DNA of 63,941 bases, filler included. It is 15 parts of 15 records of this genome, joined end to end, with 100 filler letters (N's around TTAATTAATTAA, not from the genome) between each part and the next. Parts side by side here need not be neighbours in the genome. Positions count along the whole stretch, not along the records: positions 34,652 to 38,000 come from SRR15195285_6635; 14 more parts are not named here. One strand, 5' to 3'. This document shows positions 1 to 63,941 of the stretch, piece after piece; position 1 is the stretch's first letter; each line of letters begins with the position of its first letter. A program made the position numbers and the translations under genes. The notes beneath the pieces were generated by a model. That model worked only from the letters and a program-made list of their open reading frames with translations. It made no database searches and had not been told where the DNA came from.

Positions 1-143
1 GTACAGTAGGACTGCATTTCTCAGTGCGTTCCATTTGGATTTGCTGATTACTCCAGTCTCCACAGCCGGAAAGGGGAATCCAAGCCCGCCCGTGAATTTT
101 GATTTTGCCGTGGCGTGGCACTTGGGACGCCACCAGCGAAGCC

Positions 144-3100
144 ATGGCGGACGCGTCGCAGCGGCAGCGGCTGCGTGAGCTGGTGGCTGAGCTGCACTCG
201 TGCATTGAAGTTCCGGATCTCGAGGCGGCCACCGAGGTGCTCGCGAGTAGCGTGACCTCGCGCAACATCGCGAACGTCACGGCGCTGACGAACAAGCGGA
301 AGCTCTCGGAGCGCTCGCCCGATCCGCCGAAAGTGGACGCGCTCTACGCCGAGCTCAAGGACGCGGGCAACCAGCCGGTGACAGATCGCTTCATCAACGT
401 TCTGCTCAAGCTGCGCGAGGCACCCGGGCTCCTGGCCGTGGTCGCCGACCCCGTGGCGGCGCAAAGGCAGGCCGACGCCGCTTTGGAGCCCGCCCCAGCT
501 CCAGCACCGGCCCCGCTCACTGGTGGCGAGGCACACGAGCTTCTCGGCGCGCGCCTGGCCGCCCGAGGACCGGCACAGAGTTCCCAAGCCTCTTCGGGGT
601 TGCGGTTGAACGTGGATGCCGGTGGGAGCGAGGCGGGGGGCTTTCAGCCGAGGCCTACCGACTCGGGCCCTGCGCTGTCAGGGCAATCTCGAGTTCCAGC
701 CGCGGTCGCCGCTGCGACACCAGTGCGCGATGGCGCGCGTGGCCGCGAGCCCCTGGGTGGCACGTCAGGCGGAACCCCTGTTCTACCGGCCCGGAACCTA
801 GGGCTACAGAGCAAGAAAGGAATGGCCGTTCCAATGCTTCCTGACTGGACACGCGACCGCCCGTTCCTTACCGGTGACGCTGCTCGGCTGGCCGTAGACT
901 CGCCGCTGCTGATGCCGCTGCCGGATGCATCACAGCGCCCTGCGCCCATGCCCATTTCGACGTTTCCGCACACTGTCCAAGAGATCATGATTGTTGAGGA
1001 GATACTGTCGGCACTTACAGGCATAGAAGGTAAATTTATCCGTGCCTCTACGACGAAACTGGGTCGCCTCACCTTCAGCGTGGACAACGCGATCGACCCT
1101 TCGCTAGCAGACTTGACGGCACGGATCCTGCCACTCGCATGCCATGCGCACGCTGTCAACCGATATATTGATGTGCACTCGCGGTTTGAGTATGGAACTG
1201 TCTGCCATGCCTTTTGTGCCGGCTTGCGGCACGTCCTGAAAGAGTTCTACGTGCTAGTGTGCCAGCTGGAGCACCAGTTCACGAGCGAGCAGCTTTCGCT
1301 GCAGAAACTCTGGTTCTATGTCCAACCAACGCTGCGCATATTCGCTCTCCTCGACCGCGTCGTAAGCGTGCTCGTCAAAACTCATTCGGTTGGCGGGGCG
1401 TTGCTCAATGTTGTACACTCGCAAGTGACTGCAATTGGAGGCAGCGGAAGCGACGATGATACAACAACAACTCTTCGGTTCTTGCTGCGACAGGCCTCGG
1501 CTCCATTTTTCGAGATTCTCGGGCGTTGGATTTATGAGGGTCGCATCGATGATCCGTACGATGAGTTTTTCATTGAAGAGCAGACACTGCAGGCTCGAAC
1601 GGATATGATGGAAGTCTACGACGAGAGCTACTGGCACCGCAAGTTTACTGTAAGGGAGGAAATGTTGCCCTTGTTCATTGCACATATGCGCGAACAGATA
1701 TTCAACGCCGGCAAGTTCCTGCACGTCTTGCGCTCCTGTGATATGGACGTGCAATCCTTGCTGGCTAAGCAACGGTCTGCGGGTGCTCATAAACAAGCGG
1801 ACTCGCGAGTCGCTCCGATTGAGTACATGGCGCACGCACGCGAGTACACTGCTGGGATTGAGTTAGCGTACAGCGCTGCATCCAAAGTCTTGATCGAGCA
1901 TGTGATGGGGGAGCTGCAGCTGAAGCAGCGGCTCACGTCGCTCAAGCGATTCTTTCTTTTAGACCAGGGCGACTTCCTCTTGCACTTCATGGACGTGGCA
2001 GAGGCTGAGCTCTGCAAGAACGTCGGTGATATATCGATGCCAAAGCTGCGGTCGCTACTCGACTCAGCGCTGCGCGGATCAACGGCAAGCCAAGATGCCT
2101 TCTGTGACGACCTCACCTGCGAGCTTTTGCCCTACACCCTGATTTCACAACTGCTCCGTGTGATCTCTGTGCGGCACGAGCGTGGTGGAGAAGGTGGGGT
2201 CGGATCGTCTTTGCCAGCGGCGTCGCTAGCGCACCAGGGGCAGGTGACAGGCATAGAGGCTTTCACTTTTGACTATAAAGTCGAGTGGCCGCTATCGCTT
2301 GTACTTTCCAAGTACGCACTGACAAAGTATCAGTTGCTGTTCCGGCACTTGTTTCACTGCAAGAATCTGGAGCGACTACTTTCTGCCACTTGGCAGACTC
2401 ATCAGACATCCAAGCAACTGGAGGTCGCACGCGGGCGGGCGTTCTCGTTGAGCTTTCAGCTGCGGCAGCGTATGCTGCACTTTCTGCACAACTTTCTGTA
2501 TTATATGATGTTCGAGGTACTCGAACCGAACTGGCACACTATGATGGAGAGACTCAAAGACGTCAGCAACATCGATGAAGTGATCGCGCATCACGATGCA
2601 TTTCTCGACACCTGCATGAAAGAGTGCATGTTGCACAATCCTCAGCTGCTCAAAATCCTGACCAAGCTCATGTCAACGTGCATCATTTTCGCAAACCATA
2701 CTGAACGCTTCACAAAAACACTTACGCTTGACCTTGAGCACCCGCCAGATGAGAACCTGCCCGACGTCAACAGCGGTCTGAAGCCACCGGAGGTGCGTGG
2801 CACGCTCTGCCTGCTTATGAAAGCCCTTGACCTTTTGCATTGGTGCGACTGTTGGCATCAACATTGTTGTGGTTTCGGTTGGTTGTTAGGACTGGTCGAG
2901 ACGCCAGTTGGAGATGCGGGAGCGCAAGGCAGAGGCTACGTCAATACATATCGCGCAGGTCGTGCAGGACAAGAACTACTTGCGAACAATGCGAACGTTC
3001 CAGGTAAGAGGGGCTGTTCACGCATATCGTGCTCGGCTTGGGCTATCTTTTTCTCACGGTGCCTGCGGACGCAGGAGAACTTCGACTCGAGCCATCGACA

Positions 3101-3287
3101 ATTGCTTGAAACGTTGAACGCATATGCCACGGTGGAGGCAGAGCCACATCTCACTAACTTATGCTCACGTCTAGATTTCAACGGATACTTTGCGCGGCTG
3201 TATAGCTCCGGTGGTGCGGCAGGTGAGGGTGGGGGTGGAGCAGGTACACAGCGAGGGTTGGTCTCGTCGGTTTATCGACAAACATGA
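144..3287 (+). CDS. TUBGCP2: Gamma-tubulin complex component 2 (Spc97/GCP2), 3 exons: 144-2792, 2890-3003, 3075-3287
   Basis: GCP2-type motifs SRFEYGTVCHAF, LSLQKLWFYVQP, WIYEGRIDDPYDEFF, FFLLDQGDF, KYQLLFRHLF, RLDFNGYF. GT-AG introns 2793-2889 and 3004-3074 remove the non-homologous-looking stretch in the ORF track and insert DWSRRQLEMRERK...MRTFQ. Confidence 0.93.
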   Translation: MADASQRQRLRELVAELHSCIEVPDLEAATEVLASSVTSRNIANVTALTNKRKLSERSPDPPKVDALYAELKDAGNQPVTDRFINVLLKLREAPGLLAVVADPVAAQRQADAALEPAPAPAPAPLTGGEAHELLGARLAARGPAQSSQASSGLRLNVDAGGSEAGGFQPRPTDSGPALSGQSRVPAAVAAATPVRDGARGREPLGGTSGGTPVLPARNLGLQSKKGMAVPMLPDWTRDRPFLTGDAARLAVDSPLLMPLPDASQRPAPMPISTFPHTVQEIMIVEEILSALTGIEGKFIRASTTKLGRLTFSVDNAIDPSLADLTARILPLACHAHAVNRYIDVHSRFEYGTVCHAFCAGLRHVLKEFYVLVCQLEHQFTSEQLSLQKLWFYVQPTLRIFALLDRVVSVLVKTHSVGGALLNVVHSQVTAIGGSGSDDDTTTTLRFLLRQASAPFFEILGRWIYEGRIDDPYDEFFIEEQTLQARTDMMEVYDESYWHRKFTVREEMLPLFIAHMREQIFNAGKFLHVLRSCDMDVQSLLAKQRSAGAHKQADSRVAPIEYMAHAREYTAGIELAYSAASKVLIEHVMGELQLKQRLTSLKRFFLLDQGDFLLHFMDVAEAELCKNVGDISMPKLRSLLDSALRGSTASQDAFCDDLTCELLPYTLISQLLRVISVRHERGGEGGVGSSLPAASLAHQGQVTGIEAFTFDYKVEWPLSLVLSKYALTKYQLLFRHLFHCKNLERLLSATWQTHQTSKQLEVARGRAFSLSFQLRQRMLHFLHNFLYYMMFEVLEPNWHTMMERLKDVSNIDEVIAHHDAFLDTCMKECMLHNPQLLKILTKLMSTCIIFANHTERFTKTLTLDLEHPPDENLPDVNSGLKPPEVRGTLCLLMKALDLLHWCDCWHQHCCGFGWLLGLVETPVGDAGAQGRGYVNTYRAGRAGQELLANNANVPGKRGCSRISCSAWAIFFSRCLRTQENFDSSHRQLLETLNAYATVEAEPHLTNLCSRLDFNGYFARLYSSGGAAGEGGGGAGTQRGLVSSVYRQT

Positions 3288-3759
3288 GGTGTATAAAGAA
3301 TATCGTGACAAGTGCACACATAGGAGCGCTACAACATTCGCTTCCGGGAGGCTTTGTTGTGCATGCGCACCCTGTGCGGCGACTTAGTTGTCCCTCAGCA
3401 GTACCTATGTACTATGTAGTCAGAAGAACGCTGTCACGACGCAAGATAGTGCTCAGTGCCTTGCAACGAATGTGCGCTGCAGCCGGACATTCCAACGCCG
3501 CAGTAAGATCCGCCCGGGATCTGATGGCCGCATGAATCCTGCACGTGAAAATAGTGAGCAGGGATTACAGCTCACGTACAGTTGTACGACGTGTGCCATG
3601 ATCTCTGCGTCAAAGCCTTGGGCTAGCACAACCGCTGGCGTTGTGGTGTTCGTATGCTTGCGTATCGCCTACACGTGTCGACACCATGCACGTAAATGCC
3701 CGACTCAGCCAGGAGCCAGCCATGCAGCTAGCGAGCATGCAATGGGTGCAGCTTTGTCT

Positions 3760-4842
3760 CTAGATAACAGAGTTGAACGGGTGATTGGCTGCTTGTGTAC
3801 CTTGGACAGTCCAGCTGATTCCTCGCAGGACCGGCTTGCGCTCGCCGATGCCGCCGAGAGATGCCAGTGTATACGAGTGCGTCCATTCCACCGTCTCATA
3901 TCCAAAGTTGGAGTAGAAAAGTAGCGCGCGGTTGTTTGCTCGGTCTGTGCTGATGCAGCTGTGTCGGTAGCCGATCTCTCGCATGCGTCTCATTGCCTCT
4001 CCAAGCAACAGCTGACCTACACCTTTGCCCTGGAACTGGTGCTCATCGGTGAAAATTGGTGGCACCGCCAAATGCGTCACGAAGAACCAGTCTTGGCAGC
4101 TTGTATCAGCCTTCGGGCGATCGACCCAATTGCAAGCGTTGACGCACTCACACACCCCTAACTCGCTTGCATCCTCGTTGTTGATTGCCCAGACGGTAGC
4201 AGACGGTAGCCTCCCTGGGCCTGAGTCATCGAGGTCTACGCGGAAGCTGATTTGCTGCTCAGGTGCTGGTGGTGAAGGAAGAGAAGCTACGTCAAAGTCG
4301 ACCCAGTCCAGGTAGGCTTCATTTGTATCCTCTTTTGAATTCTCGTATCCACGCAATCCCAACAGCGCGGACACATGTACTTGCGTGCTAGAGAGACCAG
4401 CGGAGTCGAGGAAATAGAACGGGTAGTTAGTGCTAGAAGAGAAGGCTATAATGCGCTCTGCACCACACTGCTGTAGGTATGGCTCTGCGCGGTCCAACAA
4501 TGCCTCACCGACTCGTCGGTGGCCGCAGTCTAGCGCAAGGTATCGAATGATCACGTCGCCCTGCGCGAGTGGTGGCTCAGCAGCAGGTTCAGGACACCCC
4601 AGCACAGCCACCTCGATGAACCCGACGCAGCCACCCTGCTCATCTTCGGCGACCCATATCGCTCGGCTCACCAGGAAGCCGCTGTGGCGCCTCTGCATCT
4701 CAGTCGCGAACGTCTCTGCGCTGCAAGGGTAGCAGTGGTGCACGCGCGCGATGCTGCGGCTGAAGCACGCAGCCAGCGCTGCCGCATCGCGCTGCTCGAC
4801 GGCGCCACCATCGCCCACTCCCTTCACGCGACGCACGGACAT
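3760..4842 (-). CDS. GNAT-family acetyltransferase (tandem GNAT folds)
   Basis: Acetyl-CoA motif A FQGKGVGQLLL, then NNRALLFYSNFGY. A degenerate N-terminal GNAT half (HRRVGEALLDRAE). Start taken at the ATG of MSVRR; the 3' end could be altered by an intron. Confidence 0.8.
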   Translation of the reverse strand: MSVRRVKGVGDGGAVEQRDAAALAACFSRSIARVHHCYPCSAETFATEMQRRHSGFLVSRAIWVAEDEQGGCVGFIEVAVLGCPEPAAEPPLAQGDVIIRYLALDCGHRRVGEALLDRAEPYLQQCGAERIIAFSSSTNYPFYFLDSAGLSSTQVHVSALLGLRGYENSKEDTNEAYLDWVDFDVASLPSPPAPEQQISFRVDLDDSGPGRLPSATVWAINNEDASELGVCECVNACNWVDRPKADTSCQDWFFVTHLAVPPIFTDEHQFQGKGVGQLLLGEAMRRMREIGYRHSCISTDRANNRALLFYSNFGYETVEWTHSYTLASLGGIGERKPVLRGISWTVQGTQAANHPFNSVI

Positions 4843-4941
4843 CTGACTGACCAACACGAGATGCAGCAAAGTTTGAATCACGCAGGCGGCACGAGCCGCA
4901 CGCGGCCCGTTGAACGATGAAGCTACAAGCGCTGCAGCGCT

Positions 4942-5041
4942 NNNNNNNNNNNNNNNNNNNNNNNNNNNNNNNNNNNNNNNNNNNNTTAATTAATTAANNN
5001 NNNNNNNNNNNNNNNNNNNNNNNNNNNNNNNNNNNNNNNNN
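4942..5041. other. Artificial contig-joining spacer N44-TTAATTAATTAA-N44 (first of 14)
   Basis: The same 100-nt spacer with six-frame stops occurs at 4942-5041, 9248-9347, 13894-13993, 23483-23582, 27320-27419, 31386-31485, 34552-34651, 38001-38100, 41920-42019, 45150-45249, 49054-49153, 52727-52826, 56725-56824 and 60451-60550. Confidence 0.99.
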
Positions 5042-5605
5042 CGGCTCAGGTTCCGGCTCAGGTTCCGGCTCGGCCTGCGGCGGTTCCACCTCGGGACACG
5101 ACCGGACCACTGCCTCCGGTTCCGACGCAGGTGCTAGTCCCGCCTCTGGCTCTGGCGCCAACTCTAGCAGCGTTGGCTGGTCCGGCTCCAGCGCGGCTGA
5201 GTCTAGCTGGGGCAGCTCTGGCGTGGGCTCCTCGGCGTTCCCCGCTGCCCGGTCAGTCGCCGCGAGCTCGTCCCCGGGGCTGCCCGGTAACACATCCTCG
5301 GCCGCATCCTCCGACCCCCCGCGTACGTCCGACACCTCTCCATCCTTAGCCACACCCTCCGGCTCCGGCTGCGGCTGCGACTCCACTTGCTGTCCCGGCT
5401 CCGGCTCCAGCGCCGTTGGCTGGACCGGCTCCAGCGCGGCGGCTGCGTCTAGCCTCAGCAATACCACCTCAGCTGCCGCCGAGCGGCGCTCCTCTGCCTC
5501 CTCCGCTTCTCCAGTGGGTGGCAGCTGCTCCACCGTTCTGCCAGCGCGGATCATCGCAGGCAGTGGCGCCACTACTCGCTCACGCTCACCCATCCCCTCC
5601 GACAT
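5042..5605 (-). CDS. N-terminal fragment of an acidic Glu/Pro-rich low-complexity protein (3' truncated in an EPEP run)
   Basis: ATG at 5605, GC-rich coding-like sequence, repeated LDxAALEPxQPTxLE units, runs into the contig end at (EP)n. Confidence 0.55.
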
Positions 5606-5871
5606 GTCTCTCTCTCAGATCCCAAATCTCCCGAAAAACAAAAGAAAGCTTCTCCACCAGCTGATCCGTGCGTACCCACGTGTTCAGCCCTCTGTGTATA
5701 GCGTCAAATCGCTGCCGTCAATGCAATCCCCCAGCCACTCACGACAACAGGGGTGGTTTTCCTGCCTCTCGCCCATACTGTCGCGTACACCGTGGCCTGA
5801 CGACGCAGAGACTACGGGACGGATCGCCTGGACAAAAAAGACAAGCCTCTCCGCAAGGGATCGCCGATCGT

Positions 5872-5993
5872 TCCGGCCGAACTGCACGCGAAAGACAACA
5901 CAGAGGGCCGCCGTGCACCCCTCCGCCTCGCTGTGCTCTCCAGTGATCCCTCGCTGCGTGCGCGATCTGTCCGGCCGAACTGCACGCGAAAGA
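5872..5993. repeat. Identical 24-nt direct repeat TCCGGCCGAACTGCACGCGAAAGA (5872-5895, 5970-5993)
   Basis: Read directly. Related AAAGAACACAGAG unit near 6074 and GTGGCAACGCTGC twice (about 6048 and 6142). Confidence 0.8.
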
Positions 5994-6850
5994 ACACAGA
6001 GGTCTAGCCGGTCCAGAGGGCTGCGGCCGCGTACACCACAGCCTCCTGTGGCAACGCTGCGGTGAACAGCGCCAAAGAACACAGAGACCAAGCCGGTCAA
6101 GACGGCTGCCGCCGCGTACCCGTCGCTCGCTGCCTCCTCGCGTGGCAACGCTGCCGTGAAAACTGCCTGGGCAGCGCACAGCGCCAACCTCGGATTTAGC
6201 ATTTCCACGCTGGGACAGCCCGATTTTCATACTCAGGTTGAGAATAGAGTACTTGATTCTCGATTTGTGTTGAGGCAGTCTCTATTGGAAAATTTTACCA
6301 TTATGTTGGACGGTTTTTACTCAGTGCGGCTCCATGGTGTGTACACTGAGAATCGACGGAAAAATGGACTTTGGTGTTTTGTGTGGATTGGGGGAATCCT
6401 GGGAGGTAATCGGCTGTAGAAGATGGCGAAAAGTACGTTCACTCCACTTCTCCACTTCTGAAATTGATTTCCAACGCCAAAGCAAGCGCCGGGAGTCTCA
6501 GAATCATCCCAGTCCGATTCATTGTCAATTTGAATCAGTACCGGAATTGCCTACAATTCTGGTTAAACTAAGCGCCGTGTTGAATTTAAAAACAAATTTG
6601 TCTCAGAACGAGCAATCTTCGTACCATCCGGAATAGCTACTCTACTCCTCGGTGACTCAACTCCCCCGTGATATCGAATCGAAAGAATGCCGTTGTCAAA
6701 CTGAAATTGAAAACACCTCTTGATCTCATGAAGTCATGAACATTGCTTGTGGAAAATCGGCACGGAGCCCCGCGGCCATCACGCGCCAGCCCGCGCGGGG
6801 CCGGGGCGCGGCCGGTGCGGTAGGAAGAGCTGAGGGGGAGGTGCAGCAAC

Positions 6851-6878
6851 GCCATCGCCATCGCCATCGCCATCGCCA
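6851..6878 (+). repeat. (GCCATC)n microsatellite
   Basis: gccatcgccatcgccatcgccatcgcc; the same unit opens the contig starting at 49154. Confidence 0.9.
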
Positions 6879-7082
6879 CGGACTGCCGGGCTGTTCCTCT
6901 GCCTGCTGTGGCTGCTGCTGGTGTGGCTGCTTCACACAGCCGCTACAGTTCTCATTATCCCTGTGGCTGCTGCTGGTGTGGCTGGTTCGCACAGCCGGTA
7001 CGGTTCCTCATCCTGCTGTGGCTCCCGGTGTGGCTTCTGCACGCAGTGTACGCAGTCCAGCGTCTGGTGTGTCTGTTGTTCG

Positions 7083-9136
7083 ATGCCACCGAAGCGACGT
7101 CCCGGTGGGAGCAGCGCGGTGCTGGCGAATGCTTCCAACCGCCTGCCGACTGTAAATGGCTGGAAGAAAGGAGCGGTGACTGCGAAGACTCAGAGTAACG
7201 AGCAGGCTACTAGCACGAGCGGTGCGGTTGGCAGCAGCATCGGTTCCGGTATCCCGCTGCCTTCCCCGCAGCAGCTGCAGCTGTGGCGGCCTGCGGCGGG
7301 TTCGCTGGAGCCATCGGTGCTCGTTGCGTCACCTGCGGCGAGTCCGCGGTCGTTCAGCCTTGCGAACACCAGCGAAGGCTTCAACAACACATCGCTTTCA
7401 CAGGCTGCGCAGGACATCGATTCAATGCTCGCTGACCTAGCCGAAGATGCCGTTGCGATGAGCGCAGTAGAGGCGTACTGGGAGGAGCAGCGCAACGCAC
7501 TGAATGGCTCGCCTGCCACCAGCAGTCATCTACCACACGATGTTCCTGTGTCCGTGACCAAGATGACTAGGTTGCTGGAGGAGACAGATGCATGGCTGTC
7601 GCAAAGCGCCTCGCTCGCAACGGGAAGCCTGAGCGTGCTCACGACGGTGTCGCACTCCAGCTCCCAGCTGAGTACCGGCGACGACCCCGAACCCGAATTG
7701 CCGCAAGACTGTATCGCTCCGCAGCAGTCACCGAGCATCCGTCGCCGTAGGCTCTTGTCGATGCGTACGAGCTCTGTCGAGCAGTTCTTCATCCACGACA
7801 CGCCGACGCGAACCACCTCCACGACCATTAGCCACGGCGCGATGACACCAACGGATGTCGATGTTGTGCTTGCACCCAGTCCCGCGTCGAGCGCACTTGC
7901 CTCTTCGTCGCGCTGTCCTCTGAGTTCGCCGATCTCGCGATCCTCAAGTAACTCGACGGAAGCAGGAAGCGAAGGCAGGGGTCATCTCGAGCGTGGGTTG
8001 TCGTCACACGACGAGAGCTGGCTGGACTTGGTCAAGGCAAACGTCGCAGCGGCTGATCGCGAACCACAAGAAGAGAACGCGATGGCTCAACAGTCCGAGG
8101 AAATCGGTACCGTTGAACTTGCTGCGTCCAACGAGATGAACGCGACACTGCAACGGCAGCTGCAGGTTGTCGTCGAGAAGCTTGCCGCCGTTGATGAGAT
8201 TCGTGTCCAGGCTGAGCAGACTGTGCAGCAGCTTCAAGCCATGAAAAGCACTGGGGAGCTTGGCATGCAGAGCTTAGCTGCTCTGAGCCTCGCCTGCGTG
8301 GCCTTCCATGTCCAACAACAGCAAACCACTCAGGATGCGATCGTCGAGCGAGTCAGTGCGGAGCTGCAGAACCGCATACAGCAGCATTTGCAGGCGAACT
8401 CAGGCACAGCACCAAACCTTGCTGAAGTGCTGCAGAGTCCACCCGCAATCGTGTTGGTTCCGGATCCTGATGCAACCGAAACAAACGGCGACGAGGAGGA
8501 GACGACTCCGCCAGTATCCACACCGAATTCTCCGGGTTCGTCGGACGCAGAGGCTGCTCTGCCACCGCTGTCTCCGGTGCGTGTTCAAGCCCTTGTCCAC
8601 CTGGTTGGCTTGCGACGTGAGCGTAGCTAAATTGTTCCGGGCGCTGTCTGCAACTGTTGCAGGTTGTTGAGCAGCACACAGTGCCCGCGGCAGTCGATAT
8701 TTCTGCTGCGGAATCGGAAGCAGAATCGCCTGATCCAACACCTGGTGTGCTCCGAAACTGGGACGAAGTACCGGTAGAACAGCCGGACAGTGATTGGCAA
8801 TCAGTGGACGAGCTAGAAAAACAAGCAGAAGTGCAAACGGAAGCCCAAGTACAGAAGTCCGAGGTAGTTTTAGACGTGTCGTCTTTCTCTACAGTCCTGG
8901 CAGAGACAACACAGCACGAGACAAAGGCATCCGAAGTGCCCTCAAATAGCTGTGTCTCGGTTGTATTGCCACTGCCAGCTGGTGTGCGGCTGCCAGTGCG
9001 TGGGGCTATGCTCCCTGTGGTTGGCTATCCGCAGAAGGATGCTGAACCAGTGATGACCTGGACCAATATCATGAGCGCGACGATGGCGGTATCTGTTGGC
9101 GTAGTGTTCCTTGCAAGAGCATCTCACAGTTCATAG
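7083..9136 (+). CDS. Hypothetical Ser/Pro-rich disordered protein with coiled coil and C-terminal hydrophobic tail; 2 exons 7083-8576, 8663-9136
   Basis: MPPKRR start. Phase-0 intron 8577-8662 (GTGCGT...TTGCAG) joins two in-frame ORFs. C-terminal IMSATMAVSVGVVFLA could be a tail anchor. Confidence 0.55.
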
Positions 9137-9219
9137 CCGTATGCATTTGGAGTGTGCGCGTAAACGTGAAGAAATATTGTATTCTGAACTGCTCTTTCTC
9201 TGCTCGAAACTTACTCTCC

Positions 9220-9247
9220 TGGCTCTGGCTCTGGCTCTGGCTCTGGC
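9220..9247 (+). repeat. (CTGGCT)n microsatellite at contig end (EP-coding on minus strand)
   Basis: ctggctctggctctggctctggctctggc directly before the spacer. Confidence 0.85.
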
Positions 9248-9348
9248 NNNNNNNNNNNNNNNNNNNNNNNNNNNNNNNNNNNNNNNNNNNNTTAATTAAT
9301 TAANNNNNNNNNNNNNNNNNNNNNNNNNNNNNNNNNNNNNNNNNNNNT

Positions 9349-12300
9349 CGACAGTGCACCGAGTGCACGATTTGCGAGGACGCTTTCGACGCAGAGAGAT
9401 GCGTGGTACTGTGTAGCTGCGACCTTTGCAGAGGAGGCTGGTCTACGGAGTCGAATACGTATTGTCCTGGGTGTAGTGCGGAACAAGTTGTGGGTGTTGC
9501 GAATGGCTTGCGAGCCCAAGAAGATCCCGCTCAGTTTGACCCTCGCGCCGTGTACTCGATGTACAGCATGGCCGCCAGTGGCGAGTCCGCAGCTGTCACA
9601 CATGCCGGGGGAATTCCCGTTGTGGTTAGAGCGATGATTTCGGTCCATGCCGGCCATCAAACCAAACTCTACGGCATGCTTGCATTGGGAAAGCTAGCAC
9701 AACACAGTGCACGGACTCGTGAGAGTCTTCTTAGTGCAGGCGGAATCGAGGCGACGATCGCAGCGATGGGTTCTGCTCCGACTACCCATGACTTCCAACA
9801 TTGGGGATGCAACGTGTTGCACCTGATCGTTCAAGACAGTGGCATTGCTCGCGAGAAGGTGTTTGAGTCGGGTGGCATCGGTACAATTGTAGAGGCAATG
9901 CATGCGTTCCCGGAGGACTGGCACGTACAAAGAAACGGCTGCAGCGTACTCGGCCGTATGGCCGTCCATAGTATCGCCACACGCGCCACGGTTGTATCAG
10001 CAGGTGGGGTGACAGCAATCAACGAGGCAATCCAGGCATTTCCTGACGACCGATTTTGTGACAGCGCACGTGCATCGCTAGATCCGTGCATCCTTGAGGG
10101 CACGGATGACGATGTTCGAGGAATCAGCTGTAGAGACGCCAGAGAAAGCATACTTTTCCAAAATCGGGCGCAAATCATCGAAGGCTCAGTGCTTGCAATG
10201 CAAAGCTCAGAGGATGAGCACATTCAGGAGCTCGGTTGCTACGCGTTGCTGTACCTCGCAACAAGCGGTGAATCCAGTCGGGCAAGCATAGTCGAGGCTG
10301 GTGGGGTTGGCGCAGCAATAGAGTTGATGCAAATGAGTCCTACGGAATACACATGGCCCTCAGCGATTGAGCCTGACCTCGCGAGTATGAGTCAACAGTC
10401 TTTGCAGTACACTTGCACCCTGGCCCACGACGTGCTCCCAAATCTGTGCAGTGGTGTAGCAGACTGTACCGGTCATGGTGCCTGCATGGGCGGGGTATGC
10501 TTTTGTGAGGACGCCTACGACGGATCGCGTTGCGAAAAAGATCGAACGTGCAGAACACCGCCACTCTCGTCTGAGTGCACCGAACCGCACCCTGCGACGA
10601 TGTGTGCTCTGTCGGCGTGCAAAGCAGACGATGACCGCGCCTTGATGGCACTGCCATATGCACGAGAGGCACTGCATAGTTTATCGTTCCCATATTGCTT
10701 TGGCTGCGAGTGCATCGCAACCCACAACATGTGTTCGGAACTCAGGAATGCACCGCAGCCAAACCTACGGTTGCCAGGGCTTGACATGGCGTGCGGATGC
10801 AGCTGTGGAGCACAGATCCCGCTGGAAGTCCGTACTTGCGTGGCGGCTGCGCTGCCCGAGCCAGACGCGCAGCCAATGTGGACCGACAGGCACCCATCCG
10901 AGTTCAAAACGCCAGCTGAAGAGTACAACGTGACACAACTTGTGTGCGATGCGGGGCTGGATGCGTTGGTTGAGCGCACGGCAGAGTGGTTGGACTTAGC
11001 GACAGACTATCAGGTGCAGACTGCGGAAGACAAAGCTGGCGTGATTGCGCACCAAGTCTGCGTGGAGCAGAGGTTCTCGGAGATGAAGTGCTTTGGTGCT
11101 TTTGAAAACCAGACGATCGATGCCCAGACGCTGCTCGCATTGAAAAGTGACTTGTCTCAGCTTCACCAACAAGCCTGTGTTATGGCTGAAAACTTTGCAA
11201 ATGGTTACAGCATTGACAATATGCTCAGCAGCACGGACGTTGGCTCGCTCAGTTTTCACACATACACAGAAGTCCTACAGAATCTGATTGTTTCATTGGG
11301 TCGTAAGAAACAGGAAATCGATGGCTTGGACCTGCAAACAGGTTTGACCGATCTGATAGCCGAAGGTTATGGCGGGGATACAGCTAATGCTGAGGATGAG
11401 GGCAACATCTGGCAGGAGAAGGCAAATGCTGCTGAGGAACGACGGGTGGCGTACACATCACAGATCCAAGACATAAGCCAGGCGATTGACGGTCTGATGG
11501 CAAAGATGGGAGTGCAGAGCAACGCGTTGATTCAAGCCGCCAATGACGAGATGTGGAGGGTTCAAGAAAGTCTGCAGTGTGCACTTGATGCAGAGAACCC
11601 CAGGCCGCGTGTGACGACATGCGACTACGTGATTGACGCGGCCAAGGCAGCCACGGGGCGAACCTGCCCTCACACTGGAGGGGCCCCCCGACCAATCTGT
11701 GATGAAAGCGACCGACTAATGTTCTCCCCGCCTCTACAGCCAAGTAGCTGCGTCACGTCACCTCCGCTGGCAAATGGGTGTGATTTTTCAATGGCTGGGA
11801 TCCAGGTCGCTCTCCAAACAGCTGCTGGGACGGACTTCGGAGAGCTCTCCAATCTCGACGATCTAGATGCATGCTGCGAGGAGCACGCTCTCTGTTACAG
11901 CCAATGCGGCACGACACAGCTTTTCTGCGACCAGGAGATGCGGTACTGTATGCGAGCCACGTTTACCTCGAGTATCCACGCCGTCAGTGGCGTAGTATCA
12001 CATCTTGAACATCTTGCTGGTGCCCTTGGTGCCCTTGGAAAAGCTGCGCATGCTCTCGACAAATCAACCAGTGCAGTAGTTAAGAGCCTCGCGCATCAGA
12101 GGAGCAGTTGTTCGAGGTTTGTCGAAGCCCAGGAGCTTTCCGTCTCTGGCGGCACCGATGCGCAGTGCAGAAACGCCGACGAGCATCGAGGTTGCATTTC
12201 CTCCTGTCACCAAGACCGAAGCTGCATGGACGCAGCCATACATTTGTGCCACACTGTCGCACATGTTGCCGGTGTGGTATCCTCAGTATCAGGGCGTGTT

Positions 12301-13833
12301 TCCGACCGCCTGGGGCCAGTGCCTCTTCCTGGCCCTGCAGGTGTAATACAGGCGGGATTATCCGCGGTTGAGACTGCGGCGGACGTCGTCGAAGGTGTCG
12401 CTGAGGCTGCAGCTTGTGCACTGGCCGTCGCTGAAGAGGTTGAGGCGGCCAGGGATGAGAATCCAGAATCGCAGTCAAGCGAGGAGCTGCAGCGGCAGTT
12501 TCGCGATTTGAACACGAAGAAGGAGGCAACGAAACAGATGGTTGGCACCGTGGCCGAGATGGCGTCACTAAGCACTCGTCTGATGACCGACCCTGAGATC
12601 GACCCGGCTTCGATCGCGAGAATTGACATGAGCTTCATGAAGCTGGACTTGCTGACGGACGATGCGCTGTCTAGGATGCTCAGTGCTGCGATACCGGCCG
12701 ACCAGCTATCTGCGGGCGACTACAGCTATGAAGGCGACATTCCGCAGCTTACAATCTTGATACGCAGCAAGCTTGATCAGACTCGTGCCTACTATGAAGC
12801 AACACTCGACAAGCGTGCCAACGAGCAGCAGCGTGACTTGCTTCGTCGACGAGCAGCCCGGGCGTTGCGACTGGTCAACCAGACCAACCATCAAAGTCAG
12901 CGCAACTTTGTGGACCGCAGCTTTTTACATGCGGAGCTGCGCGCAGGTTGTCATGTTGCAGTGCAGTATTTGATCCAGGCGGTGCGGGCGTACGAGTACT
13001 ACTTTCTAGACGACTATCCTGGACGACAAGCGCTCATCGACAACGTGCGGTCACGGTACCTAGACGGCAGTGAATACTTTGATCGTGTCAGCACAGCCCT
13101 TGATGATCTTGGTACAGATTTTAATGATAAGCTAGATGAATTCAACAACTGCGGTTCGGAGGTCTGGTCACGTACTACGTTCAACCTCGCCGACCTTCCT
13201 GCTGCGAAGCAAACGTTTGTAGAAACGGGCAAGATCCAGCTCACCATTCAAATGCCGAACATCACGAAATTTTCGAAAGTCCAATTTTCGGACGTGCAGG
13301 TGTACTTGCTGGGCTTTCCCGACCTACTCCAAGAGGCGACTGCATCTCGACATCCAATTCTCACCCTCACATTACGAAAAGCGGGCACTTCAGACTTTCT
13401 CGATGCGGAAGGAAAAGTGCGCCGATTCACGCACGACGTCACAAAACCAGCGATCGTCTTCGCATACGAAACAGGAGACTGTACAGCCACAATGCAAGTA
13501 GCTGGCAATCGGTTTGGCACATGCACTGATAGTACCTATATCTCGCCGTCGCCGTACGGCACCTGGGAGGTGCAGGTAGGGGCAGTGACAAACACTAACC
13601 CAGTGCTGAGCACTGAACAAGTCTGGAGCAGACTGTCGGAAGTGACAGCTGTGCGCTTCCAGTTCAAACTCAAGGCTGTGCCACTGGAATATCCAACGGC
13701 AAGCGACTACTTGGCGCAAATTGATGGTGGTCGGCTAGTGTATTTCACGAGCTCAGGAGATCCACCAGGCGGCGAAGGCACCCTTGGATACGTCTGGCCA
13801 GGTCGCGATGCTAGCTCACCCAGCTGCAGGTAG
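9349..13833 (+). CDS. Large modular protein, 5' truncated: Cys-rich / ARM repeats / EGF / coiled coils with PLA2-like insert / TcA- or PtIP-83-like C-terminal domain
   Basis: Frame is open from the contig edge (RQCTECTICED...). ARM-like units (AGGIEATIAAM...QHWGCNVLHL). EGF CTGHGACMGGVCFCEDAYDGSRC. PLA2-like NGC...DACCEEHALCYSQCG...CDQEMRYCM. QAVRAYEYYFL and SPYGTWEVQV near the C-terminus. Confidence 0.8.
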   Translation, partial: RQCTECTICEDAFDAERCVVLCSCDLCRGGWSTESNTYCPGCSAEQVVGVANGLRAQEDPAQFDPRAVYSMYSMAASGESAAVTHAGGIPVVVRAMISVHAGHQTKLYGMLALGKLAQHSARTRESLLSAGGIEATIAAMGSAPTTHDFQHWGCNVLHLIVQDSGIAREKVFESGGIGTIVEAMHAFPEDWHVQRNGCSVLGRMAVHSIATRATVVSAGGVTAINEAIQAFPDDRFCDSARASLDPCILEGTDDDVRGISCRDARESILFQNRAQIIEGSVLAMQSSEDEHIQELGCYALLYLATSGESSRASIVEAGGVGAAIELMQMSPTEYTWPSAIEPDLASMSQQSLQYTCTLAHDVLPNLCSGVADCTGHGACMGGVCFCEDAYDGSRCEKDRTCRTPPLSSECTEPHPATMCALSACKADDDRALMALPYAREALHSLSFPYCFGCECIATHNMCSELRNAPQPNLRLPGLDMACGCSCGAQIPLEVRTCVAAALPEPDAQPMWTDRHPSEFKTPAEEYNVTQLVCDAGLDALVERTAEWLDLATDYQVQTAEDKAGVIAHQVCVEQRFSEMKCFGAFENQTIDAQTLLALKSDLSQLHQQACVMAENFANGYSIDNMLSSTDVGSLSFHTYTEVLQNLIVSLGRKKQEIDGLDLQTGLTDLIAEGYGGDTANAEDEGNIWQEKANAAEERRVAYTSQIQDISQAIDGLMAKMGVQSNALIQAANDEMWRVQESLQCALDAENPRPRVTTCDYVIDAAKAATGRTCPHTGGAPRPICDESDRLMFSPPLQPSSCVTSPPLANGCDFSMAGIQVALQTAAGTDFGELSNLDDLDACCEEHALCYSQCGTTQLFCDQEMRYCMRATFTSSIHAVSGVVSHLEHLAGALGALGKAAHALDKSTSAVVKSLAHQRSSCSRFVEAQELSVSGGTDAQCRNADEHRGCISSCHQDRSCMDAAIHLCHTVAHVAGVVSSVSGRVSDRLGPVPLPGPAGVIQAGLSAVETAADVVEGVAEAAACALAVAEEVEAARDENPESQSSEELQRQFRDLNTKKEATKQMVGTVAEMASLSTRLMTDPEIDPASIARIDMSFMKLDLLTDDALSRMLSAAIPADQLSAGDYSYEGDIPQLTILIRSKLDQTRAYYEATLDKRANEQQRDLLRRRAARALRLVNQTNHQSQRNFVDRSFLHAELRAGCHVAVQYLIQAVRAYEYYFLDDYPGRQALIDNVRSRYLDGSEYFDRVSTALDDLGTDFNDKLDEFNNCGSEVWSRTTFNLADLPAAKQTFVETGKIQLTIQMPNITKFSKVQFSDVQVYLLGFPDLLQEATASRHPILTLTLRKAGTSDFLDAEGKVRRFTHDVTKPAIVFAYETGDCTATMQVAGNRFGTCTDSTYISPSPYGTWEVQVGAVTNTNPVLSTEQVWSRLSEVTAVRFQFKLKAVPLEYPTASDYLAQIDGGRLVYFTSSGDPPGGEGTLGYVWPGRDASSPSCR

Positions 13834-14185
13834 TCAAATGAGTGCGCCTTGGAGCAAGAGTGTTTGAGGTAGTGATGCAAGGTGGGACTGCATNNNNNNN
13901 NNNNNNNNNNNNNNNNNNNNNNNNNNNNNNNNNNNNNTTAATTAATTAANNNNNNNNNNNNNNNNNNNNNNNNNNNNNNNNNNNNNNNNNNNNGATAGAA
14001 TCAGATAAGTCGATTTGGATTTTTGGGCCCGGGTGGGGTTGGCTGTCCCAGAACCCCCCCCCCTTTATATCTATTAAATGAACCGCGTACGCAAGGGAAG
14101 AGCTCTCTTGATGGAATTGGGCGAGAAAGCAGCCATTCATTTCCAATTTGTACACTCAGGCTTTTGCATGCATGTTCGACAGCCT

Positions 14186-17100
14186 CTACGGCCTTGCGCC
14201 AAGTTGCTCCACAGTAGTGCTATCAGGGAGCAAGTCCTCTTCGCCGTTTTCTTCCCTTGTTTCTTCAACATTTTGGTCTTGTCCTCCGGTTTCCAAATCC
14301 ATGGACTTCATCGATGCGACGCCAAAGTAGTTAACGAATTCGTCAAAATCAATCTCTTCGTCACCGTCAGTGTCCATGCTCTGAAACATGCGACCAGCCT
14401 CGAAAACCCGCTCATCGTCAGTTTCGCCATGCAGACCGAGCATGTGTCCGAGGTCACGGTCTTGGCGTATCGCACTCATGATCTCGTCACGAGTGATGCC
14501 TCCGTCTCCATTGGCGTCCACTCTAGCGAACGCGTTGCGGAGCTGCTCGACATCCTCCTGACTTAGGGCAGAGCTTCGGCCGTCTTTTGGCACCCACACG
14601 GCCCGTGGCGTTTGGATGCTGGCCCTGCTGTCAATGTTGCTATCGCCTCTGGTGCTGCGACGCAGCGTACGTTCTACTTCTGACATCTGTGCGTGTAGCT
14701 CACCTTTTGATGCATCCAAGCCGACTGGCTTGGAGATGATGTTGGGCAGTACAAGGCTCAACGCAAGACCAACAGCATTGGTAGAGGTTTTCGTTGCCTG
14801 CGCAACAGCGGCTGACACTGTGGCATCAACGTGACCGCCAAGGTCCTCCATCATAGGTTTCGCAGTGGCAAAATCGTACACAAGCTTGTCGTGTTCAGCC
14901 ATTGACTTGGTTAGCACGACAGGTACAATAGGCACCTGGTGAGTAGTTGCAGTATAGAGCCGGGACAAACACCGCGATTCTTTCATCACGTTTGCCGACT
15001 GTACTAAAAGCACGCAGTCTGACTCTTCAGCAATTGGTACAAGATCCGCTGGAGTGACATCGTTGATATCTCGTGTGCGGCCGCTGCACGTGTCAATCTG
15101 TAGCACGACCTGGTCCTCGTTGAGCTTCGTGTTATCCAGCAGCCACTGCCTAATCTTCGCTGCCTGGGCTACAATCGTGGGGTTCTGCTCTTCATGAATG
15201 ATGGAAACTGCATGCTTCAGCACTACTGGCCACGGATCAGCTTCGATGGGCTTCACATTGTCCAGTAACGATGCGTTTTCCGGGCACGCTTTGTTGACCA
15301 GTGCAGCTGCCACCTGGCGGATCTGGTTTTGCAAGATCACGACGCTTTGGTGCGGATCAAACGATATCACGTCGTCTTTGCTCAGGCGTATGGCTGACTT
15401 GATCTGAGGTCCCAAAGTGTTGGCAGAGTAATTGAACGCCCGAAGAGTTTCTTCGGCCATTGGATTCGTTTTTGCTAGATACCCGGAAAGATCGTCGAGG
15501 ATGGTTGAAATCTCATCGATGTTGCCAGCAAATGCATTGGCCACACGCATCACAATGATAGGCACGTCGTATTCCACTGCCGTGGCTACCTCAAGCAGAC
15601 ACCAGGGTCGACTAAGGATAGCTTTTGTATACATCAAAATGAGCGCGTCCGAGGTCTTAACACAGTTCAAAAGCTCTCGGAGATCAGTCAGATTGTCTGC
15701 ATCAAGGAATATCTGATCTTCTCTGGTGCGCAGGCCGCGAACAAGCTCAGATTTGAGGACGCGCGCTTCAGCTGCCGCCTCGTTCTTGAAATGAGACAGG
15801 AATGCCGCATACGTTTTCTCCACATACCAGCCATCCACGTACCGCTTCAAGTCGAGCCGGTCGGTGTCGGTTGCAAGGCCAAGAGACTGTAGGTCAAACG
15901 AAAGCTTGCGCTGCTGGTTGATATCATTCGAGCGCTCTTGTCGATTGAGGACCTCTTGCACGTAGCGAAGCTTTGAAATGACAGCAACCAACGCAGCTCC
16001 GGGAACCAACACAATAAATGAAATGAACAATATCATGTCATAGACATCAACGCCAATGATCTCCCAAGAAAGATCATTTTTCAGAACGATCGCCGTCGTA
16101 ATTACCTACGGAGCAACAATTGATGGTTCACCAGGCGCGACAAGTCCAGTTAGTTCTGACTGCCAAGCAACCTGCATGTCTATGCAACCTTGTTGACCTC
16201 CTGTGTATCACAAAAATGACAGACAAGCGACAGCAAAAGATGAAAGCATTGAGGCTTCACAAGACGTACGATGAAGACATGCATCTCCGTCGTCGCTCGC
16301 AGTACATTGTCTTGAACGATCTTGTACGGCCATGTATACATTTGCAGTGCGAAAAATCCAAAGCTAAGCGTAATGGCACAGGAAAGCTGAGCAACGCTTC
16401 CTCGGCCAACCATTAGCACGAGCCCAACCAGTGCTAGCTTGCGCAGCATATCAAGACTCTCCTGTTCGACGGAGCACAAAGATGAAACACGTGAGCATGT
16501 GATCAATTGCTTAAACGGCTCGGGGGCATGTGGTACCTACCCAGTACAGATAGTCCGGCACGTATGCGTCCATCAAAAACGAATAGCTGCGGCCAATTGT
16601 GACGTCACGGATGACGTATTCTGCTGTCTTCTGTTCGACGCCAAGTTCCGTGGCCATGCGCTGAGCCATCTCTTTGTTCTTCAGTGCGCTGTCACGCTGG
16701 TAGGCACGAGCAGCACTGATCAGCACGTATCCCATCAGAATCGGCAGCCCGACTGCCACAACTGCAATCACGGCAGCTGACAGTGCCTTCAACGCCTGGT
16801 GACTCGGATCCTCGCAGAAGACAGCATCATCAGCGTCGAGTACACTCATCCCAGGCCTCAGTGTGCGGCAAATGAATGTGGCAAATGAGATGATGCAAAT
16901 CGTTGGATCTGCGCAACAATTCAGCGTTTCCTCTCATGATCAAACTATGAATGGGTGCTACAACTGATTGTCTGATTGCATTGTTGGAAGCGTACAGCAG
17001 AAAAAGATTCCGAAGAAAATATGACTCTTGGCGTTGGTATTTGCCTTGGAGACTCCGTTTTTATGTCGATCATAGATGTAGTAGCATAAAATGATCGTTG

Positions 17101-20100
17101 CAATCATGCCAGGCAGTCCAACCACGCGTAACAGCCACCTGCTGGTGAAGCCCTTGAGGCCGAAACACTCACTGGGACCGAGAGCGCGGAATAATAGTCC
17201 CCACAGGTCCATTACTGGCTTCAAAGCCGCAATCACATCCTGCTCACAGTACCAACACAGGCGTGTCAGATGAAATGACATGAAATGCGTGTGTAATGAC
17301 TTCCACTTTACGAACAGGACAGGCCAGGCCATGGCAAGACAAGACTCACGCCAAACAGTCCCGGGTACTGGAAGTCTAACACGTCGCCGAGCTGACTGGT
17401 GATCTGCGAGTAGGTGATCAAGATGCGCCCAGGTTGGAATGCGCAGCGCGCCAAATGTTTCAGCGAGAAGGCTTTCCACAGCGATGCCATGATCGCACCA
17501 CCAACAAAGATGGCCAAAAGAATACCAACCAGGACCAGCATGGACTGCTTTGTATAGCCTGTGCCCTCGCACGGTTCACACTCGCGTGATGGTGACATTC
17601 CGTAGCCGTTTACGCAACCGTCGCAGACCTGTCCCTCGTAGCCGTGTGCACACACGCCTGGCACAGCATTGGCCGGGCATCGTTTCCGAGCCAAGTCCAT
17701 GTCGTTGTGACACCGAAATACAATCAGTGCACCTTCGTCAACCTCAAAGTCTGCTTGTGCTAATCTGCGCCTGCTGGCCTGTAGTTGTAACTGTGGAATT
17801 GTGAACCCCGCACTGACCACAGGATCTGCTCCGTCCTTGCACATGACACACCCTTCACCGGTAATATCTGTTGGACAGGATGCACAGCTCTGTCCAGTGG
17901 CGGCAATCGCAGCAGACTGTGACCCTATTTGGCGGGAATAATAGTCAGGGTCGAATGATCCATGAAAACACACGACGTTTGCTTTCGTCGCATTGAAATA
18001 GGTTTGCTCGCAACCACATTGTTGAGATTGTGGACCAGCACTAAGTTTACGTGTTCTATGTACACCACAGTCTTCGCAGCGCTGGTACGATTCGTCCGCA
18101 ACGAGCGTCGAAGGGCAGGGAAGACACACGCCAAACGACGAGTGATTGTTACCATTGCAGCTATCACAGCCATCTTGATCGGAATTAGGTCCAGTGCCTG
18201 CTGGGCAAAGTATGCAGTCGATGCCATCTTCGTTGAATGTCTTCTCAGGGCAGTGGCTGCATGAAAGAGAGTACTGGGCGTACGTACACGCTTCGCCACC
18301 TTTGCATGGATGCTCTGTACAGGCACCACGCAGCTGACCATTTCGTGAGCCGGGACTGATCATGATGCTTTCTCCGTCAATATACGGCTCGTATGTTGTA
18401 TCTTTGGCTTTAATTACGTCTGGCTTTTCGATCCACATGGCGTCGGCGCAGCGAGGGCACAGTCTCGTCGTGACACCGTCCTCGTCCTCGGTTGTTATAC
18501 TATTGCTTGGCAACGTAGAATTTTCAACAAACGTTGATGACTCTAGTGTCAGCACCGCGCCAGCTCCTAGGATCGGACTAATCAGATGATCAGACACGTG
18601 GTTCTTTTCAAGCTGCGATGTGGTGAGCGTTATAATGCTGTTGAAAGATATGATTGCTCCTGCCACAGTCTCTCCACTACCCATGTTCGTTCCGAATGCA
18701 GTATTTTCGGCGGCAACCGATGAGCTGTCAGATATGAAAAGTGCACCAGCTGTGGCTCTGGCACTGGCTCCAGCGTTTGATATAAAGCTTGAGTGGAATA
18801 TGGAGGCAGAGCTTCTGGCAATGAGCAAGGCTCCAGCAGCTTCACCCCTATTGTCAGAAAACATTGTGTTGACAATTGTACCAACCGCTCCCTTGATGAG
18901 AGACACAGCAGCACTCGCAGGCTGATAGGAATTTACGTTTCCGGCGTCGTTTGCCCGCACGACACTATTAGCAAGATGCAGCGTTGACTCAGACACAACG
19001 AGCGCAGCGGCTCCTTGGTTGTTGGCGAACCGACTGTGCAAAATTTCAGCGCTGGACCCGTCGTCACAAACAATCCCTGAACCAGAAACAATTTCGGGAA
19101 AGTGGATTTCGCCGAGACGCATTGGCGGGGGCTCGGTGTAAGAAGTAACTTCCACACTGTTGTCTTCAACCCGCACATGCCATAAAAATATTGTCGAACT
19201 CCGCGCATACAGTGCTGCAGAACCAAGCGTCTGCACGCTGTTGTCCAGCATTTCCGTGAACGATAGTGATACATTCGAGTCTCGAGCGTATAGTGCTCCT
19301 GCGCCTACAGCTTTCTGTGTGTTTCCACTGAACCTTGAGTACGTAATGTTAAGCGTACAGCGTACGCATGACAACCCAGCCGAATGGCCAAGACCACCTC
19401 CTCCTTCCGCTTCGCCGCCATCTATGTCGACATTCCGAAGGAAAACAGATGCGTCGGTCACCGTATGCTCTGCCCGAATTGACCTCGAATCAAGCGTAGT
19501 AGCACACGGAAACCCACAAATGTAAGGCTTCAGGAGTTCACACTCTGAGTCCTTCCACGCAGAGTTCCAGTTGTGCGTTTCTACGGTTGTATCTACGTCG
19601 ACGCAATTCTCTGTGCCCCAATCATCGTTACAGCTCGTACCAGACACGCCACAGTCGGACTTGCACTCCTCTACGGGCACTCCACAACCCCAGGAATCTG
19701 GCTGCAGTGCCCTCCAAGGCCAAAACGTGGAATTCTGTATTACGCCACCCCCCACCCACGACCAACCAGGATTCTGGCTATTGCGACTACACTGTTGTGT
19801 AACCACGTCACAAGTGGCACGTTCCCCGGTCATTGTGATCGATTCATCCTTCGGTACGTCAGCAAAGGTCCCGTCGCATCCCATTTCGTAGTCCAGATCG
19901 TTCAAACCAATCCAGGCCCCGCTCCTTTCCTCGTGAACCTCATGAATATTTACGAGCTCTTCGAAGTTCAAAAGAGAAGCGAGGTGGCCTCCTCGTGATA
20001 CACACTCTGCTTCAGCTTCGTGCCATGTCTTCCTTTCCCGATCGTACTCAACGTTGCAGTGCGCGGCTGTGTCTGTGTCGCTGCAAGGATACCCGCAAAA

Positions 20101-23100
20101 GAATGCGCGGAGCTCATCACAAGGTGTATCATGAAGCATGCCGTGCTCTGGACCGAGGGTGTGGTCTTTCCAAGCACCAACACAATCCTCCTGCAAAGTA
20201 CCAAGAGACTGGCAGTCTCTCAAAAAGCACCTCTCAATCTCTTTGCACCCGAAGCTGTCAGGTTGTCCTTCTGCAAATGCAGAGAAATCTGAAGTGACTC
20301 CATCGGACCAAGAAAACGCTGACGAGTCACAGGCTGCCTCGGAGCTCCTGTCATTCAATCCAATCCAAGCTGACGTCGCTGCAGGAACTATGTCTCTGAA
20401 AAAAAAGTAAGGATGACGGGGCCCGCCAGGCCAATGCACCGCCGCTAGATGTCCTCCAAGAGAAGCGCAGTCTGCCTCTGCATCTAACCAAGTTCGCTTG
20501 ATTGGCACATAGTCGTAGCGGCAGTCTGCAGAACCTGCACCTAACATGTGCTGGAGTGATGGTCCAACGATCAGAACGTTTCTTTGATTGGCCAGCGCGT
20601 CAGATAAGCTGGAACGATCTGTTCTTCCATTGGTCGGGAAGGAGCGCCAGTGATCATGCATGCCGTTGAATGCAACGCATAGCGGGGGCACTGGCACCGG
20701 TGTGGCGACACCAGTACACGTCTGTGGTACTTCGAATGCTACACCCGTACAGGACTCGGCTCCAGGAGTCTGGTCATGCGTACATCCGGACGGACAGTCG
20801 CCCGTAGCGGAGAAGCTGCACTCAGGCAAAAAAGCCGCTGTGTAGCTGCATCCATCTGGACACACCGAGGACTCATCAGTCGACGGGTCCAGGTCACAAG
20901 ACGGTGCATGCGTCACAACAGATGCCCTACTCATCAAAATAGCACAATCATAGACGCAGCTGGATGCTTCCATGACAACTGCACTTGGGCTGTAGTTCAT
21001 GGCCATTGGATCTGTGCATCCTGATGGAAGTGTGACGCCACCATCCCGCGCGTTGGTCAAGCAAGTGAATATGGCGGCTGAATCAGGAATACCGTCAGCC
21101 GGTCGATCTGGTGATGCCAAAGACGTGACAAATTCATCTAGGCATCCGTCTATCAGCGAGCAGGCAGCCCATTCTTGCGGACATAGCGCTGATGCAGACG
21201 AGGATGTAACGGTTGGAATACATGAAGAAGCACCGGGTGGACAGGTTGGACAATCGGAGCAGACCAGACATTCGGTGGCGCCAGTGTCCGCAGCAAATTT
21301 ACCTGATGGGCACAGGGTACATGGAGTTGCCGCATTAGAGTCGTCGTCGAAGGACCCAGGCGGACACGGCTCACACGAAGATCCATCGGACGAGTAGGAA
21401 CCATAATCGCAGGTCTCGCTGCATGTTGTGGAGCCTGCTGTGCTAAAGGTACCTTCCGCACAATTTACGCAGGGAGTCGATGAGAGTGAGTCATGGTCAA
21501 CGAATCCGGCATCACACGAAATGCAGGCCGTTGCGCCAGAGGCAGAGTACTTGCCCTCAGCGCAGGCACTGCACGAAGACTGGTCATCCTCACTTGTGAA
21601 AGTCCCGGCGGCACAGAGCGTGCACCGTCCAGTTGTGCCATCCACAAAATGTCCAGCTGTACACAGTGTTGGCACGCAGCACTCGCTTGCTGCACTGGCA
21701 CCAATCGGAATCAACGTGGGCAGTTGAACATTGTTGTCGGTCAGGGTAGTGCCACAGAGTAACGAATCGCCAGTGCACATGTCAGGCGTCTGAGTGGCGG
21801 AACCATAGCAGGCAGCAGTTTCTGATGCTTCACCTGTGCATGACGCAGGGATCTCTGTAGCGTTACCAGTGCATTCCTCGGCGCCAACGGTACCAATATC
21901 TGTGCATCCTGCTGGGCATCCGGTGAAAGTTTCGCTGTCTGCGAAAGAGCAAGTGGGTGTTTCTGCGGCTGTAAATGCGCAGCCTGCCGGGCAGCCAGTT
22001 GCAGGATTCAAGTCCTCGCCGCCCTCAGTAGCGTCATCGAGATCGCACGTTGGCACGAAGGTTTGTTCGAATGTGCAGCCAGCCGGGCACTCACCCGTCT
22101 CGTCAGTGTCTGGATCTGTGTCGCAAGTTGGAGTTGATGCAGGTGTGCTGGTACACTCACTAGGGCAGTCAGAGCACGAATTTGACAGCAGCCACGTTGC
22201 ACAGGAGTCTTCGCAACACAGATCTTGCACTGGTGCAGTATAGATGCACTTCTGAGCTGTGCACGCGTCACCATTGCTGTCTATATCTAGTGCAGCGTCG
22301 CAATCAGCCTGTGATGCCAAGGCACAACTGCCCGGGCTCCCACTGCCAGGGGCTGCCGTCAATACACAGTCCAGACTGTTGGGGCACTCTGTCGCAGCAG
22401 CAGCAGGTGGGTCGCAAGCAATTGATATATCCTTCGCTGTACAAGAGCGCTCAGGCCCTGATGGCAGCAATATGCTAGCAGCATCCTTCCGTAAGGTTGT
22501 TCCAGTTTCACATGCCACCGTAGAGCAAGATAGCTTCTCTGGAATTTGGAAAACGGCGTTCTTCATGGTACAAAACGCTGCCTGTTCGGAATTATGCCCG
22601 CAAAAGTCAATCTGAATCGGTTCAAAATTCAGAAATCCAGGCACAGGAATGGGTTCTTGTGACCATGTGCCGTCAGGATGTGTTACTCCTATTCCCAGGT
22701 TATCCCCTCCGCCGCCCTCGGCATGGACCGCAGCGAAAAAGTAGTACTTTGAACTGTCCAATGTAATCGGCTGTGAAGTTTGCTCCGAAAACTTGTCCCA
22801 CTGTCGCGGGTCTGTCCAGCCAGGGACGTGCGCAATCTCACGTGCTTCTTCTTCTGTCTCGCCAAACCAAAGGTGACTCCAGTCATCACCGTAGATGTGG
22901 AAAATATGTTCACCTGCTTGCGACGGACTGAACCAGCCAAATAGCCTTGAGCCGTAGTTGTCGCCGGTATCAACGGGAATCTCGGCAAATTCAGTAATGA
23001 AATCGCGCGAATCAGGTTGATCGGGAAACGAGGCCAATCCCCACAGCCAATCTGTTTTCATTGGCTGCGCTCCAGGAGGTGGCTTTGTCCATCTGTCCCA

Positions 23101-23481
23101 TGTAATGTAGGATCTGTCGGCGGCCCCGCCGGCGTGGTCGCCATAGCTGTTTCCGCAGTAGCACTCGTCCATTCCCTGCAGACCCATGTACGAAAAGCCC
23201 TGACAAAGATCTTCGCATGTTGTAATTGACGCGCTTGAGCCCATGGAGTGTCGAGAACCAGACAAGTCTCGTGCCAGGTCGAATGCTTCCTGGTCTGGGT
23301 AGAACCCGATGAAGACTCTTTCTTTGCAATCATCGACCGATTTCGACGCAGGGTAGGAAACACTCCCAGGTGGACAGGGCGTGCATGCTGCTGCACCACT
23401 GGACGCAAAGGTGCTTTCGGGGCAAGGGGTGCAAGGGACATTCATAGCTGGCTGGATTCCCGAGCCATCAGGGTTGTAAAA
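14186..23481 (-). CDS. Giant multi-pass receptor (5' truncated, >2950 aa): GCC2/3-type Cys repeats, WSC, PA14, 2 C-type lectins, beta-helix, about 9 TM, TIR, degenerate TIR, EF-hand pair. Exons 23481-17350, 17239-16996, 16908-16541, 16461-16270, 16105-14186
   Basis: Four GT-AG introns (17240-17349, 16909-16995, 16462-16540, 16106-16269) join five ORF pieces in frame, giving FQYPGLFG|DVIAAL, FFC(Y)PTICII, YLYW|ESLDMLRK and HVFI|VITTAI. Domain motifs are given in the findings. Confidence 0.88.
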
Positions 23482-23844
23482 TNNNNNNNNNNNNNNNNNN
23501 NNNNNNNNNNNNNNNNNNNNNNNNNNTTAATTAATTAANNNNNNNNNNNNNNNNNNNNNNNNNNNNNNNNNNNNNNNNNNNNTTTACGGTCACTACAACC
23601 TGGGCACTTGACCCCGGTCGGGATTTGCACATCGGGTCCTTAGACCTGAGTATACCGCGCGCGCCGGGTCTGTGCGAGCAGGCCGGCGGGTGTAAGGCGT
23701 TCGTCAGAGCAAATCAGCAAGCGCAGCTTAAAGCTGCTACCAGCTACTAATCGCACTCTGTAGTAGGACTCGTGCCGCGGCAGGGTGGTCAGCCACAGCA
23801 CGCACCAGTGCTGGGCGCAGCTGCTCGCTGGCTCAACCGGCGCG

Positions 23845-26775
23845 ATGACGCGGCTCGCCACCTGCGTGTCATGCGCCGCAGCCCTCGCGGCGTCAGCTGC
23901 CGCGCTCGACAACGGCCGCGGCATCACGCCGCCGCGCGGGTGGCGGTCATGGTAATAATCCCCACTTGCGTTTCTCCACAAATCCCTCTCCTAACAGGCT
24001 GGGTTGGATTTGTTGGGGGTACAGAGAACCCACTGATAAATCGTGTGATCAGCTCGAGTGCTGCTTGTTTTCGCACGCAGGGACGCCTTTGAGAACAGTG
24101 TGAACCAGACGCTGCAGATGCGGCAGGTCGATATGCTGGTCGACCGCAGCCGCAGTGTGGATGGCACGGCCACTAGCCTGCTGGACCTGGGCTACAACCG
24201 CATCGGCCTGGACGATGCGTGGCAGGACTGCGGCAAGGGCGTGAACCACAGCTTTCACGACCCGAGTGGCAAGCCACTCATCCGGCCGGACCGCTTTCCC
24301 GACATGGCTGCGATGAACGCCTACGCCAAGTCCAAAGGCATCGGCAGTGGCTGGTACCTCAACACATGCGACTGCTGCGAGAAGGGCGCGCTCCAGCCGA
24401 TGTGGTCCGCCGCGGGAGACGCCAAGGCCGTCAAGGACCTGGGGTTCGACGGACTCAAGCTAGACTCCTGCGGTCCCTCGCAGGAGCTCAGCGAGTGGGT
24501 TCGGCTGCTCAACGCCACTGGCAACCACGTGCTGGTCGAGAACTGCTTCGACAACTCCTCCTACCCACGGACCAAGTCCGGGGTCGACGACGGCGAGGAA
24601 GCCGTGACAGAGGAAGACTGCCCGATGAACATGTTCCGGAGCGGTGGGGACATGCGCGCCGATTGGCCGCTTATGCTGCGGCGCTTGCAGACGATCGTGC
24701 CGTGGCTCGGGCTCAGCCGCCCGAAGTGCTGGGCCTATTTGGACATGCTCGAGGTAGGGAACCCACCAGGTGGGACTGGAGAGTCGCCCTTGTTCGAGAA
24801 CCCACACTCCTGGCGAGCACACTTTGGTGCGTGGCTGATCAATTCGTCACCCTTGATTCTCAGCTTCGATTTGGCCAATGCGACCAAGCTAAACCTCACC
24901 TGGGATTTCATCACGAACCGAGAGGCACTCAAGATCAACTCTGGTAAGTCAAGTACACATCATCTATGTCGATGCGTTCACGCTGCACCAGACCTTACCT
25001 TGCAGTTCTACGTGTGGTTCTCAGCTGACCCACCCGACTACCTAACTCCCTTCCCTTCGCCCAATCTGTCTGCTCCGTGCACTGCGCTGGACGTTGATCT
25101 GCTCGTCTGCTTCGCAGACTGGGCCGGTAGTGCCGGCCGTCTCGTGACGTCCATCTACGACCAGAGCGCACCCACTCCCGTCTTCGCACGGCCGTGCTCC
25201 CACACGGTTGATACACAGAAGTTCGCTCTCTCACCAACGGGCCAGCTCAAGTCGATGAGCAAGGGAGATGATCGCTGCATCTCGGTCCCTGGCTGCCCTC
25301 CCTCCCCGTCACCCTCGCTGGGCTCCGCGGGTGGGCGGCGTCCGCATGTCTCAATGCTGTCGGGACGGGAGCGCAGCACTGTCAGGCTAGGCAATGGCGG
25401 CATCGCACTTGCGACGTGCGATGGCTCGCCCTCACAGCAGTGGAATTTCACTGGTGATCCTGCCGCGGTGACGGACGTCCAGACGCTCGTCCCCAGTGCA
25501 GGAGGAAAACCTGGAGGCTGCTGGGAGATCAACGGTTGTGGTGCGAAAACGATCTTTGCACTTTGTTTTCCTCAGTATGTTTTACCAAGACTGGCTCGAG
25601 ATACATAGATAAAATCAAACAAAGGACCGTGCTCTCAGGTGGCTCATCGATTGACACTGACTATGGATGCAAGTCGCTCCCAACCGGCCCAAGGCCGTGG
25701 AAAGGCTGCAATAATATGGCTTGGACCTTTACCAAGAACGGCACTGTTATCTCAGGCATGGAAGGTTCGGACGGTAAGGACGAGTGCCTTCAGGTCTCCT
25801 CGAAGGATGAGAGTACTATTGTGGTCGGCCCTTGCTTGGGTGCATTACGCGAGCAGTGGAAGATCAATGGTACGCATCTTTGTCGTTCGTGTGCATCCTG
25901 CCCATGGAGAGCTGGCTGACATGTCGAATGCACATTCAGGCAAATGGCTGACTGTCTCACTGATCTGCTGCAATTGCGATAATGCAGGTACGGAAATTCA
26001 GTCGGCGTTCGGTGGCTGCATTGACAACCACGCGACAAAGCCCGCCAATCCCCAATACGGGCCGCTCGTAGTCGCCCCTTGCGATGAGTCCGCTTGTGGT
26101 GGGAGGGATCATGAGTGGCGATGGAACTCTACGACGCAGCAGCTGATCAGTGCAGTGCCGGGTATGGGCGAGGATATATGTGTTGAGAGCCAAGGATACG
26201 GCAACCACTACGCCACTCTCAACGGGGTCGGCTGCGTCTCTCGAGCAGCAGATATCCCACGCGCCCAGCAATTCAGAATCGACACAGAGAAGCATCGGGT
26301 TTCTGTCGACGTGCGTTTTAATCAAACCGAAACAGGCAGGGACGTGGGCATGCTCCTCTGTGCGGATATTGACTTCTCAGCACCGCAGAGCGGCGTGGCA
26401 CAGCCGGGGTGTCGGCTGATCGCCCAAGTATTTGCTAAGAAAGTCAGCGGAGGTGCGATTGCAGTTCTGTTTCTTAACGCCGACACGAACAAAACACAGG
26501 ACCTCAGCGTCGACCTAGCTGATCTAGGCTTTGCAACAGCATCAGCGGAGAGAGCAAGAGGTGGGAGTGTGGGTGGGTTGACAGTGCGTGACGTGTGGGA
26601 GAAAAAGGATGCAGGTAGCATTGCAAGCGCTAGTGGGAACTTCACAGCCCACGCGATCCCGCCTCAGGATTCCAAGCTGATGCTGTTTACACCCTCAGCA
26701 GCGTCGCCCTTTCTGCAGCAGCAGGCGACGACAGCGCTTGCGGCTGGATTCTCGGTGTCGTCTGCTGAGAAGTGA
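23845..26775 (+). CDS. Secreted GH27 alpha-galactosidase/alpha-GalNAcase with inserted ricin-B modules. Exons 23845-23951, 24081-24943, 25118-25540, 25639-25869, 25988-26775
   Basis: Signal peptide then LDNGRGITPPRGWRSW; GLDDAWQ; DRFPDM; nucleophile motif GLKLDSC; acid/base motif FRSGGDM; WAYLDMLEVG; HFGAWLINSSPLILS; C-terminal beta-sandwich (AVLFLN, VRDVW). QxW-type ricin repeats lie in between. Confidence 0.9.
25541..25638 (+). mobile_element. Candidate introner (transposon-derived spliceosomal intron)
   Basis: 98-nt GT-AG intron with GGTG duplicated across both junctions and imperfect terminal inverted repeats (GTGCGAAAACGATCTTTG / CAAAGGACCGTGCTCTCAG). Confidence 0.55.
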
Positions 26776-27099
26776 ATGTAGACCTGTTTCATATTCTGGC
26801 ACAATGATCATTCACCAGCCACTAAAGACACTCGCCCTTGTCTGCCCAATCATATATACCAACGTCACGCAACGCTGGCGCTCGCGATGTATTGGTGACA
26901 TTTGCCACGAAAAGCTTCATCTGTGTCCAGTAGTCTTCTGACCATACTTGCCCGAGGTCTTGTAGTGGTTCAGAAAGCGCAGCATCGCCAAGAACGCCGT
27001 CCGTACCTCTCGCTCCCGGTCCCATTAGGTGGCTGAATATGAGTAAAGTGGGTGCTCTTTCGCTAAACATTTTTTGTCTGTGGGTACTTTAAAAAATGA

Positions 27100-27200
27100 A
27101 ATTGTCATTGTCATTGTCAAAATTGTACCGTACCTAAAGTGGTCCATTGCTCTACCGGTTACAGGTAAGCCCGGTAACCGGTAACCGGTACTCTACCGGG
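27100..27200. repeat. Short microsatellites (ATTGTC)3 and (CCGGTAA)n
   Basis: attgtcattgtcattgtc; ccggtaaccggtaaccggta. Intergenic, close to the contig end. Confidence 0.7.
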
Positions 27201-27421
27201 GATATGGGCTTCCAACCCAGCTGAGCCACCACCGCTAACTTCACGTCGATGATCACCTGGCCTCTTTTGGGCCCTCCCGGTGGGGGGACGTTCTAGCGGC
27301 CCAACGCCACTAACGCCGGNNNNNNNNNNNNNNNNNNNNNNNNNNNNNNNNNNNNNNNNNNNNTTAATTAATTAANNNNNNNNNNNNNNNNNNNNNNNNN
27401 NNNNNNNNNNNNNNNNNNNAG

Positions 27422-27682
27422 GAGCAGGAGGAGGAGGAGGAGGAGGAGGGAAGCGAAGAGGCCCTGCTAGCAGCTCTGGCGACGCCTGCGAAGAAATCGG
27501 AGCCTCAGCCCGTCAGCGCGGAGGGCGTGGGAGACTTGCGCGGAGGAGAGCACCAAAATTCACCTGCGACGAAAGGCAGTCTGACCCTGCCGAGTGGTGT
27601 GCCGATGGCTGCCGCAGGCGTTGGCGGGACACCGGATGCCGAAGATTTGCGGAAACGACGACTGGCTCGCTTTGGGCAATGA
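27422..27682 (+). CDS. C-terminal fragment of a protein ending in a VBM-like motif (5' truncated in a poly-Glu run; absent from the ORF track)
   Basis: Open frame from the contig edge: EQEEEEEEEGSEEALL...TPDAEDLRKRRLARFGQ*. Confidence 0.6.
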   Translation, partial: EQEEEEEEEGSEEALLAALATPAKKSEPQPVSAEGVGDLRGGEHQNSPATKGSLTLPSGVPMAAAGVGGTPDAEDLRKRRLARFGQ

Positions 27683-27998
27683 ACGGAGAAGCGGCGGCGT
27701 CAGGGCTTCCATGGACCGCGGCACAGTAGACCACACGCATGGCGGCTGCCACACGGATGAATGTGTACAACGTATACAATGCTCTAGCGGAATCGTGTTG
27801 CCTAACATAGTGAAGGAAATGGTTGAGTCTGAGAGACGTGTTGAAATCCACACTTGAGAGCCTCCATTCACCGAAACATCCTTTGTGCTTCCGTGGATAG
27901 TGTGTGGCCCGTTCTGACCCTCACCCGTGACTAACATCAAGCACTGCTGCTGAATTGTGTCGCCGTTGCCACCTAGCGATTGTGGCACTGGGGTGCAT

Positions 27999-29996
27999 TC
28001 AGCCGAAGCGCATGACCTGGGTCGGCGGGATGTAGAGCTCTTGGTTGACCTGCGAGTTCAGGTACTGGTGGAGCAACGCCTTCAGCTCCATGTTCTGCTG
28101 TTGTAGATTGCCTGTGTCCCCGATGAGGTCGCGCCGACCCTGCAGCTCTTCGTTGTACTTCTGCATGGCCTTCAGAAGAGCGTTGTAGACGCGGATGATC
28201 TTCTCTGGCACAATACCCTTCATCTGCTCCCAGTACGCCATCGCTTCCGTACGAGCGCGTTCCTCCGCCTCTGCCTTCGCTGCACCGCCCGCGGCCTTTG
28301 CCGTCTTGGCAGTTCGGCCGAGTGTGCCCTGTTCCTCAACGAAACGCTTGAGCCGCGCCATTGTGTCGTTCGGATGCACCAACACATCCTGCCCGCTCTC
28401 CTGGTCCACACCTGCTTTGAGGAATGTGTAAAGGCGCTCGACGTCCTCCGAGTTGGAAATTGAGAGCGCGCGGAAGATTGAATCGACCTGCAAGAGACGC
28501 TGCTCCTCCGGCTTGTATTGGTCCATTTCTTGACGCAGCCGGTCCTCGACGAGAAAGGCGCCCTCCTGGCAGACGAGCTCGAGCATGTTCTTGATGTTAT
28601 CGCTCTCATCCTTTGTCACCTCGCTGATCAACGCCTTGCGCTCTTTCGCCTGGTCCACTTCCGCAATCTCTTCCTCTTCCTCCACAGGTTCGTCGTCCAG
28701 CTGGAGGGTGCCAGTCAGTGTGCCCTCAGTCGGCGGGTGCCACTCCCACCCGAGCTGCTGCTGGTGAATGATCTCATCTGCCTGTAGCACCTTGCTCGCA
28801 AGCTCCTGCACGAGCTCCTGGTTCATCTCCCACACATCGGTGTACTTCTTCTTGTCCGCAGACTGGAAGTGGCGGAACTTGTTCTGGAGTTCCTTGTACT
28901 GTTCGGTGATCCGCTTGTAATCGTCGGTCAGCTCCTTGTTTTCGCTCCGGAAGCGCGCGTCGTCCTTACGGTAGCGCGCCTCGAGTGTGCTAAGCGTCTC
29001 TTTGAGTTTCGCCTGCCGCTTCTTGTGCTGCTGCAGGAGGTTAGTGTTCTCATCGTCGCGGGTGGTGAGCACGCGATAGTTGTACTCGAGCTTCTCGGTG
29101 TTGAGGAGGTACGTGGCCTTCATCTCCTCAAGCTGCTGCTGCAAGCTTTGCACCTCAGTCTGCAGGGTAATCTTCAGTATATTCAGGTCCTCCGCGTCCT
29201 GCGTCTTGAGCTGTTCCAACTGCTGCGCATGGTCGTCTGCTCGCTGCTGCCTCTTCTCCATGAACGTTGCCTCCATCTGCTGCCTCTTGCGCGACAGCGC
29301 CTCCATCTCCTCCCGGTTCGCATCGCGCAGCTCTTCGCGCTCATGCTCGAACGTCGTCGAGATTTCCTCGAGCTCGTCCTCATATGCCTTGCGCAGCTCG
29401 ATGAACTGGATCGACATGCGGCGCAGCAGTTGGTCGATGTCCTCGGCCTGTTTCTTCAGCGCCTTGACGTACTCCTCGTCCTTCGCCTTGAGCTCGTTCT
29501 GGAACTCATTCTTGAGCCGATCCTTGGCGGCGATCACGCGGTCGCACGCCTCCTTTTGCTGGTTCATCTCGGCCAGCAGGTCCTGCGGGATCTCCTTCGC
29601 AATCACGGCGTTCCACTTCATCGCGATGGCGGCGTTACGCTTCGCGCTGTTCTCCGCCTCCGTCAGGAGCTTGTGGCGGCGCTCCTGGCGGCGCTCCTCC
29701 TCCGCGATGCGCCGCTTGTTCTCCCGGTCGTCCGACTGCACGCGCACGCTCGTCACGTGCTCGATCCCCGCCGTCTTGATGCGGTCCAGGCGGTGGTTCG
29801 ACTCCATAATCTGGCTCTTCCCCTTGACAAACTCCCGCCGCTCCCTCTCCCGCCGCTTCCTCTCCACCACCTTCGGGTCCTCCGTGTCGGTGTTCATCGC
29901 GTCAATCCGCGCCTGGATCCTCGCACGTCGCGCGTTGATGCGCTCCTCGCGGTCCGAGGAGTTCACCGAGGGCCCCTCGTCCATGTAGGAGGCCAT
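27999..29996 (-). CDS. DRC1: Dynein regulatory complex subunit 1 (CCDC164), intronless
   Basis: GPSVNSSDREERINARRARI, ELKAKDEEYVKALKKQAEDID, MKATYLLNTEKLEYNYRVL, YKELQNKFRHF, C-terminal QQNMELKALLHQYLNSQVNQELYIPPT. Confidence 0.95.
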   Translation of the reverse strand: MASYMDEGPSVNSSDREERINARRARIQARIDAMNTDTEDPKVVERKRRERERREFVKGKSQIMESNHRLDRIKTAGIEHVTSVRVQSDDRENKRRIAEEERRQERRHKLLTEAENSAKRNAAIAMKWNAVIAKEIPQDLLAEMNQQKEACDRVIAAKDRLKNEFQNELKAKDEEYVKALKKQAEDIDQLLRRMSIQFIELRKAYEDELEEISTTFEHEREELRDANREEMEALSRKRQQMEATFMEKRQQRADDHAQQLEQLKTQDAEDLNILKITLQTEVQSLQQQLEEMKATYLLNTEKLEYNYRVLTTRDDENTNLLQQHKKRQAKLKETLSTLEARYRKDDARFRSENKELTDDYKRITEQYKELQNKFRHFQSADKKKYTDVWEMNQELVQELASKVLQADEIIHQQQLGWEWHPPTEGTLTGTLQLDDEPVEEEEEIAEVDQAKERKALISEVTKDESDNIKNMLELVCQEGAFLVEDRLRQEMDQYKPEEQRLLQVDSIFRALSISNSEDVERLYTFLKAGVDQESGQDVLVHPNDTMARLKRFVEEQGTLGRTAKTAKAAGGAAKAEAEERARTEAMAYWEQMKGIVPEKIIRVYNALLKAMQKYNEELQGRRDLIGDTGNLQQQNMELKALLHQYLNSQVNQELYIPPTQVMRFG

Positions 29997-30569
29997 CGTC
30001 GCCAGCCCCAGCCCCGTACCCAGCCCCAGCCCAAACACAGCCAACGGGAATATTCGTATATATTCCCAGAAAATGTATATACAAATTTAGAGCCACTTAT
30101 GAGAAATGAGTACGAGAATGTAGTGGGGAATTCCGACGTCCGTTGGCTTGGGACGGTTTCGAGGCGGATGATTGGGTACGTTGTACCTTCGGTTCTTCTA
30201 AAGGGGAAATCACTGAGGAATGCGGCGGACACGCGCGGCCGGATGAGTAGTGGAATTTAGGATTGCTATAATAGTGGAATTAGCAGATGGGATTGGGAGT
30301 CGTTACGTCGAAATGCTTATGGGTAGTTCGGTGGAGTCACACGGGAGAATAATCTCCAAATCGACGAAACACACAGTAAATGTTTCTTATATCATATATA
30401 TACAGAGAGGCTCACCGTTGTTCTGCACAATTGTAGAAGCCAAACTTCCAGACTCACGTGTAGGAACTTCCTACACTGCAGCGGCCACTGCCTGAAAATG
30501 GTGATCTTGAGCGCCGGAAGATACTGAAAAACATAGATCAATGACAGTCGACCGGACGGTGACACGAAA

Positions 30570-31105
30570 TCAAACGCTCAAAGGGCAAGGGGTCGACATT
30601 TTCTCTGCGAGTGCGTCGTCGTCCGATGTCGTGTTATACATTGTGGTGGCATCTGGGAAATGGGCGAGCAGCATCTTTACGACCGGCTGGCCACTGAAAA
30701 TGCCCGTTTGGGGCCGAAAATCCAGAAGGTCAATCAAGAGCTGTGCGTTTCGCTCGTACCATGGCATCCACTCACTCAACGGATGCTGTTCGTTTGCTGC
30801 GATATCCGCGTAGAACGTGCAGCGAATTTCTGCGTCAGCTCCCTCTTCACGCACGAATCGGACAAATTCAGCCGTTCGCCGATCCATATGCAGCATGTGG
30901 TCACGGTTTGCCCCTAACATATTCACCCACAGCTTCTGCCTGATCCCACACTGCGTTTTCCTAGCAGGCTGGCCGAGCAGTTTCGCTTGCGTCCCAGGTT
31001 GTACAACCGATCGCCAACCGACGCAGCTCTTGCAATAATCGTGGGGCCTGATCCAGAGCTCGCAGCTGATGTTCAGACAACACCTCCTCGAGCAGACAAC
31101 CTGGT
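30570..31105 (-). CDS. 3' part of a hypothetical protein (exon structure unresolved)
   Basis: The minus-strand frame is open from about 31105 to the stop at 30570 and has globular-looking composition (SEWMPWYERNAQLLIDLLDF). No family recognised. Confidence 0.35.
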
Positions 31106-31782
31106 TCTACCAGTTTGCCCTGAGTGACGCTGTAAACTGTGTGATCTGACATAGCTATCAGCGTTAATACCCGCACAACGTGCTGTATCAGCATGACGGT
31201 GCGGTCACACAGAAAAGGCTCCAGCTCTCCCCCGAAATTTTTGGCGAGATCAATATTGACCACATCATCCACTACTAAGCATTGCCAAAGTTCCAGTTGA
31301 TCAGTGTGGAGGTGACGGTAAGCCGTCTGTTGATCCCCTTGCACCTGAGCTGGTATGTGCTGATCCTCTCCCGTCGCCGCAAAAANNNNNNNNNNNNNNN
31401 NNNNNNNNNNNNNNNNNNNNNNNNNNNNNTTAATTAATTAANNNNNNNNNNNNNNNNNNNNNNNNNNNNNNNNNNNNNNNNNNNNTACCCTCGATTCTCA
31501 GTATACTGACTGTAGTATTCGAATACATGCATTATAAATCCATTGTCGTTTGCCGAGCCCTGGCCGGTGGCGCTGGCCGGGGTCAAGTCGATCAAGTTGC
31601 TTGTGTGTCGGTCGCGTTCGCTGAGTACGGAGGATCCTGATGGCTGCCCGGTCTTGGTCCCCGCAACAACAACGCACAACAACGCACGAGAGCCGCCGAC
31701 AACGCACTGCAACCGCAGCGCCAACCCACCGGGACACGCTCAGCTCTCAGCCGTTCAGCCGCTCTCAGCGCGCGAGTCGTCC

Positions 31783-32958
31783 ATGGCGTCCCGCCGCCCC
31801 TGCAACCACGGTGCGCGCTGCCGCGTGTTCGGCTGCGCCTTCAGCCACCCGCCCGGACGCGCACGGCTGTGCAAGTTCGGCCCGGGCTGCCGCAAGCTCC
31901 ATGACGCGGAGCACTGCCAGCTGTTCCTGCACGCGAAGCCCAGCGGCGGAGGAGCGGGAGGCGGCGGCGGAGGAGGAACCGCACGGCTGTGCAAGTTCGG
32001 CGCCGGCTGCCGCAAGCTCCACGACCCAGAGCACTGCCAACAGTTCCTGCACGCGAAGCCCAGCGGTGGGGCGGCGGTTGGCGGGAGGCACTTCGCCGTG
32101 CGCAGCGAGCAGCACGTCACGCAGCTCCACAGTGCTCGTCGCGGCGCCAACTTCACCCAGGTTCAGACCGAGGAGCACTTCGTGAACGGCGGCCTCGTGA
32201 AGAAGGTCGTGACACACACGCAGCAGGGCGGTCGTGCGCCCGCCGGCATCTCTGGACGCGATGGCCCGCGGCGACTGGCAGACAAGCCGGATGCACAGAA
32301 GCCTCAACGGCCGGCGGCGCATCGACCGACGCAGCAGGAGCGACTTGCGTGCTGCGTGTGTGACGACAAACACCTACTCACGAAGGGCATTCTCTGCGCG
32401 TCGAAGCACTTCACGTGCGACGGGTGCTTCAAGCACTACGTGGAGATGCGCACTGACGTGGATTCCGTCGACCTGGAAACATTGAGGCGGACCGGTGCCG
32501 CAGTTCGGTGTCCGTGCGCCGCTCCACACGACATCGACTGCGCCGCTGATGCGTTCAGCGACGGTGCTGTGGCTCGCCATGTCGACGATGAGACGTTCGG
32601 CAGGTACCTGCGCTGCAAGGAGTCGCTGGTCAGGCAGCAGGTCTACGAGGAAGCACAGGCCACTCTGCAGCGGGAGATCGCCAGGGTGGTCGACGCGACG
32701 CAGGCGAAGGCCGTCTCGGAGGAGCTGCTTGCTGAGCAGCTGCGCCGCCAGTTCCCCAACGCCGTCATGTGTGGCAACGCAGCCTGCCGTCATGGCCCCA
32801 TCGATCACGGCGGCTGCTCGTGCCTTAGCACGCACCACGGTGATGCGGCCCGAAACGGAGGCCCGGGCGTCATCAACAACAGCTGTCGGCAGTGCGGCTG
32901 GTTTGCACGACGCATCGCGGACTGGCCGAAGTGGGATGGCGTGCTGCGAAGCTCCTGA
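31783..32958 (+). CDS. Zinc-finger E3 ligase-like protein: CCCH finger, 2 PBZ-like fingers, RING1-like domain, Rcat-like C-terminal domain
   Basis: CNHGARCRVFGCAFSH; 2x CKFGxGCRKLHDxEHCQxFLH; CCVCDD...CASKHFTCDGC...RCPC; CGNAACRHGPIDHGGCSCLSTHH...CRQCGW...WPKWDG. Confidence 0.78.
   Translation: MASRRPCNHGARCRVFGCAFSHPPGRARLCKFGPGCRKLHDAEHCQLFLHAKPSGGGAGGGGGGGTARLCKFGAGCRKLHDPEHCQQFLHAKPSGGAAVGGRHFAVRSEQHVTQLHSARRGANFTQVQTEEHFVNGGLVKKVVTHTQQGGRAPAGISGRDGPRRLADKPDAQKPQRPAAHRPTQQERLACCVCDDKHLLTKGILCASKHFTCDGCFKHYVEMRTDVDSVDLETLRRTGAAVRCPCAAPHDIDCAADAFSDGAVARHVDDETFGRYLRCKESLVRQQVYEEAQATLQREIARVVDATQAKAVSEELLAEQLRRQFPNAVMCGNAACRHGPIDHGGCSCLSTHHGDAARNGGPGVINNSCRQCGWFARRIADWPKWDGVLRSS
31861..32069 (+). 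repeat. Intragenic tandem duplication, about 89-nt unit at 120-nt period
   Basis: gcacggctgtgcaagttcggc...cacgcgaagcccagcgg at 31861 and 31981, nearly identical. Confidence 0.9.
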
Positions 32959-33096
32959 TAGGCAGCCTTTGTGACGGGCGGTTGGCACGGTGGAGTTGCT
33001 GGTTTGGTTTATCAGCCTCTGTAACATGATGCGTGTCTCATTCACGTCTTGCCCCTCACAATCCCGAGCCCTTGTTAGCATGCTCAACATAAGGTC

Positions 33097-34386
33097 TTAC
33101 ATGCACAGAATTTCGTACTCGCCACTAGTTGCGCCCGTGCCAGTAGCATCGTTGCGGTCGACCAGCATATTGTCCTGACATCTAGGCGCCCAGTGCAACC
33201 GCGTGCCACTGGTGGCGTCATTGTCGCCGTCGTCGTTGTAGTTGTGAAAGAATGCACAGCGAGGGTACAGCTGGCCCCAGCAATCATTGTTACTCCAGAC
33301 GGATACCTCGCTTCCCACAGCAATCGCGTATCGTAGTCTCTGACAGTGCAGAAGGTCTTCGTTTGGAAGACCAGTGTAGCCCGGATTGCACTGATATTCG
33401 GCCCAGACTTTTGCTGCGGCTTCGCACTCCGCCTGGGTAGAAGGCATGCGTCGCCTAGCTTGTCCGCATGTCCTAGCAGTCGAGGTCCTTCGCAAATCCA
33501 GCAAACTCAGCAGCTCGACTTTGCGAACATCACACATGCTTCCCGTGTGAGAACTGTGGCAGCTACAGTTTCCTGCACTGCAGCTGCCAGCGGCGCGTGC
33601 AGACTTGATTGCCATCTGCTGTCCGTTGCCACTGCATTTGCACTCAGTCTCACAGGCCTTACCAATCCAGTATCCCGAGCACCTGCAGCTGCCAGCAGCG
33701 CAGTTTCCTGCCTCTCGAGCTGCTGCGAGTCCCATCTGTGTCCCATGGCCGTTGCAGTCGCAGTTTTGCCTGCAGTATGTGCCAACGTAGGACCCTGAGC
33801 ATTTGCACGCGCGACTATCGTCGGCGCCAGCGGTATCGCTATCACTCGAATTCCCGCTGTAACTGGAATCCGACCAGCTTCCCGTACTGTCCGCTGCATC
33901 GACCCAAGGAACACCGCAGGCCTCCTCACAAAATTCGCCCGCGTAGTCCTCGGCGCACGTGCATTCCGCGATCAAGCCGGCACACGAGCCGTGCTCGCCA
34001 CATGGATTTCGACCACACCCGGCCGTGTAGTAAACAATCAAGAATACGACGCCTGCGCAAGCTGCGGCAAATACGAGGGCGCACGAGCGTTTCCAGCCTC
34101 CGTACCGCCAATCCTCCCAGCAGTCGCTCATAGGGCGCCGAAGATCGGGGGTACCGCCTCCAGCTCCGATCTTCTGCTCCGTGCTGGGCCAGGCGCGGTC
34201 TACTGCACGGTCGGTCTTTGCGACACGCCGTACACGGTCCGCAGGGCTGCTGCCGGCGGCGCGTTTTTGCTTCGGCTGCTGATCAGCTGGCCGAGAACTC
34301 CTATGTTTCTGTTTCCTATGTGATGAGCGTGGAGCTCTCTCCGAGCTGCTCGGCGGAGGCGTAGCAGCATCCCCACGCTTCCCCAT
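33097..34386 (-). CDS. Type II membrane protein with EGF-like repeats
   Basis: Basic disordered N-terminus, one TM (ALVFAAACAGVVFLIVYY), then CGRNPCGEHGSC...CTCAEDYAGEFC and CxCNGHG/CSGNG...CxCSGxxxGxxC repeats. Confidence 0.78.
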   Translation of the reverse strand: MGKRGDAATPPPSSSERAPRSSHRKQKHRSSRPADQQPKQKRAAGSSPADRVRRVAKTDRAVDRAWPSTEQKIGAGGGTPDLRRPMSDCWEDWRYGGWKRSCALVFAAACAGVVFLIVYYTAGCGRNPCGEHGSCAGLIAECTCAEDYAGEFCEEACGVPWVDAADSTGSWSDSSYSGNSSDSDTAGADDSRACKCSGSYVGTYCRQNCDCNGHGTQMGLAAAREAGNCAAGSCRCSGYWIGKACETECKCSGNGQQMAIKSARAAGSCSAGNCSCHSSHTGSMCDVRKVELLSLLDLRRTSTARTCGQARRRMPSTQAECEAAAKVWAEYQCNPGYTGLPNEDLLHCQRLRYAIAVGSEVSVWSNNDCWGQLYPRCAFFHNYNDDGDNDATSGTRLHWAPRCQDNMLVDRNDATGTGATSGEYEILCM

Positions 34387-34787
34387 CTCTGCTGCACCAC
34401 GCGTGCGTCTCAAACGACGTGCGGTCGCCGCGCCCTCACGGCCTCCTCCCGCAGCCCATCTCGGCCGCCCGCCCTAACCACAACTAACCCCTCTCCCGCA
34501 TGCCGTAGCGCCCTCACCAGTAGTGTGCATCGCCACTACGCAGCGGGGGCGNNNNNNNNNNNNNNNNNNNNNNNNNNNNNNNNNNNNNNNNNNNNTTAAT
34601 TAATTAANNNNNNNNNNNNNNNNNNNNNNNNNNNNNNNNNNNNNNNNNNNNTGGGAGCTTAACGGAGGGTTGGAGGTGGTTTGGAAGGTGGCTAGTTCTG
34701 GGGTTTACCGTAGTCGTGGTGGGGCGGTGTGTCGGTGAGTGTGCGGAGGGAGGGCGGCCACGCAAGCTTAGCTCTTTAAGCGCGGAG

Positions 34788-37700
34788 ATGCCCGCCGAGG
34801 GGACTCCGCCTGCGCCCCCACCGGTAACGCCGGTGAAGCTGGGCGAGCCGGTAGAGGCGGTCACGGAGTCGCCGAGGACGCCGAATTCCAAGTTGGCTGA
34901 TGAGATCTCGCAAGCGAAAGCGAAGCAGTTGATCAAGAAGGTGAAGTTGGCGCATCAAAATCGCCATGAGGTCGAGGAGGAGAGGCAGCACCATCAGGAG
35001 AACAAGGAGTTCGCCAAGCACGACGAAAACGCCGCGTTCGGCTCGCGCGCCGTGGGCGGCTCCAGACCAAACGACGAGGTGCTGTACGGGAAGGCCGAGT
35101 CAACTGACTACCTGACTCCGGACACGCCGCAAGAAGAGTCCTTCCAGCGTACGTTCACCCCAGCCATGCGGACCAGGCGCCGACTCTACATCTGGGGGCT
35201 GTACTTGTGCCTGGGTGTCGCGGTGGCAGCGGAGATCATCGTCATTCTCGGCCTGTGCGAGGTGATCCAGAAGGTTCGCGTGAAAGCAACGAACACCCAA
35301 CTGGAGAGCAACGAACTGCTGATGGCGTGGGTGGTGTGGACCGGCTCGAGCATGGCGCTGTGCTTGGTCGCGTGCGTCCTAGTGTTGTGGCAACCTGCAG
35401 CGGCCTCGTCGGGTATCCCAGGCCTCATCGCGTACCTGAATGGGGTCACTCCGGTCGGGGGCACCTCGCCCCTGACGGGGAAGAAGACGGGCTTCCTGTC
35501 CTTTCAAACCCTAATTGCGAAGTCGGTTGGGATGACTCTCTCCATTCCCTCCGGCCTATGCCTGGGGCCGGAAGGACCGATCATTCATATCGGAGCGCTG
35601 CTGGCGCACCACACCACGGCCTTTTTCGAGACTCTTTCGCACAAGCTACTTCCCGAACGGCTCCACTTCTCTGTCCAGTCTGGAGAGGGCCGCGATTTCC
35701 TTGCGACCGGTGCAGCGGTGGGCATCTGCGTGGCTTTCCGCGCCCCGCTGGCCGGCTGCTTGTTTGTCGTCGAGGAAGCCTCGTCGTTCTTCACGACGGA
35801 GCACCTGGAGTACACCTTCTTCGCGACGGTCGTTGCCTACATGGTCGCGCTTGCCCTGGCGCGGCCCGAGGATAACTTCACAAAGTTCAAGCAGGCCACG
35901 GGCTACTTCTGCACGCAGTTCGATTGGTTTGACATGTAAGCCTCGCATGCAGCCTGTCACCTGCCGACTTGCACATCAGAGTCAACCACCGCAGGTTGCT
36001 GTTGTACACACATGCAGATGATGTACTCATCGCGCGCTGCTGCATCGCAGGATACTCTTCGTTGTGGTCGCGGTGGTAGGCGGGATGGCAGGGGCTTTGT
36101 TCAACCATATCGTCGAGTCGCTAAACCACTTGCGGGCGCACCATATCAACGCACACATGTGGAGGCGTGTAGCGGAGGTGGTGATTTTGGTCTTGGTAAC
36201 AGGCACGGTCGCCGTTTTCCTTCCGTACTGGTTCGACTGCGAGACTCCGACACGCTCAATGCTCATGGAGGACTCGATCGGATGCCTGTCCGAAGAGGAC
36301 GCCCACATGATTTCACAGGGTTCGATATCTCATCCAGTTTTGACTAGCTTGCTTGCAAATTGCAGCGGGGATGGCACAGCCGAGATCAGCGAGAAACTTT
36401 TAAAATTCCGAGCGCCTGACAGCGCGTGGAGCGAGGATGGACACGAGTGGAAGGACTTTGTCTGGGTGGACAACGCCGATGAGAACCCGACTATCCAGCT
36501 GCACTACCAGCACAGCTATAATTGTCCCGACAGGAACGACTACAACGCGATGTCAATGCTGTGGCTGAACGGTGGGGTGAAAGGCGTCAAGGTGCTCCTG
36601 CAGCGCGGATTCCCTCACATGTTGAGCTGGCAAGTGCTCCTCGTCTTCTTCGCGGTCTATTTCGTATTCGCCGCGTACACCTCTGGTGTCGCCGTTCCTG
36701 CGGGCCTGATTGTCCCCCACCTGCTCATCGGCGGCTCTTACGGCCGCGCGATCGGCTTGCTCGGCATTTACCAGAAGAAAGCGATGTGCTCGGCGCTCAT
36801 AGACCTGGAAAACAAGGCTGCCACCGGTGGCTTAAACCTGAACGCCGCGGACTACGGCGGAGAAGACTGGATGTTCGACGACACTTACTTTTGGTCGACT
36901 GTGTATCGTTGGGCCGGACGAGACTGCCATTTGCCTGACCCAGGAATGTATGCTGTGGTTGGCTGCGCTGCATTCTTGAGCGGCTCGGGGCGCATTACCA
37001 TGATGCTTGCCACAGTGATTATCGAGCTCACCGATGATGCCAGCCTGATCGGCCCTGTTGGTGTTGCGAGCATCATCGCTATGATTGTGGGCAACCTGTT
37101 CAATCACGGTCTCTACCATGGCCTGATCCCAGTGATGAACATGCCGTTCCTCAATGAGCAGCCTGCAGACGTGATGAATCTCATCAGCGTCTCAGATATC
37201 ATGACACGCGACGTAATCTGCCTGCCAAAGATGGCGCCACCGGCTCTTGTTGACGAGATTATCGCCAAGCACGACAGTGGGGAGATGGCACACAACGCGT
37301 TCCCCGTGATTGACAAATGGGACCCTAAAAAGCCGGACCAGCTGAGCGGCAAAAAGCTGCGCGGCATCATCTCGATACAGAACCTGCGATTAGCTGCAAA
37401 CTGTGAGAAAACAGTGAATTCTGATACCAACAGTCGCAGATCTCGCTTCGTGAAAGGCACCCAGTTGAACATCAAGTTTAGCCCCGTGCAACTCCCTGGC
37501 GCTGCATTAGTGAGCTCAGACTTTGAGGGGTTGACTGAAGAGCATCACTCGATCGACCGAGATCTACAGGATGAACTGCTGTCCTGGCTGATCCACGTGC
37601 CACTTTTGCACGACCTGCGCAACGCGGTGCTCAAACGTATGCTTGCCCGGATGCACGTCGGCGACGTGAAGCCGCACGAGGACGTCATTCACGTTGGCGA

Positions 37701-38000
37701 GCCTGGTCACGCGATGTACTTCTTGGAATCTGGCTCTGCCGAGGCGCTCGTGCGAGAAAAAGTAGTGAAGACGTACGGCAGGGGCGAGTTCTTTGGTGAG
37801 TTGGCGTTAATTACGGACGAGCCTCGTAAGGCAACTGTCCGCGCTGGCAAGGACGGCGCGCGCGTGTGGAGGCTGGAGAAGCTAGTGTTTCAGGACACCC
37901 TGGACATGGACCGAGAGCTCAAGCTGTTGAACTTTGCCGACAGGTCACCCATCACTGTGGTGCCGCACACGAAAGTCGCCCGCGCATTCGGCATCTTCCG
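34788..38000 (+). CDS. CLC chloride/proton antiporter (CLC-6/7-like) with CBS1, cNMP-binding domain and start of CBS2; 3' truncated. Exons 34788-35935, 36051-38000
   Basis: AASSGIPG, GPEGPIIH, FRAPLAGCLFVVEE, VPAGLIVP, GLYH; CBS HNAFPV...LRGII; cNMP GEFFGELALITDEPRKATV. Intron 35936-36050 joins FD-M-ILFVV in frame. Confidence 0.92.
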
Positions 38001-38428
38001 NNNNNNNNNNNNNNNNNNNNNNNNNNNNNNNNNNNNNNNNNNNNTTAATTAATTAANNNNNNNNNNNNNNNNNNNNNNNNNNNNNNNNNNNNNNNNNNNN
38101 TTTTGGGGTTTACGGGCCTAAAAATCAATGTACAGGTGTCCGTACCGGTACTGTGTACTGGAGCACAGCGCGATGTGAGGCGGCGCAGGGCAGCTTTTAT
38201 ACAGCCCCAACCAAGTGTCAGTAGACACGGGAGGTTTGCCCCACATGACCTGAGGCAGCCTCTAACGGTCAGTAACGGGGCCAATTTGTCGGTGGGTTAG
38301 AAACCCCCTTTTCTCTACTACTACTGTCACCCCAACTAGCTCGGCACTGAATAGAGGTCACTCAACGCTCCGTTGGTTGCATGTTGCGCAAAGCTCTAGA
38401 GTCTAGAAATCCAAAAACTCAAAATCAA

Positions 38429-41400
38429 TCAATCACTTTCATAATTGAGTTTGTATACGGTGACTTGGCGACCTAGATCTAGCGATGTAGAGATATGACG
38501 GTCACCGTCCGAACCCGAGCTCCTGCTTTTCAGACCCAGGTGTGTAGCTTGCTGGTGCACGAATCGTCGCTGCGAGCAACACGCAAACACGCAAACGATG
38601 ATTTGAATGTTGCTTCCGACAACAACGTACAGTGTACCAGATACTTGATCGAAAATAGCAGACCACCCAATCGCACGCACGCACGCACGAACCTGTGCAG
38701 CGGTCAGCGTCGTGGGAAAGGTCATACTGTTGCTAGCGCTGTGTTGGAAGCCCTCCAACGCGGCTTTCAGCTGAGAGTTCGTTTCTTTAGTCGCGGACGC
38801 TGTGCTTCGCTCTCCAGATAGACTGCTCGTCACACCTAGGGTGCCCCATGTCCTTGCGACACGAGAATCACACAACTGTCGAACTCGCCAGAATTCTTGG
38901 CAGACGTACTGGAAGCACTCCTGAGTTGCAAGCAAAGTTTAGAAGGATAACAATATCAGCACCTTCACTGCATTTGCACCTATCTGACATCCAATTTGTA
39001 GACTTGCGTGGCGCATTGACAAGACCACCGCTGCTGGTCTATAGCAGCTGGTCGATGCAGTAAGCACACCGTGCTTGCTTGCTTACTTTCAATGTGACTC
39101 CACCAAGAGCACAATGGCGCAAGGTGATCGTTGGGTCGGAGCGCCTAAAATTTATGCACCTGCGACATGAATTTCAATAGTACATATTATAGTGAAGTAA
39201 AAACGTGGTGCCACAAGAAAGTCCCGTTGCAATGAGCGGGCAACCGTACAAGAACTCTTGCAAGCCTCGATGCCCAGCGGTGTCTGCTGTGTATCCATCG
39301 CCTGTGTACAACTGGTTCAAACCGATGATGTGGTACAGGAATGCACGCACATCACATGTACGAGCCTTCTCACCCAGAGCTGCTAGACGCTCCGCAGTCA
39401 TGAAAGCCGGGCTCAGAGGTCCAATAGTACGTGCTTCGTACATGGAGTGCTTGTACTCTTGTTGCAGCTGATCAAACTTCTGATCCTTCAAGTTGGGGAG
39501 GTGCTGCGTGACAATTGCGCCGACCGTCGGATAGCAGATTTGAACAATTGTGCACACCCCACTCCAGTCCGCCCCTAGTGGTGGGACTGGCACCAGATTT
39601 GACCTGGTAGACAGCTCATCGACGCCGCCATGGATACTCCAGCGTCGCCGGCGAGTGCTATTCTGCAATTCTCCTGTTCTATCCACGCTTACATTCATCG
39701 AAAACACTGTGAGCTCAAATGTGTGCCCTGCTGACAGATTCTCCTGCATGGTTGCACAAACACGTCCAACGGTTATCGATGAGTGTAGGAACAACACATG
39801 TATGGAGAGGACACAGCTTGTTTGGTCATCCATTAGCTTACGTAGATGTTCAGCGGCTCCAATCCAATGTCGATAAGCACACGCATTACCAGTGATCCTC
39901 CTTTTGCGCCTTCTTTGTTGTGCGCTGCCGAAATGCTCAACAGGCGTCTCAATCCGCTGTCAAATGTCGAGCGTGGTCTTAGATTCACGCACGATGCAGG
40001 ACATACAATACACCAATAATGCGTGCTTAATCAGGGCTTACTCAGGACCGAGCACAAAGACTGTCCGCCCAATCCCACCGCAGTCATCAGTGGGTGCCCT
40101 GCTCCTTAGCCATTGAAACTGAGCAGGGGAGTTGCCAGAAACAACTCGGCCAAAGAGCCCCTCCACCTCCTCATTATCACGTAGCATTTCTCCTGCCTGA
40201 AAGCGGCTGAGATACTCGTCAGGAGTAAGTGACTTCGTCACTGTAGAGTTTGTCTTGAGTAGAAGCATCGGTAGTATGGTTTTCAACTTCTTCCATGAAA
40301 GGTAACCGTCAAGGTAGGCAGCCTTCGCTTCGGTTTCAGGCAGCCCTAAGGCCTTGACGCTTGATGAGCTGAATACGTGTTGCGAATCACTGCGTAGCCG
40401 CAGTGGGCTTTCCTGATGCAATCTCCCATTCGGTTTTGGAACAACAGCTGACACCTACGTACAAACATGCCACACAGGACCGGTGAGTCTGAAAGTCTCA
40501 ATCCGAGATGCGAACTACACCGTCATAGTGACACTGCAACCTACTGACAGTCGACAGAGCTCTTGCTAAAAGCATTATGAATCTTGCATGCACACCAGCG
40601 CTTGAGAGGTCGATGATTTCTTCAATTTCTTGTGACTTTTGAGGAGGTAGTGCACTTCGGTGTAGACGCTTCCCGGGTCCTGATGATCGCCCAAGTCCAG
40701 CGTTGCACACAGCCACCGCAACGCGTCTACAACAAAGTGCACTACCTCCTCAACGCGTATGCACAGCGGGCAACTAGCGAGTCCTGCGCTCTTGATGTTG
40801 TCCAGGACGAAAATTTTGATCGGGTTCATCGTTTCAAATTCCGGCATATCAAAGATGCTAGACTGAACCGTGCCACTGCCTGTAAACATTGGGCCAAGAT
40901 CGTACTCATGGTACAGAAAAGCTCTGACGTCAGAAGACTTAGCCGCTGCACCGAGCGCCTCAAGTCGGCTTGCTGTCATGATGTTTTGGCTGGATGTGTT
41001 GTTGTGGTGGTGCGTCGCGAAACACTGCATTGCATTGCGGCCTCGGTTTTCGTCGTATTCTGCTGCGAGCTCAGTGAAAGAGGTCGTACACACTCGAAAC
41101 CAGTGCTGACAGATGATCGTATCCCAGAGGTTCCGGTAGTCTGCCTGCAGCATCTGCGCTACAGCATCCCAGCCCGCAGATTTGATGTTTCCATCCGCGG
41201 AGCCCGCCGTGGCTCGCGCTGGATTCCACACCACTAGGCTGAAGCAGCACCCGGCAGCGAGATCGTGATAAATCGACATGCAGTCAAGTCCCGCCATCAT
41301 CAGAATCTGCAGAGGGTGCTGTTGGACGAATTGCGCCAGCCCATCAGGACCCACGCCGAAGACAAAGCTCCGAGACGAGGAACCGGCGCCACCGACCCAC

Positions 41401-41678
41401 TCGAAATCTGCCGGGCTACACCCCACGCATATGCACCCGTAGAGACCCTGGAGTGAATGTGGCTGTAGCACCGCGTGTGGATTATCTGCTCCCACACCCT
41501 GTTCCAGCGCTGCAATGTACTGCTGTGGTGACACTCCGCTGGTCTCAGCAGCTTGGTCCTTGTCTGGCAACAGTTGTGCTGCGGAACAGAGACTTTTAGC
41601 GCCTGCAGGTGCAGCCGCATCTTGCGGCACAGCCGCCACCCCACCTGCTCCGAGAGCCGTCGAAGCGCCGCACCCCAT
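38429..41678 (-). CDS. Multi-exon MGCGAS-type acylated protein with two copies of an unnamed domain of about 300 aa and a C-terminal R3H domain
   Basis: Introns 40455-40595, 39957-40041, 39744-39841 and 38570-38692 give in-frame joins; exons between about 38900 and 39210 are uncertain. Repeated GLxG...F.W...GPDGL and DVRAFLYH..GL...TG.G motifs. R3H FPTTLTAAQRRFVHQQATHLGLKSRSSG. Confidence 0.7.
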
Positions 41679-42019
41679 AGCTACGCCTCGACCAGACCAG
41701 CCTTGCCGGCCTCCTGCTTCACGAGCAGCGCAGCATCGCCGGCGGCCGTGAACGCCTCGGGCAGCTCCCCCGCCGCCGTACCTACCGCAGGTCCGCCACT
41801 ACCATCCCGCCTGCACCGGCGGTGCCCCGCCACTGCTGCGGTGCTGCCCTGCGTGCCCGGCCGTGCACCGCGGCGCGGCACCTGCTGTGCTCGAGGAATA
41901 TTAGAATCGAAGATTCTAGNNNNNNNNNNNNNNNNNNNNNNNNNNNNNNNNNNNNNNNNNNNNTTAATTAATTAANNNNNNNNNNNNNNNNNNNNNNNNN
42001 NNNNNNNNNNNNNNNNNNN

Positions 42020-42046
42020 TGGTGGTGGTGGTGGTGGTGGTGGTGG
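42020..42046 (+). repeat. (TGG)9 microsatellite at contig start
   Basis: Read directly. Confidence 0.9.
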
Positions 42047-42086
42047 TAGCAACAGTACGTCAGCAGGTGCGCCTATCGATGTCGAC

Positions 42087-42734
42087 ATGGACAGCAGCAC
42101 GCTGCAAGTGTTACTGAAAGCCCCAATTTCACCGGCTCAGCAAGTCATTCGCTCAGCCGATGGCTCAGTCACGATTCAACTTGGTCGGCTGGCACTGTGC
42201 TGTGCGTCACCTGGAGCCCTTAGTGCAGAAGCAGAAGCTGAGGCGGTCGCACTTTCGGCTGCTACCGGACGGAGATTGTCAATTGGTCGCAACACGCCAG
42301 CTGTGGCCGCTGCTCTCATGCAGACTCGCTCCAGTGGTACAGAACAAGAAGGGTCGTCGAGTGGCGATGAGAAACGAACAGGCGGAGATACGGCAGCTGT
42401 CGCTGATAGTGAAAATGGCAAGCGTTTGCAAGACGAGGTCAGGGCTGTGGTTGTCAACATCTCAACACGATCGGAGCGGACATTTCTACTAGGTCGCCCA
42501 AATTCAGGTAGTCCCGGCGGGACCGGCCCAACAGTCGGGGCTCTTCGCGCTGCGATCAAAGCTACCGGAGACTTTGGTGGAAGCGGACCAGCTGATGCTC
42601 ACGCTCAGACTCAAACCCAGCAGGACTGTAGCAGCTTCGAGCTTGTTGTCGGCACAGGAACCCCGTTGGCAGATGATGCACTACTTGTGCAAGCTGCGCT
42701 ACGAGGTGTCATCTTACTCATTCCCGGCAAGTGA
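42087..42734 (+). CDS. Hypothetical protein (probably the 3' part of a truncated gene; weak ubiquitin-like flavour at the C-terminus)
   Basis: 215-aa ORF following a poly-Gly-coding run; TVGALRAAI...FELVVG.G.PL.DD pattern only. Confidence 0.4.
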   Translation: MDSSTLQVLLKAPISPAQQVIRSADGSVTIQLGRLALCCASPGALSAEAEAEAVALSAATGRRLSIGRNTPAVAAALMQTRSSGTEQEGSSSGDEKRTGGDTAAVADSENGKRLQDEVRAVVVNISTRSERTFLLGRPNSGSPGGTGPTVGALRAAIKATGDFGGSGPADAHAQTQTQQDCSSFELVVGTGTPLADDALLVQAALRGVILLIPGK

Positions 42735-42857
42735 TGGAGCAGCAAGAGTCATCTGAGTTTGCGACAATCAAAAATAACCTTGCAATTCGACGCCACGCAA
42801 AGAGCAGCATCCACTGTACTGTGTACTGCACTAGCTACCACATGCATCTCTATCTAG

Positions 42858-44912
42858 CTAGAGCTTTGCATCTGGCTGCAACAGAACGCATCCGCCTGAT
42901 TGTGTAGCGTGCTCCCATGCTGTGCTCCACTCGTCGGTGCCATCATCATCCCAGAAATCGCTCATTACCTCTTGGTCATAAGCGAGTGGCGGAGTCGAGC
43001 CTGTCATGTGCGGCCGTGTCATCCACCCGCCACCGCGCGCGTCTTCCTGACGGCCACCACGCCAGCGCAACACCACAAAGACTCAGTAGGTGAGCAACAT
43101 CACAACATGTAGTGTGCACCTACCGACGTGCACGTGAGCATTACCGCGCCATTTTTATACCGCGACCGTACGATAAAGTTCTTCAATACGCGCTTTGGAG
43201 GCAATGCACTCAGCCGCTGCAACTCTTCCCGGTCTATCTCCATCCCAAGACCAGGCCCGTTTGGTACACGGACAACTCCGTTTATGGGCTCCATCGCACG
43301 TCGGCAATCGTTTGTTACTACGTCGTGCTGGAATGTCTCCGTATCCTATCAGTCGCACACAGTATTAGAACAAAGCGGTGAGCGTCGGCAATACCCACAG
43401 TGTCGATCCATTGTCTAACTAAGCACCTGACCCATCTGGCAACAAAGGATACATGCAACGGTTTGCTCACGTTGTGACACTTGAAGGTCGCTGTGGGGAA
43501 TGCGCTCATGAGATGAACGACCATGGAGCGTGTAATTGCACCGCCAACGTTCTGAAGCATGAAAGGCCGCCGTGCTGCCGCAAAAAGTCCTAATGGTATT
43601 GCAAAGGGCGGTTTAGTGCTAAGTGCGCATGTGGGTGCGGAACCGTCTCTTGTGTAGTGTCAGTGCACCTGATGCCGCTACCGCAGCGCCGATAGGGCTA
43701 TGGCCCATCATGTAGATATCTTGCAATGGTCGAGCAACATGCGCGCATACATACATGCCCTGCGTTAGTTGAGTTGGATGCACGTCGTGTGCGGCGATGA
43801 ATTCATCAATTTACCCGCAATGTCCATGAGTACCTCGGTGGTAAATCCCATCGGTGCATGATGCAGCACCTGCAAAATATGCCATGTGCACATCCTCAGC
43901 AGTGACGAGTCGACTACTAGTAGTGGCCAAGACCGAGCAGACCAGCCATCTCTTTACGAAACCGTCCTGAGTTGCGTAGGCAGAACTGTGGTCTCACGAC
44001 TGGTCTTCCTGCCCTGGCTTTCAGCTCTTTGTATGCAAAGATGTCCTCTGGTGCAAAGGAATCTTCGAAAACCCCGACGCAGTCGTATCTGCACAGCGCG
44101 TCATCGACGCCAGCGGTAGCAGCGCGGTTACTATTTTTGGCTGCTGCACAATCATAGCTGCTGATCGGGAGCAGCTGTGGCACAGATTTGTGCATAGCAT
44201 GCATAGGGTGCACGCACTGCGCCAGCCGCTCGCATAGGTGAGTATGCCCTTCTAGTGGTTCCATAGTGAAGTCGAGGTGAAGCTTGAAACCTGGCGGGGC
44301 GACTGCGGCGATCGCCTCGACTTGGTCGATGACATTCTGAAACGGCGACAAATGGTACTTCATCCAGGTGTATCCCTGCGCGGCGTAGCGCTGCACTGCC
44401 TCAGCCATATGCGTGGGTTCAGCCGAGACGGTCCAGCTGCCAACAGGAACGTAAGCGCGTTGCTGCGGGCCCACTAGCTGCCACACCGGCACACCCACAG
44501 CCTTGCCCATCAGGTCGTACATCGCCGTCCCCAGCCCCAAGGACGTCTTGTCCCCAATCCACTGAAACGGATTGGTCCCGATGTACTGCTCGATCACCGC
44601 AGACTCGTCGCTGCCCGCCTCACCAATTCCCGTCAGGCCAGTGTCCGTGTGGGCGATGAAGATAAAACGCTTCTGCAGGCCGGCGTGCATCCGTAAGCTG
44701 AGTGGCACGCGTGTGACCTTGCGCGAAAACCCTTTTGGTTTGTGTGGCAAAATGGTTCGTCCCAATGAACTAGTACGTGTTGATGCTGCTGCTGCAGAAC
44801 TGTGCGTCAGTTTTGAACTTACAGAGCTCTCGTAGTAGTGGTCGAGCGTGTCTCGAATCCACTCGTGATGGAGGCAATCCACCTCATGCACCTCGATGTC
44901 GCTCACAATCAT
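42858..44912 (-). CDS. Mandelate racemase/muconate lactonising enzyme family (enolase superfamily), about 8 exons
   Basis: TDTGLTGIGE, AMYDLMGKAVGVPVWQLVG, GYTWMKYH, HLDFTM, FEDS, VPNGPGLGMEID. Clear GT-AG introns at 44673-44822 and 44089-44217, plus about five more between 43085 and 44000. Confidence 0.88.
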
Positions 44913-45264
44913 CAGCGCTTGACCTCTCGTCCTCGTTGGTGTCACCGGTTGCAGGTCAGGCCACGACCTAGCTGCCACTCAGGCTGAGGCTCAGTTCTTG
45001 TCCATCGCAGTGACTGAAGACGTATACGCGGAGGTACCCGCGGGAGCCGGCGCGGACCATGCGCGCGTGCGCGCGACCGCGCGCCGACAGCGTGCGCCAT
45101 ACGCGTCGATCAGACTGCAGCAGTGCCCAGGTGAGTAAGGGAGTTACATNNNNNNNNNNNNNNNNNNNNNNNNNNNNNNNNNNNNNNNNNNNNTTAATTA
45201 ATTAANNNNNNNNNNNNNNNNNNNNNNNNNNNNNNNNNNNNNNNNNNNNTTAATAGATTGTGCC

Positions 45265-45303
45265 AGCGCACCGACACTAGATATAATCTAGTGTCGGTGC
45301 GCT
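45265..45303. repeat. Perfect 18-bp hairpin AGCGCACCGACACTAGAT-ATA-ATCTAGTGTCGGTGCGCT
   Basis: Arms 45265-45282 and 45286-45303 are exact reverse complements. Confidence 0.95.
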
Positions 45304-45747
45304 AGGCTCTCGAAGATACGCCAACAGCACAGCACAATCTTTCGCTGTTGCTGACGTGCTGCGAGCCTACAGCTCCTGGAGGAACCATACGGGGTAGCGT
45401 TGCGCTTACTAGTAGATGTGCTGCGAGTGGACGCATCCAGATATGTGACAGAGCCACCTTCATTTCAGCTTACATGCATTGCTACCTCAAGACCCGCCAG
45501 CTTCCAGACTAGTATTTCAACAGGTCTGGTTGGTTGGCGGCCCTCCCGCTGGTAGCGCAGAGCGTGACCGCGAGATGTATGGACACACCCTCGCGGTCCT
45601 TGCCGTGTGCCAGATCATTACCAGTGATGTTGGCATCGCCCGTATGCAGACTGGGCACTGCTGAGCGGGGTACAACGGCCACCTTAGTAGGCCAGTGATG
45701 TGTATCTGTGATATTAGCCTCGAGGAGGGTCACGCGGTGCGCATTAA

Positions 45748-46848
45748 TCACTCGGCGAAGCTCAGTGTGCTCGCTCGTCCTCGCCGCGGCAACACCTCCG
45801 GCTGGCAGATCTCCTCACAGGCTGTCATCCCCAGCTCCTTCGCCATCTCAGCCGCCGTGAGGTTCATCACATTCTTGATCGTGCGCGAGGCCCCCTTCTC
45901 CAGCAAATAGGTCGCGATCTCAGCAAACCCGCCTGCCGCGGCCCAGATCAGCGCCGTGTCGCCATCAGCGTTCTGGCTGTCGATCGTCGCCAAGCCTCCT
46001 TCCTTCGCTTGCCCGTCCAGGATGATTCTGCAGCACTCCTTCGCTTGCACTGCCGGAAGTTCTCCGCCGTCCGCGGTGCTGCCTGACGCAGCGTTGACTG
46101 CCCACATCAATGCTGTGTTTCCCTTTCTGTCCGGAGTGGACAACAGGCTGTTGGCCCGCTTGATGTTGGCGTCAGCCTCCTCTGCTGTCATTCCCCCCGA
46201 GACGACCTTCTCCAGCAAAACTTTTAGGATTGCATCCTGGCCCATGCGAGCCGCCATTGCAAAGACAGAGACGCCGTTGTTGTTTGTCTCCTCGATGGAG
46301 GCGCCCTTGCCAGTTAGTAGCCGCACGACCTTGATGTGGCCAGACAGGACCGCCCACATCAGCGCCGTGTAGCCCTCTGTGTCTTTCTGTTCCAGGTCCA
46401 TCATCGGCTCGTCCTCTAGCCCGTCGGCACCCTGTACTTTACGCTGCGCCACGATGGCCGCGGCAGCCTCCGCCATCCCGTTCCTCGCCGCGAGCATCAG
46501 TGGCGTGTTGCGCATCTGGTCCTGAGTCGTCCGGGTCGCGCCGGCGTCGATGAGTGCCGTCACAACGTCCTCTCGCCCCTGCTCTGCAGACTCGCTCAGC
46601 GCCGTGCTACCAAAGTTGTTCTTGGCCTCCAAGTCCGCGCCATTCTCCAGAAGCATGTTGACCGCATCCTTCAGCCCCATCCGTGCCGCCCACATGAGCG
46701 GGGTGTTCCCGTTCGTGAAGCGGATGTCGATGTCGGCGCCGCCTGCCTTCAGCTCCTCCATCTCCTTCTTGTCCCCACGCCGCGCGGCGGTATAGACATC
46801 GAGGAACTCCTGGTGCTCCGCTGTGATCTCGCCGGTCGTCTCCGCCAT
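45748..46848 (-). CDS. Ankyrin-repeat protein
   Basis: About 8 repeats: GNTPLMWAA, GSTALSESA, NTPLMLAA, GYTALMWAV, GNTALMWAV, GDTALIWAA. Confidence 0.92.
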   Translation of the reverse strand: MAETTGEITAEHQEFLDVYTAARRGDKKEMEELKAGGADIDIRFTNGNTPLMWAARMGLKDAVNMLLENGADLEAKNNFGSTALSESAEQGREDVVTALIDAGATRTTQDQMRNTPLMLAARNGMAEAAAAIVAQRKVQGADGLEDEPMMDLEQKDTEGYTALMWAVLSGHIKVVRLLTGKGASIEETNNNGVSVFAMAARMGQDAILKVLLEKVVSGGMTAEEADANIKRANSLLSTPDRKGNTALMWAVNAASGSTADGGELPAVQAKECCRIILDGQAKEGGLATIDSQNADGDTALIWAAAGGFAEIATYLLEKGASRTIKNVMNLTAAEMAKELGMTACEEICQPEVLPRRGRASTLSFAE

Positions 46849-47441
46849 ATTGGAGGCGTAACCTCCCGCCTCCCTGCCGTAGCGGCTAAGGGCTGAGGGG
46901 AGCACCGGAGCAAGGGCTCTGCAGCGTTTCGTTCGATTCAGGAACGTTCAGGCAGCAGAGGGGCCAACTTGGGCACATCATCGAATCAAAGCAGAACCGG
47001 CAGGGGATCCGCCGCTCGAGAATCAGACATCGACACACGACATGAAGAGCCCTGCAGCTGAATCGTGGATACATGCATTGAGCCGGTATGTGGATTGACT
47101 GGAAGACAGAGACGCATCGCATGATTCCTGGCGCCGCGCGCTGCAGGATTCCTACTCAGCGTGCGTGGGCACGGACTCGGGACTGCGTCAACCGTCATGC
47201 GCAGTCATGCGGAGTGCTGATGCATGGCGCCGGGACCCGGGAGTGCGTGCATGCGCCGCCGTGGTGGTCGAGTCGGCGCCGCGGTGGTCGAGTCGCGCCG
47301 CGGTAGCATTAGGTCATCGATGCGCCGGCGAACACGTGCTACGTCGAAATGGCCGAGGCTTGTCTGTGTTACACTGTAGAACGAGAGGGCCTGCCTCACC
47401 AGTGAACTCCTCAGGCGGACTGCTGCAGGGTACGGCTGATC

Positions 47442-48806
47442 ATGCCGCCAAAGCGCGCGATTACGCCGAGGCGCGAGCTCCCGCTGAGCCCCGCGGCCCA
47501 CCGAGAGAAGGCGGCGGCGGCAGCGCCGACAGCGCCTACAGGTGTGCCTAGTGACGAACTTGCGTGGCTTCGCCGCCGTACCGTCAGATCTCTATCGGCC
47601 GCAATGTTCTGCCAATTTTTCACGAGCACTATGGTTCAACAGGCGCAGATTGCGGTCGCTCTGCGCCTGAGCGCAGGCAATCGTGCGCTGGTCATCAGCC
47701 GAATGTCTCTCATGCAAAGCGTCGCGGCAGCGATCCAGTTCCTGGTCACACCGCTGTTCGGCGCGCTGTCTGACCGATATGGGCGGCGCCCGATTCTCCA
47801 GGGCTCAAATATTCTTGGCGCAACGCTGCGATTGTCGGTTGTGCTCTTCCCGTCGTGGACGACCCTCGCCCTGATCAAGACCGCGGGGATGAATTGCAGC
47901 AATGCTTTCCGCACGGGCGTCGACGCCGCGCTTTCCGATGTTTTTGAAGGCGCGTCCCTTGCCGTTGCAAGCTCGGAGGTGAAGAGTATCATGGGTTTCA
48001 CGATGCTAATCGCGCCCATCGTCGGCGGCTGGCTCACAGACATCAGCCCATACTTGCCTTTCGTCGTATCGTCAGGCATCGGCTTCTTCAACTCCGTCCT
48101 CATCCGTGTGTTCTTCAAAGAAACCGCAAAGGAACAGACACCACAGCAACGCACCCGCTCACTTCTCCCGAACCCGCTCGGCTTTGTCAAGCTGTTTCGC
48201 AACGGTCGCCAGCTAGCGCTGCTCACCTTGAGCACAGGCATACAGTCTATCACCGAGTTCGGGCCGCACGGCATCGATCGGCACTTTGCAGCCGAGGCTG
48301 TCGGCATGACGAACTCGCAAGAAGGCTACTATTCCAGCATTCGGGGCTTGGCTGTCATTATCGGTGGCAAGTTGGTAAAACCGCTGCTCGAGAGGCTCGG
48401 CACCACCCGCTTCGTTGCACTGGGCAACTGGTCATGCTTCATGTTCTACGCTGTCAAAGCAAGTGCCCGTGGGCCGCTGACCATGTTCGGACACCTGATA
48501 TTCTATGTCACTGGGGGTCACACGTTCCGGATCGCTCCTTTGATGGCGATGCACACCCGACGTGCCCTAGATGTGGGCATGAGTCGTGGAGAGGTGGCAG
48601 CAGCTCGGTCTAACTTCGAGGCTCTGCTCAAGGTTGCAGCGCCACAGGTCTTTTCATTTGTCTATACGTCTGTGCGGGATCGACCACAGCTGCAAGGTGC
48701 ACCGTATGTTCTTTGTGCTCTGCTGGTGGTGCTCGCGCATGGGTTGTTCAGCCTGATTGGACCACAAGATGTAGACAGGTGCAAGGCAAAAACGCAGACG
48801 GTGTGA
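47442..48806 (+). CDS. MFS transporter (TetA/DHA1/MFSD14-like), intronless
   Basis: Motif A FGALSDRYGRRPIL, motif C-like APIVGGWL, about 12 hydrophobic segments, GAPY near the C-terminus. Confidence 0.9.
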   Translation: MPPKRAITPRRELPLSPAAHREKAAAAAPTAPTGVPSDELAWLRRRTVRSLSAAMFCQFFTSTMVQQAQIAVALRLSAGNRALVISRMSLMQSVAAAIQFLVTPLFGALSDRYGRRPILQGSNILGATLRLSVVLFPSWTTLALIKTAGMNCSNAFRTGVDAALSDVFEGASLAVASSEVKSIMGFTMLIAPIVGGWLTDISPYLPFVVSSGIGFFNSVLIRVFFKETAKEQTPQQRTRSLLPNPLGFVKLFRNGRQLALLTLSTGIQSITEFGPHGIDRHFAAEAVGMTNSQEGYYSSIRGLAVIIGGKLVKPLLERLGTTRFVALGNWSCFMFYAVKASARGPLTMFGHLIFYVTGGHTFRIAPLMAMHTRRALDVGMSRGEVAAARSNFEALLKVAAPQVFSFVYTSVRDRPQLQGAPYVLCALLVVLAHGLFSLIGPQDVDRCKAKTQTV

Positions 48807-49023
48807 CAACATCCGGTCGATTTGATCATTGGTGTGGCCGAATGCACTTGCAGATTTGAATCGCATCCCACGCAGATGATAGCCTCCTCATCCTCGCGTG
48901 TGCAATTGTCACTCCGCCTGTTAGCGTGCTTACCGCATCACCTGGCACCTGCAAATGTTCGGGAGGTTGTTGAGATCGCGATTCATTCATTCATAGCGTA
49001 CTTGTGACAGGCAAATGACAACG

Positions 49024-49053
49024 GGCATAAGGCGCCTTAAGGCGCCTTATGCC
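49024..49053. repeat. Perfect 30-bp palindrome GGCATAAGGCGCCTT|AAGGCGCCTTATGCC at contig end
   Basis: Exact self-reverse-complement, running into the spacer. Confidence 0.95.
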
Positions 49054-49470
49054 NNNNNNNNNNNNNNNNNNNNNNNNNNNNNNNNNNNNNNNNNNNNTTA
49101 ATTAATTAANNNNNNNNNNNNNNNNNNNNNNNNNNNNNNNNNNNNNNNNNNNNGCCATCGCCATCGCCATCGCCATCGCCATCCCCGGCGCTTACATAGT
49201 ATACCAACGGATCGCTACCGCCTACCGGCCGAAACCGTCAGAATCAGATTGTGACCGCCAAGAACCTACCGGTACGCAGCCGCAGTACGCAGCTCGTGAG
49301 CAGACGTGGCTCGCGCGGGGCGACGGAGCGGGGGCGGTACGATACGGCGGCGGTACGCGTACTATATTATATAGTTGGTCGACCGCCAGGCGCCACGGGT
49401 ACGCCGGCGGCGCTCGCCGGCCTCGCCCTCGCGTGCGAGACGCGGACGCGGAGGCCCCGCTGTCCCGGCG

Positions 49471-50906
49471 ATGGCGGCGAGGATCCTCCGAGTCGCTGCT
49501 ATTTCGCTGGCTGCTGGTGGTGGTGCTGTAGCTGGCGTGGATCGACACCCGCCGGCGCTTGGTGTGGCTGTGCTCGACGTCGCTGCACAGCAGCAGCTGC
49601 GTGCTCTCCTGGTGTCCTCGGCCGACTGGCTGCTGAATCACAACGCCAGTGGCATCTGCTTGAGGACGAATGAGAAGTGCGAAGGAGTGCACCCCCACCC
49701 CGGTTGGACGGGGAAGGCGGACGACGATTGGGGCAACTATGTGACTGGCAACCTCGCACGCACGCTGCTTGCGGCGGGAAAGATCACTGGCAACCAGAGC
49801 TATATCGACGAGGGGCTTGCTTGGGCGGACACCTTTTGTTCGGAGCAGCGCAATGTGACGAGCGCTGCAGGCTCACCTGCTGGATTTTGGCCAAGAGAGA
49901 TCTACTTTGCAGATACGGGCACAGGGGTGACGGCACTGGCCTATGCTGTCCACCTAGCGAACAGTCCATGGCGTAAGGCGCGCTACATGGAGGTGCTCAC
50001 CCGCTACTCATCGTACGTCCTGGAGGGCTGCAGCTCTCCACCCGGTAATGAGAGCGCTCGCTGGGGCCATCCTATTGGGACGGAAGGGCACCCATACTCG
50101 TGGGTCATACAGAGCGGTCTTGACAGGGGTTCAATGGGGGACGGCTACTGGAACGGCACCCTCAACGACTTCCCGTACACCATAGCAACTGCTACCACCG
50201 GTGCAGCCTTCATGGCGGAGATGTACCCTCTCACTCAAAACGAAACTTACAGGAACGTTGCAGATGGGGCCGTCGACTGGCTGTTGCGCAAAAGGGCGCC
50301 AAACGGCGCCAATATCTATACCTTTGATCACCCCGACAAGAACGATGGCCAGGGAGCGACGATTCTCACTGAGACCACAACATACCCAACAGAGGTTGGT
50401 GTATAGCCTTGCCCCTCCCCTCTCGCCATGACGCCGGTACCACGCACGGTCTCAGCTAAGGTTTTTCAGTCACTCCAAGCTCTACCCTCCCATCATCACG
50501 TGCGAGCTTACACGTGTTGGGTCTGTGGTTGGGTGGAACGCAGGGCTTCGTTGGCGTGGATCGGCACGTGCCGGGAGCCATTGCTCGCCTACAGGCTCTG
50601 AACACCACAGTGACCTGGGTGATCTCGATGCAAGCTCCGAACGGAAGCCTTGGCATTCCGATGACTCCGGGAGGCGAGCGTGCAACCAGGATCGCAAGTC
50701 TTCTGCAGTGGGGTGCGTTGCGACTGAAAGATCGCAAGGTGGCTGCGTCAGCGGCGAAGGCGCTGGAGAAGTGGGTGCACTACATTTTGACGGAGCACGG
50801 GGCCTGGGAAACTGGAGTCAATATCTACGGCTTGCCTACTGGTTTCGTTGGGCTGGCAGTTGCGGACTTGGTGCAGCCGTGGATTACTTGGTCGCCGCAG
50901 AACTGA
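49471..50906 (+). CDS. Secreted probable (alpha/alpha)-toroid (six-hairpin glycosidase-like) protein; exons 49471-50394, 50544-50906
   Basis: Signal peptide MAARILRVAAISLAAGG. Helical-hairpin signatures (KITGNQSYIDEGLAWAD, LTQNETYRNVADGAVDWLL, WVISMQAPNGS). Phase-0 intron 50395-50543. Confidence 0.65.
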
Positions 50907-52164
50907 ACGCAGCGCGCATAAAATCCTGCGGGTGGCCAACAAGCCGAGGCTCACCTGGGCTAGGATCAACACTGTATTGCCATGGGACTGTTGAGTCTGG
51001 TGTCGGATTGTTGAAATGTTGTGCTGACGGTGTGTCGGCGGCACCATGCCGAGACGTATCAACTCAGCTTGGCTTGATGAAACGGAATGAGGATTACAAT
51101 TTCATCATTCCTGACATTTCAAACGAGCTTGCGCTGCCCCTCCGTCAGATCCTCGAACCGTACTACGCTGCTGCTCCTCTCGACGGCTTCGACGGAAGCG
51201 ATTCATCCATCAGTGGAGTCTTGGGTCCGGTGTGTCTGCAAGCCTGAAATGATCTCGTCCCAGGCCGTGTGGCCAATGGCTGCTTGTGCTCCCGTTGGCT
51301 ATTGCCTCCACACGCTGCGCTAACACAGCATCGGACGCCCAAGCACGTGGCGTCATACAAACCTGACACATGACGCGCTGCCGGTGTCACTGGTAGTCCA
51401 GCCGCGGATCGTAAGCGCCCTCGCGCCCGGAGTAGCGTCGCGACTTTAAGGTGATGTGGCGATCGCTCTCGACATACCTCGACCGGATCGCGGACGACAG
51501 CGCCGCTAGACTACGCGCAGCGATCGGTCGCTTTGGTTGACCGTTTGCATTACTCACCCCCACCAGCTAAGAGGAAGAGATGGAATTACGTTCATGCATA
51601 CATCACATTCTCGTCTGCCGTTTACCTAATGCAGCACATTCAACTGAACTCATCCGTGATGACGTTCGTGAGGGCAGGACGCTCGTGATTGGATGCTGAT
51701 CCGTGAGCTTGCACCGAATTTTCAGGCTTCAGTTTCCCCACAAGCGGCGCAGGCTTCAACTGTCGCAGAAGCTTGACGTCGTGCACCCCTCCATCAGTTC
51801 AGCAAGCGGAGACGCGACCACGCGGCATTGAGCAGCTCCAGCACCATCGCTAAGTCTCCCGCGCTGACGGTGCCACAGATTTCCTCGTTAAATTCCACCG
51901 TGAAGGGTCCCTCGATCTTGTTGCGTTGCTCCTTCACTATCGCCACCGTTCGAGTGGCATCTCGGCTCTGGTGTTCCATCGCCTGACGGAACTAAACAGT
52001 GATGGCACGAGCCGCCGCAGGGCTGATCTCGCGACGAACGCACATCCATCCCTCAAGGACAGGCCGCTGCGAGGTGCACGTGCGTCTCTATACCTGCGTC
52101 TGGTAGCGCTGCACCCTTCAGATCGCGCGCGTGGAGTACTGGGGCAAGGACCCAACGGTGGCGC

Positions 52165-52563
52165 TCAGCGCCAGGTCTTGGGACGCGGCGGGGGGCTGCT
52201 CTCGCGATAGATCACGCAGATCGCCGCGACCGGCAACAGGCTGACCGCGAAGAGCAGCGGGTAGTACGGCAGCGGCACGAACGGCGCGTAGCTGCCCACG
52301 AGGCAGAACGGCACGAAGATCGCGAAGCCGTAGGCCACCATCTTTTCCTTCCGCTTGAATTCCGCCTCGACATGGATTAGGTCGGCGTACTCGTCGGACA
52401 GCTGCGCCTGCTTCTTCTTCTTCTGCGCCGTGAGCTTCCCCTTCTTCTTGGAGCTCTTCACCGCGGCGGCCCGACTCTCGAGCTCCAGTACCTCGCGCGT
52501 GGTCTCCTGGAACTCCTTGATCCCCCGGAAGCTCTTGTGCTGCGGGAACTCGAACGGGTTCAT
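52165..52563 (-). CDS. Small Lys-rich protein with two C-terminal TM helices (possibly the last exon of a truncated gene)
   Basis: High-GC3 codon usage; VAYGFAIFVPFCLVG and YYPLLFAVSLLPVAAICVIY. The ATG follows a CAG that could be a splice acceptor. Confidence 0.55.
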   Translation of the reverse strand: MNPFEFPQHKSFRGIKEFQETTREVLELESRAAAVKSSKKKGKLTAQKKKKQAQLSDEYADLIHVEAEFKRKEKMVAYGFAIFVPFCLVGSYAPFVPLPYYPLLFAVSLLPVAAICVIYRESSPPPRPKTWR

Positions 52564-52826
52564 CTGCGCGCTGAGCCCGCGGCCGACGAGCGTCTCCCAG
52601 CCCAGGTGCCTCGAACCCAGCTGCCGCCAGCCAGCCACCAGCCCCACCCACCCCCTCCGCCCCGTTCTCCTCCCTCGGTAGCTCCTGTAGCCCCGTGTAG
52701 CGCACAGTGCAGCCGTCCCCCCCCCCNNNNNNNNNNNNNNNNNNNNNNNNNNNNNNNNNNNNNNNNNNNNTTAATTAATTAANNNNNNNNNNNNNNNNNN
52801 NNNNNNNNNNNNNNNNNNNNNNNNNN

Positions 52827-55800
52827 CACCTGTGTTTCGCAGTGCTCGCCCGCCCAGCCAACCACGCAGGAACACTGATAGGTATACAATAAGGACATCT
52901 GGACATGTTGCACTTCACAGGCGGCACCATTCAAGCATGGACGGGAGCTGCAAACCTCCGTTGAGACATCGCACACGTCACCGTCGTATCCAGTGCGGCA
53001 CGCACATCTGTACTCATCGATTCCATCATAGCACCGTGCGCCATTCAAACACGGTCTAGACAGGCACTCATCGAGATTCATGCCACACCTGACTCCCTCA
53101 AAGCCAGCGGCACAAGTACATCGAAACTCGTCGTGACCGTTGGTGCACGCAGCACCGTTTTGGCATGGTAGGGCTTCCACAGCCGCTCCATCTATGACTC
53201 GCCACGCTACTGCACACTCATCGATGTCAGTGCAGTGACGCCCACCATCTTGCGATTCGAAACCTGCGAGGCAGTCGCACGTGTGCATGCCAGGTCCAAT
53301 ATGGGTGCACAATGAGTTCACCTCGTCACATGCAGCTGCAAGCTCTTCCCCAGAGCACGGGTTGACTGACTGGTCACAGTGCTCGCCACTCCAGCCGTAG
53401 CTGCATACGCAATCGAAAGCAAGCATTAGATCAACGCACTCCCCATTGGGACCGCACGGCGCTGATTGGCACTCGTCAGTTTCGGTTTGACACTGGGGAC
53501 CACCGAATCCTGCCAAGCACGTACAATCATACTTGTTGTCCTGATCTGTACACAGGCCACCGTGCAGACATGGTCTACTGATGCAGTCGTCGATACCGCT
53601 CTCGCAGTTTTGCCCTTCCCAGCCTAGTGAACACGAGCACGTATATGCATCATCACCGTCGGTGCAACGTGAACGGTGACTACAGGGTCTGCTGTCACAC
53701 TCGTTCAAAGGAGTGCATAGAACTCCTTGGTTCGCTGTGGTATAACCACGATCACAGTCACATACGTGCTGACCAGGTCCGATATGCATACACTGGGCAT
53801 GAACTGGGTCACAAGAATCCTCGTTCCGAGCACAGACGTTGATAGGTGTAGCGCAATTGATTCCTTCGTAGAATCCAACTGTGCACTCGCAAGAATATGC
53901 GTCAACAGCATCGACGCAAACACCAGTGTTTAAGCACGGCTGTGAGCTGCACTCGTCGATATTAATATGGCAGCGATCTCCCGCATAGCCAGCGATGCCT
54001 ATCAACACGCATCAAAACGAATGTGTCAACAGATACATCATTTTACCCTCGTCGGAGCTGCAACTGAATTGCGTTCAGTCTACGAATATCCAAGGGAATG
54101 GGTACCCAGGTACGCACAGTGGCAGTGAAATGATCCAATCCTGTCCGTGCATTCGCCTTCGTGCTCACATGGAGCCGATGAACATTCGTCGATGTTGGTG
54201 TCACAATTATCACCGGTAAATCCAGTATAACATCCGCATCGGTAAGCAAGCATGCCGTCCGCACAGCGCCCGTTAACGCACGGAGAACTCGAACACTCGT
54301 CGACTGCAATCGAGGTGATCTGTCAGTACTCGCGAAGCAGAGCAGCCACCATTAGGTAGTGTCTCACCTTGGGTACACGTCACCCCTGCATCAATTGTTT
54401 CGAACCCTGGAGAACATTCGCAGCTGTGAGTTCCTGGACCGGTATGAATGCATGTCGCATACGTCGGATCACAGAGATCTTCTCCTCCGCGACAGTTGTC
54501 GATCTCTGCATCACACCGGCTTCCAGCCCATCCCATAATACATGTGCAGGCATATGCATCAACCAAATCGTCGCAGGCTCCCGTATTTCCACAAGGAGTT
54601 GAAGCACAGTCATCGACATCTGCATCGCAGTTTTGTCCGCTAAACCCTGTCGTGCAAGTGCACGAATACGCATCAATCTCATCTGTACAAGCCGCACCAT
54701 GTCGGCACGGGCTGCTGCCACAATCGTCTCTGTCTGTCTCACAGTTTCCCCCCAGCCAGCCTGCAGTGCAGCGACACTCGTAGCTGTTGAGTCCATCACT
54801 GCATCGTCCCCCGTGTCTGCACGGAGAGGAGCTGCACTCGTCTACATTCGTCGCACAGTTCTGCAGCGCGACTATCGTCAAGTTTACTCAATTCATGCGC
54901 TAGTGCTGGGAGTGGGAGACCAAGTATCGTACCTCCCCGTCGTAGCCCACCCGGCATCTACAAGAGTATTGAGCCTGCCCATCTACGCACACGCCTGAAT
55001 GTAGACACGGGTTCGAGGCACATTCATCGACTGCCACGCCACATGTGGATCCACCGAATCCAGATCGGCAGATGCAAACATACCTAATCATGCAGCATCA
55101 ATGGTCAGCATCGTACTGTGTGGACTAAATAGGCAGCACTTACGCATCTCCTCCTGGCCTGCACTGCCCATCATTTCGACACGGGCTGAGCATCGCGCAT
55201 ATATCTATCGGAGGCGGCGCAGGAGGCAGTCGCACTGGAGGCGGCGGCGGCGGAGGAGGAGCAGGAGGAGGAGGAGGAGGTCGGCTAGAGACCGGTGCCC
55301 CATCTCCTCTGGACGGTGGCGCCGGTGGCGGTGGCGGCCGCGACGGCAGTGGTGGTGGCGAGGCAGTAGGGGGGGCGTTATCCCCGCTTGGTGGCGGCGG
55401 TGGACCCCGCGCAGGCAGGGGCGCTGGCGGTGGTGGTGGGCGACCTGCTGGCTCGTTGGGAGCAGGAGTGGGTGTCCGTGTGAGGTTTGAGTACCCCTGG
55501 CACAGCGCGAGGAACTGATCGTAGTCTGCCACCCTAGAGGTCTGCACATCGGCAATATACTCGTGGCACTGAGCGTAGAACAGAGAAAAGCTAGAGGCAC
55601 ACTGAGAGCTGCAGCGCGATGGCATGTCGGTGCGCTGACAGTCCTCGCCCGAAAATCCACAGCATGACATGCCGACCATCTGCAGCCCAACCTCGAACCT
55701 GTCCTGCAAACATCTCCTACTTGCATGGCCGTAGGAAGTTGTGGCACACCAGGAATTGAACACGTCGAGCTGCGGCATAGTGCTCTCTACCCATGTGCTG

Positions 55801-56063
55801 CACTCGAGCATGAACGGCGACCAGATGCGTGCACAGCCCGAGCCGCATCCTCCTGGCACACCACCGGTTGCACACCCTTTGCTTCCACAGCATTTCTCGT
55901 CAAACTCTTCCTGCAGGCTCACCCAACGCTGGTCGCATATAGCGCTGGGCGGCGGCGCAGGGGTTCGAGGGCGAACTGGGCGTCGCTGAGCCAGGGCGAG
56001 GCTGGGCGCCAGCAGCAGCAGTGCCAGCACGCGGGCGGCGGCGGCCGGCGCCGGACCGGGCAT
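52827..56063 (-). CDS. Notch/fibropellin-like secreted or surface protein with many Ca-binding EGF repeats; multi-exon, 3' truncated
   Basis: Signal peptide VLALLLLAPSLALA; two Cys-rich N-terminal units; poly-Pro linker; roughly 20 EGF units of the type DECSSxPCxNGxxCxDxxxxYxCxCxxGxxGxxC, interrupted by GT-AG introns (donors near 55143, 54932, 54368). Confidence 0.88.
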
Positions 56064-56824
56064 GGCAGCCCGACACCGTCGGCGCGACGACCAGGGCACC
56101 CAGAGAGCAGGTACTCTCCGGATGCACGGTGGCCGCTGCGTCACGTAGCGTGGGAGTCCTGCATCAATCACGTGGTCGCGTCGGCTTGGGCTGCACGAGG
56201 ATGAATACGATGTCTGACAATAAAGCCCCGAATACGCTCGATCGACGTCTCGGACCGCGGCGTGCCGGCGCGTCGTCGACGTCGCGTCGGAGCGCGCATG
56301 CATACTGTACCAGTACTATGTAATAGTACGCATGCGCTGCGCTGCGCAGGATTTACGAACGTACAGTACCGACAAATGTATATCCCATGATAATGCTTAA
56401 TGGATACCGGTGTCAAAGTGGAGCTCTGGTTCACACCTACTAGTACTATAATTGTAGGCAGCGTACTACTAGCTAGTATATATGACAGTACTCTCTCTAG
56501 CTAGTACCAGTAGTCGTGTGGGATTCCTACTACTCTAGAGTACGTGTACGCTAGCTATTCATGGTAGTAGTACACGTACAGTACTATGATAGTACCAGGT
56601 ACTCTCTCCTTTTGGCCGCGATTCCTAAATGGGATGCTGTACACGGTAAATGTAGTATATACTCTCAGTATTCGAATAGTAGACCGTACTAGCATACTAG
56701 TACTAGAGTCATTGTCTTATGGTANNNNNNNNNNNNNNNNNNNNNNNNNNNNNNNNNNNNNNNNNNNNTTAATTAATTAANNNNNNNNNNNNNNNNNNNN
56801 NNNNNNNNNNNNNNNNNNNNNNNN

Positions 56825-59800
56825 TATGGTGAGCCGATTCTACATCTAGGAGATCTGCCACCAATCCAAGGCCAATGCGCTGATTTCTCGCCATATCTGG
56901 GATCGCCACGGTGTACAAATCCAGGCACACCAGTTGTGTCAGAACGTGATCGAACCGTGTTTACAGCATCGGGAATGGACTTCTTGACGAAAGAGCAACA
57001 CCGCAGAGCGATCACTTCATTCAAAGAACGGGTTTTCAGCGCTGGAGCTGTAATCCATGTCGAAGGCAAAGCTCCAGACCCTGCCACTGAGTTCTGCATT
57101 GTGCAGGATGGGTCAGTAATCTGCTCGATAGAAGACACAGGCAAGAACACGTTGAAGCATGGTGCCACGTTCGGAAGGCTTGACCCATTTGGGGAAGCCC
57201 TCTGCATCACTACAGTTGCTGCTGGCGTAGAAGGAGCACGGCTACTCTGTGCCAGCCGCCAGGACTTTTGGACGATGTTGCAACCTTCTGTTGTGGATAC
57301 GAACGTATCGCAGTCCCGGATGGGCGCGAAGCTGAACGATGACTCGGCGGCGGACATCAGGTTGGATGCTAAGCTTGACCAGCTGCTTGACAAGGTCGAC
57401 CGGGCTGCAAAGAACGGCGCTGCCACCCGCGCTTTGGATGCCTTCGAAATCGATGCAATTGCTTTCGAAGACGCATGCAAAGATCTCAACGACCTCGCTG
57501 CGGCATCCTGGCGGGCCATTATGGTCTGCAAGCAGCTGGCTGCTGCAAGACAGAAAACTTTGCACAGCGACTCTGATCGGACGTCATGGAAGCTGTATTT
57601 TCTGTTGAGGAGGGTTGTCCGCTCTTTCCGTGCACGACGTGTTGCAGAAGTGAAGGCCGAGTTTGGCCCACACGAAAATGTTGTAACGCGTGTGCAGGCC
57701 CGCATTCGTGGATTCCTAGAACGCCGCCGGCTCCGACAAGACTCGGTGGATGCTGCTAAAGCCGGTGCTGATGCTGCGCTACGGGACCTTGCGGACCTGA
57801 GCAATGCGGAGTTGGACTTCTGGGATTGGCCTAGGGTGAGTGGTTAGGTTCTCTTTCCATCTGTGAATGGCGCTTGCGTATCACTGGGTTACAACGTGTG
57901 CTCTTTCGGGCAGGTACTGGAGCATTGCTACATGTGGCATGTCATACCTGGAGGCGAGACACAGTCCTCCAACTGCTTGCCAGAGATCCTCCTTCAGAAA
58001 GAGACTTTCCAGATCAAGATGGGCAGATTCAAGCAGGCCCTTGTAAGAATGATGTGCGGCCTTTCTTCAGTTGTGGTGGTGCCTCACAACTATCTTGTCA
58101 TTTTGTGTTGCGCAGCAAGCATGGAATGAACTATTTACGCTGATGGACACAAACAGCAACGGTTCGGTGAGTCGGGAGGAGCTACAATCAGCGCTATTTG
58201 CGTTTTCGCATATGGGCTTGATTGCAGAACCGCCGAAGATGCAACCACTGGACGAACTCTGCTCGTCGTTCTTGAAACGTGCGTCAGTCGACAGCGGCAC
58301 TCAATCAGGCGGATGCTTCAGATGTCGTCGAATAAGGGCTGCTCCAACAGACGATGAATCTGGTATCATCGAAGCTTTTGATCCCGGAGGAGTGATGCTA
58401 CTTGGTGACGAAGGTGTGCCGATGACAGGCTGTTGGGGCCTCAACCTGGAGTTCCAGGCTTGTGTAGACACTGACAGCAGTAACGGCCCCTCTTTTCATT
58501 GCGTAGTAAAGTCGTACGCAGGAGATGCAATCATCGCTCGGACGCATACAGCAGATTCCAAGATGATTTTCTTCGTTGCTCCCAAGTCTGTGTTTGCAGA
58601 GCAAGCTGAGGCACATGACCGGTTGCAGCAAGTGTTTGATCAGATGGACCCGTCTCGGTATTTGTGCGAACTAGACGTGCACACTGACTCGGAATCGAGG
58701 TGGTATCGTCTGCTGATTGTCGGAGAACCAACAGAAACTTTATCTGACGACTTGGGTGCAGACCCTGATTGGGATAATATCGATCAAACTGCGATGGACG
58801 CTCCAAGTCTTTTCAACACAGCACCCGCTGAAGACACAGAACTTGGACCACTTATTGGCACAAGCATGGCACGAATAACACTGGGATCACCGGCATCGTC
58901 CGTGGCGTCCCTTCGCACGCCCATGGTATCACCCTCAGTGACTCCTGGCGGCGGAGCAATGAAACAAATGGCAGCGCTCAGCGAACGTCTTGGTGGAGGA
59001 TCGTTCACGTTAACAACCTCAGGACTGCCATCGGCGAGACAGCGACCCAATCTGATGGCGCAAGGCACTACTCCTGTCACTCCTAGTCAATCCCGCGGCC
59101 GGAACCGGACACGTTCTCGTCGCCTTTCAATATGCAATCCAGAACTGACCCCGTTAACGGCAACATCAGGACAGCCTCGACCCAAGACTCGGGCGAGATC
59201 GCGGCGCCTTTCAGTTTGCAACCCAGCAAGTCCTGCTGAGTCTGAAGACTGGAGTGATGAGGAGGACTCTGACCACTTGTTTTCAAAGTCTTCAGCACAG
59301 AAGTTGCATGTGTATCTGCTTAGGACTGATCATGAGGGTACAATTGAACAGATGACGGACGATTCTGTACTGTCGCAGAATGTGTGGACCGGACTTTTCA
59401 ACTTCGCGGATTGCTACGCTTTGGGCAATCACTATGACGCGGTATGCTGCCGGGCGGACAGCAACATCAACTGGTCTGCGGGTGGATTGCGAAACTTCAA
59501 GCTCTTTGGGCTAGCACAGCAGTTTATGACTGAACTAGACGCCAGCTCGCATCCACATCAACTTCATTATCTGATGAAAGCAATTGGTCTGGCTGAATCG
59601 CACCGTGAAGGAAGATGTATGCATGATGATGCGCGGGCTGCAGGTATCGAAGTACAGCTGGTCCAAGAAGAAGAGCCCTCGCCGATGGGGCGATCACGTA
59701 GTCGATCAAGCCTTCGACTGACCCCGCGAGGCAGACCGATGCGAACTTCGTCCCGTTTCGTACTATCTCCTCGATCTCCACTGAGCCCGTTTCCGAAAGT

Positions 59801-60450
59801 TACGACTCCGTCCGCTGTATCTCCTGCGGAGACATCTTTGTCAAGTTTGCCTCGGGGCGTAACTGCCCAGCAGACCAAATCGTCGTACCAGACGTTGGCT
59901 GACAAGCTGAAGAATGCGCACTGGGATAGCAAAGAGGAGAAACAAGCTGATGTTACGAACGAGTCTAATAAACAACCACCAGGTAGCTTGCTGTGGATGA
60001 AGTACGCACTCGTGAAGACGGGCATCTCAGTGTCCTTTGTTGAATCCGGGGATGACACTGCTCGAGTGCAAAAATGTCCCGGTTTCAAATGGAAAAACAC
60101 GTGGGAGCGAGATCTGTCTCCTGACTTCCCACTTTCCAACGGTCTTGTGTACCGAGACGACTTTGACTTCCTGCAAGACAAGTCACGACGAACTCAGAGG
60201 CTAGCCCGGGCTGCTAACGAAGCGCTCGATGAAGATTACCTACAAAATAAAAGACGTTCCCGTCACTTTGCCGCGACTGCAGATGAAGACGTACTGATAG
60301 ACGGGGCCAAATTTTTCCTGCTTCGTGGAGAGATCGCCAAACGAGATCCTGGGCTAAATTCAATGTTCACTGGAAAGCAGGTCAAGCATGCTACTAAGGC
60401 AGTGCAACGCCAGCTTCGGGTCGATACCGGTGTGCTGCAGTCTATCATGG
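56825..60450 (+). CDS. Large signalling-type protein fragment with degenerate cNMP-binding domain, IQ motif and EF-hand; both ends truncated
   Basis: FSAGAVIHVEG...FCIVQDGSV...FGE...LLCASRQDF; IQ RVQARIRGFLERRR; EF-hand DTNSNGSVSREE. Probable introns about 57836-57913 and 58043-58116 link the two ORFs. Confidence 0.62.
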
Positions 60451-60735
60451 NNNNNNNNNNNNNNNNNNNNNNNNNNNNNNNNNNNNNNNNNNNNTTAATT
60501 AATTAANNNNNNNNNNNNNNNNNNNNNNNNNNNNNNNNNNNNNNNNNNNNCACGAGTGGAAATTACGCCCGAAATTAGTACCGGTATATATGAACGATTC
60601 GAATAGTTGAGTGCTCGGGCGGAGTGCCGGACCAACGACGGCTCCGTCGTCGCAGGCGCCGCGCGCGTGCAGTGCAGTGATTTGCGCGGCGCAGTCGATA
60701 CGATACCCCTGCCCCCCCGCCGTGAGCCGTGGACG

Positions 60736-62478
60736 ATGGCGGGGCTGACGGTCGCGGCGGCCGTGGAGCGCGTCGCGGAGGAGCTCGGGCTGGGCGAGAG
60801 CGGCGCAGGCGGCCGGCGGCTGAGCCCGAAGGCCGTAGCCAGCGCTGCGCTGGAGCAGCTGGCGCTGCCGCGTGTCGAGGGCGAGGGCCTGAAGGCACAG
60901 CTCGGTAGGATCCTCCAGGAGCTCGAGATCGCGTCAGGCTGGGAACTGACCGACACGCGCGACGCCGTCAGCTCTGATGCGCGGCTATGCCTGCTGGCCA
61001 TTGGTGGTTGGGACAGCCAGTTCCAGCGGCTGCGGCGCGTGGATGCGCTAGAGTGGAGTGCGACAGGTTGCCCCGCTCCCGCGTGGCATTCTCTGCCCGA
61101 ACTCCTCGCGGCACGCTGTGGCAGCGCGGCTTGCGTTGCAGCTGACGGCGCAGTGATAGTCGTAGGCGGCATGGGGGAGAAGAGCGCCGAGGTGAGCCAT
61201 ATGCCTCATCAACACTTGCTGCTCCATTCTCCAGCGCTGCCTGCTTGCTGACATTCATGCCTGCTGCAGCTGCTGCCGCAGACGGCAGCGGAGGGATGGC
61301 GTATGCTGCCGCCTATGAGTGCAGAGCGTTGTGGTGCCCGGGCCATTCTTCTGTGCGACGGCCGCGTCGCGGTAATCGGGGGTAGCCGCCTTAGTGGCCG
61401 GCTGCTCCACAGCAGTGCGGAGGCATACGACCCGAGCTCAGACAGCTGGTCTGCGCTCGCGTCGATGAGCGCGGCCCGCGTGAACTTCGCGTGCAGCGGC
61501 GTCAGTACGGATGGCAGTGGCGCTGCGAGGGTGCTCGTTGCTGGTGGAGAGCTGAGTCCACCTGCACCAGGAGCGTCGTCGTTGGCGCAGACCGGAGTCA
61601 CCGACGCTGTCGAGGTCTACGAGGTTTGCACCAACTGCTGGTCGCCCTTGCCAAAACTCTCGGTGCAGCGGTACGGGGGTGGGGCCGCTTCTCTTGGGGA
61701 AAGCGGCGGGCTCGTGCTCGTATTCGGTGGGTTCGGCGGACGGAGCGCAGAGGGTGAAGCGCAGAAGCAGAAGCAGCAGGCCGGCGGTTTCACTGGAATC
61801 CCAATGCCTGCAGCGCTGCAGGCGCAAGGCGGAGCAGGTAACGCAGCACAATCTCCCCCGCCGCCACCAGCGCCAGGGATGGATGCCACGGCTGACTGGG
61901 GCGGTGGGTTCGCTGACGCTCCGACGAAGACCCTCTCCAAAGCGACGTCTGAACTGGCGCAGTTCGTGTCCGCCGACGTCACGAGCTTAATTCAGCCGCA
62001 GGTCGCTGGGCTCCCCCAAATGTTTGACGACGGGGGCTGCATGTGTTGCAGCGACACACCTACCGCAGATTCGGTCCGTGGCCAGCCACTGCACTCGACA
62101 GAGCTTTACGACGAGCGGCTTGGCGTGTGGACACCTTGCCAGCCGATGTTGTTGGCCCGGCAAAACATCGGGACCTGTACTGTGGGCATGGAGATGCACG
62201 GCACACCTAAAGTTGTGGCCTTAGGAGGAATGGTTGGTGGGCGCGCTGTAGCATCCTGCGAGCAACTGCAGTTCCCTGGTGATGCAGGGGGCGATGAATC
62301 ACTGGCGATGCTGGTCGGACAGGCTGAGTGGTCGACGCTTGAGCCCGCGCTACCCGAGCCGCGGTCTCATTGCGCGGCACTCACTGCTCGGCTCGTCTTG
62401 CCGTTCACGTCGGAGACAGCCGCCTCTCTGAGGCCTGAATCTGGGCCTGAGCCTGAGCCTGAGCAGGCGCCAAGCTAG
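60736..62478 (+). CDS. Kelch-repeat protein; exons 60736-61191, 61270-62478
   Basis: GG-containing blades (LLAIGG, VIVVGG, VAVIGG...AEAYDPSSDSWSALASMSAAR, VLVAGG...VEVYE, LVFGG...TELYD, VVALGG). Phase-0 intron 61192-61269. Ends in GPEPEPE. Confidence 0.88.
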
Positions 62479-62773
62479 CGGGACACCATTGTTGCACTGT
62501 TCTGAGTAATCAGGTGACAACCGAGCGCTGACTGTGCAAGCCAGGCTTCGAGTATGTGTCGTGGCAGCAGCGTTGTCGACTTTTTACGAATAAGATGGTT
62601 CTGTTGTATTGATACGGCCAGACAAGATATTGTTGTCATCCCGTGGACATTCGTGATTTAAAACACAGGCAGTTGGTTTGTAGCTCTTCTCGCGTGCTGC
62701 CGAGGTTTGCCGCCACTGGCAGCTCACCGAATTAGCACATCAAGAGGAGCAAGCACTGTCACGATTCTCTGTG

Positions 62774-63856
62774 CTACTGCATGCCCATATTCCGTGGAGA
62801 GAGCATATCTGCATACATCGGCTGCCCCCCTGCTGTCACCTGTGGACCGCCAAAGCCACCTGGCTGCACACCATTGGGTCGCGGAAGACCTGCACCGAGG
62901 TTTCCCACGTTCACCTCCCGGGCCGAGCCACTCGTCGACGGCCGACCTCCACTACCTGCATAGCTCATACCTGCTCCGCCGAGCGAGCCGGCCGGACTCG
63001 TTGAAGGCCGGCTACCTGCTCCTCCGAGAGCACTCATGCTCTGGCTCATGCTCATGCTCATACTCGAGTCACCTCTCTTCGGCTTGCGCTCGATCTGCCG
63101 CAGCGCAGCTGCGCGCGAGGTGTTGAGAGTGCGCGCGATCTCGTGGTCCGGGCCGAGGTGTGCCTCTGCCAACTCCGTTGCTTTGGTGTAGCTCTCCAAC
63201 GCACCGTCGAACCGCCGCAGGTACTCCTGCTCAACTCCCGCGTTGTGGTACGCGATCGCCAGAACAGCGATCTTGTCCGCAAGCTCCGGGATACCGGGGC
63301 TCGGTCCACCCGCGCGCACCGGGCCGACCATTTGGCTGAACAGCTGCTCCTGGAGTAGGATCAAGGCAGACTGCGCCTGCTCGAGCGCGACGGCGTGGCG
63401 ACCAAGCTGCGAAAGCACGGCGCACAGGTTGAGGTGCGTCGAGGCACGGTTGACGGCGTCCGAATGGGCCGTGTTGAGCTGCAGCGCCCTTTCCAGGTAC
63501 TTCAGCGCCGTGCGCAGCTTGTTCTGCCGGCGGTAGTAGCACGCCAGGTTGTTGTACGTGACGGCGCGCAAGAACTCGTAGGGCTCCGAGAGCGCCTCGG
63601 CTTTCTTGATCAGCTCCATCGCCATCTGGAAGTTGTCCTGGGTTAGGTACGCCGTCGCCAGACCGTTGCACGTGTCGACTACCAGCTTGCAGGCCTGGAT
63701 CGCCTCCTCGCTCTCGTTGCCGTACAAGCAACGGCGCAGCACCAGGGACCGCTCCATATAGTCGAGCGCCTCCAGGTAGTGCCCCTCCGCCTGCAGGTTC
63801 GCGCACTCCTCATCCACGCGCAGCAGCACCAGGTCCTCCACTTGCGTCGACGCCAT
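62774..63856 (-). CDS. TPR protein (kinesin-light-chain-like TPR array)
   Basis: AVTYNNLACYYRR, ASTHLNLCAVLSQLGRH, AIAYHNAGVEQEYL, HLGPDH; low-complexity tail. Confidence 0.85.
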   Translation of the reverse strand: MASTQVEDLVLLRVDEECANLQAEGHYLEALDYMERSLVLRRCLYGNESEEAIQACKLVVDTCNGLATAYLTQDNFQMAMELIKKAEALSEPYEFLRAVTYNNLACYYRRQNKLRTALKYLERALQLNTAHSDAVNRASTHLNLCAVLSQLGRHAVALEQAQSALILLQEQLFSQMVGPVRAGGPSPGIPELADKIAVLAIAYHNAGVEQEYLRRFDGALESYTKATELAEAHLGPDHEIARTLNTSRAAALRQIERKPKRGDSSMSMSMSQSMSALGGAGSRPSTSPAGSLGGAGMSYAGSGGRPSTSGSAREVNVGNLGAGLPRPNGVQPGGFGGPQVTAGGQPMYADMLSPRNMGMQ

Positions 63857-63941
63857 CGCAGCGGCTCCCTCCGCTCGCCGTTGCCTCTCCAGCCCACTCC
63901 AGGAGCAGCCTCCTGCCCACCTCTACACCACCACCCCCCCC

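Follow-up and report, generated by a model that had tools for sequence, protein, structure and literature searches.

A putative surface receptor of a marine protist combining lectin domains, a nine-helix membrane domain, tandem TIR domains and EF-hands

The contig described here carries what we read as a genuine gene from the nuclear genome of a marine protist with flagella. Its product, longer than 2951 amino acids, would be a surface receptor in which a lectin-rich ectodomain is followed by a PF06011-type membrane domain and by a tail with two TIR domains and EF-hands, such that signalling through Ca2+ and TIR NADase activity would be gated by ligand or force. We give this reading as a whole about an even chance, its functional side being a proposal. 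TIR domains are enzymes in bacteria, plants, some animals and some protists; to our knowledge, the way in which a eukaryotic surface receptor switches on a TIR enzyme is understood only for single-pass receptors.

Gene model of the locus

The window, that is, the whole stretch of DNA analysed (63,941 nucleotides, filler included), consists of 15 contigs joined by N44-TTAATTAATTAA-N44 spacers. The receptor gene lies on the minus strand within one of these contigs (Table 1), where five ORFs are joined by four GT-AG introns. The spliced coding sequence, taken from a splice model that was read and then checked by script, comprises 8856 nt and encodes 2951 amino acids, with one stop codon only, the terminal one. 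The 5' end is open: the reading frame reaches the contig end at 23482, and the N-terminus, with the start codon and the signal peptide region, lies off the contig. The closest full-length relative found is about 1170 residues longer and has a signal-peptide-like start.

Table 1. Coordinates of the gene, its exons and introns, and the encoded domains in the window; amino acid (aa) numbers refer to the partial spliced model.
Feature	Position	Strand	Description
Contig with the whole partial gene	13994..23482	.	about 9.5 kb; spacers N44-TTAATTAATTAA-N44 on both sides
Exon 1	17350..23481	-	aa 1-2044; full ectodomain, TM1, TM2, start of first outer loop
Intron 1	17240..17349	-	110 nt, GTGAGT..CAG, phase 0; junction without gap against 5 uninterrupted homologues
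Exon 2	16996..17239	-	helices of outer loop, TM3, first part of TM4
Intron 2	16909..16995	-	87 nt, GTACGC..CAG, phase 1; interruption at the same place in 3/3 related metagenome loci
Exon 3	16541..16908	-	remaining TM4, outer beta-hairpin, TM5, cytosolic loop
Intron 3	16462..16540	-	79 nt, GTAGGT..CAG, phase 0; interruption at the same place in 3/3 related loci
Exon 4	16270..16461	-	TM6, TM7, start of TM8
Intron 4	16106..16269	-	164 nt, GTACGT..TAG, phase 0; alignment junction gap-free
Exon 5	14186..16105	-	coding 16105-14189 plus stop codon 14186-14188; end of TM8, TM9, TIR1, TIR2, EF-hand pair
WSC	23125..23271	-	aa 71-119; Pfam PF01822, E 4.7e-8, 33.6 bits vs cut-off 27.8
PA14-like region	22684..22944	-	aa 180-266; sub-threshold GLEYA PF10528 match only, E 0.0011, 19.6 bits vs 26.2
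Ephrin-receptor-like Cys-rich repeat block	21202..21744	-	about aa 580-760; Pfam PF07699, E 6.5e-6 and 1.5e-5 on segments
C-type lectin domain 1	20095..20499	-	aa 995-1129; Pfam PF00059; QPD aa 1073, WKD aa 1104
C-type lectin domain 2	19462..20034	-	about aa 1150-1340; Pfam PF00059; QPD aa 1260, WKD aa 1309
Right-handed beta-helix	18517..19080	-	aa 1468-1655; Pfam PF13229, E 3e-11
Nine-helix membrane domain	15944..17550	-	aa 1978-2366, split by four introns; helix positions taken from the P0015 model (residues 272-736)
TIR1	15326..15823	-	about aa 2407-2572; Pfam TIR_2; Glu 2484 encoded at 15590-15592
TIR2	14666..15208	-	about aa 2612-2792; TIR_2 E 0.073 only; Arg at the Glu position
EF-hand pair	14324..14548	-	aa 2832-2906; Pfam EF-hand_7, E 1.8e-11; loops 14483-14518 and 14339-14374

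The first-pass annotation had proposed that four GT-AG introns fuse separate ORFs into one protein of more than 2950 amino acids, and the comparison with homologues agrees with it. The spliced model aligned with the uninterrupted proteins P0003, P0009, P0014, P0015, and P0016 in single HSPs of about 1090 amino acids at 44-49% identity, and all four exon junctions were free of gaps in these alignments. P0170 was 66% identical to the model over 925 columns, sharing the order of membrane helices, TIR, TIR, and EF-hand, and P0198 (3610 aa) was 41% identical over 1886 columns, from the C-type lectin domains through TIR2. In all three related metagenome loci, the conserved blocks are separated by frame changes or stop codons where introns 2 and 3 lie, and many database fragments start or stop at exon junctions. 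The four sequencing runs compared with the locus are genomic DNA and retain the introns; the search for RNA runs or transcripts found none. The alignment to homologues and the interrupted metagenome loci support the splice model, and with it one gene rather than several.

A public gene call starts the TIR/EF-hand ORF at Met24 of exon 5, and protein entry P0017, of 616 aa, is identical to residues 24-639 of that exon; the region could accordingly be divided into two or more genes, the introns being nothing but intergenic spacers. We consider this very improbable in view of the colinear, gap-free alignment over the four junctions to uninterrupted proteins. Moreover, the supposed spacers measure 79-164 nt, have GT..AG ends and restore the frame exactly, and exon 5 opens at an acceptor site inside helix TM8 of the conserved nine-helix fold. 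Even less credible is that the assembly has produced a chimera here, or that the locus is a pseudogene undergoing decay. The assembly is fragmented, with window contigs of 3-9.5 kb; however, 2951 codons run without a stop, and independent marine metagenome contigs, 99-100% identical to the window, extend over its exon-intron junctions: there are 5 differences from X1 record 3 over 16801-17600 and none from X1 record 2 over 15940-16412. P0198 and P0170, which come from other assemblies, keep the common domain order.

Ectodomain and membrane domain

Cys-rich repeats, WSC, PA14, two C-type lectins and a beta-helix had been listed for the ectodomain. Pfam recovered all of these with the exception of PA14, for which the scan of segments gave a GLEYA match that did not reach the profile cut-off, such that the PA14 resemblance is kept as a lead. 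Additional copies of Ephrin_rec_like, the Pfam family formerly named GCC2_GCC3, were found at aa 13-52 and adjacent to the membrane, and in a PDB search the family profile (A1) matched Mst1 and ELAPOR1 in their Cys-rich repeats. The Lectin_C profile was matched by two stretches of the protein (E 5e-16). C-type lectin domains that bind carbohydrate in a Ca2+-dependent manner have an EPN or QPD motif plus a WND motif; in both domains of the window protein QPD is present, and WND, canonical for the Ca2+/sugar site, is replaced by WKD. Judged by sequence, the modules of the ectodomain are of types that usually bind carbohydrate or cell-surface polymers, and they are spaced by the ephrin-receptor-like repeats.

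The AlphaFold model of the homologous membrane domain of P0015 (pLDDT 86.9, pTM 0.85) has nine long helices, in keeping with the roughly nine hydrophobic helices first annotated. The distribution of Lys and Arg in the loops follows a positive-inside pattern that fits an N-out/C-in orientation, and Cys content is 6.8% in the N-terminal (outside) part vs 1.0% in the C-terminal (inside) part. Since the homologue models have nine membrane helices, the ectodomain would face the side opposite to the TIRs; the N-out/C-in topology is thus a prediction, and it is the arrangement that had been supposed for lectins and TIRs.

A resemblance of this region to the Flc/Pkd2 proteins had also been suggested. 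Weak co-linear matches to PF06011 were found in five of five full homologues, and 14 of the 40 family members matched it at E<=0.01 (best 8e-6); the matches span profile positions ~160-400 of 426 and are co-linear with TM5-TM9. P0200, 41% identical to the membrane domain of the window over 433 columns, scored 30.3 bits vs the curated cut-off of 28.5. In the exon-by-exon Pfam scan, PF06011 did not match the membrane region of the window itself, the domain being split by four introns, and both the PF06011 and the structural results refer to homologues 41-66% identical, not to the spliced chain of the window. None of the solved structures searched resembled the membrane domain (best Z 7.5, best Foldseek E 0.15). 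Through its relatives, the domain is supported as a divergent member of PF06011, the fungal Flc/Pkd2 "TRP" family. The channel activity of PF06011 proteins is debated. For S. pombe Pkd2, Ca2+ permeability upon membrane stretch is described in PMC9727806.

TIR domains and EF-hands of the tail

TIR_2 (PF13676) matched exon 5 by a small margin, with 30.0 bits vs a cut-off of 28 (E 8e-7), and 13 of the 40 homologues matched it at E<=0.01; sequence profile searches of the PDB reached TIRs only at E 0.05-0.8. The folds were measured on the AlphaFold model of P0170, 66% identical to the window protein. In this model, TIR1 aligned with the human SARM1 TIR with a Z of 16.2 and an rmsd of 2.1 A over 128 residues at 22-23% identity, and TIR2 with the TIRs of plant RUN1 and RPV1 with Z values of 14.8-15.1 (15.1 for RUN1). 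The two TIR folds of the first-pass annotation are therefore borne out in the model, and its EF-hand pair by the EF-hand_7 match.

Catalytic TIRs have their glutamate on helix alpha-C. The column of the putative catalytic residue of TIR1 has Glu in 49 of 51 aligned sequences. In the window this is Glu 2484, within WCLLE, which we take to be the WCxxE equivalent of SARM1 E642 or RPS4 E88; in the adaptor TIRs TRAM and MAL the aligned residue is Gln. Some TIRs long regarded as pure adaptors also carry Glu there, so the residue is not proof of catalysis by TIR1. The corresponding column of TIR2 has Glu in only 3 of 55 aligned sequences. Taken together, the conserved Glu and the SARM1-like fold of the modelled domain point to NADase activity of TIR1. 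As for the EF-hands, the canonical 12-residue pattern D-x-[DN]-x-D-G-x-I-x-x-x-E is followed by the loop at aa 2842-2853, and position 6 of the loop at aa 2890-2901 is Glu. Five TIR-bearing homologues are devoid of the pair, so that Ca2+ sensing does not appear to be essential to the family.

The closest fold match of TIR1, SARM1, is an NAD+-depleting executioner, and PMC12489294 discusses depletion of NAD+ as a strategy of algae against viruses. The same receptor might then employ TIR1 as a suicide effector, as in abortive infection, and not as a maker of second messenger, with the EF-hands setting the threshold. We find this unlikely: the active protist TIRs tested so far (4 of 29) made cADPR, according to bioRxiv 10.64898/2026.04.20.719644, and no sequence feature separates depletion from signalling.

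Relatives, known systems and possible function

In relatives, the common membrane module is joined to other outputs, namely ART and WD40 in P0177, a cNMP-binding domain in P0176, and ankyrin plus kinase in P0200, and their ectodomains include Peripla_BP_6, LRR_5, Recep_L, CUB and EGF. This reuse points to a modular receptor family, and because the relatives carry other inputs and outputs on it, the membrane module may be seen as a general transducer chassis. More tentatively, we propose an undescribed eukaryotic receptor superfamily in which a nine-helix transducer of PF06011 type, perhaps working as a Ca2+ channel, would carry interchangeable ectodomains (lectin, beta-helix, LRR, Peripla_BP, CUB, EGF) and interchangeable outputs, the NAD+-consuming TIR and ART among them. 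Its TIR-EF-hand members would then be one surface-to-second-messenger device, combining channel Ca2+ with a TIR-made ADPR-type messenger, for prey, viruses or pathogens.

Among known systems, the Flc/Pkd2/TrpR proteins of PF06011 are those to which the nine-helix domain would be a divergent relative. Fungal members have an N-terminal ML-like lipid-binding domain, which was not among the Pfam matches of the window segments or the homologues. Unlike them, the window protein has a giant lectin-rich ectodomain and a TIR+TIR+EF-hand tail, and such a tail was not found in eight papers mentioning PF06011. With SARM1 and the plant TIR-NLRs it shares the TIRs: TIR1 has the SARM1-like fold with the WCxxE Glu kept, and TIR2 is like those of RUN1/RPV1. 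It differs from them in having neither ARM/SAM nor NB-ARC/LRR, in tethering its TIRs to a multi-pass domain, and in placing them in tandem, one with the Glu and one without it.

Polycystin-1 and the sea-urchin REJ receptors are likewise giant multi-pass proteins with WSC and C-type lectin modules in the ectodomain, and are coupled to Ca2+ entry; we know of no TIR in polycystins. The combination of WSC, C-type lectin and a multi-pass TRP-named domain recalls the ectodomain logic of these receptors. It is possible, if somewhat doubtful, that the window protein is of this adhesion or mechanosensory kind and not immune: the ectodomain would fasten the cell to its own coat or scales, to a substrate or to prey, force would be reported as Ca2+ entry by the PF06011 domain, and TIRs and EF-hands would be scaffold or housekeeping regulators, of phagocytosis or motility for example, with no NAD+-derived immune signalling. 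The kinase, cNMP-binding and WD40 outputs of the relatives are general signalling modules, as this would have it. Pkd2 of S. pombe, a PF06011 protein, is stretch-responsive (PMC9727806), and Dictyostelium needs TirA to grow on live bacteria, a finding cited by bioRxiv 10.64898/2026.04.20.719644. However, the near-invariant Glu of TIR1 (49/51) and a fold nearest to the NADase SARM1 argue for retained catalysis, ART, a second NAD+-using enzyme, replaces TIR in relatives, and neither PKD repeats nor REJ, GPS, PLAT or PKD_channel domains were among the Pfam matches of the window protein.

The Toll-like and IL-1 receptors have the same general plan, with recognition outside the cell, anchoring in the membrane and a TIR in the cytosol. 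These receptors are single-pass proteins with LRR or Ig ectodomains (PMC7075850), whereas the window protein has nine helices, two TIRs and EF-hands, and no LRR or Ig domain according to Pfam; the label of non-Toll, given at first for the contrast with single-pass LRR/Ig-TIR receptors, is thus well placed. A receptor-like membrane TIR in a unicellular eukaryote is, as a general idea, not without precedent: it was published in 2025 for the haptophyte G. huxleyi. PMC12489294 describes TIR proteins in which an extracellular leucine-binding-like and EGF-like region, or several TM helices, precedes the intracellular TIR, which has an RPS4-like fold and retains the conserved Glu. It presents the membrane TIR genes as responding early to virus infection, and the data that it reports on them are those of expression. 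By description, both cases are membrane TIRs of unicellular marine eukaryotes; in addition, relatives of the window protein carry Peripla_BP_6 and EGF ectodomains, and the Atlas clusters nearest to it are mostly haptophyte.

Returning to the receptor with Ca2+ and TIR signalling, its operation may be pictured as follows. A polymeric ligand, borne by prey, a virus, a pathogen or the coat of the cell itself, or else force on the ectodomain, would alter the conformation of the nine-helix domain or the way it clusters. This domain, by analogy with S. pombe Pkd2, may pass Ca2+. Local Ca2+ would act on the EF-hands, and TIR1 would meet TIR2 or the TIRs of neighbouring receptors. NAD+ would then be cleaved by TIR1, and the resulting ADPR-type messenger, or the drop in NAD+, would elicit a defence or feeding response.

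What sets this protein apart is how its parts are wired: the ectodomain is of lectin type, the nine-helix domain is channel-like, the conserved Glu is present in one TIR and absent from the other, and Ca2+ sensors are built in. If active, it would link TIR chemistry and Ca2+ signalling in a single polypeptide, and would provide a function for the poorly understood PF06011 "TRP-like" family. It would also represent an innate-recognition system for marine protists, organisms that occur in abundance, have for the most part not been cultured, and on which viruses and grazers exert heavy pressure. Should the superfamily reading prove true, these proteins would be the protist counterpart of the TLR and receptor-kinase repertoires.

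Gene structure and surrounding contigs

The gene occupies the minus strand of a single contig (13994-23482) and is made up of five successive stop-to-stop ORFs. The exon junctions were read directly in the sequence and then verified by script; splicing of the four introns (see table) joins the ORFs exactly in frame, such that 8856 nt yield 2951 aa with a single terminal stop. As the reading frame is still open at the contig end (23482), the N-terminus is missing, and residue numbers follow this partial model. A public gene call of 616 aa (P0017) corresponds to exon 5 from Met24 (14189-16036, minus strand) with 100% identity. It gives the picture of separate ORFs from which the first-pass annotation set out. 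We rejected exon 5 as a stand-alone protein, as this call is an ORF-caller artefact that conceals the receptor architecture.

The database relatives bear directly on whether the ORFs belong together. The juxtamembrane part of exon 1 used as query retrieved 16 relatives of 1149-2995 aa. P0003, P0009, P0014, P0015, and P0016 each match the spliced model in one HSP of about 1090 residues (44-49% identity), running from aa 1721 to about aa 2795 without a gap at any of the four junctions. The 942-aa relative P0170 shows 81% identity, free of gaps, over aa 2032-2380, and 66% over 925 columns up to aa 2907, covering both TIRs and the EF-hands, and P0198 (3610 aa) matches at 41% identity in one HSP of 1886 columns that takes in the first C-type lectin at one end and the second TIR at the other. 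Colinear alignment with the five uninterrupted relatives, P0170, and P0198 indicates that the TIR exon is part of the same gene and not a separate one.

A search with the family alignment A4 found three short metagenome loci encoding relatives; none was found with P0014 as query. Frame changes or stop-containing insertions separate the conserved blocks in these loci, and all three carry such an interruption where introns 2 (about aa 2125) and 3 (about aa 2247) would fall. For intron 1, locus L001 runs through uninterrupted and in locus L002 the break lies a few codons upstream; the place of intron 4 is covered by L002 only, with the interruption about nine codons upstream. Among database fragments of the relatives, many terminate at junction 2 or shortly past junction 1, or start at one of junctions 2 and 3, which is what ORF-based gene callers yield on meeting an intron. 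The four GT-AG introns and the protein of more than 2950 aa proposed in the first-pass annotation are thus borne out by the in-frame model, the colinear relatives, the interrupted loci, and the fragment ends, and we consider it very probable that this is one gene with the architecture described here.

A look for RNA runs matching the 9.5-kb contig found none. Introns 1, 2, and 4 are present unspliced, at 99-100% identity and with no joints, in marine metagenome contigs from four runs, which are DNA and hence silent on splicing or expression. Matches at this level indicate that the gene contig exists independently in nature. In run X5, many pieces matching 14000-23480 are only 90-99% alike, with numerous substitutions, the other runs holding near-identical pieces; this suggests related strains or species bearing the same gene.

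The window (1-63941) holds 15 contigs, each of 3.1-9.5 kb, linked through N44-TTAATTAATTAA-N44 spacers. Because the contigs were joined artificially, genes on adjoining contigs are not genomic neighbours and their adjacency is without biological meaning; an alpha-galactosidase gene, for one, sits on the contig placed beside that of the receptor. The other contigs carry ordinary eukaryotic genes, including a gamma-tubulin complex component, a flagellar NYD-SP28/DRC1 protein, and a fusion of a CLC channel with a cNMP-binding domain, from which the source organism is a flagellated eukaryote. No paralogues of the gene were found by tblastn on the remaining 14 contigs of the window.

Features of the gene, of its partial protein model (aa), and of other contigs in the window
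Feature	Position	Strand	Details
Intron 1		minus	110 nt; GTGAGT..CAG
Intron 2		minus	87 nt; GTACGC..CAG
Intron 3		minus	79 nt; GTAGGT..CAG
Intron 4		minus	164 nt; GTACGT..TAG
Ephrin_rec_like repeats	aa 13-52, about aa 610-740, near membrane		Pfam
WSC	aa 71-119		Pfam, 33.6 bits (cut-off 27.8)
GLEYA (PA14-clan)	aa 180-266		sub-threshold, 19.6 bits (cut-off 26.2)
C-type lectin domains, two			Pfam, E 5e-16
Right-handed beta-helix			Pfam, E 3e-11
Nine helices, mapped from P0015 model	aa 1978-2366		predicted
TIR1	about aa 2407-2572		Pfam TIR_2, 30.0 bits (cut-off 28)
Glu 2484 (WCxxE of TIR1)	15590-15592	minus	
TIR2	about aa 2612-2792		Pfam TIR_2, E 0.073 (weak)
EF-hand pair	aa 2832-2906		Pfam, E 1.8e-11
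Open frame, 598 aa	6834-8630	plus	no Pfam family at E<=1e-5
Open frame, 1494 aa	9349-13833	plus	spans entire contig, 5' side open; no Pfam family at E<=1e-5
Alpha-galactosidase (Melibiase_2)	24049-25608	plus	ricin-B lectin match sub-threshold, 27 bits (cut-off 29)
CLC voltage-gated chloride channel and cyclic-nucleotide-binding domain fusion	36022-37998	plus	frame reaches contig end
Open frame, 799 aa	58053-60449	plus	no Pfam family at E<=1e-5

Ectodomain and nine-helix membrane domain

Pfam was scanned on the entire exon and on in-frame segments. From the ectodomain proposed in the first-pass annotation, the cysteine-rich repeats (as Ephrin_rec_like), WSC, the two C-type lectins, and the beta-helix were recovered, but PA14 came down to a sub-threshold GLEYA match. 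In agreement with the repeats, the A1 family profile matched Cys-rich repeat proteins among PDB sequences. The canonical sugar/Ca2+ site of C-type lectin domains is WND; both domains of this protein carry QPD and have WKD in place of WND, and because of this replacement we rate carbohydrate binding by these domains as plausible and not more. The N-terminal 1975 residues contain 134 cysteines (6.8%), versus 1.0% in the C-terminal 591, a contrast that fits an extracellular ectodomain with a cytosolic tail. The relative P0198 has about 1170 extra N-terminal residues, beginning with a hydrophobic, signal-peptide-like stretch.

For the membrane domain we modelled a homologue and not the window's own chain, namely residues 272-736 of P0015 (40-sequence alignment; 57.5% identity to the window's domain). 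The model (pLDDT 86.9, pTM 0.85) shows nine long helices together with a beta-hairpin and some small helices on the outer side, so that the count of about nine hydrophobic helices made at first sight is matched by the prediction. The distribution of Lys and Arg in the loops agrees with an N-out/C-in orientation; this orientation and the odd number of helices place the lectins, by prediction, across the membrane from the TIRs, a topology with which the cysteine contrast is also in keeping.

A search for solved relatives of this domain gave none with Foldseek against the PDB at E<=0.001 (best E 0.15), and VIA-align against 48,161 chains gave none at Z>=8; its best match, at Z 7.5, is at the noise level for helical bundles. 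This absence is no evidence of a new fold. Dimer prediction for the domain scored 0.00, which is no answer and speaks neither for nor against self-association.

Judged from profile matches, the membrane domain appears to be a divergent member of PF06011 ("TRP"), the family to which Flc1-3 of fungi, Pkd2 of S. pombe, and TrpR of A. nidulans belong. Weak co-linear matches to PF06011 appear in all five full homologues (E 0.0077-0.28), and with 14 of 40 family members matching at E<=0.01 (lowest E 8e-6), PF06011 is the Pfam family hit most often. The relative P0180 reaches E 2.3e-4, and P0200, 41% identical to the window's membrane domain over 433 columns, reaches 30.3 bits against a cut-off of 28.5; the protein Atlas neighbours include PF06011-bearing clusters. 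The resemblance to the Flc/Pkd2 membrane region noted earlier is thus upheld through the homologues, but the window's own exons, each scanned singly with Pfam, gave no match to PF06011.

Cytosolic TIR domains and EF-hands

The cytosolic part was likewise modelled on a homologue, P0170 (71-sequence alignment), and not on the window's own chain. The model (pLDDT 86.7, pTM 0.74) has plant TIR domains as its best Foldseek matches in the PDB, and VIA resolves two TIR folds in it: TIR1 (P0170 residues 382-603) superposes on the human SARM1 TIR with Z 16.2 and rmsd 2.1 A over 128 residues at 22% identity, and TIR2 (residues 628-821) on the RUN1 TIR with Z 15.1 and rmsd 2.8 A over 153 residues. In fold, TIR1 is closest to SARM1, and the "second TIR-like domain" of the first-pass annotation is predicted to be a TIR in its own right. 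Sequence searches against the PDB gave less: the single TIR region found one chance-level match, the A1 family profile found the SNC1 TIR at E 0.051, and the TIR1 profile A3 found the TRAM and MAL TIRs only (E 0.055-0.1).

The WCxxE glutamate of TIR1, Glu 2484, is the putative counterpart of the catalytic glutamate in SARM1 and in plant TIRs. Of 51 aligned relatives, 49 have Glu at this position and the other two Asp; in the A3 profile alignment the adaptor TIRs TRAM and MAL have Gln there. The matching column of TIR2 holds Arg in the window protein, and Glu in three of 55 relatives.

The two EF-hands, also foreseen in the first-pass annotation, were recovered as a C-terminal pair with one canonical loop and the other with Glu at loop position 6. 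They are common to P0170, P0018, P0195, P0190, P0183, and P0019, and absent in P0003, P0009, P0014, P0015, and P0016.

A modular family and its possible mode of action

With the membrane domain as query we found 42 relatives, and nine when the search was restricted to longer proteins; they come from marine metagenomes and EukProt single-cell co-assemblies, and the Atlas neighbours are haptophyte for the most part. Exon 5 scanned against 1.84 billion representatives matched 60 proteins at the E<=1e-30 level; the number rises to 577 at E<=1e-10 and to 2101 at E<=0.001, where generic TIR and EF-hand matches are counted in. On the cytosolic side the nine-helix module is followed by TIR, with or without EF-hands, by an NAD:arginine ADP-ribosyltransferase domain (ART; PF01129, E 6.2e-10) and WD40 in P0177, likewise by ART (PF01129/PF03496) and a WD40 propeller in P0179, P0193, and P0194, or by a cNMP-binding domain in P0176; P0193 has an EF-hand pair ahead of the membrane domain. 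P0200 is a receptor-kinase version with DUF285 repeats, the PF06011 domain, ankyrin repeats, and a protein kinase. Ectodomain partners among the relatives are Peripla_BP_6, beta-helix, EGF, LRR_5, Recep_L, and CUB. ART in the place of TIR is a second NAD+-using enzyme, which fits an NAD+-based output.

The architecture of the window protein is thus that of an ectodomain, a multi-pass membrane domain, and TIR and EF-hand domains, with its topology predicted. As to how it may work, a polymeric ligand or force on the ectodomain would alter the nine-helix domain; if this domain behaves as S. pombe Pkd2, in which membrane stretch is reported to bring about Ca2+ permeability (PMC9727806), Ca2+ would enter beside the EF-hands; TIR1 would meet TIR2 or the TIRs of neighbouring receptors and would then cleave NAD+, be it for signalling or for depletion. 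Enzyme activity in protist TIRs is already reported, four of 29 tested having made cADPR (bioRxiv 10.64898/2026.04.20.719644). We consider this receptor-to-TIR mechanism an even bet. The main rival, in which the protein would serve adhesion or mechanosensing in the manner of a polycystin, with no immune signalling, is in our view less probable. The ectodomain logic resembles that of polycystin-1/REJ, but none of the defining domains of those proteins was found. The structural claims of the first-pass annotation hold, and its functional claims are what we reasonably infer.

Compared with known systems, the protein differs from Toll-like receptors in lacking LRRs and in having nine helices and two TIRs, in accordance with the non-Toll character assigned to it, and its membrane domain appears distantly related to the PF06011 proteins; none of the eight open-access papers found to mention that family deals with protist receptors or with fusions to TIR. 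Nor did the open-access papers searched describe any receptor of TRP-like-TIR-EF-hand type, and a 2020 survey of TIR domains does not touch on protists, EF-hands, or ion channels. The nearest published case is that of the virus-responsive membrane TIR genes of G. huxleyi, whose products are described with either several membrane helices or an extracellular region of leucine-binding-like and EGF-like type, ahead of an intracellular TIR with the conserved Glu (PMC12489294); the likeness lies in this described layout. The window protein appears to be a receptor whose output is TIR and whose multi-pass chassis is new, equipped with Ca2+ sensors and tandem TIRs, and to belong to a modular family that appears undescribed.

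Follow-up and report, generated by a model that had tools for sequence, protein, structure and literature searches.

A putative cyclic-nucleotide-binding domain between the two CBS domains of a predicted CLC-type exchanger from a marine protist

Results

Organization of the CLC locus

The window, i.e., the whole stretch of 63,941 nucleotides that was analysed, consists of 15 short contigs joined by 14 spacers of the N/TTAATTAATTAA type. One of these contigs carries a CLC gene composed of two exons, which is cut within its second CBS domain (CBS2) by the contig end. The source of the gene is a marine protist, probably a picozoan or a close relative. The following features were assigned.

34652..38000, + strand: contig of 3349 bases with the CLC gene, N runs with TTAATTAATTAA spacers at either side
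34788..35935, + strand: exon 1 with start ATG, conserved cytosolic N-terminus and first half of the CLC membrane domain (Pfam, alignments with homologues and AtCLCa)
35406-35420, + strand: SSGIP motif
35409..35411, + strand: selectivity-filter serine, second S of SSGIP, aligned with P160 of AtCLCa
35565-35579, + strand: GPEGP motif
35571..35573, + strand: gating glutamate in GPEGP, aligned with E203 of AtCLCa
35766-35777, + strand: VVEE motif
35775..35777, + strand: proton glutamate, second E of VVEE, aligned with E270 of AtCLCa; exchanger-type signature
35936..36050, + strand: intron of 115 nt, GT..AG (sequence, joint in an RNA contig, homologue alignment)
36051..37152, + strand: part of exon 2 encoding the remaining half of the CLC membrane domain, with helix R and the stretch behind it (ELTDDASLIGP...NHGLYHGLIPVMNMPFL) at its end (Pfam, CLC-7/AtCLCa alignments, model superposition)
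37189..37398, + strand: CBS1 (Pfam CBS match below cut-off, CLC-7 alignment, model fold)
37399..37563, + strand: variable linker from CBS1 to the cyclic-nucleotide-binding domain (CNBD), weakly conserved and in part with low model confidence
37564..37902, + strand: CNBD with N-terminal helices, beta-roll, cassette and alpha-B (Pfam PF00027, PDB sequence matches, model superposition)
37792..37845, + strand: phosphate-binding cassette FGELALITDEPRKATVRA with Glu at 37798-37800 and Arg at 37825-37827 (conservation in 14 homologues)
37918..38000, + strand: start of CBS2 (LKLLNFADRSPITVVPHTKVARAFGIF), truncated by the contig end (sequence, homologues, RNA contig of run X17)

The N-terminus encoded by exon 1 is conserved in the full-length homologues (FGSRAVGG...DYL.PDT in the alignment). 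Exon 1 ends in phase 2 (AT followed by gtaagc), and an RNA contig of the oligo-dT run X16 showed position 35935 spliced to position 36051, with 22 letters on the short side of the joint. Across the exon join, the homologous proteins read ...DWFDM-(I/V/L)LFV... in the alignment. A preliminary description of this DNA had let the reading frame end at position 38000; it is the contig that ends there, followed by Ns and the TTAATTAATTAA spacer, and CBS2 is therefore incomplete in the window.

The membrane domain and its exchanger-type residues

Both exons matched the Pfam family Voltage_CLC (PF00654, cut-off 24.8 bits), exon 1 with 108.3 bits (E 6.2e-31) and exon 2 with 90.8 bits (E 1.3e-25), and together they covered positions 4-148 and 164-345 of the 346 profile positions. 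The gene product is homologous to the CLC-6/CLC-7/plant CLCa branch within the CLC anion/proton exchangers. The transmembrane part of a structural model of P0153, a database protein 99% identical to the window protein, superimposed on CLC-7 with a Z of 23.3 and an rmsd of 2.2 Å over 220 residues. The half of the membrane domain encoded by exon 2 contains two long loops bearing conserved cysteines.

The preliminary description had listed the SGIP serine together with the gating and proton glutamates; all three were found at their places in the alignment with AtCLCa, where SSGIP and GPEGP correspond to GPGIP and GKEGP. The filter position held by P160 in the nitrate-selective AtCLCa is a determinant of selectivity, and the serine opposite P160 is thus a chloride-type residue. 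CLC channels have Val at the position of the proton glutamate. The serine and both glutamates fit an exchanger-type, chloride-preferring CLC, and the earlier proposal of a Cl-/H+ exchanger thus stands as a prediction. With regard to the central tyrosine that marks the start of helix R in the exchanger subclass, the helix-R motif ELTDDASLIGP contains no Tyr; the aligned segment, which reflects a sequence alignment and not a structural equivalence, has a Tyr in CLC-7 and none in AtCLCa. For this reason, details of coupling may differ.

Two CBS domains flank the insert

CBS1 extends from VSDIMTRDV at 37189 to ...LRGIISIQNLRLAA at 37398, in agreement with its earlier assignment. Its Pfam score of 18.6 bits lies under the cut-off of 24; we nevertheless accept the call because this region aligns with residues 618-684 of CLC-7, HN.FPV being common to both, and adopts a beta-alpha-beta-beta-alpha fold in the P0153 model. 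CBS2 starts with LKLLNFADRSP... at 37918, directly after the cNMP domain, as had been described. In P0153 it is complete and aligns end to end with residues 737-794 of CLC-7, including the TRKD motif, and an RNA contig of run X17 continues beyond position 38000, its letters carrying CBS2 on. The protein thus has two C-terminal CBS domains, CBS1 by alignment and fold and a full CBS2 from P0153, of which the window holds the start. The complete architecture is seen in P0153 and the other database proteins, as the window copy lacks most of CBS2.

The insert is a CNBD with an intact phosphate-binding cassette

The inserted domain comprises about 115 residues. It matched cNMP_binding (PF00027) with 57.1 bits (cut-off 27.5, E 1.8e-15) over profile positions 4-87 of 89, corresponding to residues 539-618 when exon 2 is translated (window 37666-37905), and the fold model places the domain at about 37564-37902. 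Both the full cNMP domain that had been proposed at about 37590-37905 and its intact cassette FGELALITDEPRKATVRA, with Gly-Glu and Arg kept, were thus recovered. The motif FGELAL....PRKAT is kept in 14 of 14 homologues possessing the domain and aligns with the cassettes of PKG domains; within the cassette window, 14-18 of 18 residues are identical in each of these homologues. P0156 shares 64/115 CNBD residues with the window protein, 36/65 in CBS1 and 13/40 in the linker. Judged from these alignments, the CNBD is about as conserved as CBS1, and the cassette is nearly invariant, including Glu and Arg.

In the AF2 model of P0153 (mean pLDDT 81.2, pTM 0.66; most 10-residue blocks of the CNBD at 88-96), an eight-stranded beta-roll flanked by helices is present. 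The modelled CNBD superimposed on the ligand-bound domains PKG II CNB-A (Z 17.5, rmsd 1.4 Å over 121 residues) and PKA RI (Z 17.3, rmsd 2.0 Å over 124 residues), and it also matched the HCN2 and SthK domains by fold. At the sequence level, the closest matches were Plasmodium PKG domains with 35-39 bits each and yeast and mammalian PKA regulatory subunits (PDB). Helix alpha-B (P0153 residues 599-605) is followed by about 12 residues leading to CBS2, and no long alpha-C lid helix is predicted; another part of the protein could provide the base cap.

In the cassette, the Arg is followed by Lys, a feature that occurs in no aligned solved CNBD among the PDB sequence matches. The preliminary description had proposed cAMP as the ligand on account of a missing 'RT'. 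This argument found no support, as the cassette has R-K-A-T and thus matches neither R-T nor the R-A-A of the PKA type. Among the solved structures that individually match the CNBD best are cGMP-dependent kinases with R-S-A-T or R-T-A-S in their cassettes, and the ligand is therefore not readable from the cassette motif. An assignment of cAMP or cGMP by the cassette was dropped, R-K-A-T with Lys after Arg being uninformative in this respect.

The domain order is conserved in homologues and present in DNA and RNA

The same architecture was found in 14 independently predicted database proteins from five source collections, namely 11 of 56 database matches with PF00654, PF00027 and PF00571, plus three fragments with CNBD and CBS2. 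Four of the CNBD-CLC proteins are full length (1119-1279 aa) and one, P0153, is the near-identical protein modelled above; the homologues span 50-99% identity. Of the 23 runs listed, 19 contained the DNA stretch, and these came from 15 studies. In four studies, CBS1, linker and CNBD are covered by RNA contigs that show no joint, with bridges over 37486-37876 and 37586-37917, and none of the contigs skips the CNBD; gaps in the RNA contigs concern 37918-37962 and parts of exon 1. Contigs of RNA libraries may contain DNA, and the oligo-dT library X16 holds spliced mRNA of the CLC gene. A 2884-nt RNA contig of X17 touches just two short conserved stretches and originates from a relative.

The CLC with a CNBD between CBS1 and CBS2, as first described, is therefore supported by the Pfam order, its conservation in homologues and its transcription, and neither removal of the cNMP segment by splicing nor misassembly, both named in that description as objections, was observed in the DNA runs and RNA contigs. 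In agreement with the assumption that a CNBD-containing CLC had not been characterised before, no paper on such a protein was found in searches of the open literature. The ESM Atlas returned generic CLC clusters only (score 0.77).

A sister lineage carries a GAF domain at the same site

Relatives lacking the insert have a spacer of 44-60 residues at the insertion site. In a tree calculated without the insert columns, the 12 CNBD rows formed one group (SH-aLRT 98) with P0015 as its sister (support 95), values that were obtained in a 'quick' search and on a tree in which several outgroup branches are long. P0015 belongs to the same CLC subfamily as the window protein and shares 46% overall identity with it (alignment A1, in which the inserts were also aligned). 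Its insert, likewise located between CBS1 and CBS2, comprises 206 residues between the anchors compared to 192-217 in the CNBD forms; it is, however, not a CNBD but a GAF domain, nearest to the cNMP-binding GAFs of CyaB2, PDE5, PDE2 and PDE10 and with an intact NKFDE motif. Among 120 matches listed (lengths 308-982), mostly ordinary GAF proteins, only P0015 combined PF00654 with GAF, and the GAF form of the CLC is thus represented by one protein cluster.

That sister lineages carry cNMP sensors of two unrelated folds at the same site suggests that cyclic-nucleotide control was the selected trait. We regard the chances as even that a clade of protist CLC exchangers is directly gated by second messengers through a cyclic-nucleotide sensor within the Bateman module, a CNBD in one lineage and a cNMP-type GAF in its sister. 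The parallel GAF form also points to the region between CBS1 and CBS2 as a place where sensors dock in general.

Discussion

The CLC fold, the CBS pair and the CNBD are each known; a CNBD nested in the Bateman module of a CLC appears to be a new combination, as far as the open literature goes. In the mechanism we propose, the CNBD would be an autonomous domain breaking up the Bateman module formed by CBS1 and CBS2. Its cassette would bind cAMP or cGMP via the conserved Glu and Arg, whereupon cassette and alpha-B hinge helix would shift, as in other CNBDs. With about 12 residues between alpha-B and the first strand of CBS2, and with the N-terminus of the CNBD attached to CBS1, we infer that this shift would alter the arrangement of CBS1 and CBS2. 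The altered pair may then act on the transport domain by the route used by CBS-bound adenine nucleotides, which modulate other CLC exchangers. In this way, a second messenger would control the exchange of Cl- and H+, most probably at an endomembrane compartment; the more specific role in food-vacuole acidification suggested before was not supported by the data, none of which bear on localisation. Altogether, we consider it fairly probable that the gene product is a Cl-/H+ exchanger of the CLC-6/7/AtCLCa type and that a cyclic nucleotide controls its Bateman module.

The missing long alpha-C lid helix after alpha-B in the model and the unusual Lys after the cassette Arg would also fit an insert that has become a CNBD-homology module no longer binding nucleotides, similar to those of CNNM Mg2+ transport mediators and KCNH channels, and that serves as a structural or protein-interaction element. 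CNNM proteins do pair CBS domains with a CNBD-like domain that reportedly does not bind nucleotides. Non-binding homology domains typically lack the Gly-Glu and Arg of the cassette, whereas FGE...PRKAT is kept in all 14 homologues over the full range of identities. Together with the 57 bits on a Pfam model of true CNBDs, the superposition at 1.4-2.0 Å on ligand-bound PKG and PKA domains and the cNMP-type GAF at the equivalent site of the sister lineage, this makes a loss of binding rather unlikely. Less likely still is that the domain responds to another small molecule, e.g., a non-canonical cyclic nucleotide or an effector as in some CRP/FNR-type domains, and that the exchanger senses a metabolite. 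With the R-K-A-T cassette and the absent lid, the side of base recognition is indeed undefined; Glu and Arg, however, are the ribose-phosphate contacts conserved for 3',5'-cyclic phosphates, the nearest relatives by sequence and fold are eukaryotic PKG/PKA domains rather than CRP/FNR effector domains, and the NKFDE motif known from cNMP-binding GAFs occurs in the GAF of the sister form. A chimeric assembly of CLC and CNBD, or excision of the CNBD from the mRNA, might be suspected from a contig of just 3.3 kb that cuts the gene at its end and from possible DNA in RNA libraries, but is highly improbable in view of the unbroken frame from membrane domain through CBS1 and CNBD to CBS2, the identical order in 14 independently predicted proteins, the DNA in runs of 15 studies, the bridging RNA contigs including a library with spliced mRNA of this gene, and the protein-like conservation across the CNBD.

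If cyclic-nucleotide gating of this CLC clade is true, its members would represent the first CLC class under the control of cAMP or cGMP, with a natural ligand switch that is wired into CBS1 at one end of the sensor and into CBS2 at the other. How CBS domains signal to the transport pathway of CLC proteins is still debated, and their known ligands ATP, ADP and AMP occur in cells at all times and are difficult to manipulate. A canonical, switchable sensor in the Bateman module of a CLC would provide a direct experimental handle on CBS coupling. Cyclic-nucleotide signalling would furthermore be tied to Cl-/H+ exchange, and so probably to organelle pH and chloride, in poorly known marine heterotrophs, and a CLC would join the few CNBD-bearing proteins that are transporters and not channels.

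Comparison with known systems

The membrane domain and the two CBS domains have their best matches, by sequence and by fold, in the endolysosomal and vacuolar proteins CLC-7, CLC-6 and AtCLCa, which share the gating and proton glutamates with the window CLC. These proteins are regulated through a CBS pair, which binds ATP in the solved structures according to their titles. They have a mere spacer between CBS1 and CBS2, where the window CLC has a folded CNBD, and they lack its two long cysteine-bearing loops in the membrane domain. AtCLCa furthermore has the nitrate-type Pro at the filter instead of Ser, and CLC-7 has the Tyr in the helix-R motif that is absent here.

The CNNM/CorC Mg2+ transport mediators (DUF21, CBS pair and CNBD-homology domain) likewise combine a transporter with a Bateman module and a CNBD-like fold. 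Their CNBD-like domain follows the CBS pair and reportedly does not bind cyclic nucleotides, whereas the CNBD of the window CLC is nested within the pair and has an intact cassette. Membership in this family was ruled out, as the membrane domain is Voltage_CLC and unrelated to DUF21.

HCN, CNG, MloK1/SthK and SLC9C1 are, like the window CLC, membrane transport proteins with a canonical CNBD. In these proteins, an N-terminal C-linker connects it to the last transmembrane helix and its alpha-C lid is free, whereas in the window CLC it is bound to CBS domains at both ends and the model predicts no long alpha-C, so that coupling must follow another path than in the CNBD-regulated channels and transporters named here. 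To our knowledge, such a coupling geometry via both ends has no counterpart in other CNBD proteins. With its CNBD between CBS1 and CBS2, the window CLC does not belong to the HCN/CNG/SLC9C1 type, although it may work alike.

PKG and the regulatory subunits of PKA are closest to the inserted CNBD by sequence and structure (Z 17-18), with the cassette pattern FGE.AL....PR.AT in common. The window CNBD differs from them in being single and not tandem, in the Lys after the Arg and in its lack of a kinase context.

Gene structure and transcripts of the CLC gene

The CLC gene lies on the 3349-base segment 34652-38000 and consists of two long plus-strand frames, which represent two exons of one gene. 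The features used below are:

34788-35935, plus strand: exon 1, from the ATG to the last base before GTAAGC (sequence)
35936-36050, plus strand: intron of 115 nt, GT..AG (sequence, RNA joint, homologues)
36051 to the last contig base, plus strand: exon 2, beginning after CAG and open at its end (sequence)
37792-37845, plus strand: phosphate-binding cassette FGELALITDEPRKATVRA of the cyclic-nucleotide-binding domain (CNBD) (motif check)
37918, plus strand: start of CBS2 (motif check)

The intron was confirmed in two ways. An oligo-dT RNA contig of run X16 contains the splice joint 35935-36051 with its GT..AG ends, the shorter side covering only 22 letters, and full-length homologues align uninterrupted across the join of exon 1 and exon 2. 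Since exon 2 remains in frame to the very end of the contig, the gene is cut within CBS2 by the assembly and not ended by a stop codon. RNA contigs from four libraries of four studies span positions 36577-37512, 37486-37823, 37495-37876, and 37586-37917. The preliminary description had considered that the cNMP segment might be spliced out; among the RNA contigs spanning CBS1, the linker, and the CNBD, no domain-skipping joint was present. One RNA contig extends beyond the end of the genomic contig, and its extra letters continue CBS2 as in the database homologue P0153. RNA-library contigs can contain DNA; the spliced joint in X16 means that at least one RNA library holds mRNA of the CLC gene. 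From run X17, a 2884-nt RNA contig agrees with the gene only at 35565-35590 and 36550-36590, two short stretches conserved in CLCs that are separated in the contig by 907 other letters; it is the transcript of a related CLC in a different organism of that sample.

A cyclic-nucleotide-binding domain nested between CBS1 and CBS2

The order CLC, CBS1, CNBD, CBS2 is almost certainly real. Pfam cNMP_binding matched residues 539-618 of exon 2 with 57.1 bits (cut-off 27.5, E 1.8e-15), and Pfam CBS gave a weak match to CBS1 at residues 380-444 (18.6 bits, under the cut-off of 24). The CBS pair is intact and of the CLC-7 kind, with HN.FPV in CBS1 and TRKD in CBS2. The CNBD itself is canonical; its N-terminus is joined to CBS1 by a variable linker, its C-terminus almost directly to CBS2. 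All motifs quoted in the preliminary description were found in place, and the nesting of a CNBD in a CLC that it had proposed was borne out by homologous proteins, DNA in many samples, RNA, and conservation.

In a HMMER search of 1.84 billion representatives, a CNBD followed by CBS2 was present in five clusters among the best 20 hits, which were scanned with Pfam, and 11 of the 56 hits of a word-indexed search combined PF00654, PF00027, and PF00571. Both searches together yielded 14 database proteins with this architecture. P0153, whose C-terminus is complete, shares 99% identity with the window protein; P0003 (88-89%) and P0154/P0155 (about 80%) are more distant, and four full-length homologues of 1119-1279 residues share 63-65% identity. 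The DNA stretch 36900-38001 was found in 19 of the 23 listed public runs (15 studies), mostly seawater or marine metagenomes. Compared with P0156 (63% identical), 64 of 115 residues are kept in the CNBD, 36 of 65 in CBS1, and 13 of 40 in the linker. Around the cassette, 14-18 of 18 residues are identical in all 14 homologues, all of which keep the cassette Glu and R-K-A-T. Judged by these sequences, the CNBD is conserved like a working protein domain.

An AlphaFold2 model was built on P0153 from a 47-sequence alignment and reached a mean pLDDT of 81.2 and a pTM of 0.66, with most 10-residue blocks of the CNBD at 88-96. The model CNBD (residues about 466-610) was superimposed on cGMP-bound PKG II CNB-A (Z 17.5, 1.4 Å, 121 residues), Plasmodium PKG (Z 18.4, 1.8 Å, 133 residues), and PKA RI (Z 17.3, 2.0 Å, 124 residues). 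Its secondary structure runs from N-terminal helices through a beta-roll and a short helix in the cassette to alpha-B (599-605). Profile, cassette, and fold all place the inserted domain in the CNBD family. The model lacks a long alpha-C helix and has only about 12 residues between alpha-B and the first CBS2 elements. The whole chain superimposed on CLC structures with a large rmsd of 13-15 Å, and the way the model arranges its domains relative to one another should therefore not be relied on.

The membrane domain

Pfam Voltage_CLC matched exon 1 with 108 bits and exon 2 with 91 bits. By sequence and by fold, the membrane part is nearest to Arabidopsis CLCa, CLC-7, and CLC-6; that of the P0153 model was placed on CLC-7 with Z 23.3 and an rmsd of 2.2 Å over 220 residues. 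In the alignment with AtCLCa, the second Ser of SSGIP corresponds to P160, the Glu of GPEGP to E203, and the second Glu of VVEE to E270. In the literature, the first of these is the position for nitrate/chloride selectivity, and the other two are the gating and the proton glutamate, respectively. The protein therefore bears the sequence signature of an exchanger that prefers chloride. ELTDDASLIGP, the helix-R motif (37024-37056), is without tyrosine; in the aligned segment CLC-7 has one and AtCLCa none. Two long loops are located in the membrane domain (36220-36600 and 36780-36930; 347 residues over 182 profile positions). Loop cysteines and the motifs CETPTRSM, DSIGCLSEED, HYQHSY.C, and YFWSTVYRW are common across the subfamily, and the loops are probably luminal or extracellular, with disulfides.

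Origin of the insert and a GAF-containing sister form

The spacing between CBS1 and CBS2 was measured with two sequence anchors, both of which were present in 32 of 202 proteins.

Table. Residues between the anchors H(H/N)AFP in CBS1 and DRSP in CBS2
Form; proteins; residues
No insert; 15; 44-60
Intermediate; 3; 75-87
CNBD forms, window included; 13; 192-217
GAF form (P0015); 1; 206

A maximum-likelihood tree was calculated from 37 rows and 567 columns after removal of the insert columns. In this tree, a quick search without bootstraps, with several long outgroup branches and midpoint rooting only, the 12 CNBD rows formed a single group (SH-aLRT 98) with P0015 as its sister (95), and both were nested among insert-less members, e.g., P0005, P0162/P0163, and P0166. 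Because insert-less forms fall outside the CNBD group, we read the tree as a single gain of the CNBD in this CLC subfamily, the midpoint rooting leaving room for loss in the insert-less forms. After CBS2, the insert-less P0007 (1057 aa) of the same subfamily shows EF-hand matches that are weak (20 bits) and fall below the cut-off; it may be a third, Ca2+-type sensor variant.

P0015 (561 aa) carries a Pfam GAF domain (69.5 bits) in its extra segment, exactly at the insertion site of the CNBD. The solved structures most closely related to this domain come from Anabaena CyaB2 (1ykd; cAMP-binding GAFs), PDE5 (cGMP-binding GAF-A), PDE2A (GAF-B), and PDE10A. In the alignment with PDE5 GAF-A (78.5 bits for one domain) it keeps N-K ... 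F-x3-D-E, i.e., an intact NKFDE motif. According to the literature, most characterised cNMP-binding GAF domains conserve this motif, which sets them apart from other GAFs. By its closest relatives and its motif, the GAF of P0015 is of the cNMP type and not a generic one. Because two unrelated cNMP-sensing folds share one site in sister lineages, we infer that cyclic-nucleotide control is the selected function; this sharing of a site is the strongest indirect argument for it, the GAF form of CLC being known from one protein cluster only.

Proposed mechanism

Control of Cl-/H+ exchange by cyclic nucleotides through the nested CNBD is the best explanation of this architecture, and we consider it moderately probable. 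Binding of a cyclic nucleotide to the Glu and Arg of the cassette would shift the cassette together with the alpha-B hinge, as happens in other CNBDs. Since CBS2 follows alpha-B so closely, this movement would re-pack the Bateman module (the CBS1-CBS2 pair). The change would then pass to the transport domain by the adenine-nucleotide route of CLC-3/4/5, CLC-6, CLC-7, and AtCLCa; this route is known from work on the CLC family. ATP-bound CLC structures exist, and ATP effects on CLCs are described in abstracts. With respect to the ligand, cAMP had been proposed from a missing 'RT', an assignment that does not stand: the cassette has R-K-A-T at a place where aligned cGMP-dependent kinases have R-S-A-T and R-T-A-S.

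Source organism and the other segments

TTAATTAATTAA, flanked by N runs, occurs in 14 copies in the 63,941-base window, dividing it into 15 segments that measure 3.1-9.5 kb and have a G+C content of 52-64%. The window is a concatenation and not a single molecule, and genes on either side of a spacer are not genomic neighbours.

Spacer positions: 4986, 9292, 13938, 23527, 27364, 31430, 34596, 38045, 41964, 45194, 49098, 52771, 56769, 60495

Long frames of the other segments encode eukaryotic proteins, among them a gamma-tubulin complex component, an NYD-SP28 protein, an MFS transporter, and proteins with ankyrin, kelch, and TPR repeats; the source is therefore a flagellated eukaryote. The frame at 27999-30044 (minus strand) is a homologue of NYD-SP28 of the nexin-dynein regulatory complex, and the organism therefore builds a motile flagellum; the contig carrying it has a strong AT skew (-0.33). 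At 14186-16036 (minus strand), a TIR domain (30 bits) occurs together with EF-hands in one frame of 616 residues, a pairing unusual for a protist protein. An uninterrupted frame of 2045 residues at 17308-23445 (minus strand), with C-type lectin, ephrin-receptor-like, and right-handed beta-helix matches, probably encodes a large surface protein. The sole named relative of the CLC protein is P0003, with the source label eukprot COSAG02..., which in two papers denotes Picozoa sp. COSAG02, a co-assembled single-cell genome; such co-assemblies can contain contaminants. The high identity to P0003 makes a picozoan, or a close relative of the picozoans, the probable source organism.

Comparison with known systems

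Searches of about 8.4 million open papers and preprints turned up no account of a CNBD in a CLC. Family members are present in the NCBI and JGI protein sets under uninformative names ('CBS domain-containing protein'), and as far as seen the architecture is thus present in databases yet uncharacterised. Both parts, CLC and CNBD, are well-known domains; a CLC specialist would find their combination surprising, and the question of their coupling becomes testable. The window protein belongs to the CLC family and, within it, to the exchanger type and the CLC-6/7/plant branch. It is not a CNNM protein, as these have a different membrane domain and a CNBD-like domain after the CBS pair. Nor does it belong to the group of HCN, CNG, and SLC9C1, in which the CNBD is attached through a C-linker, but it may work like these proteins.
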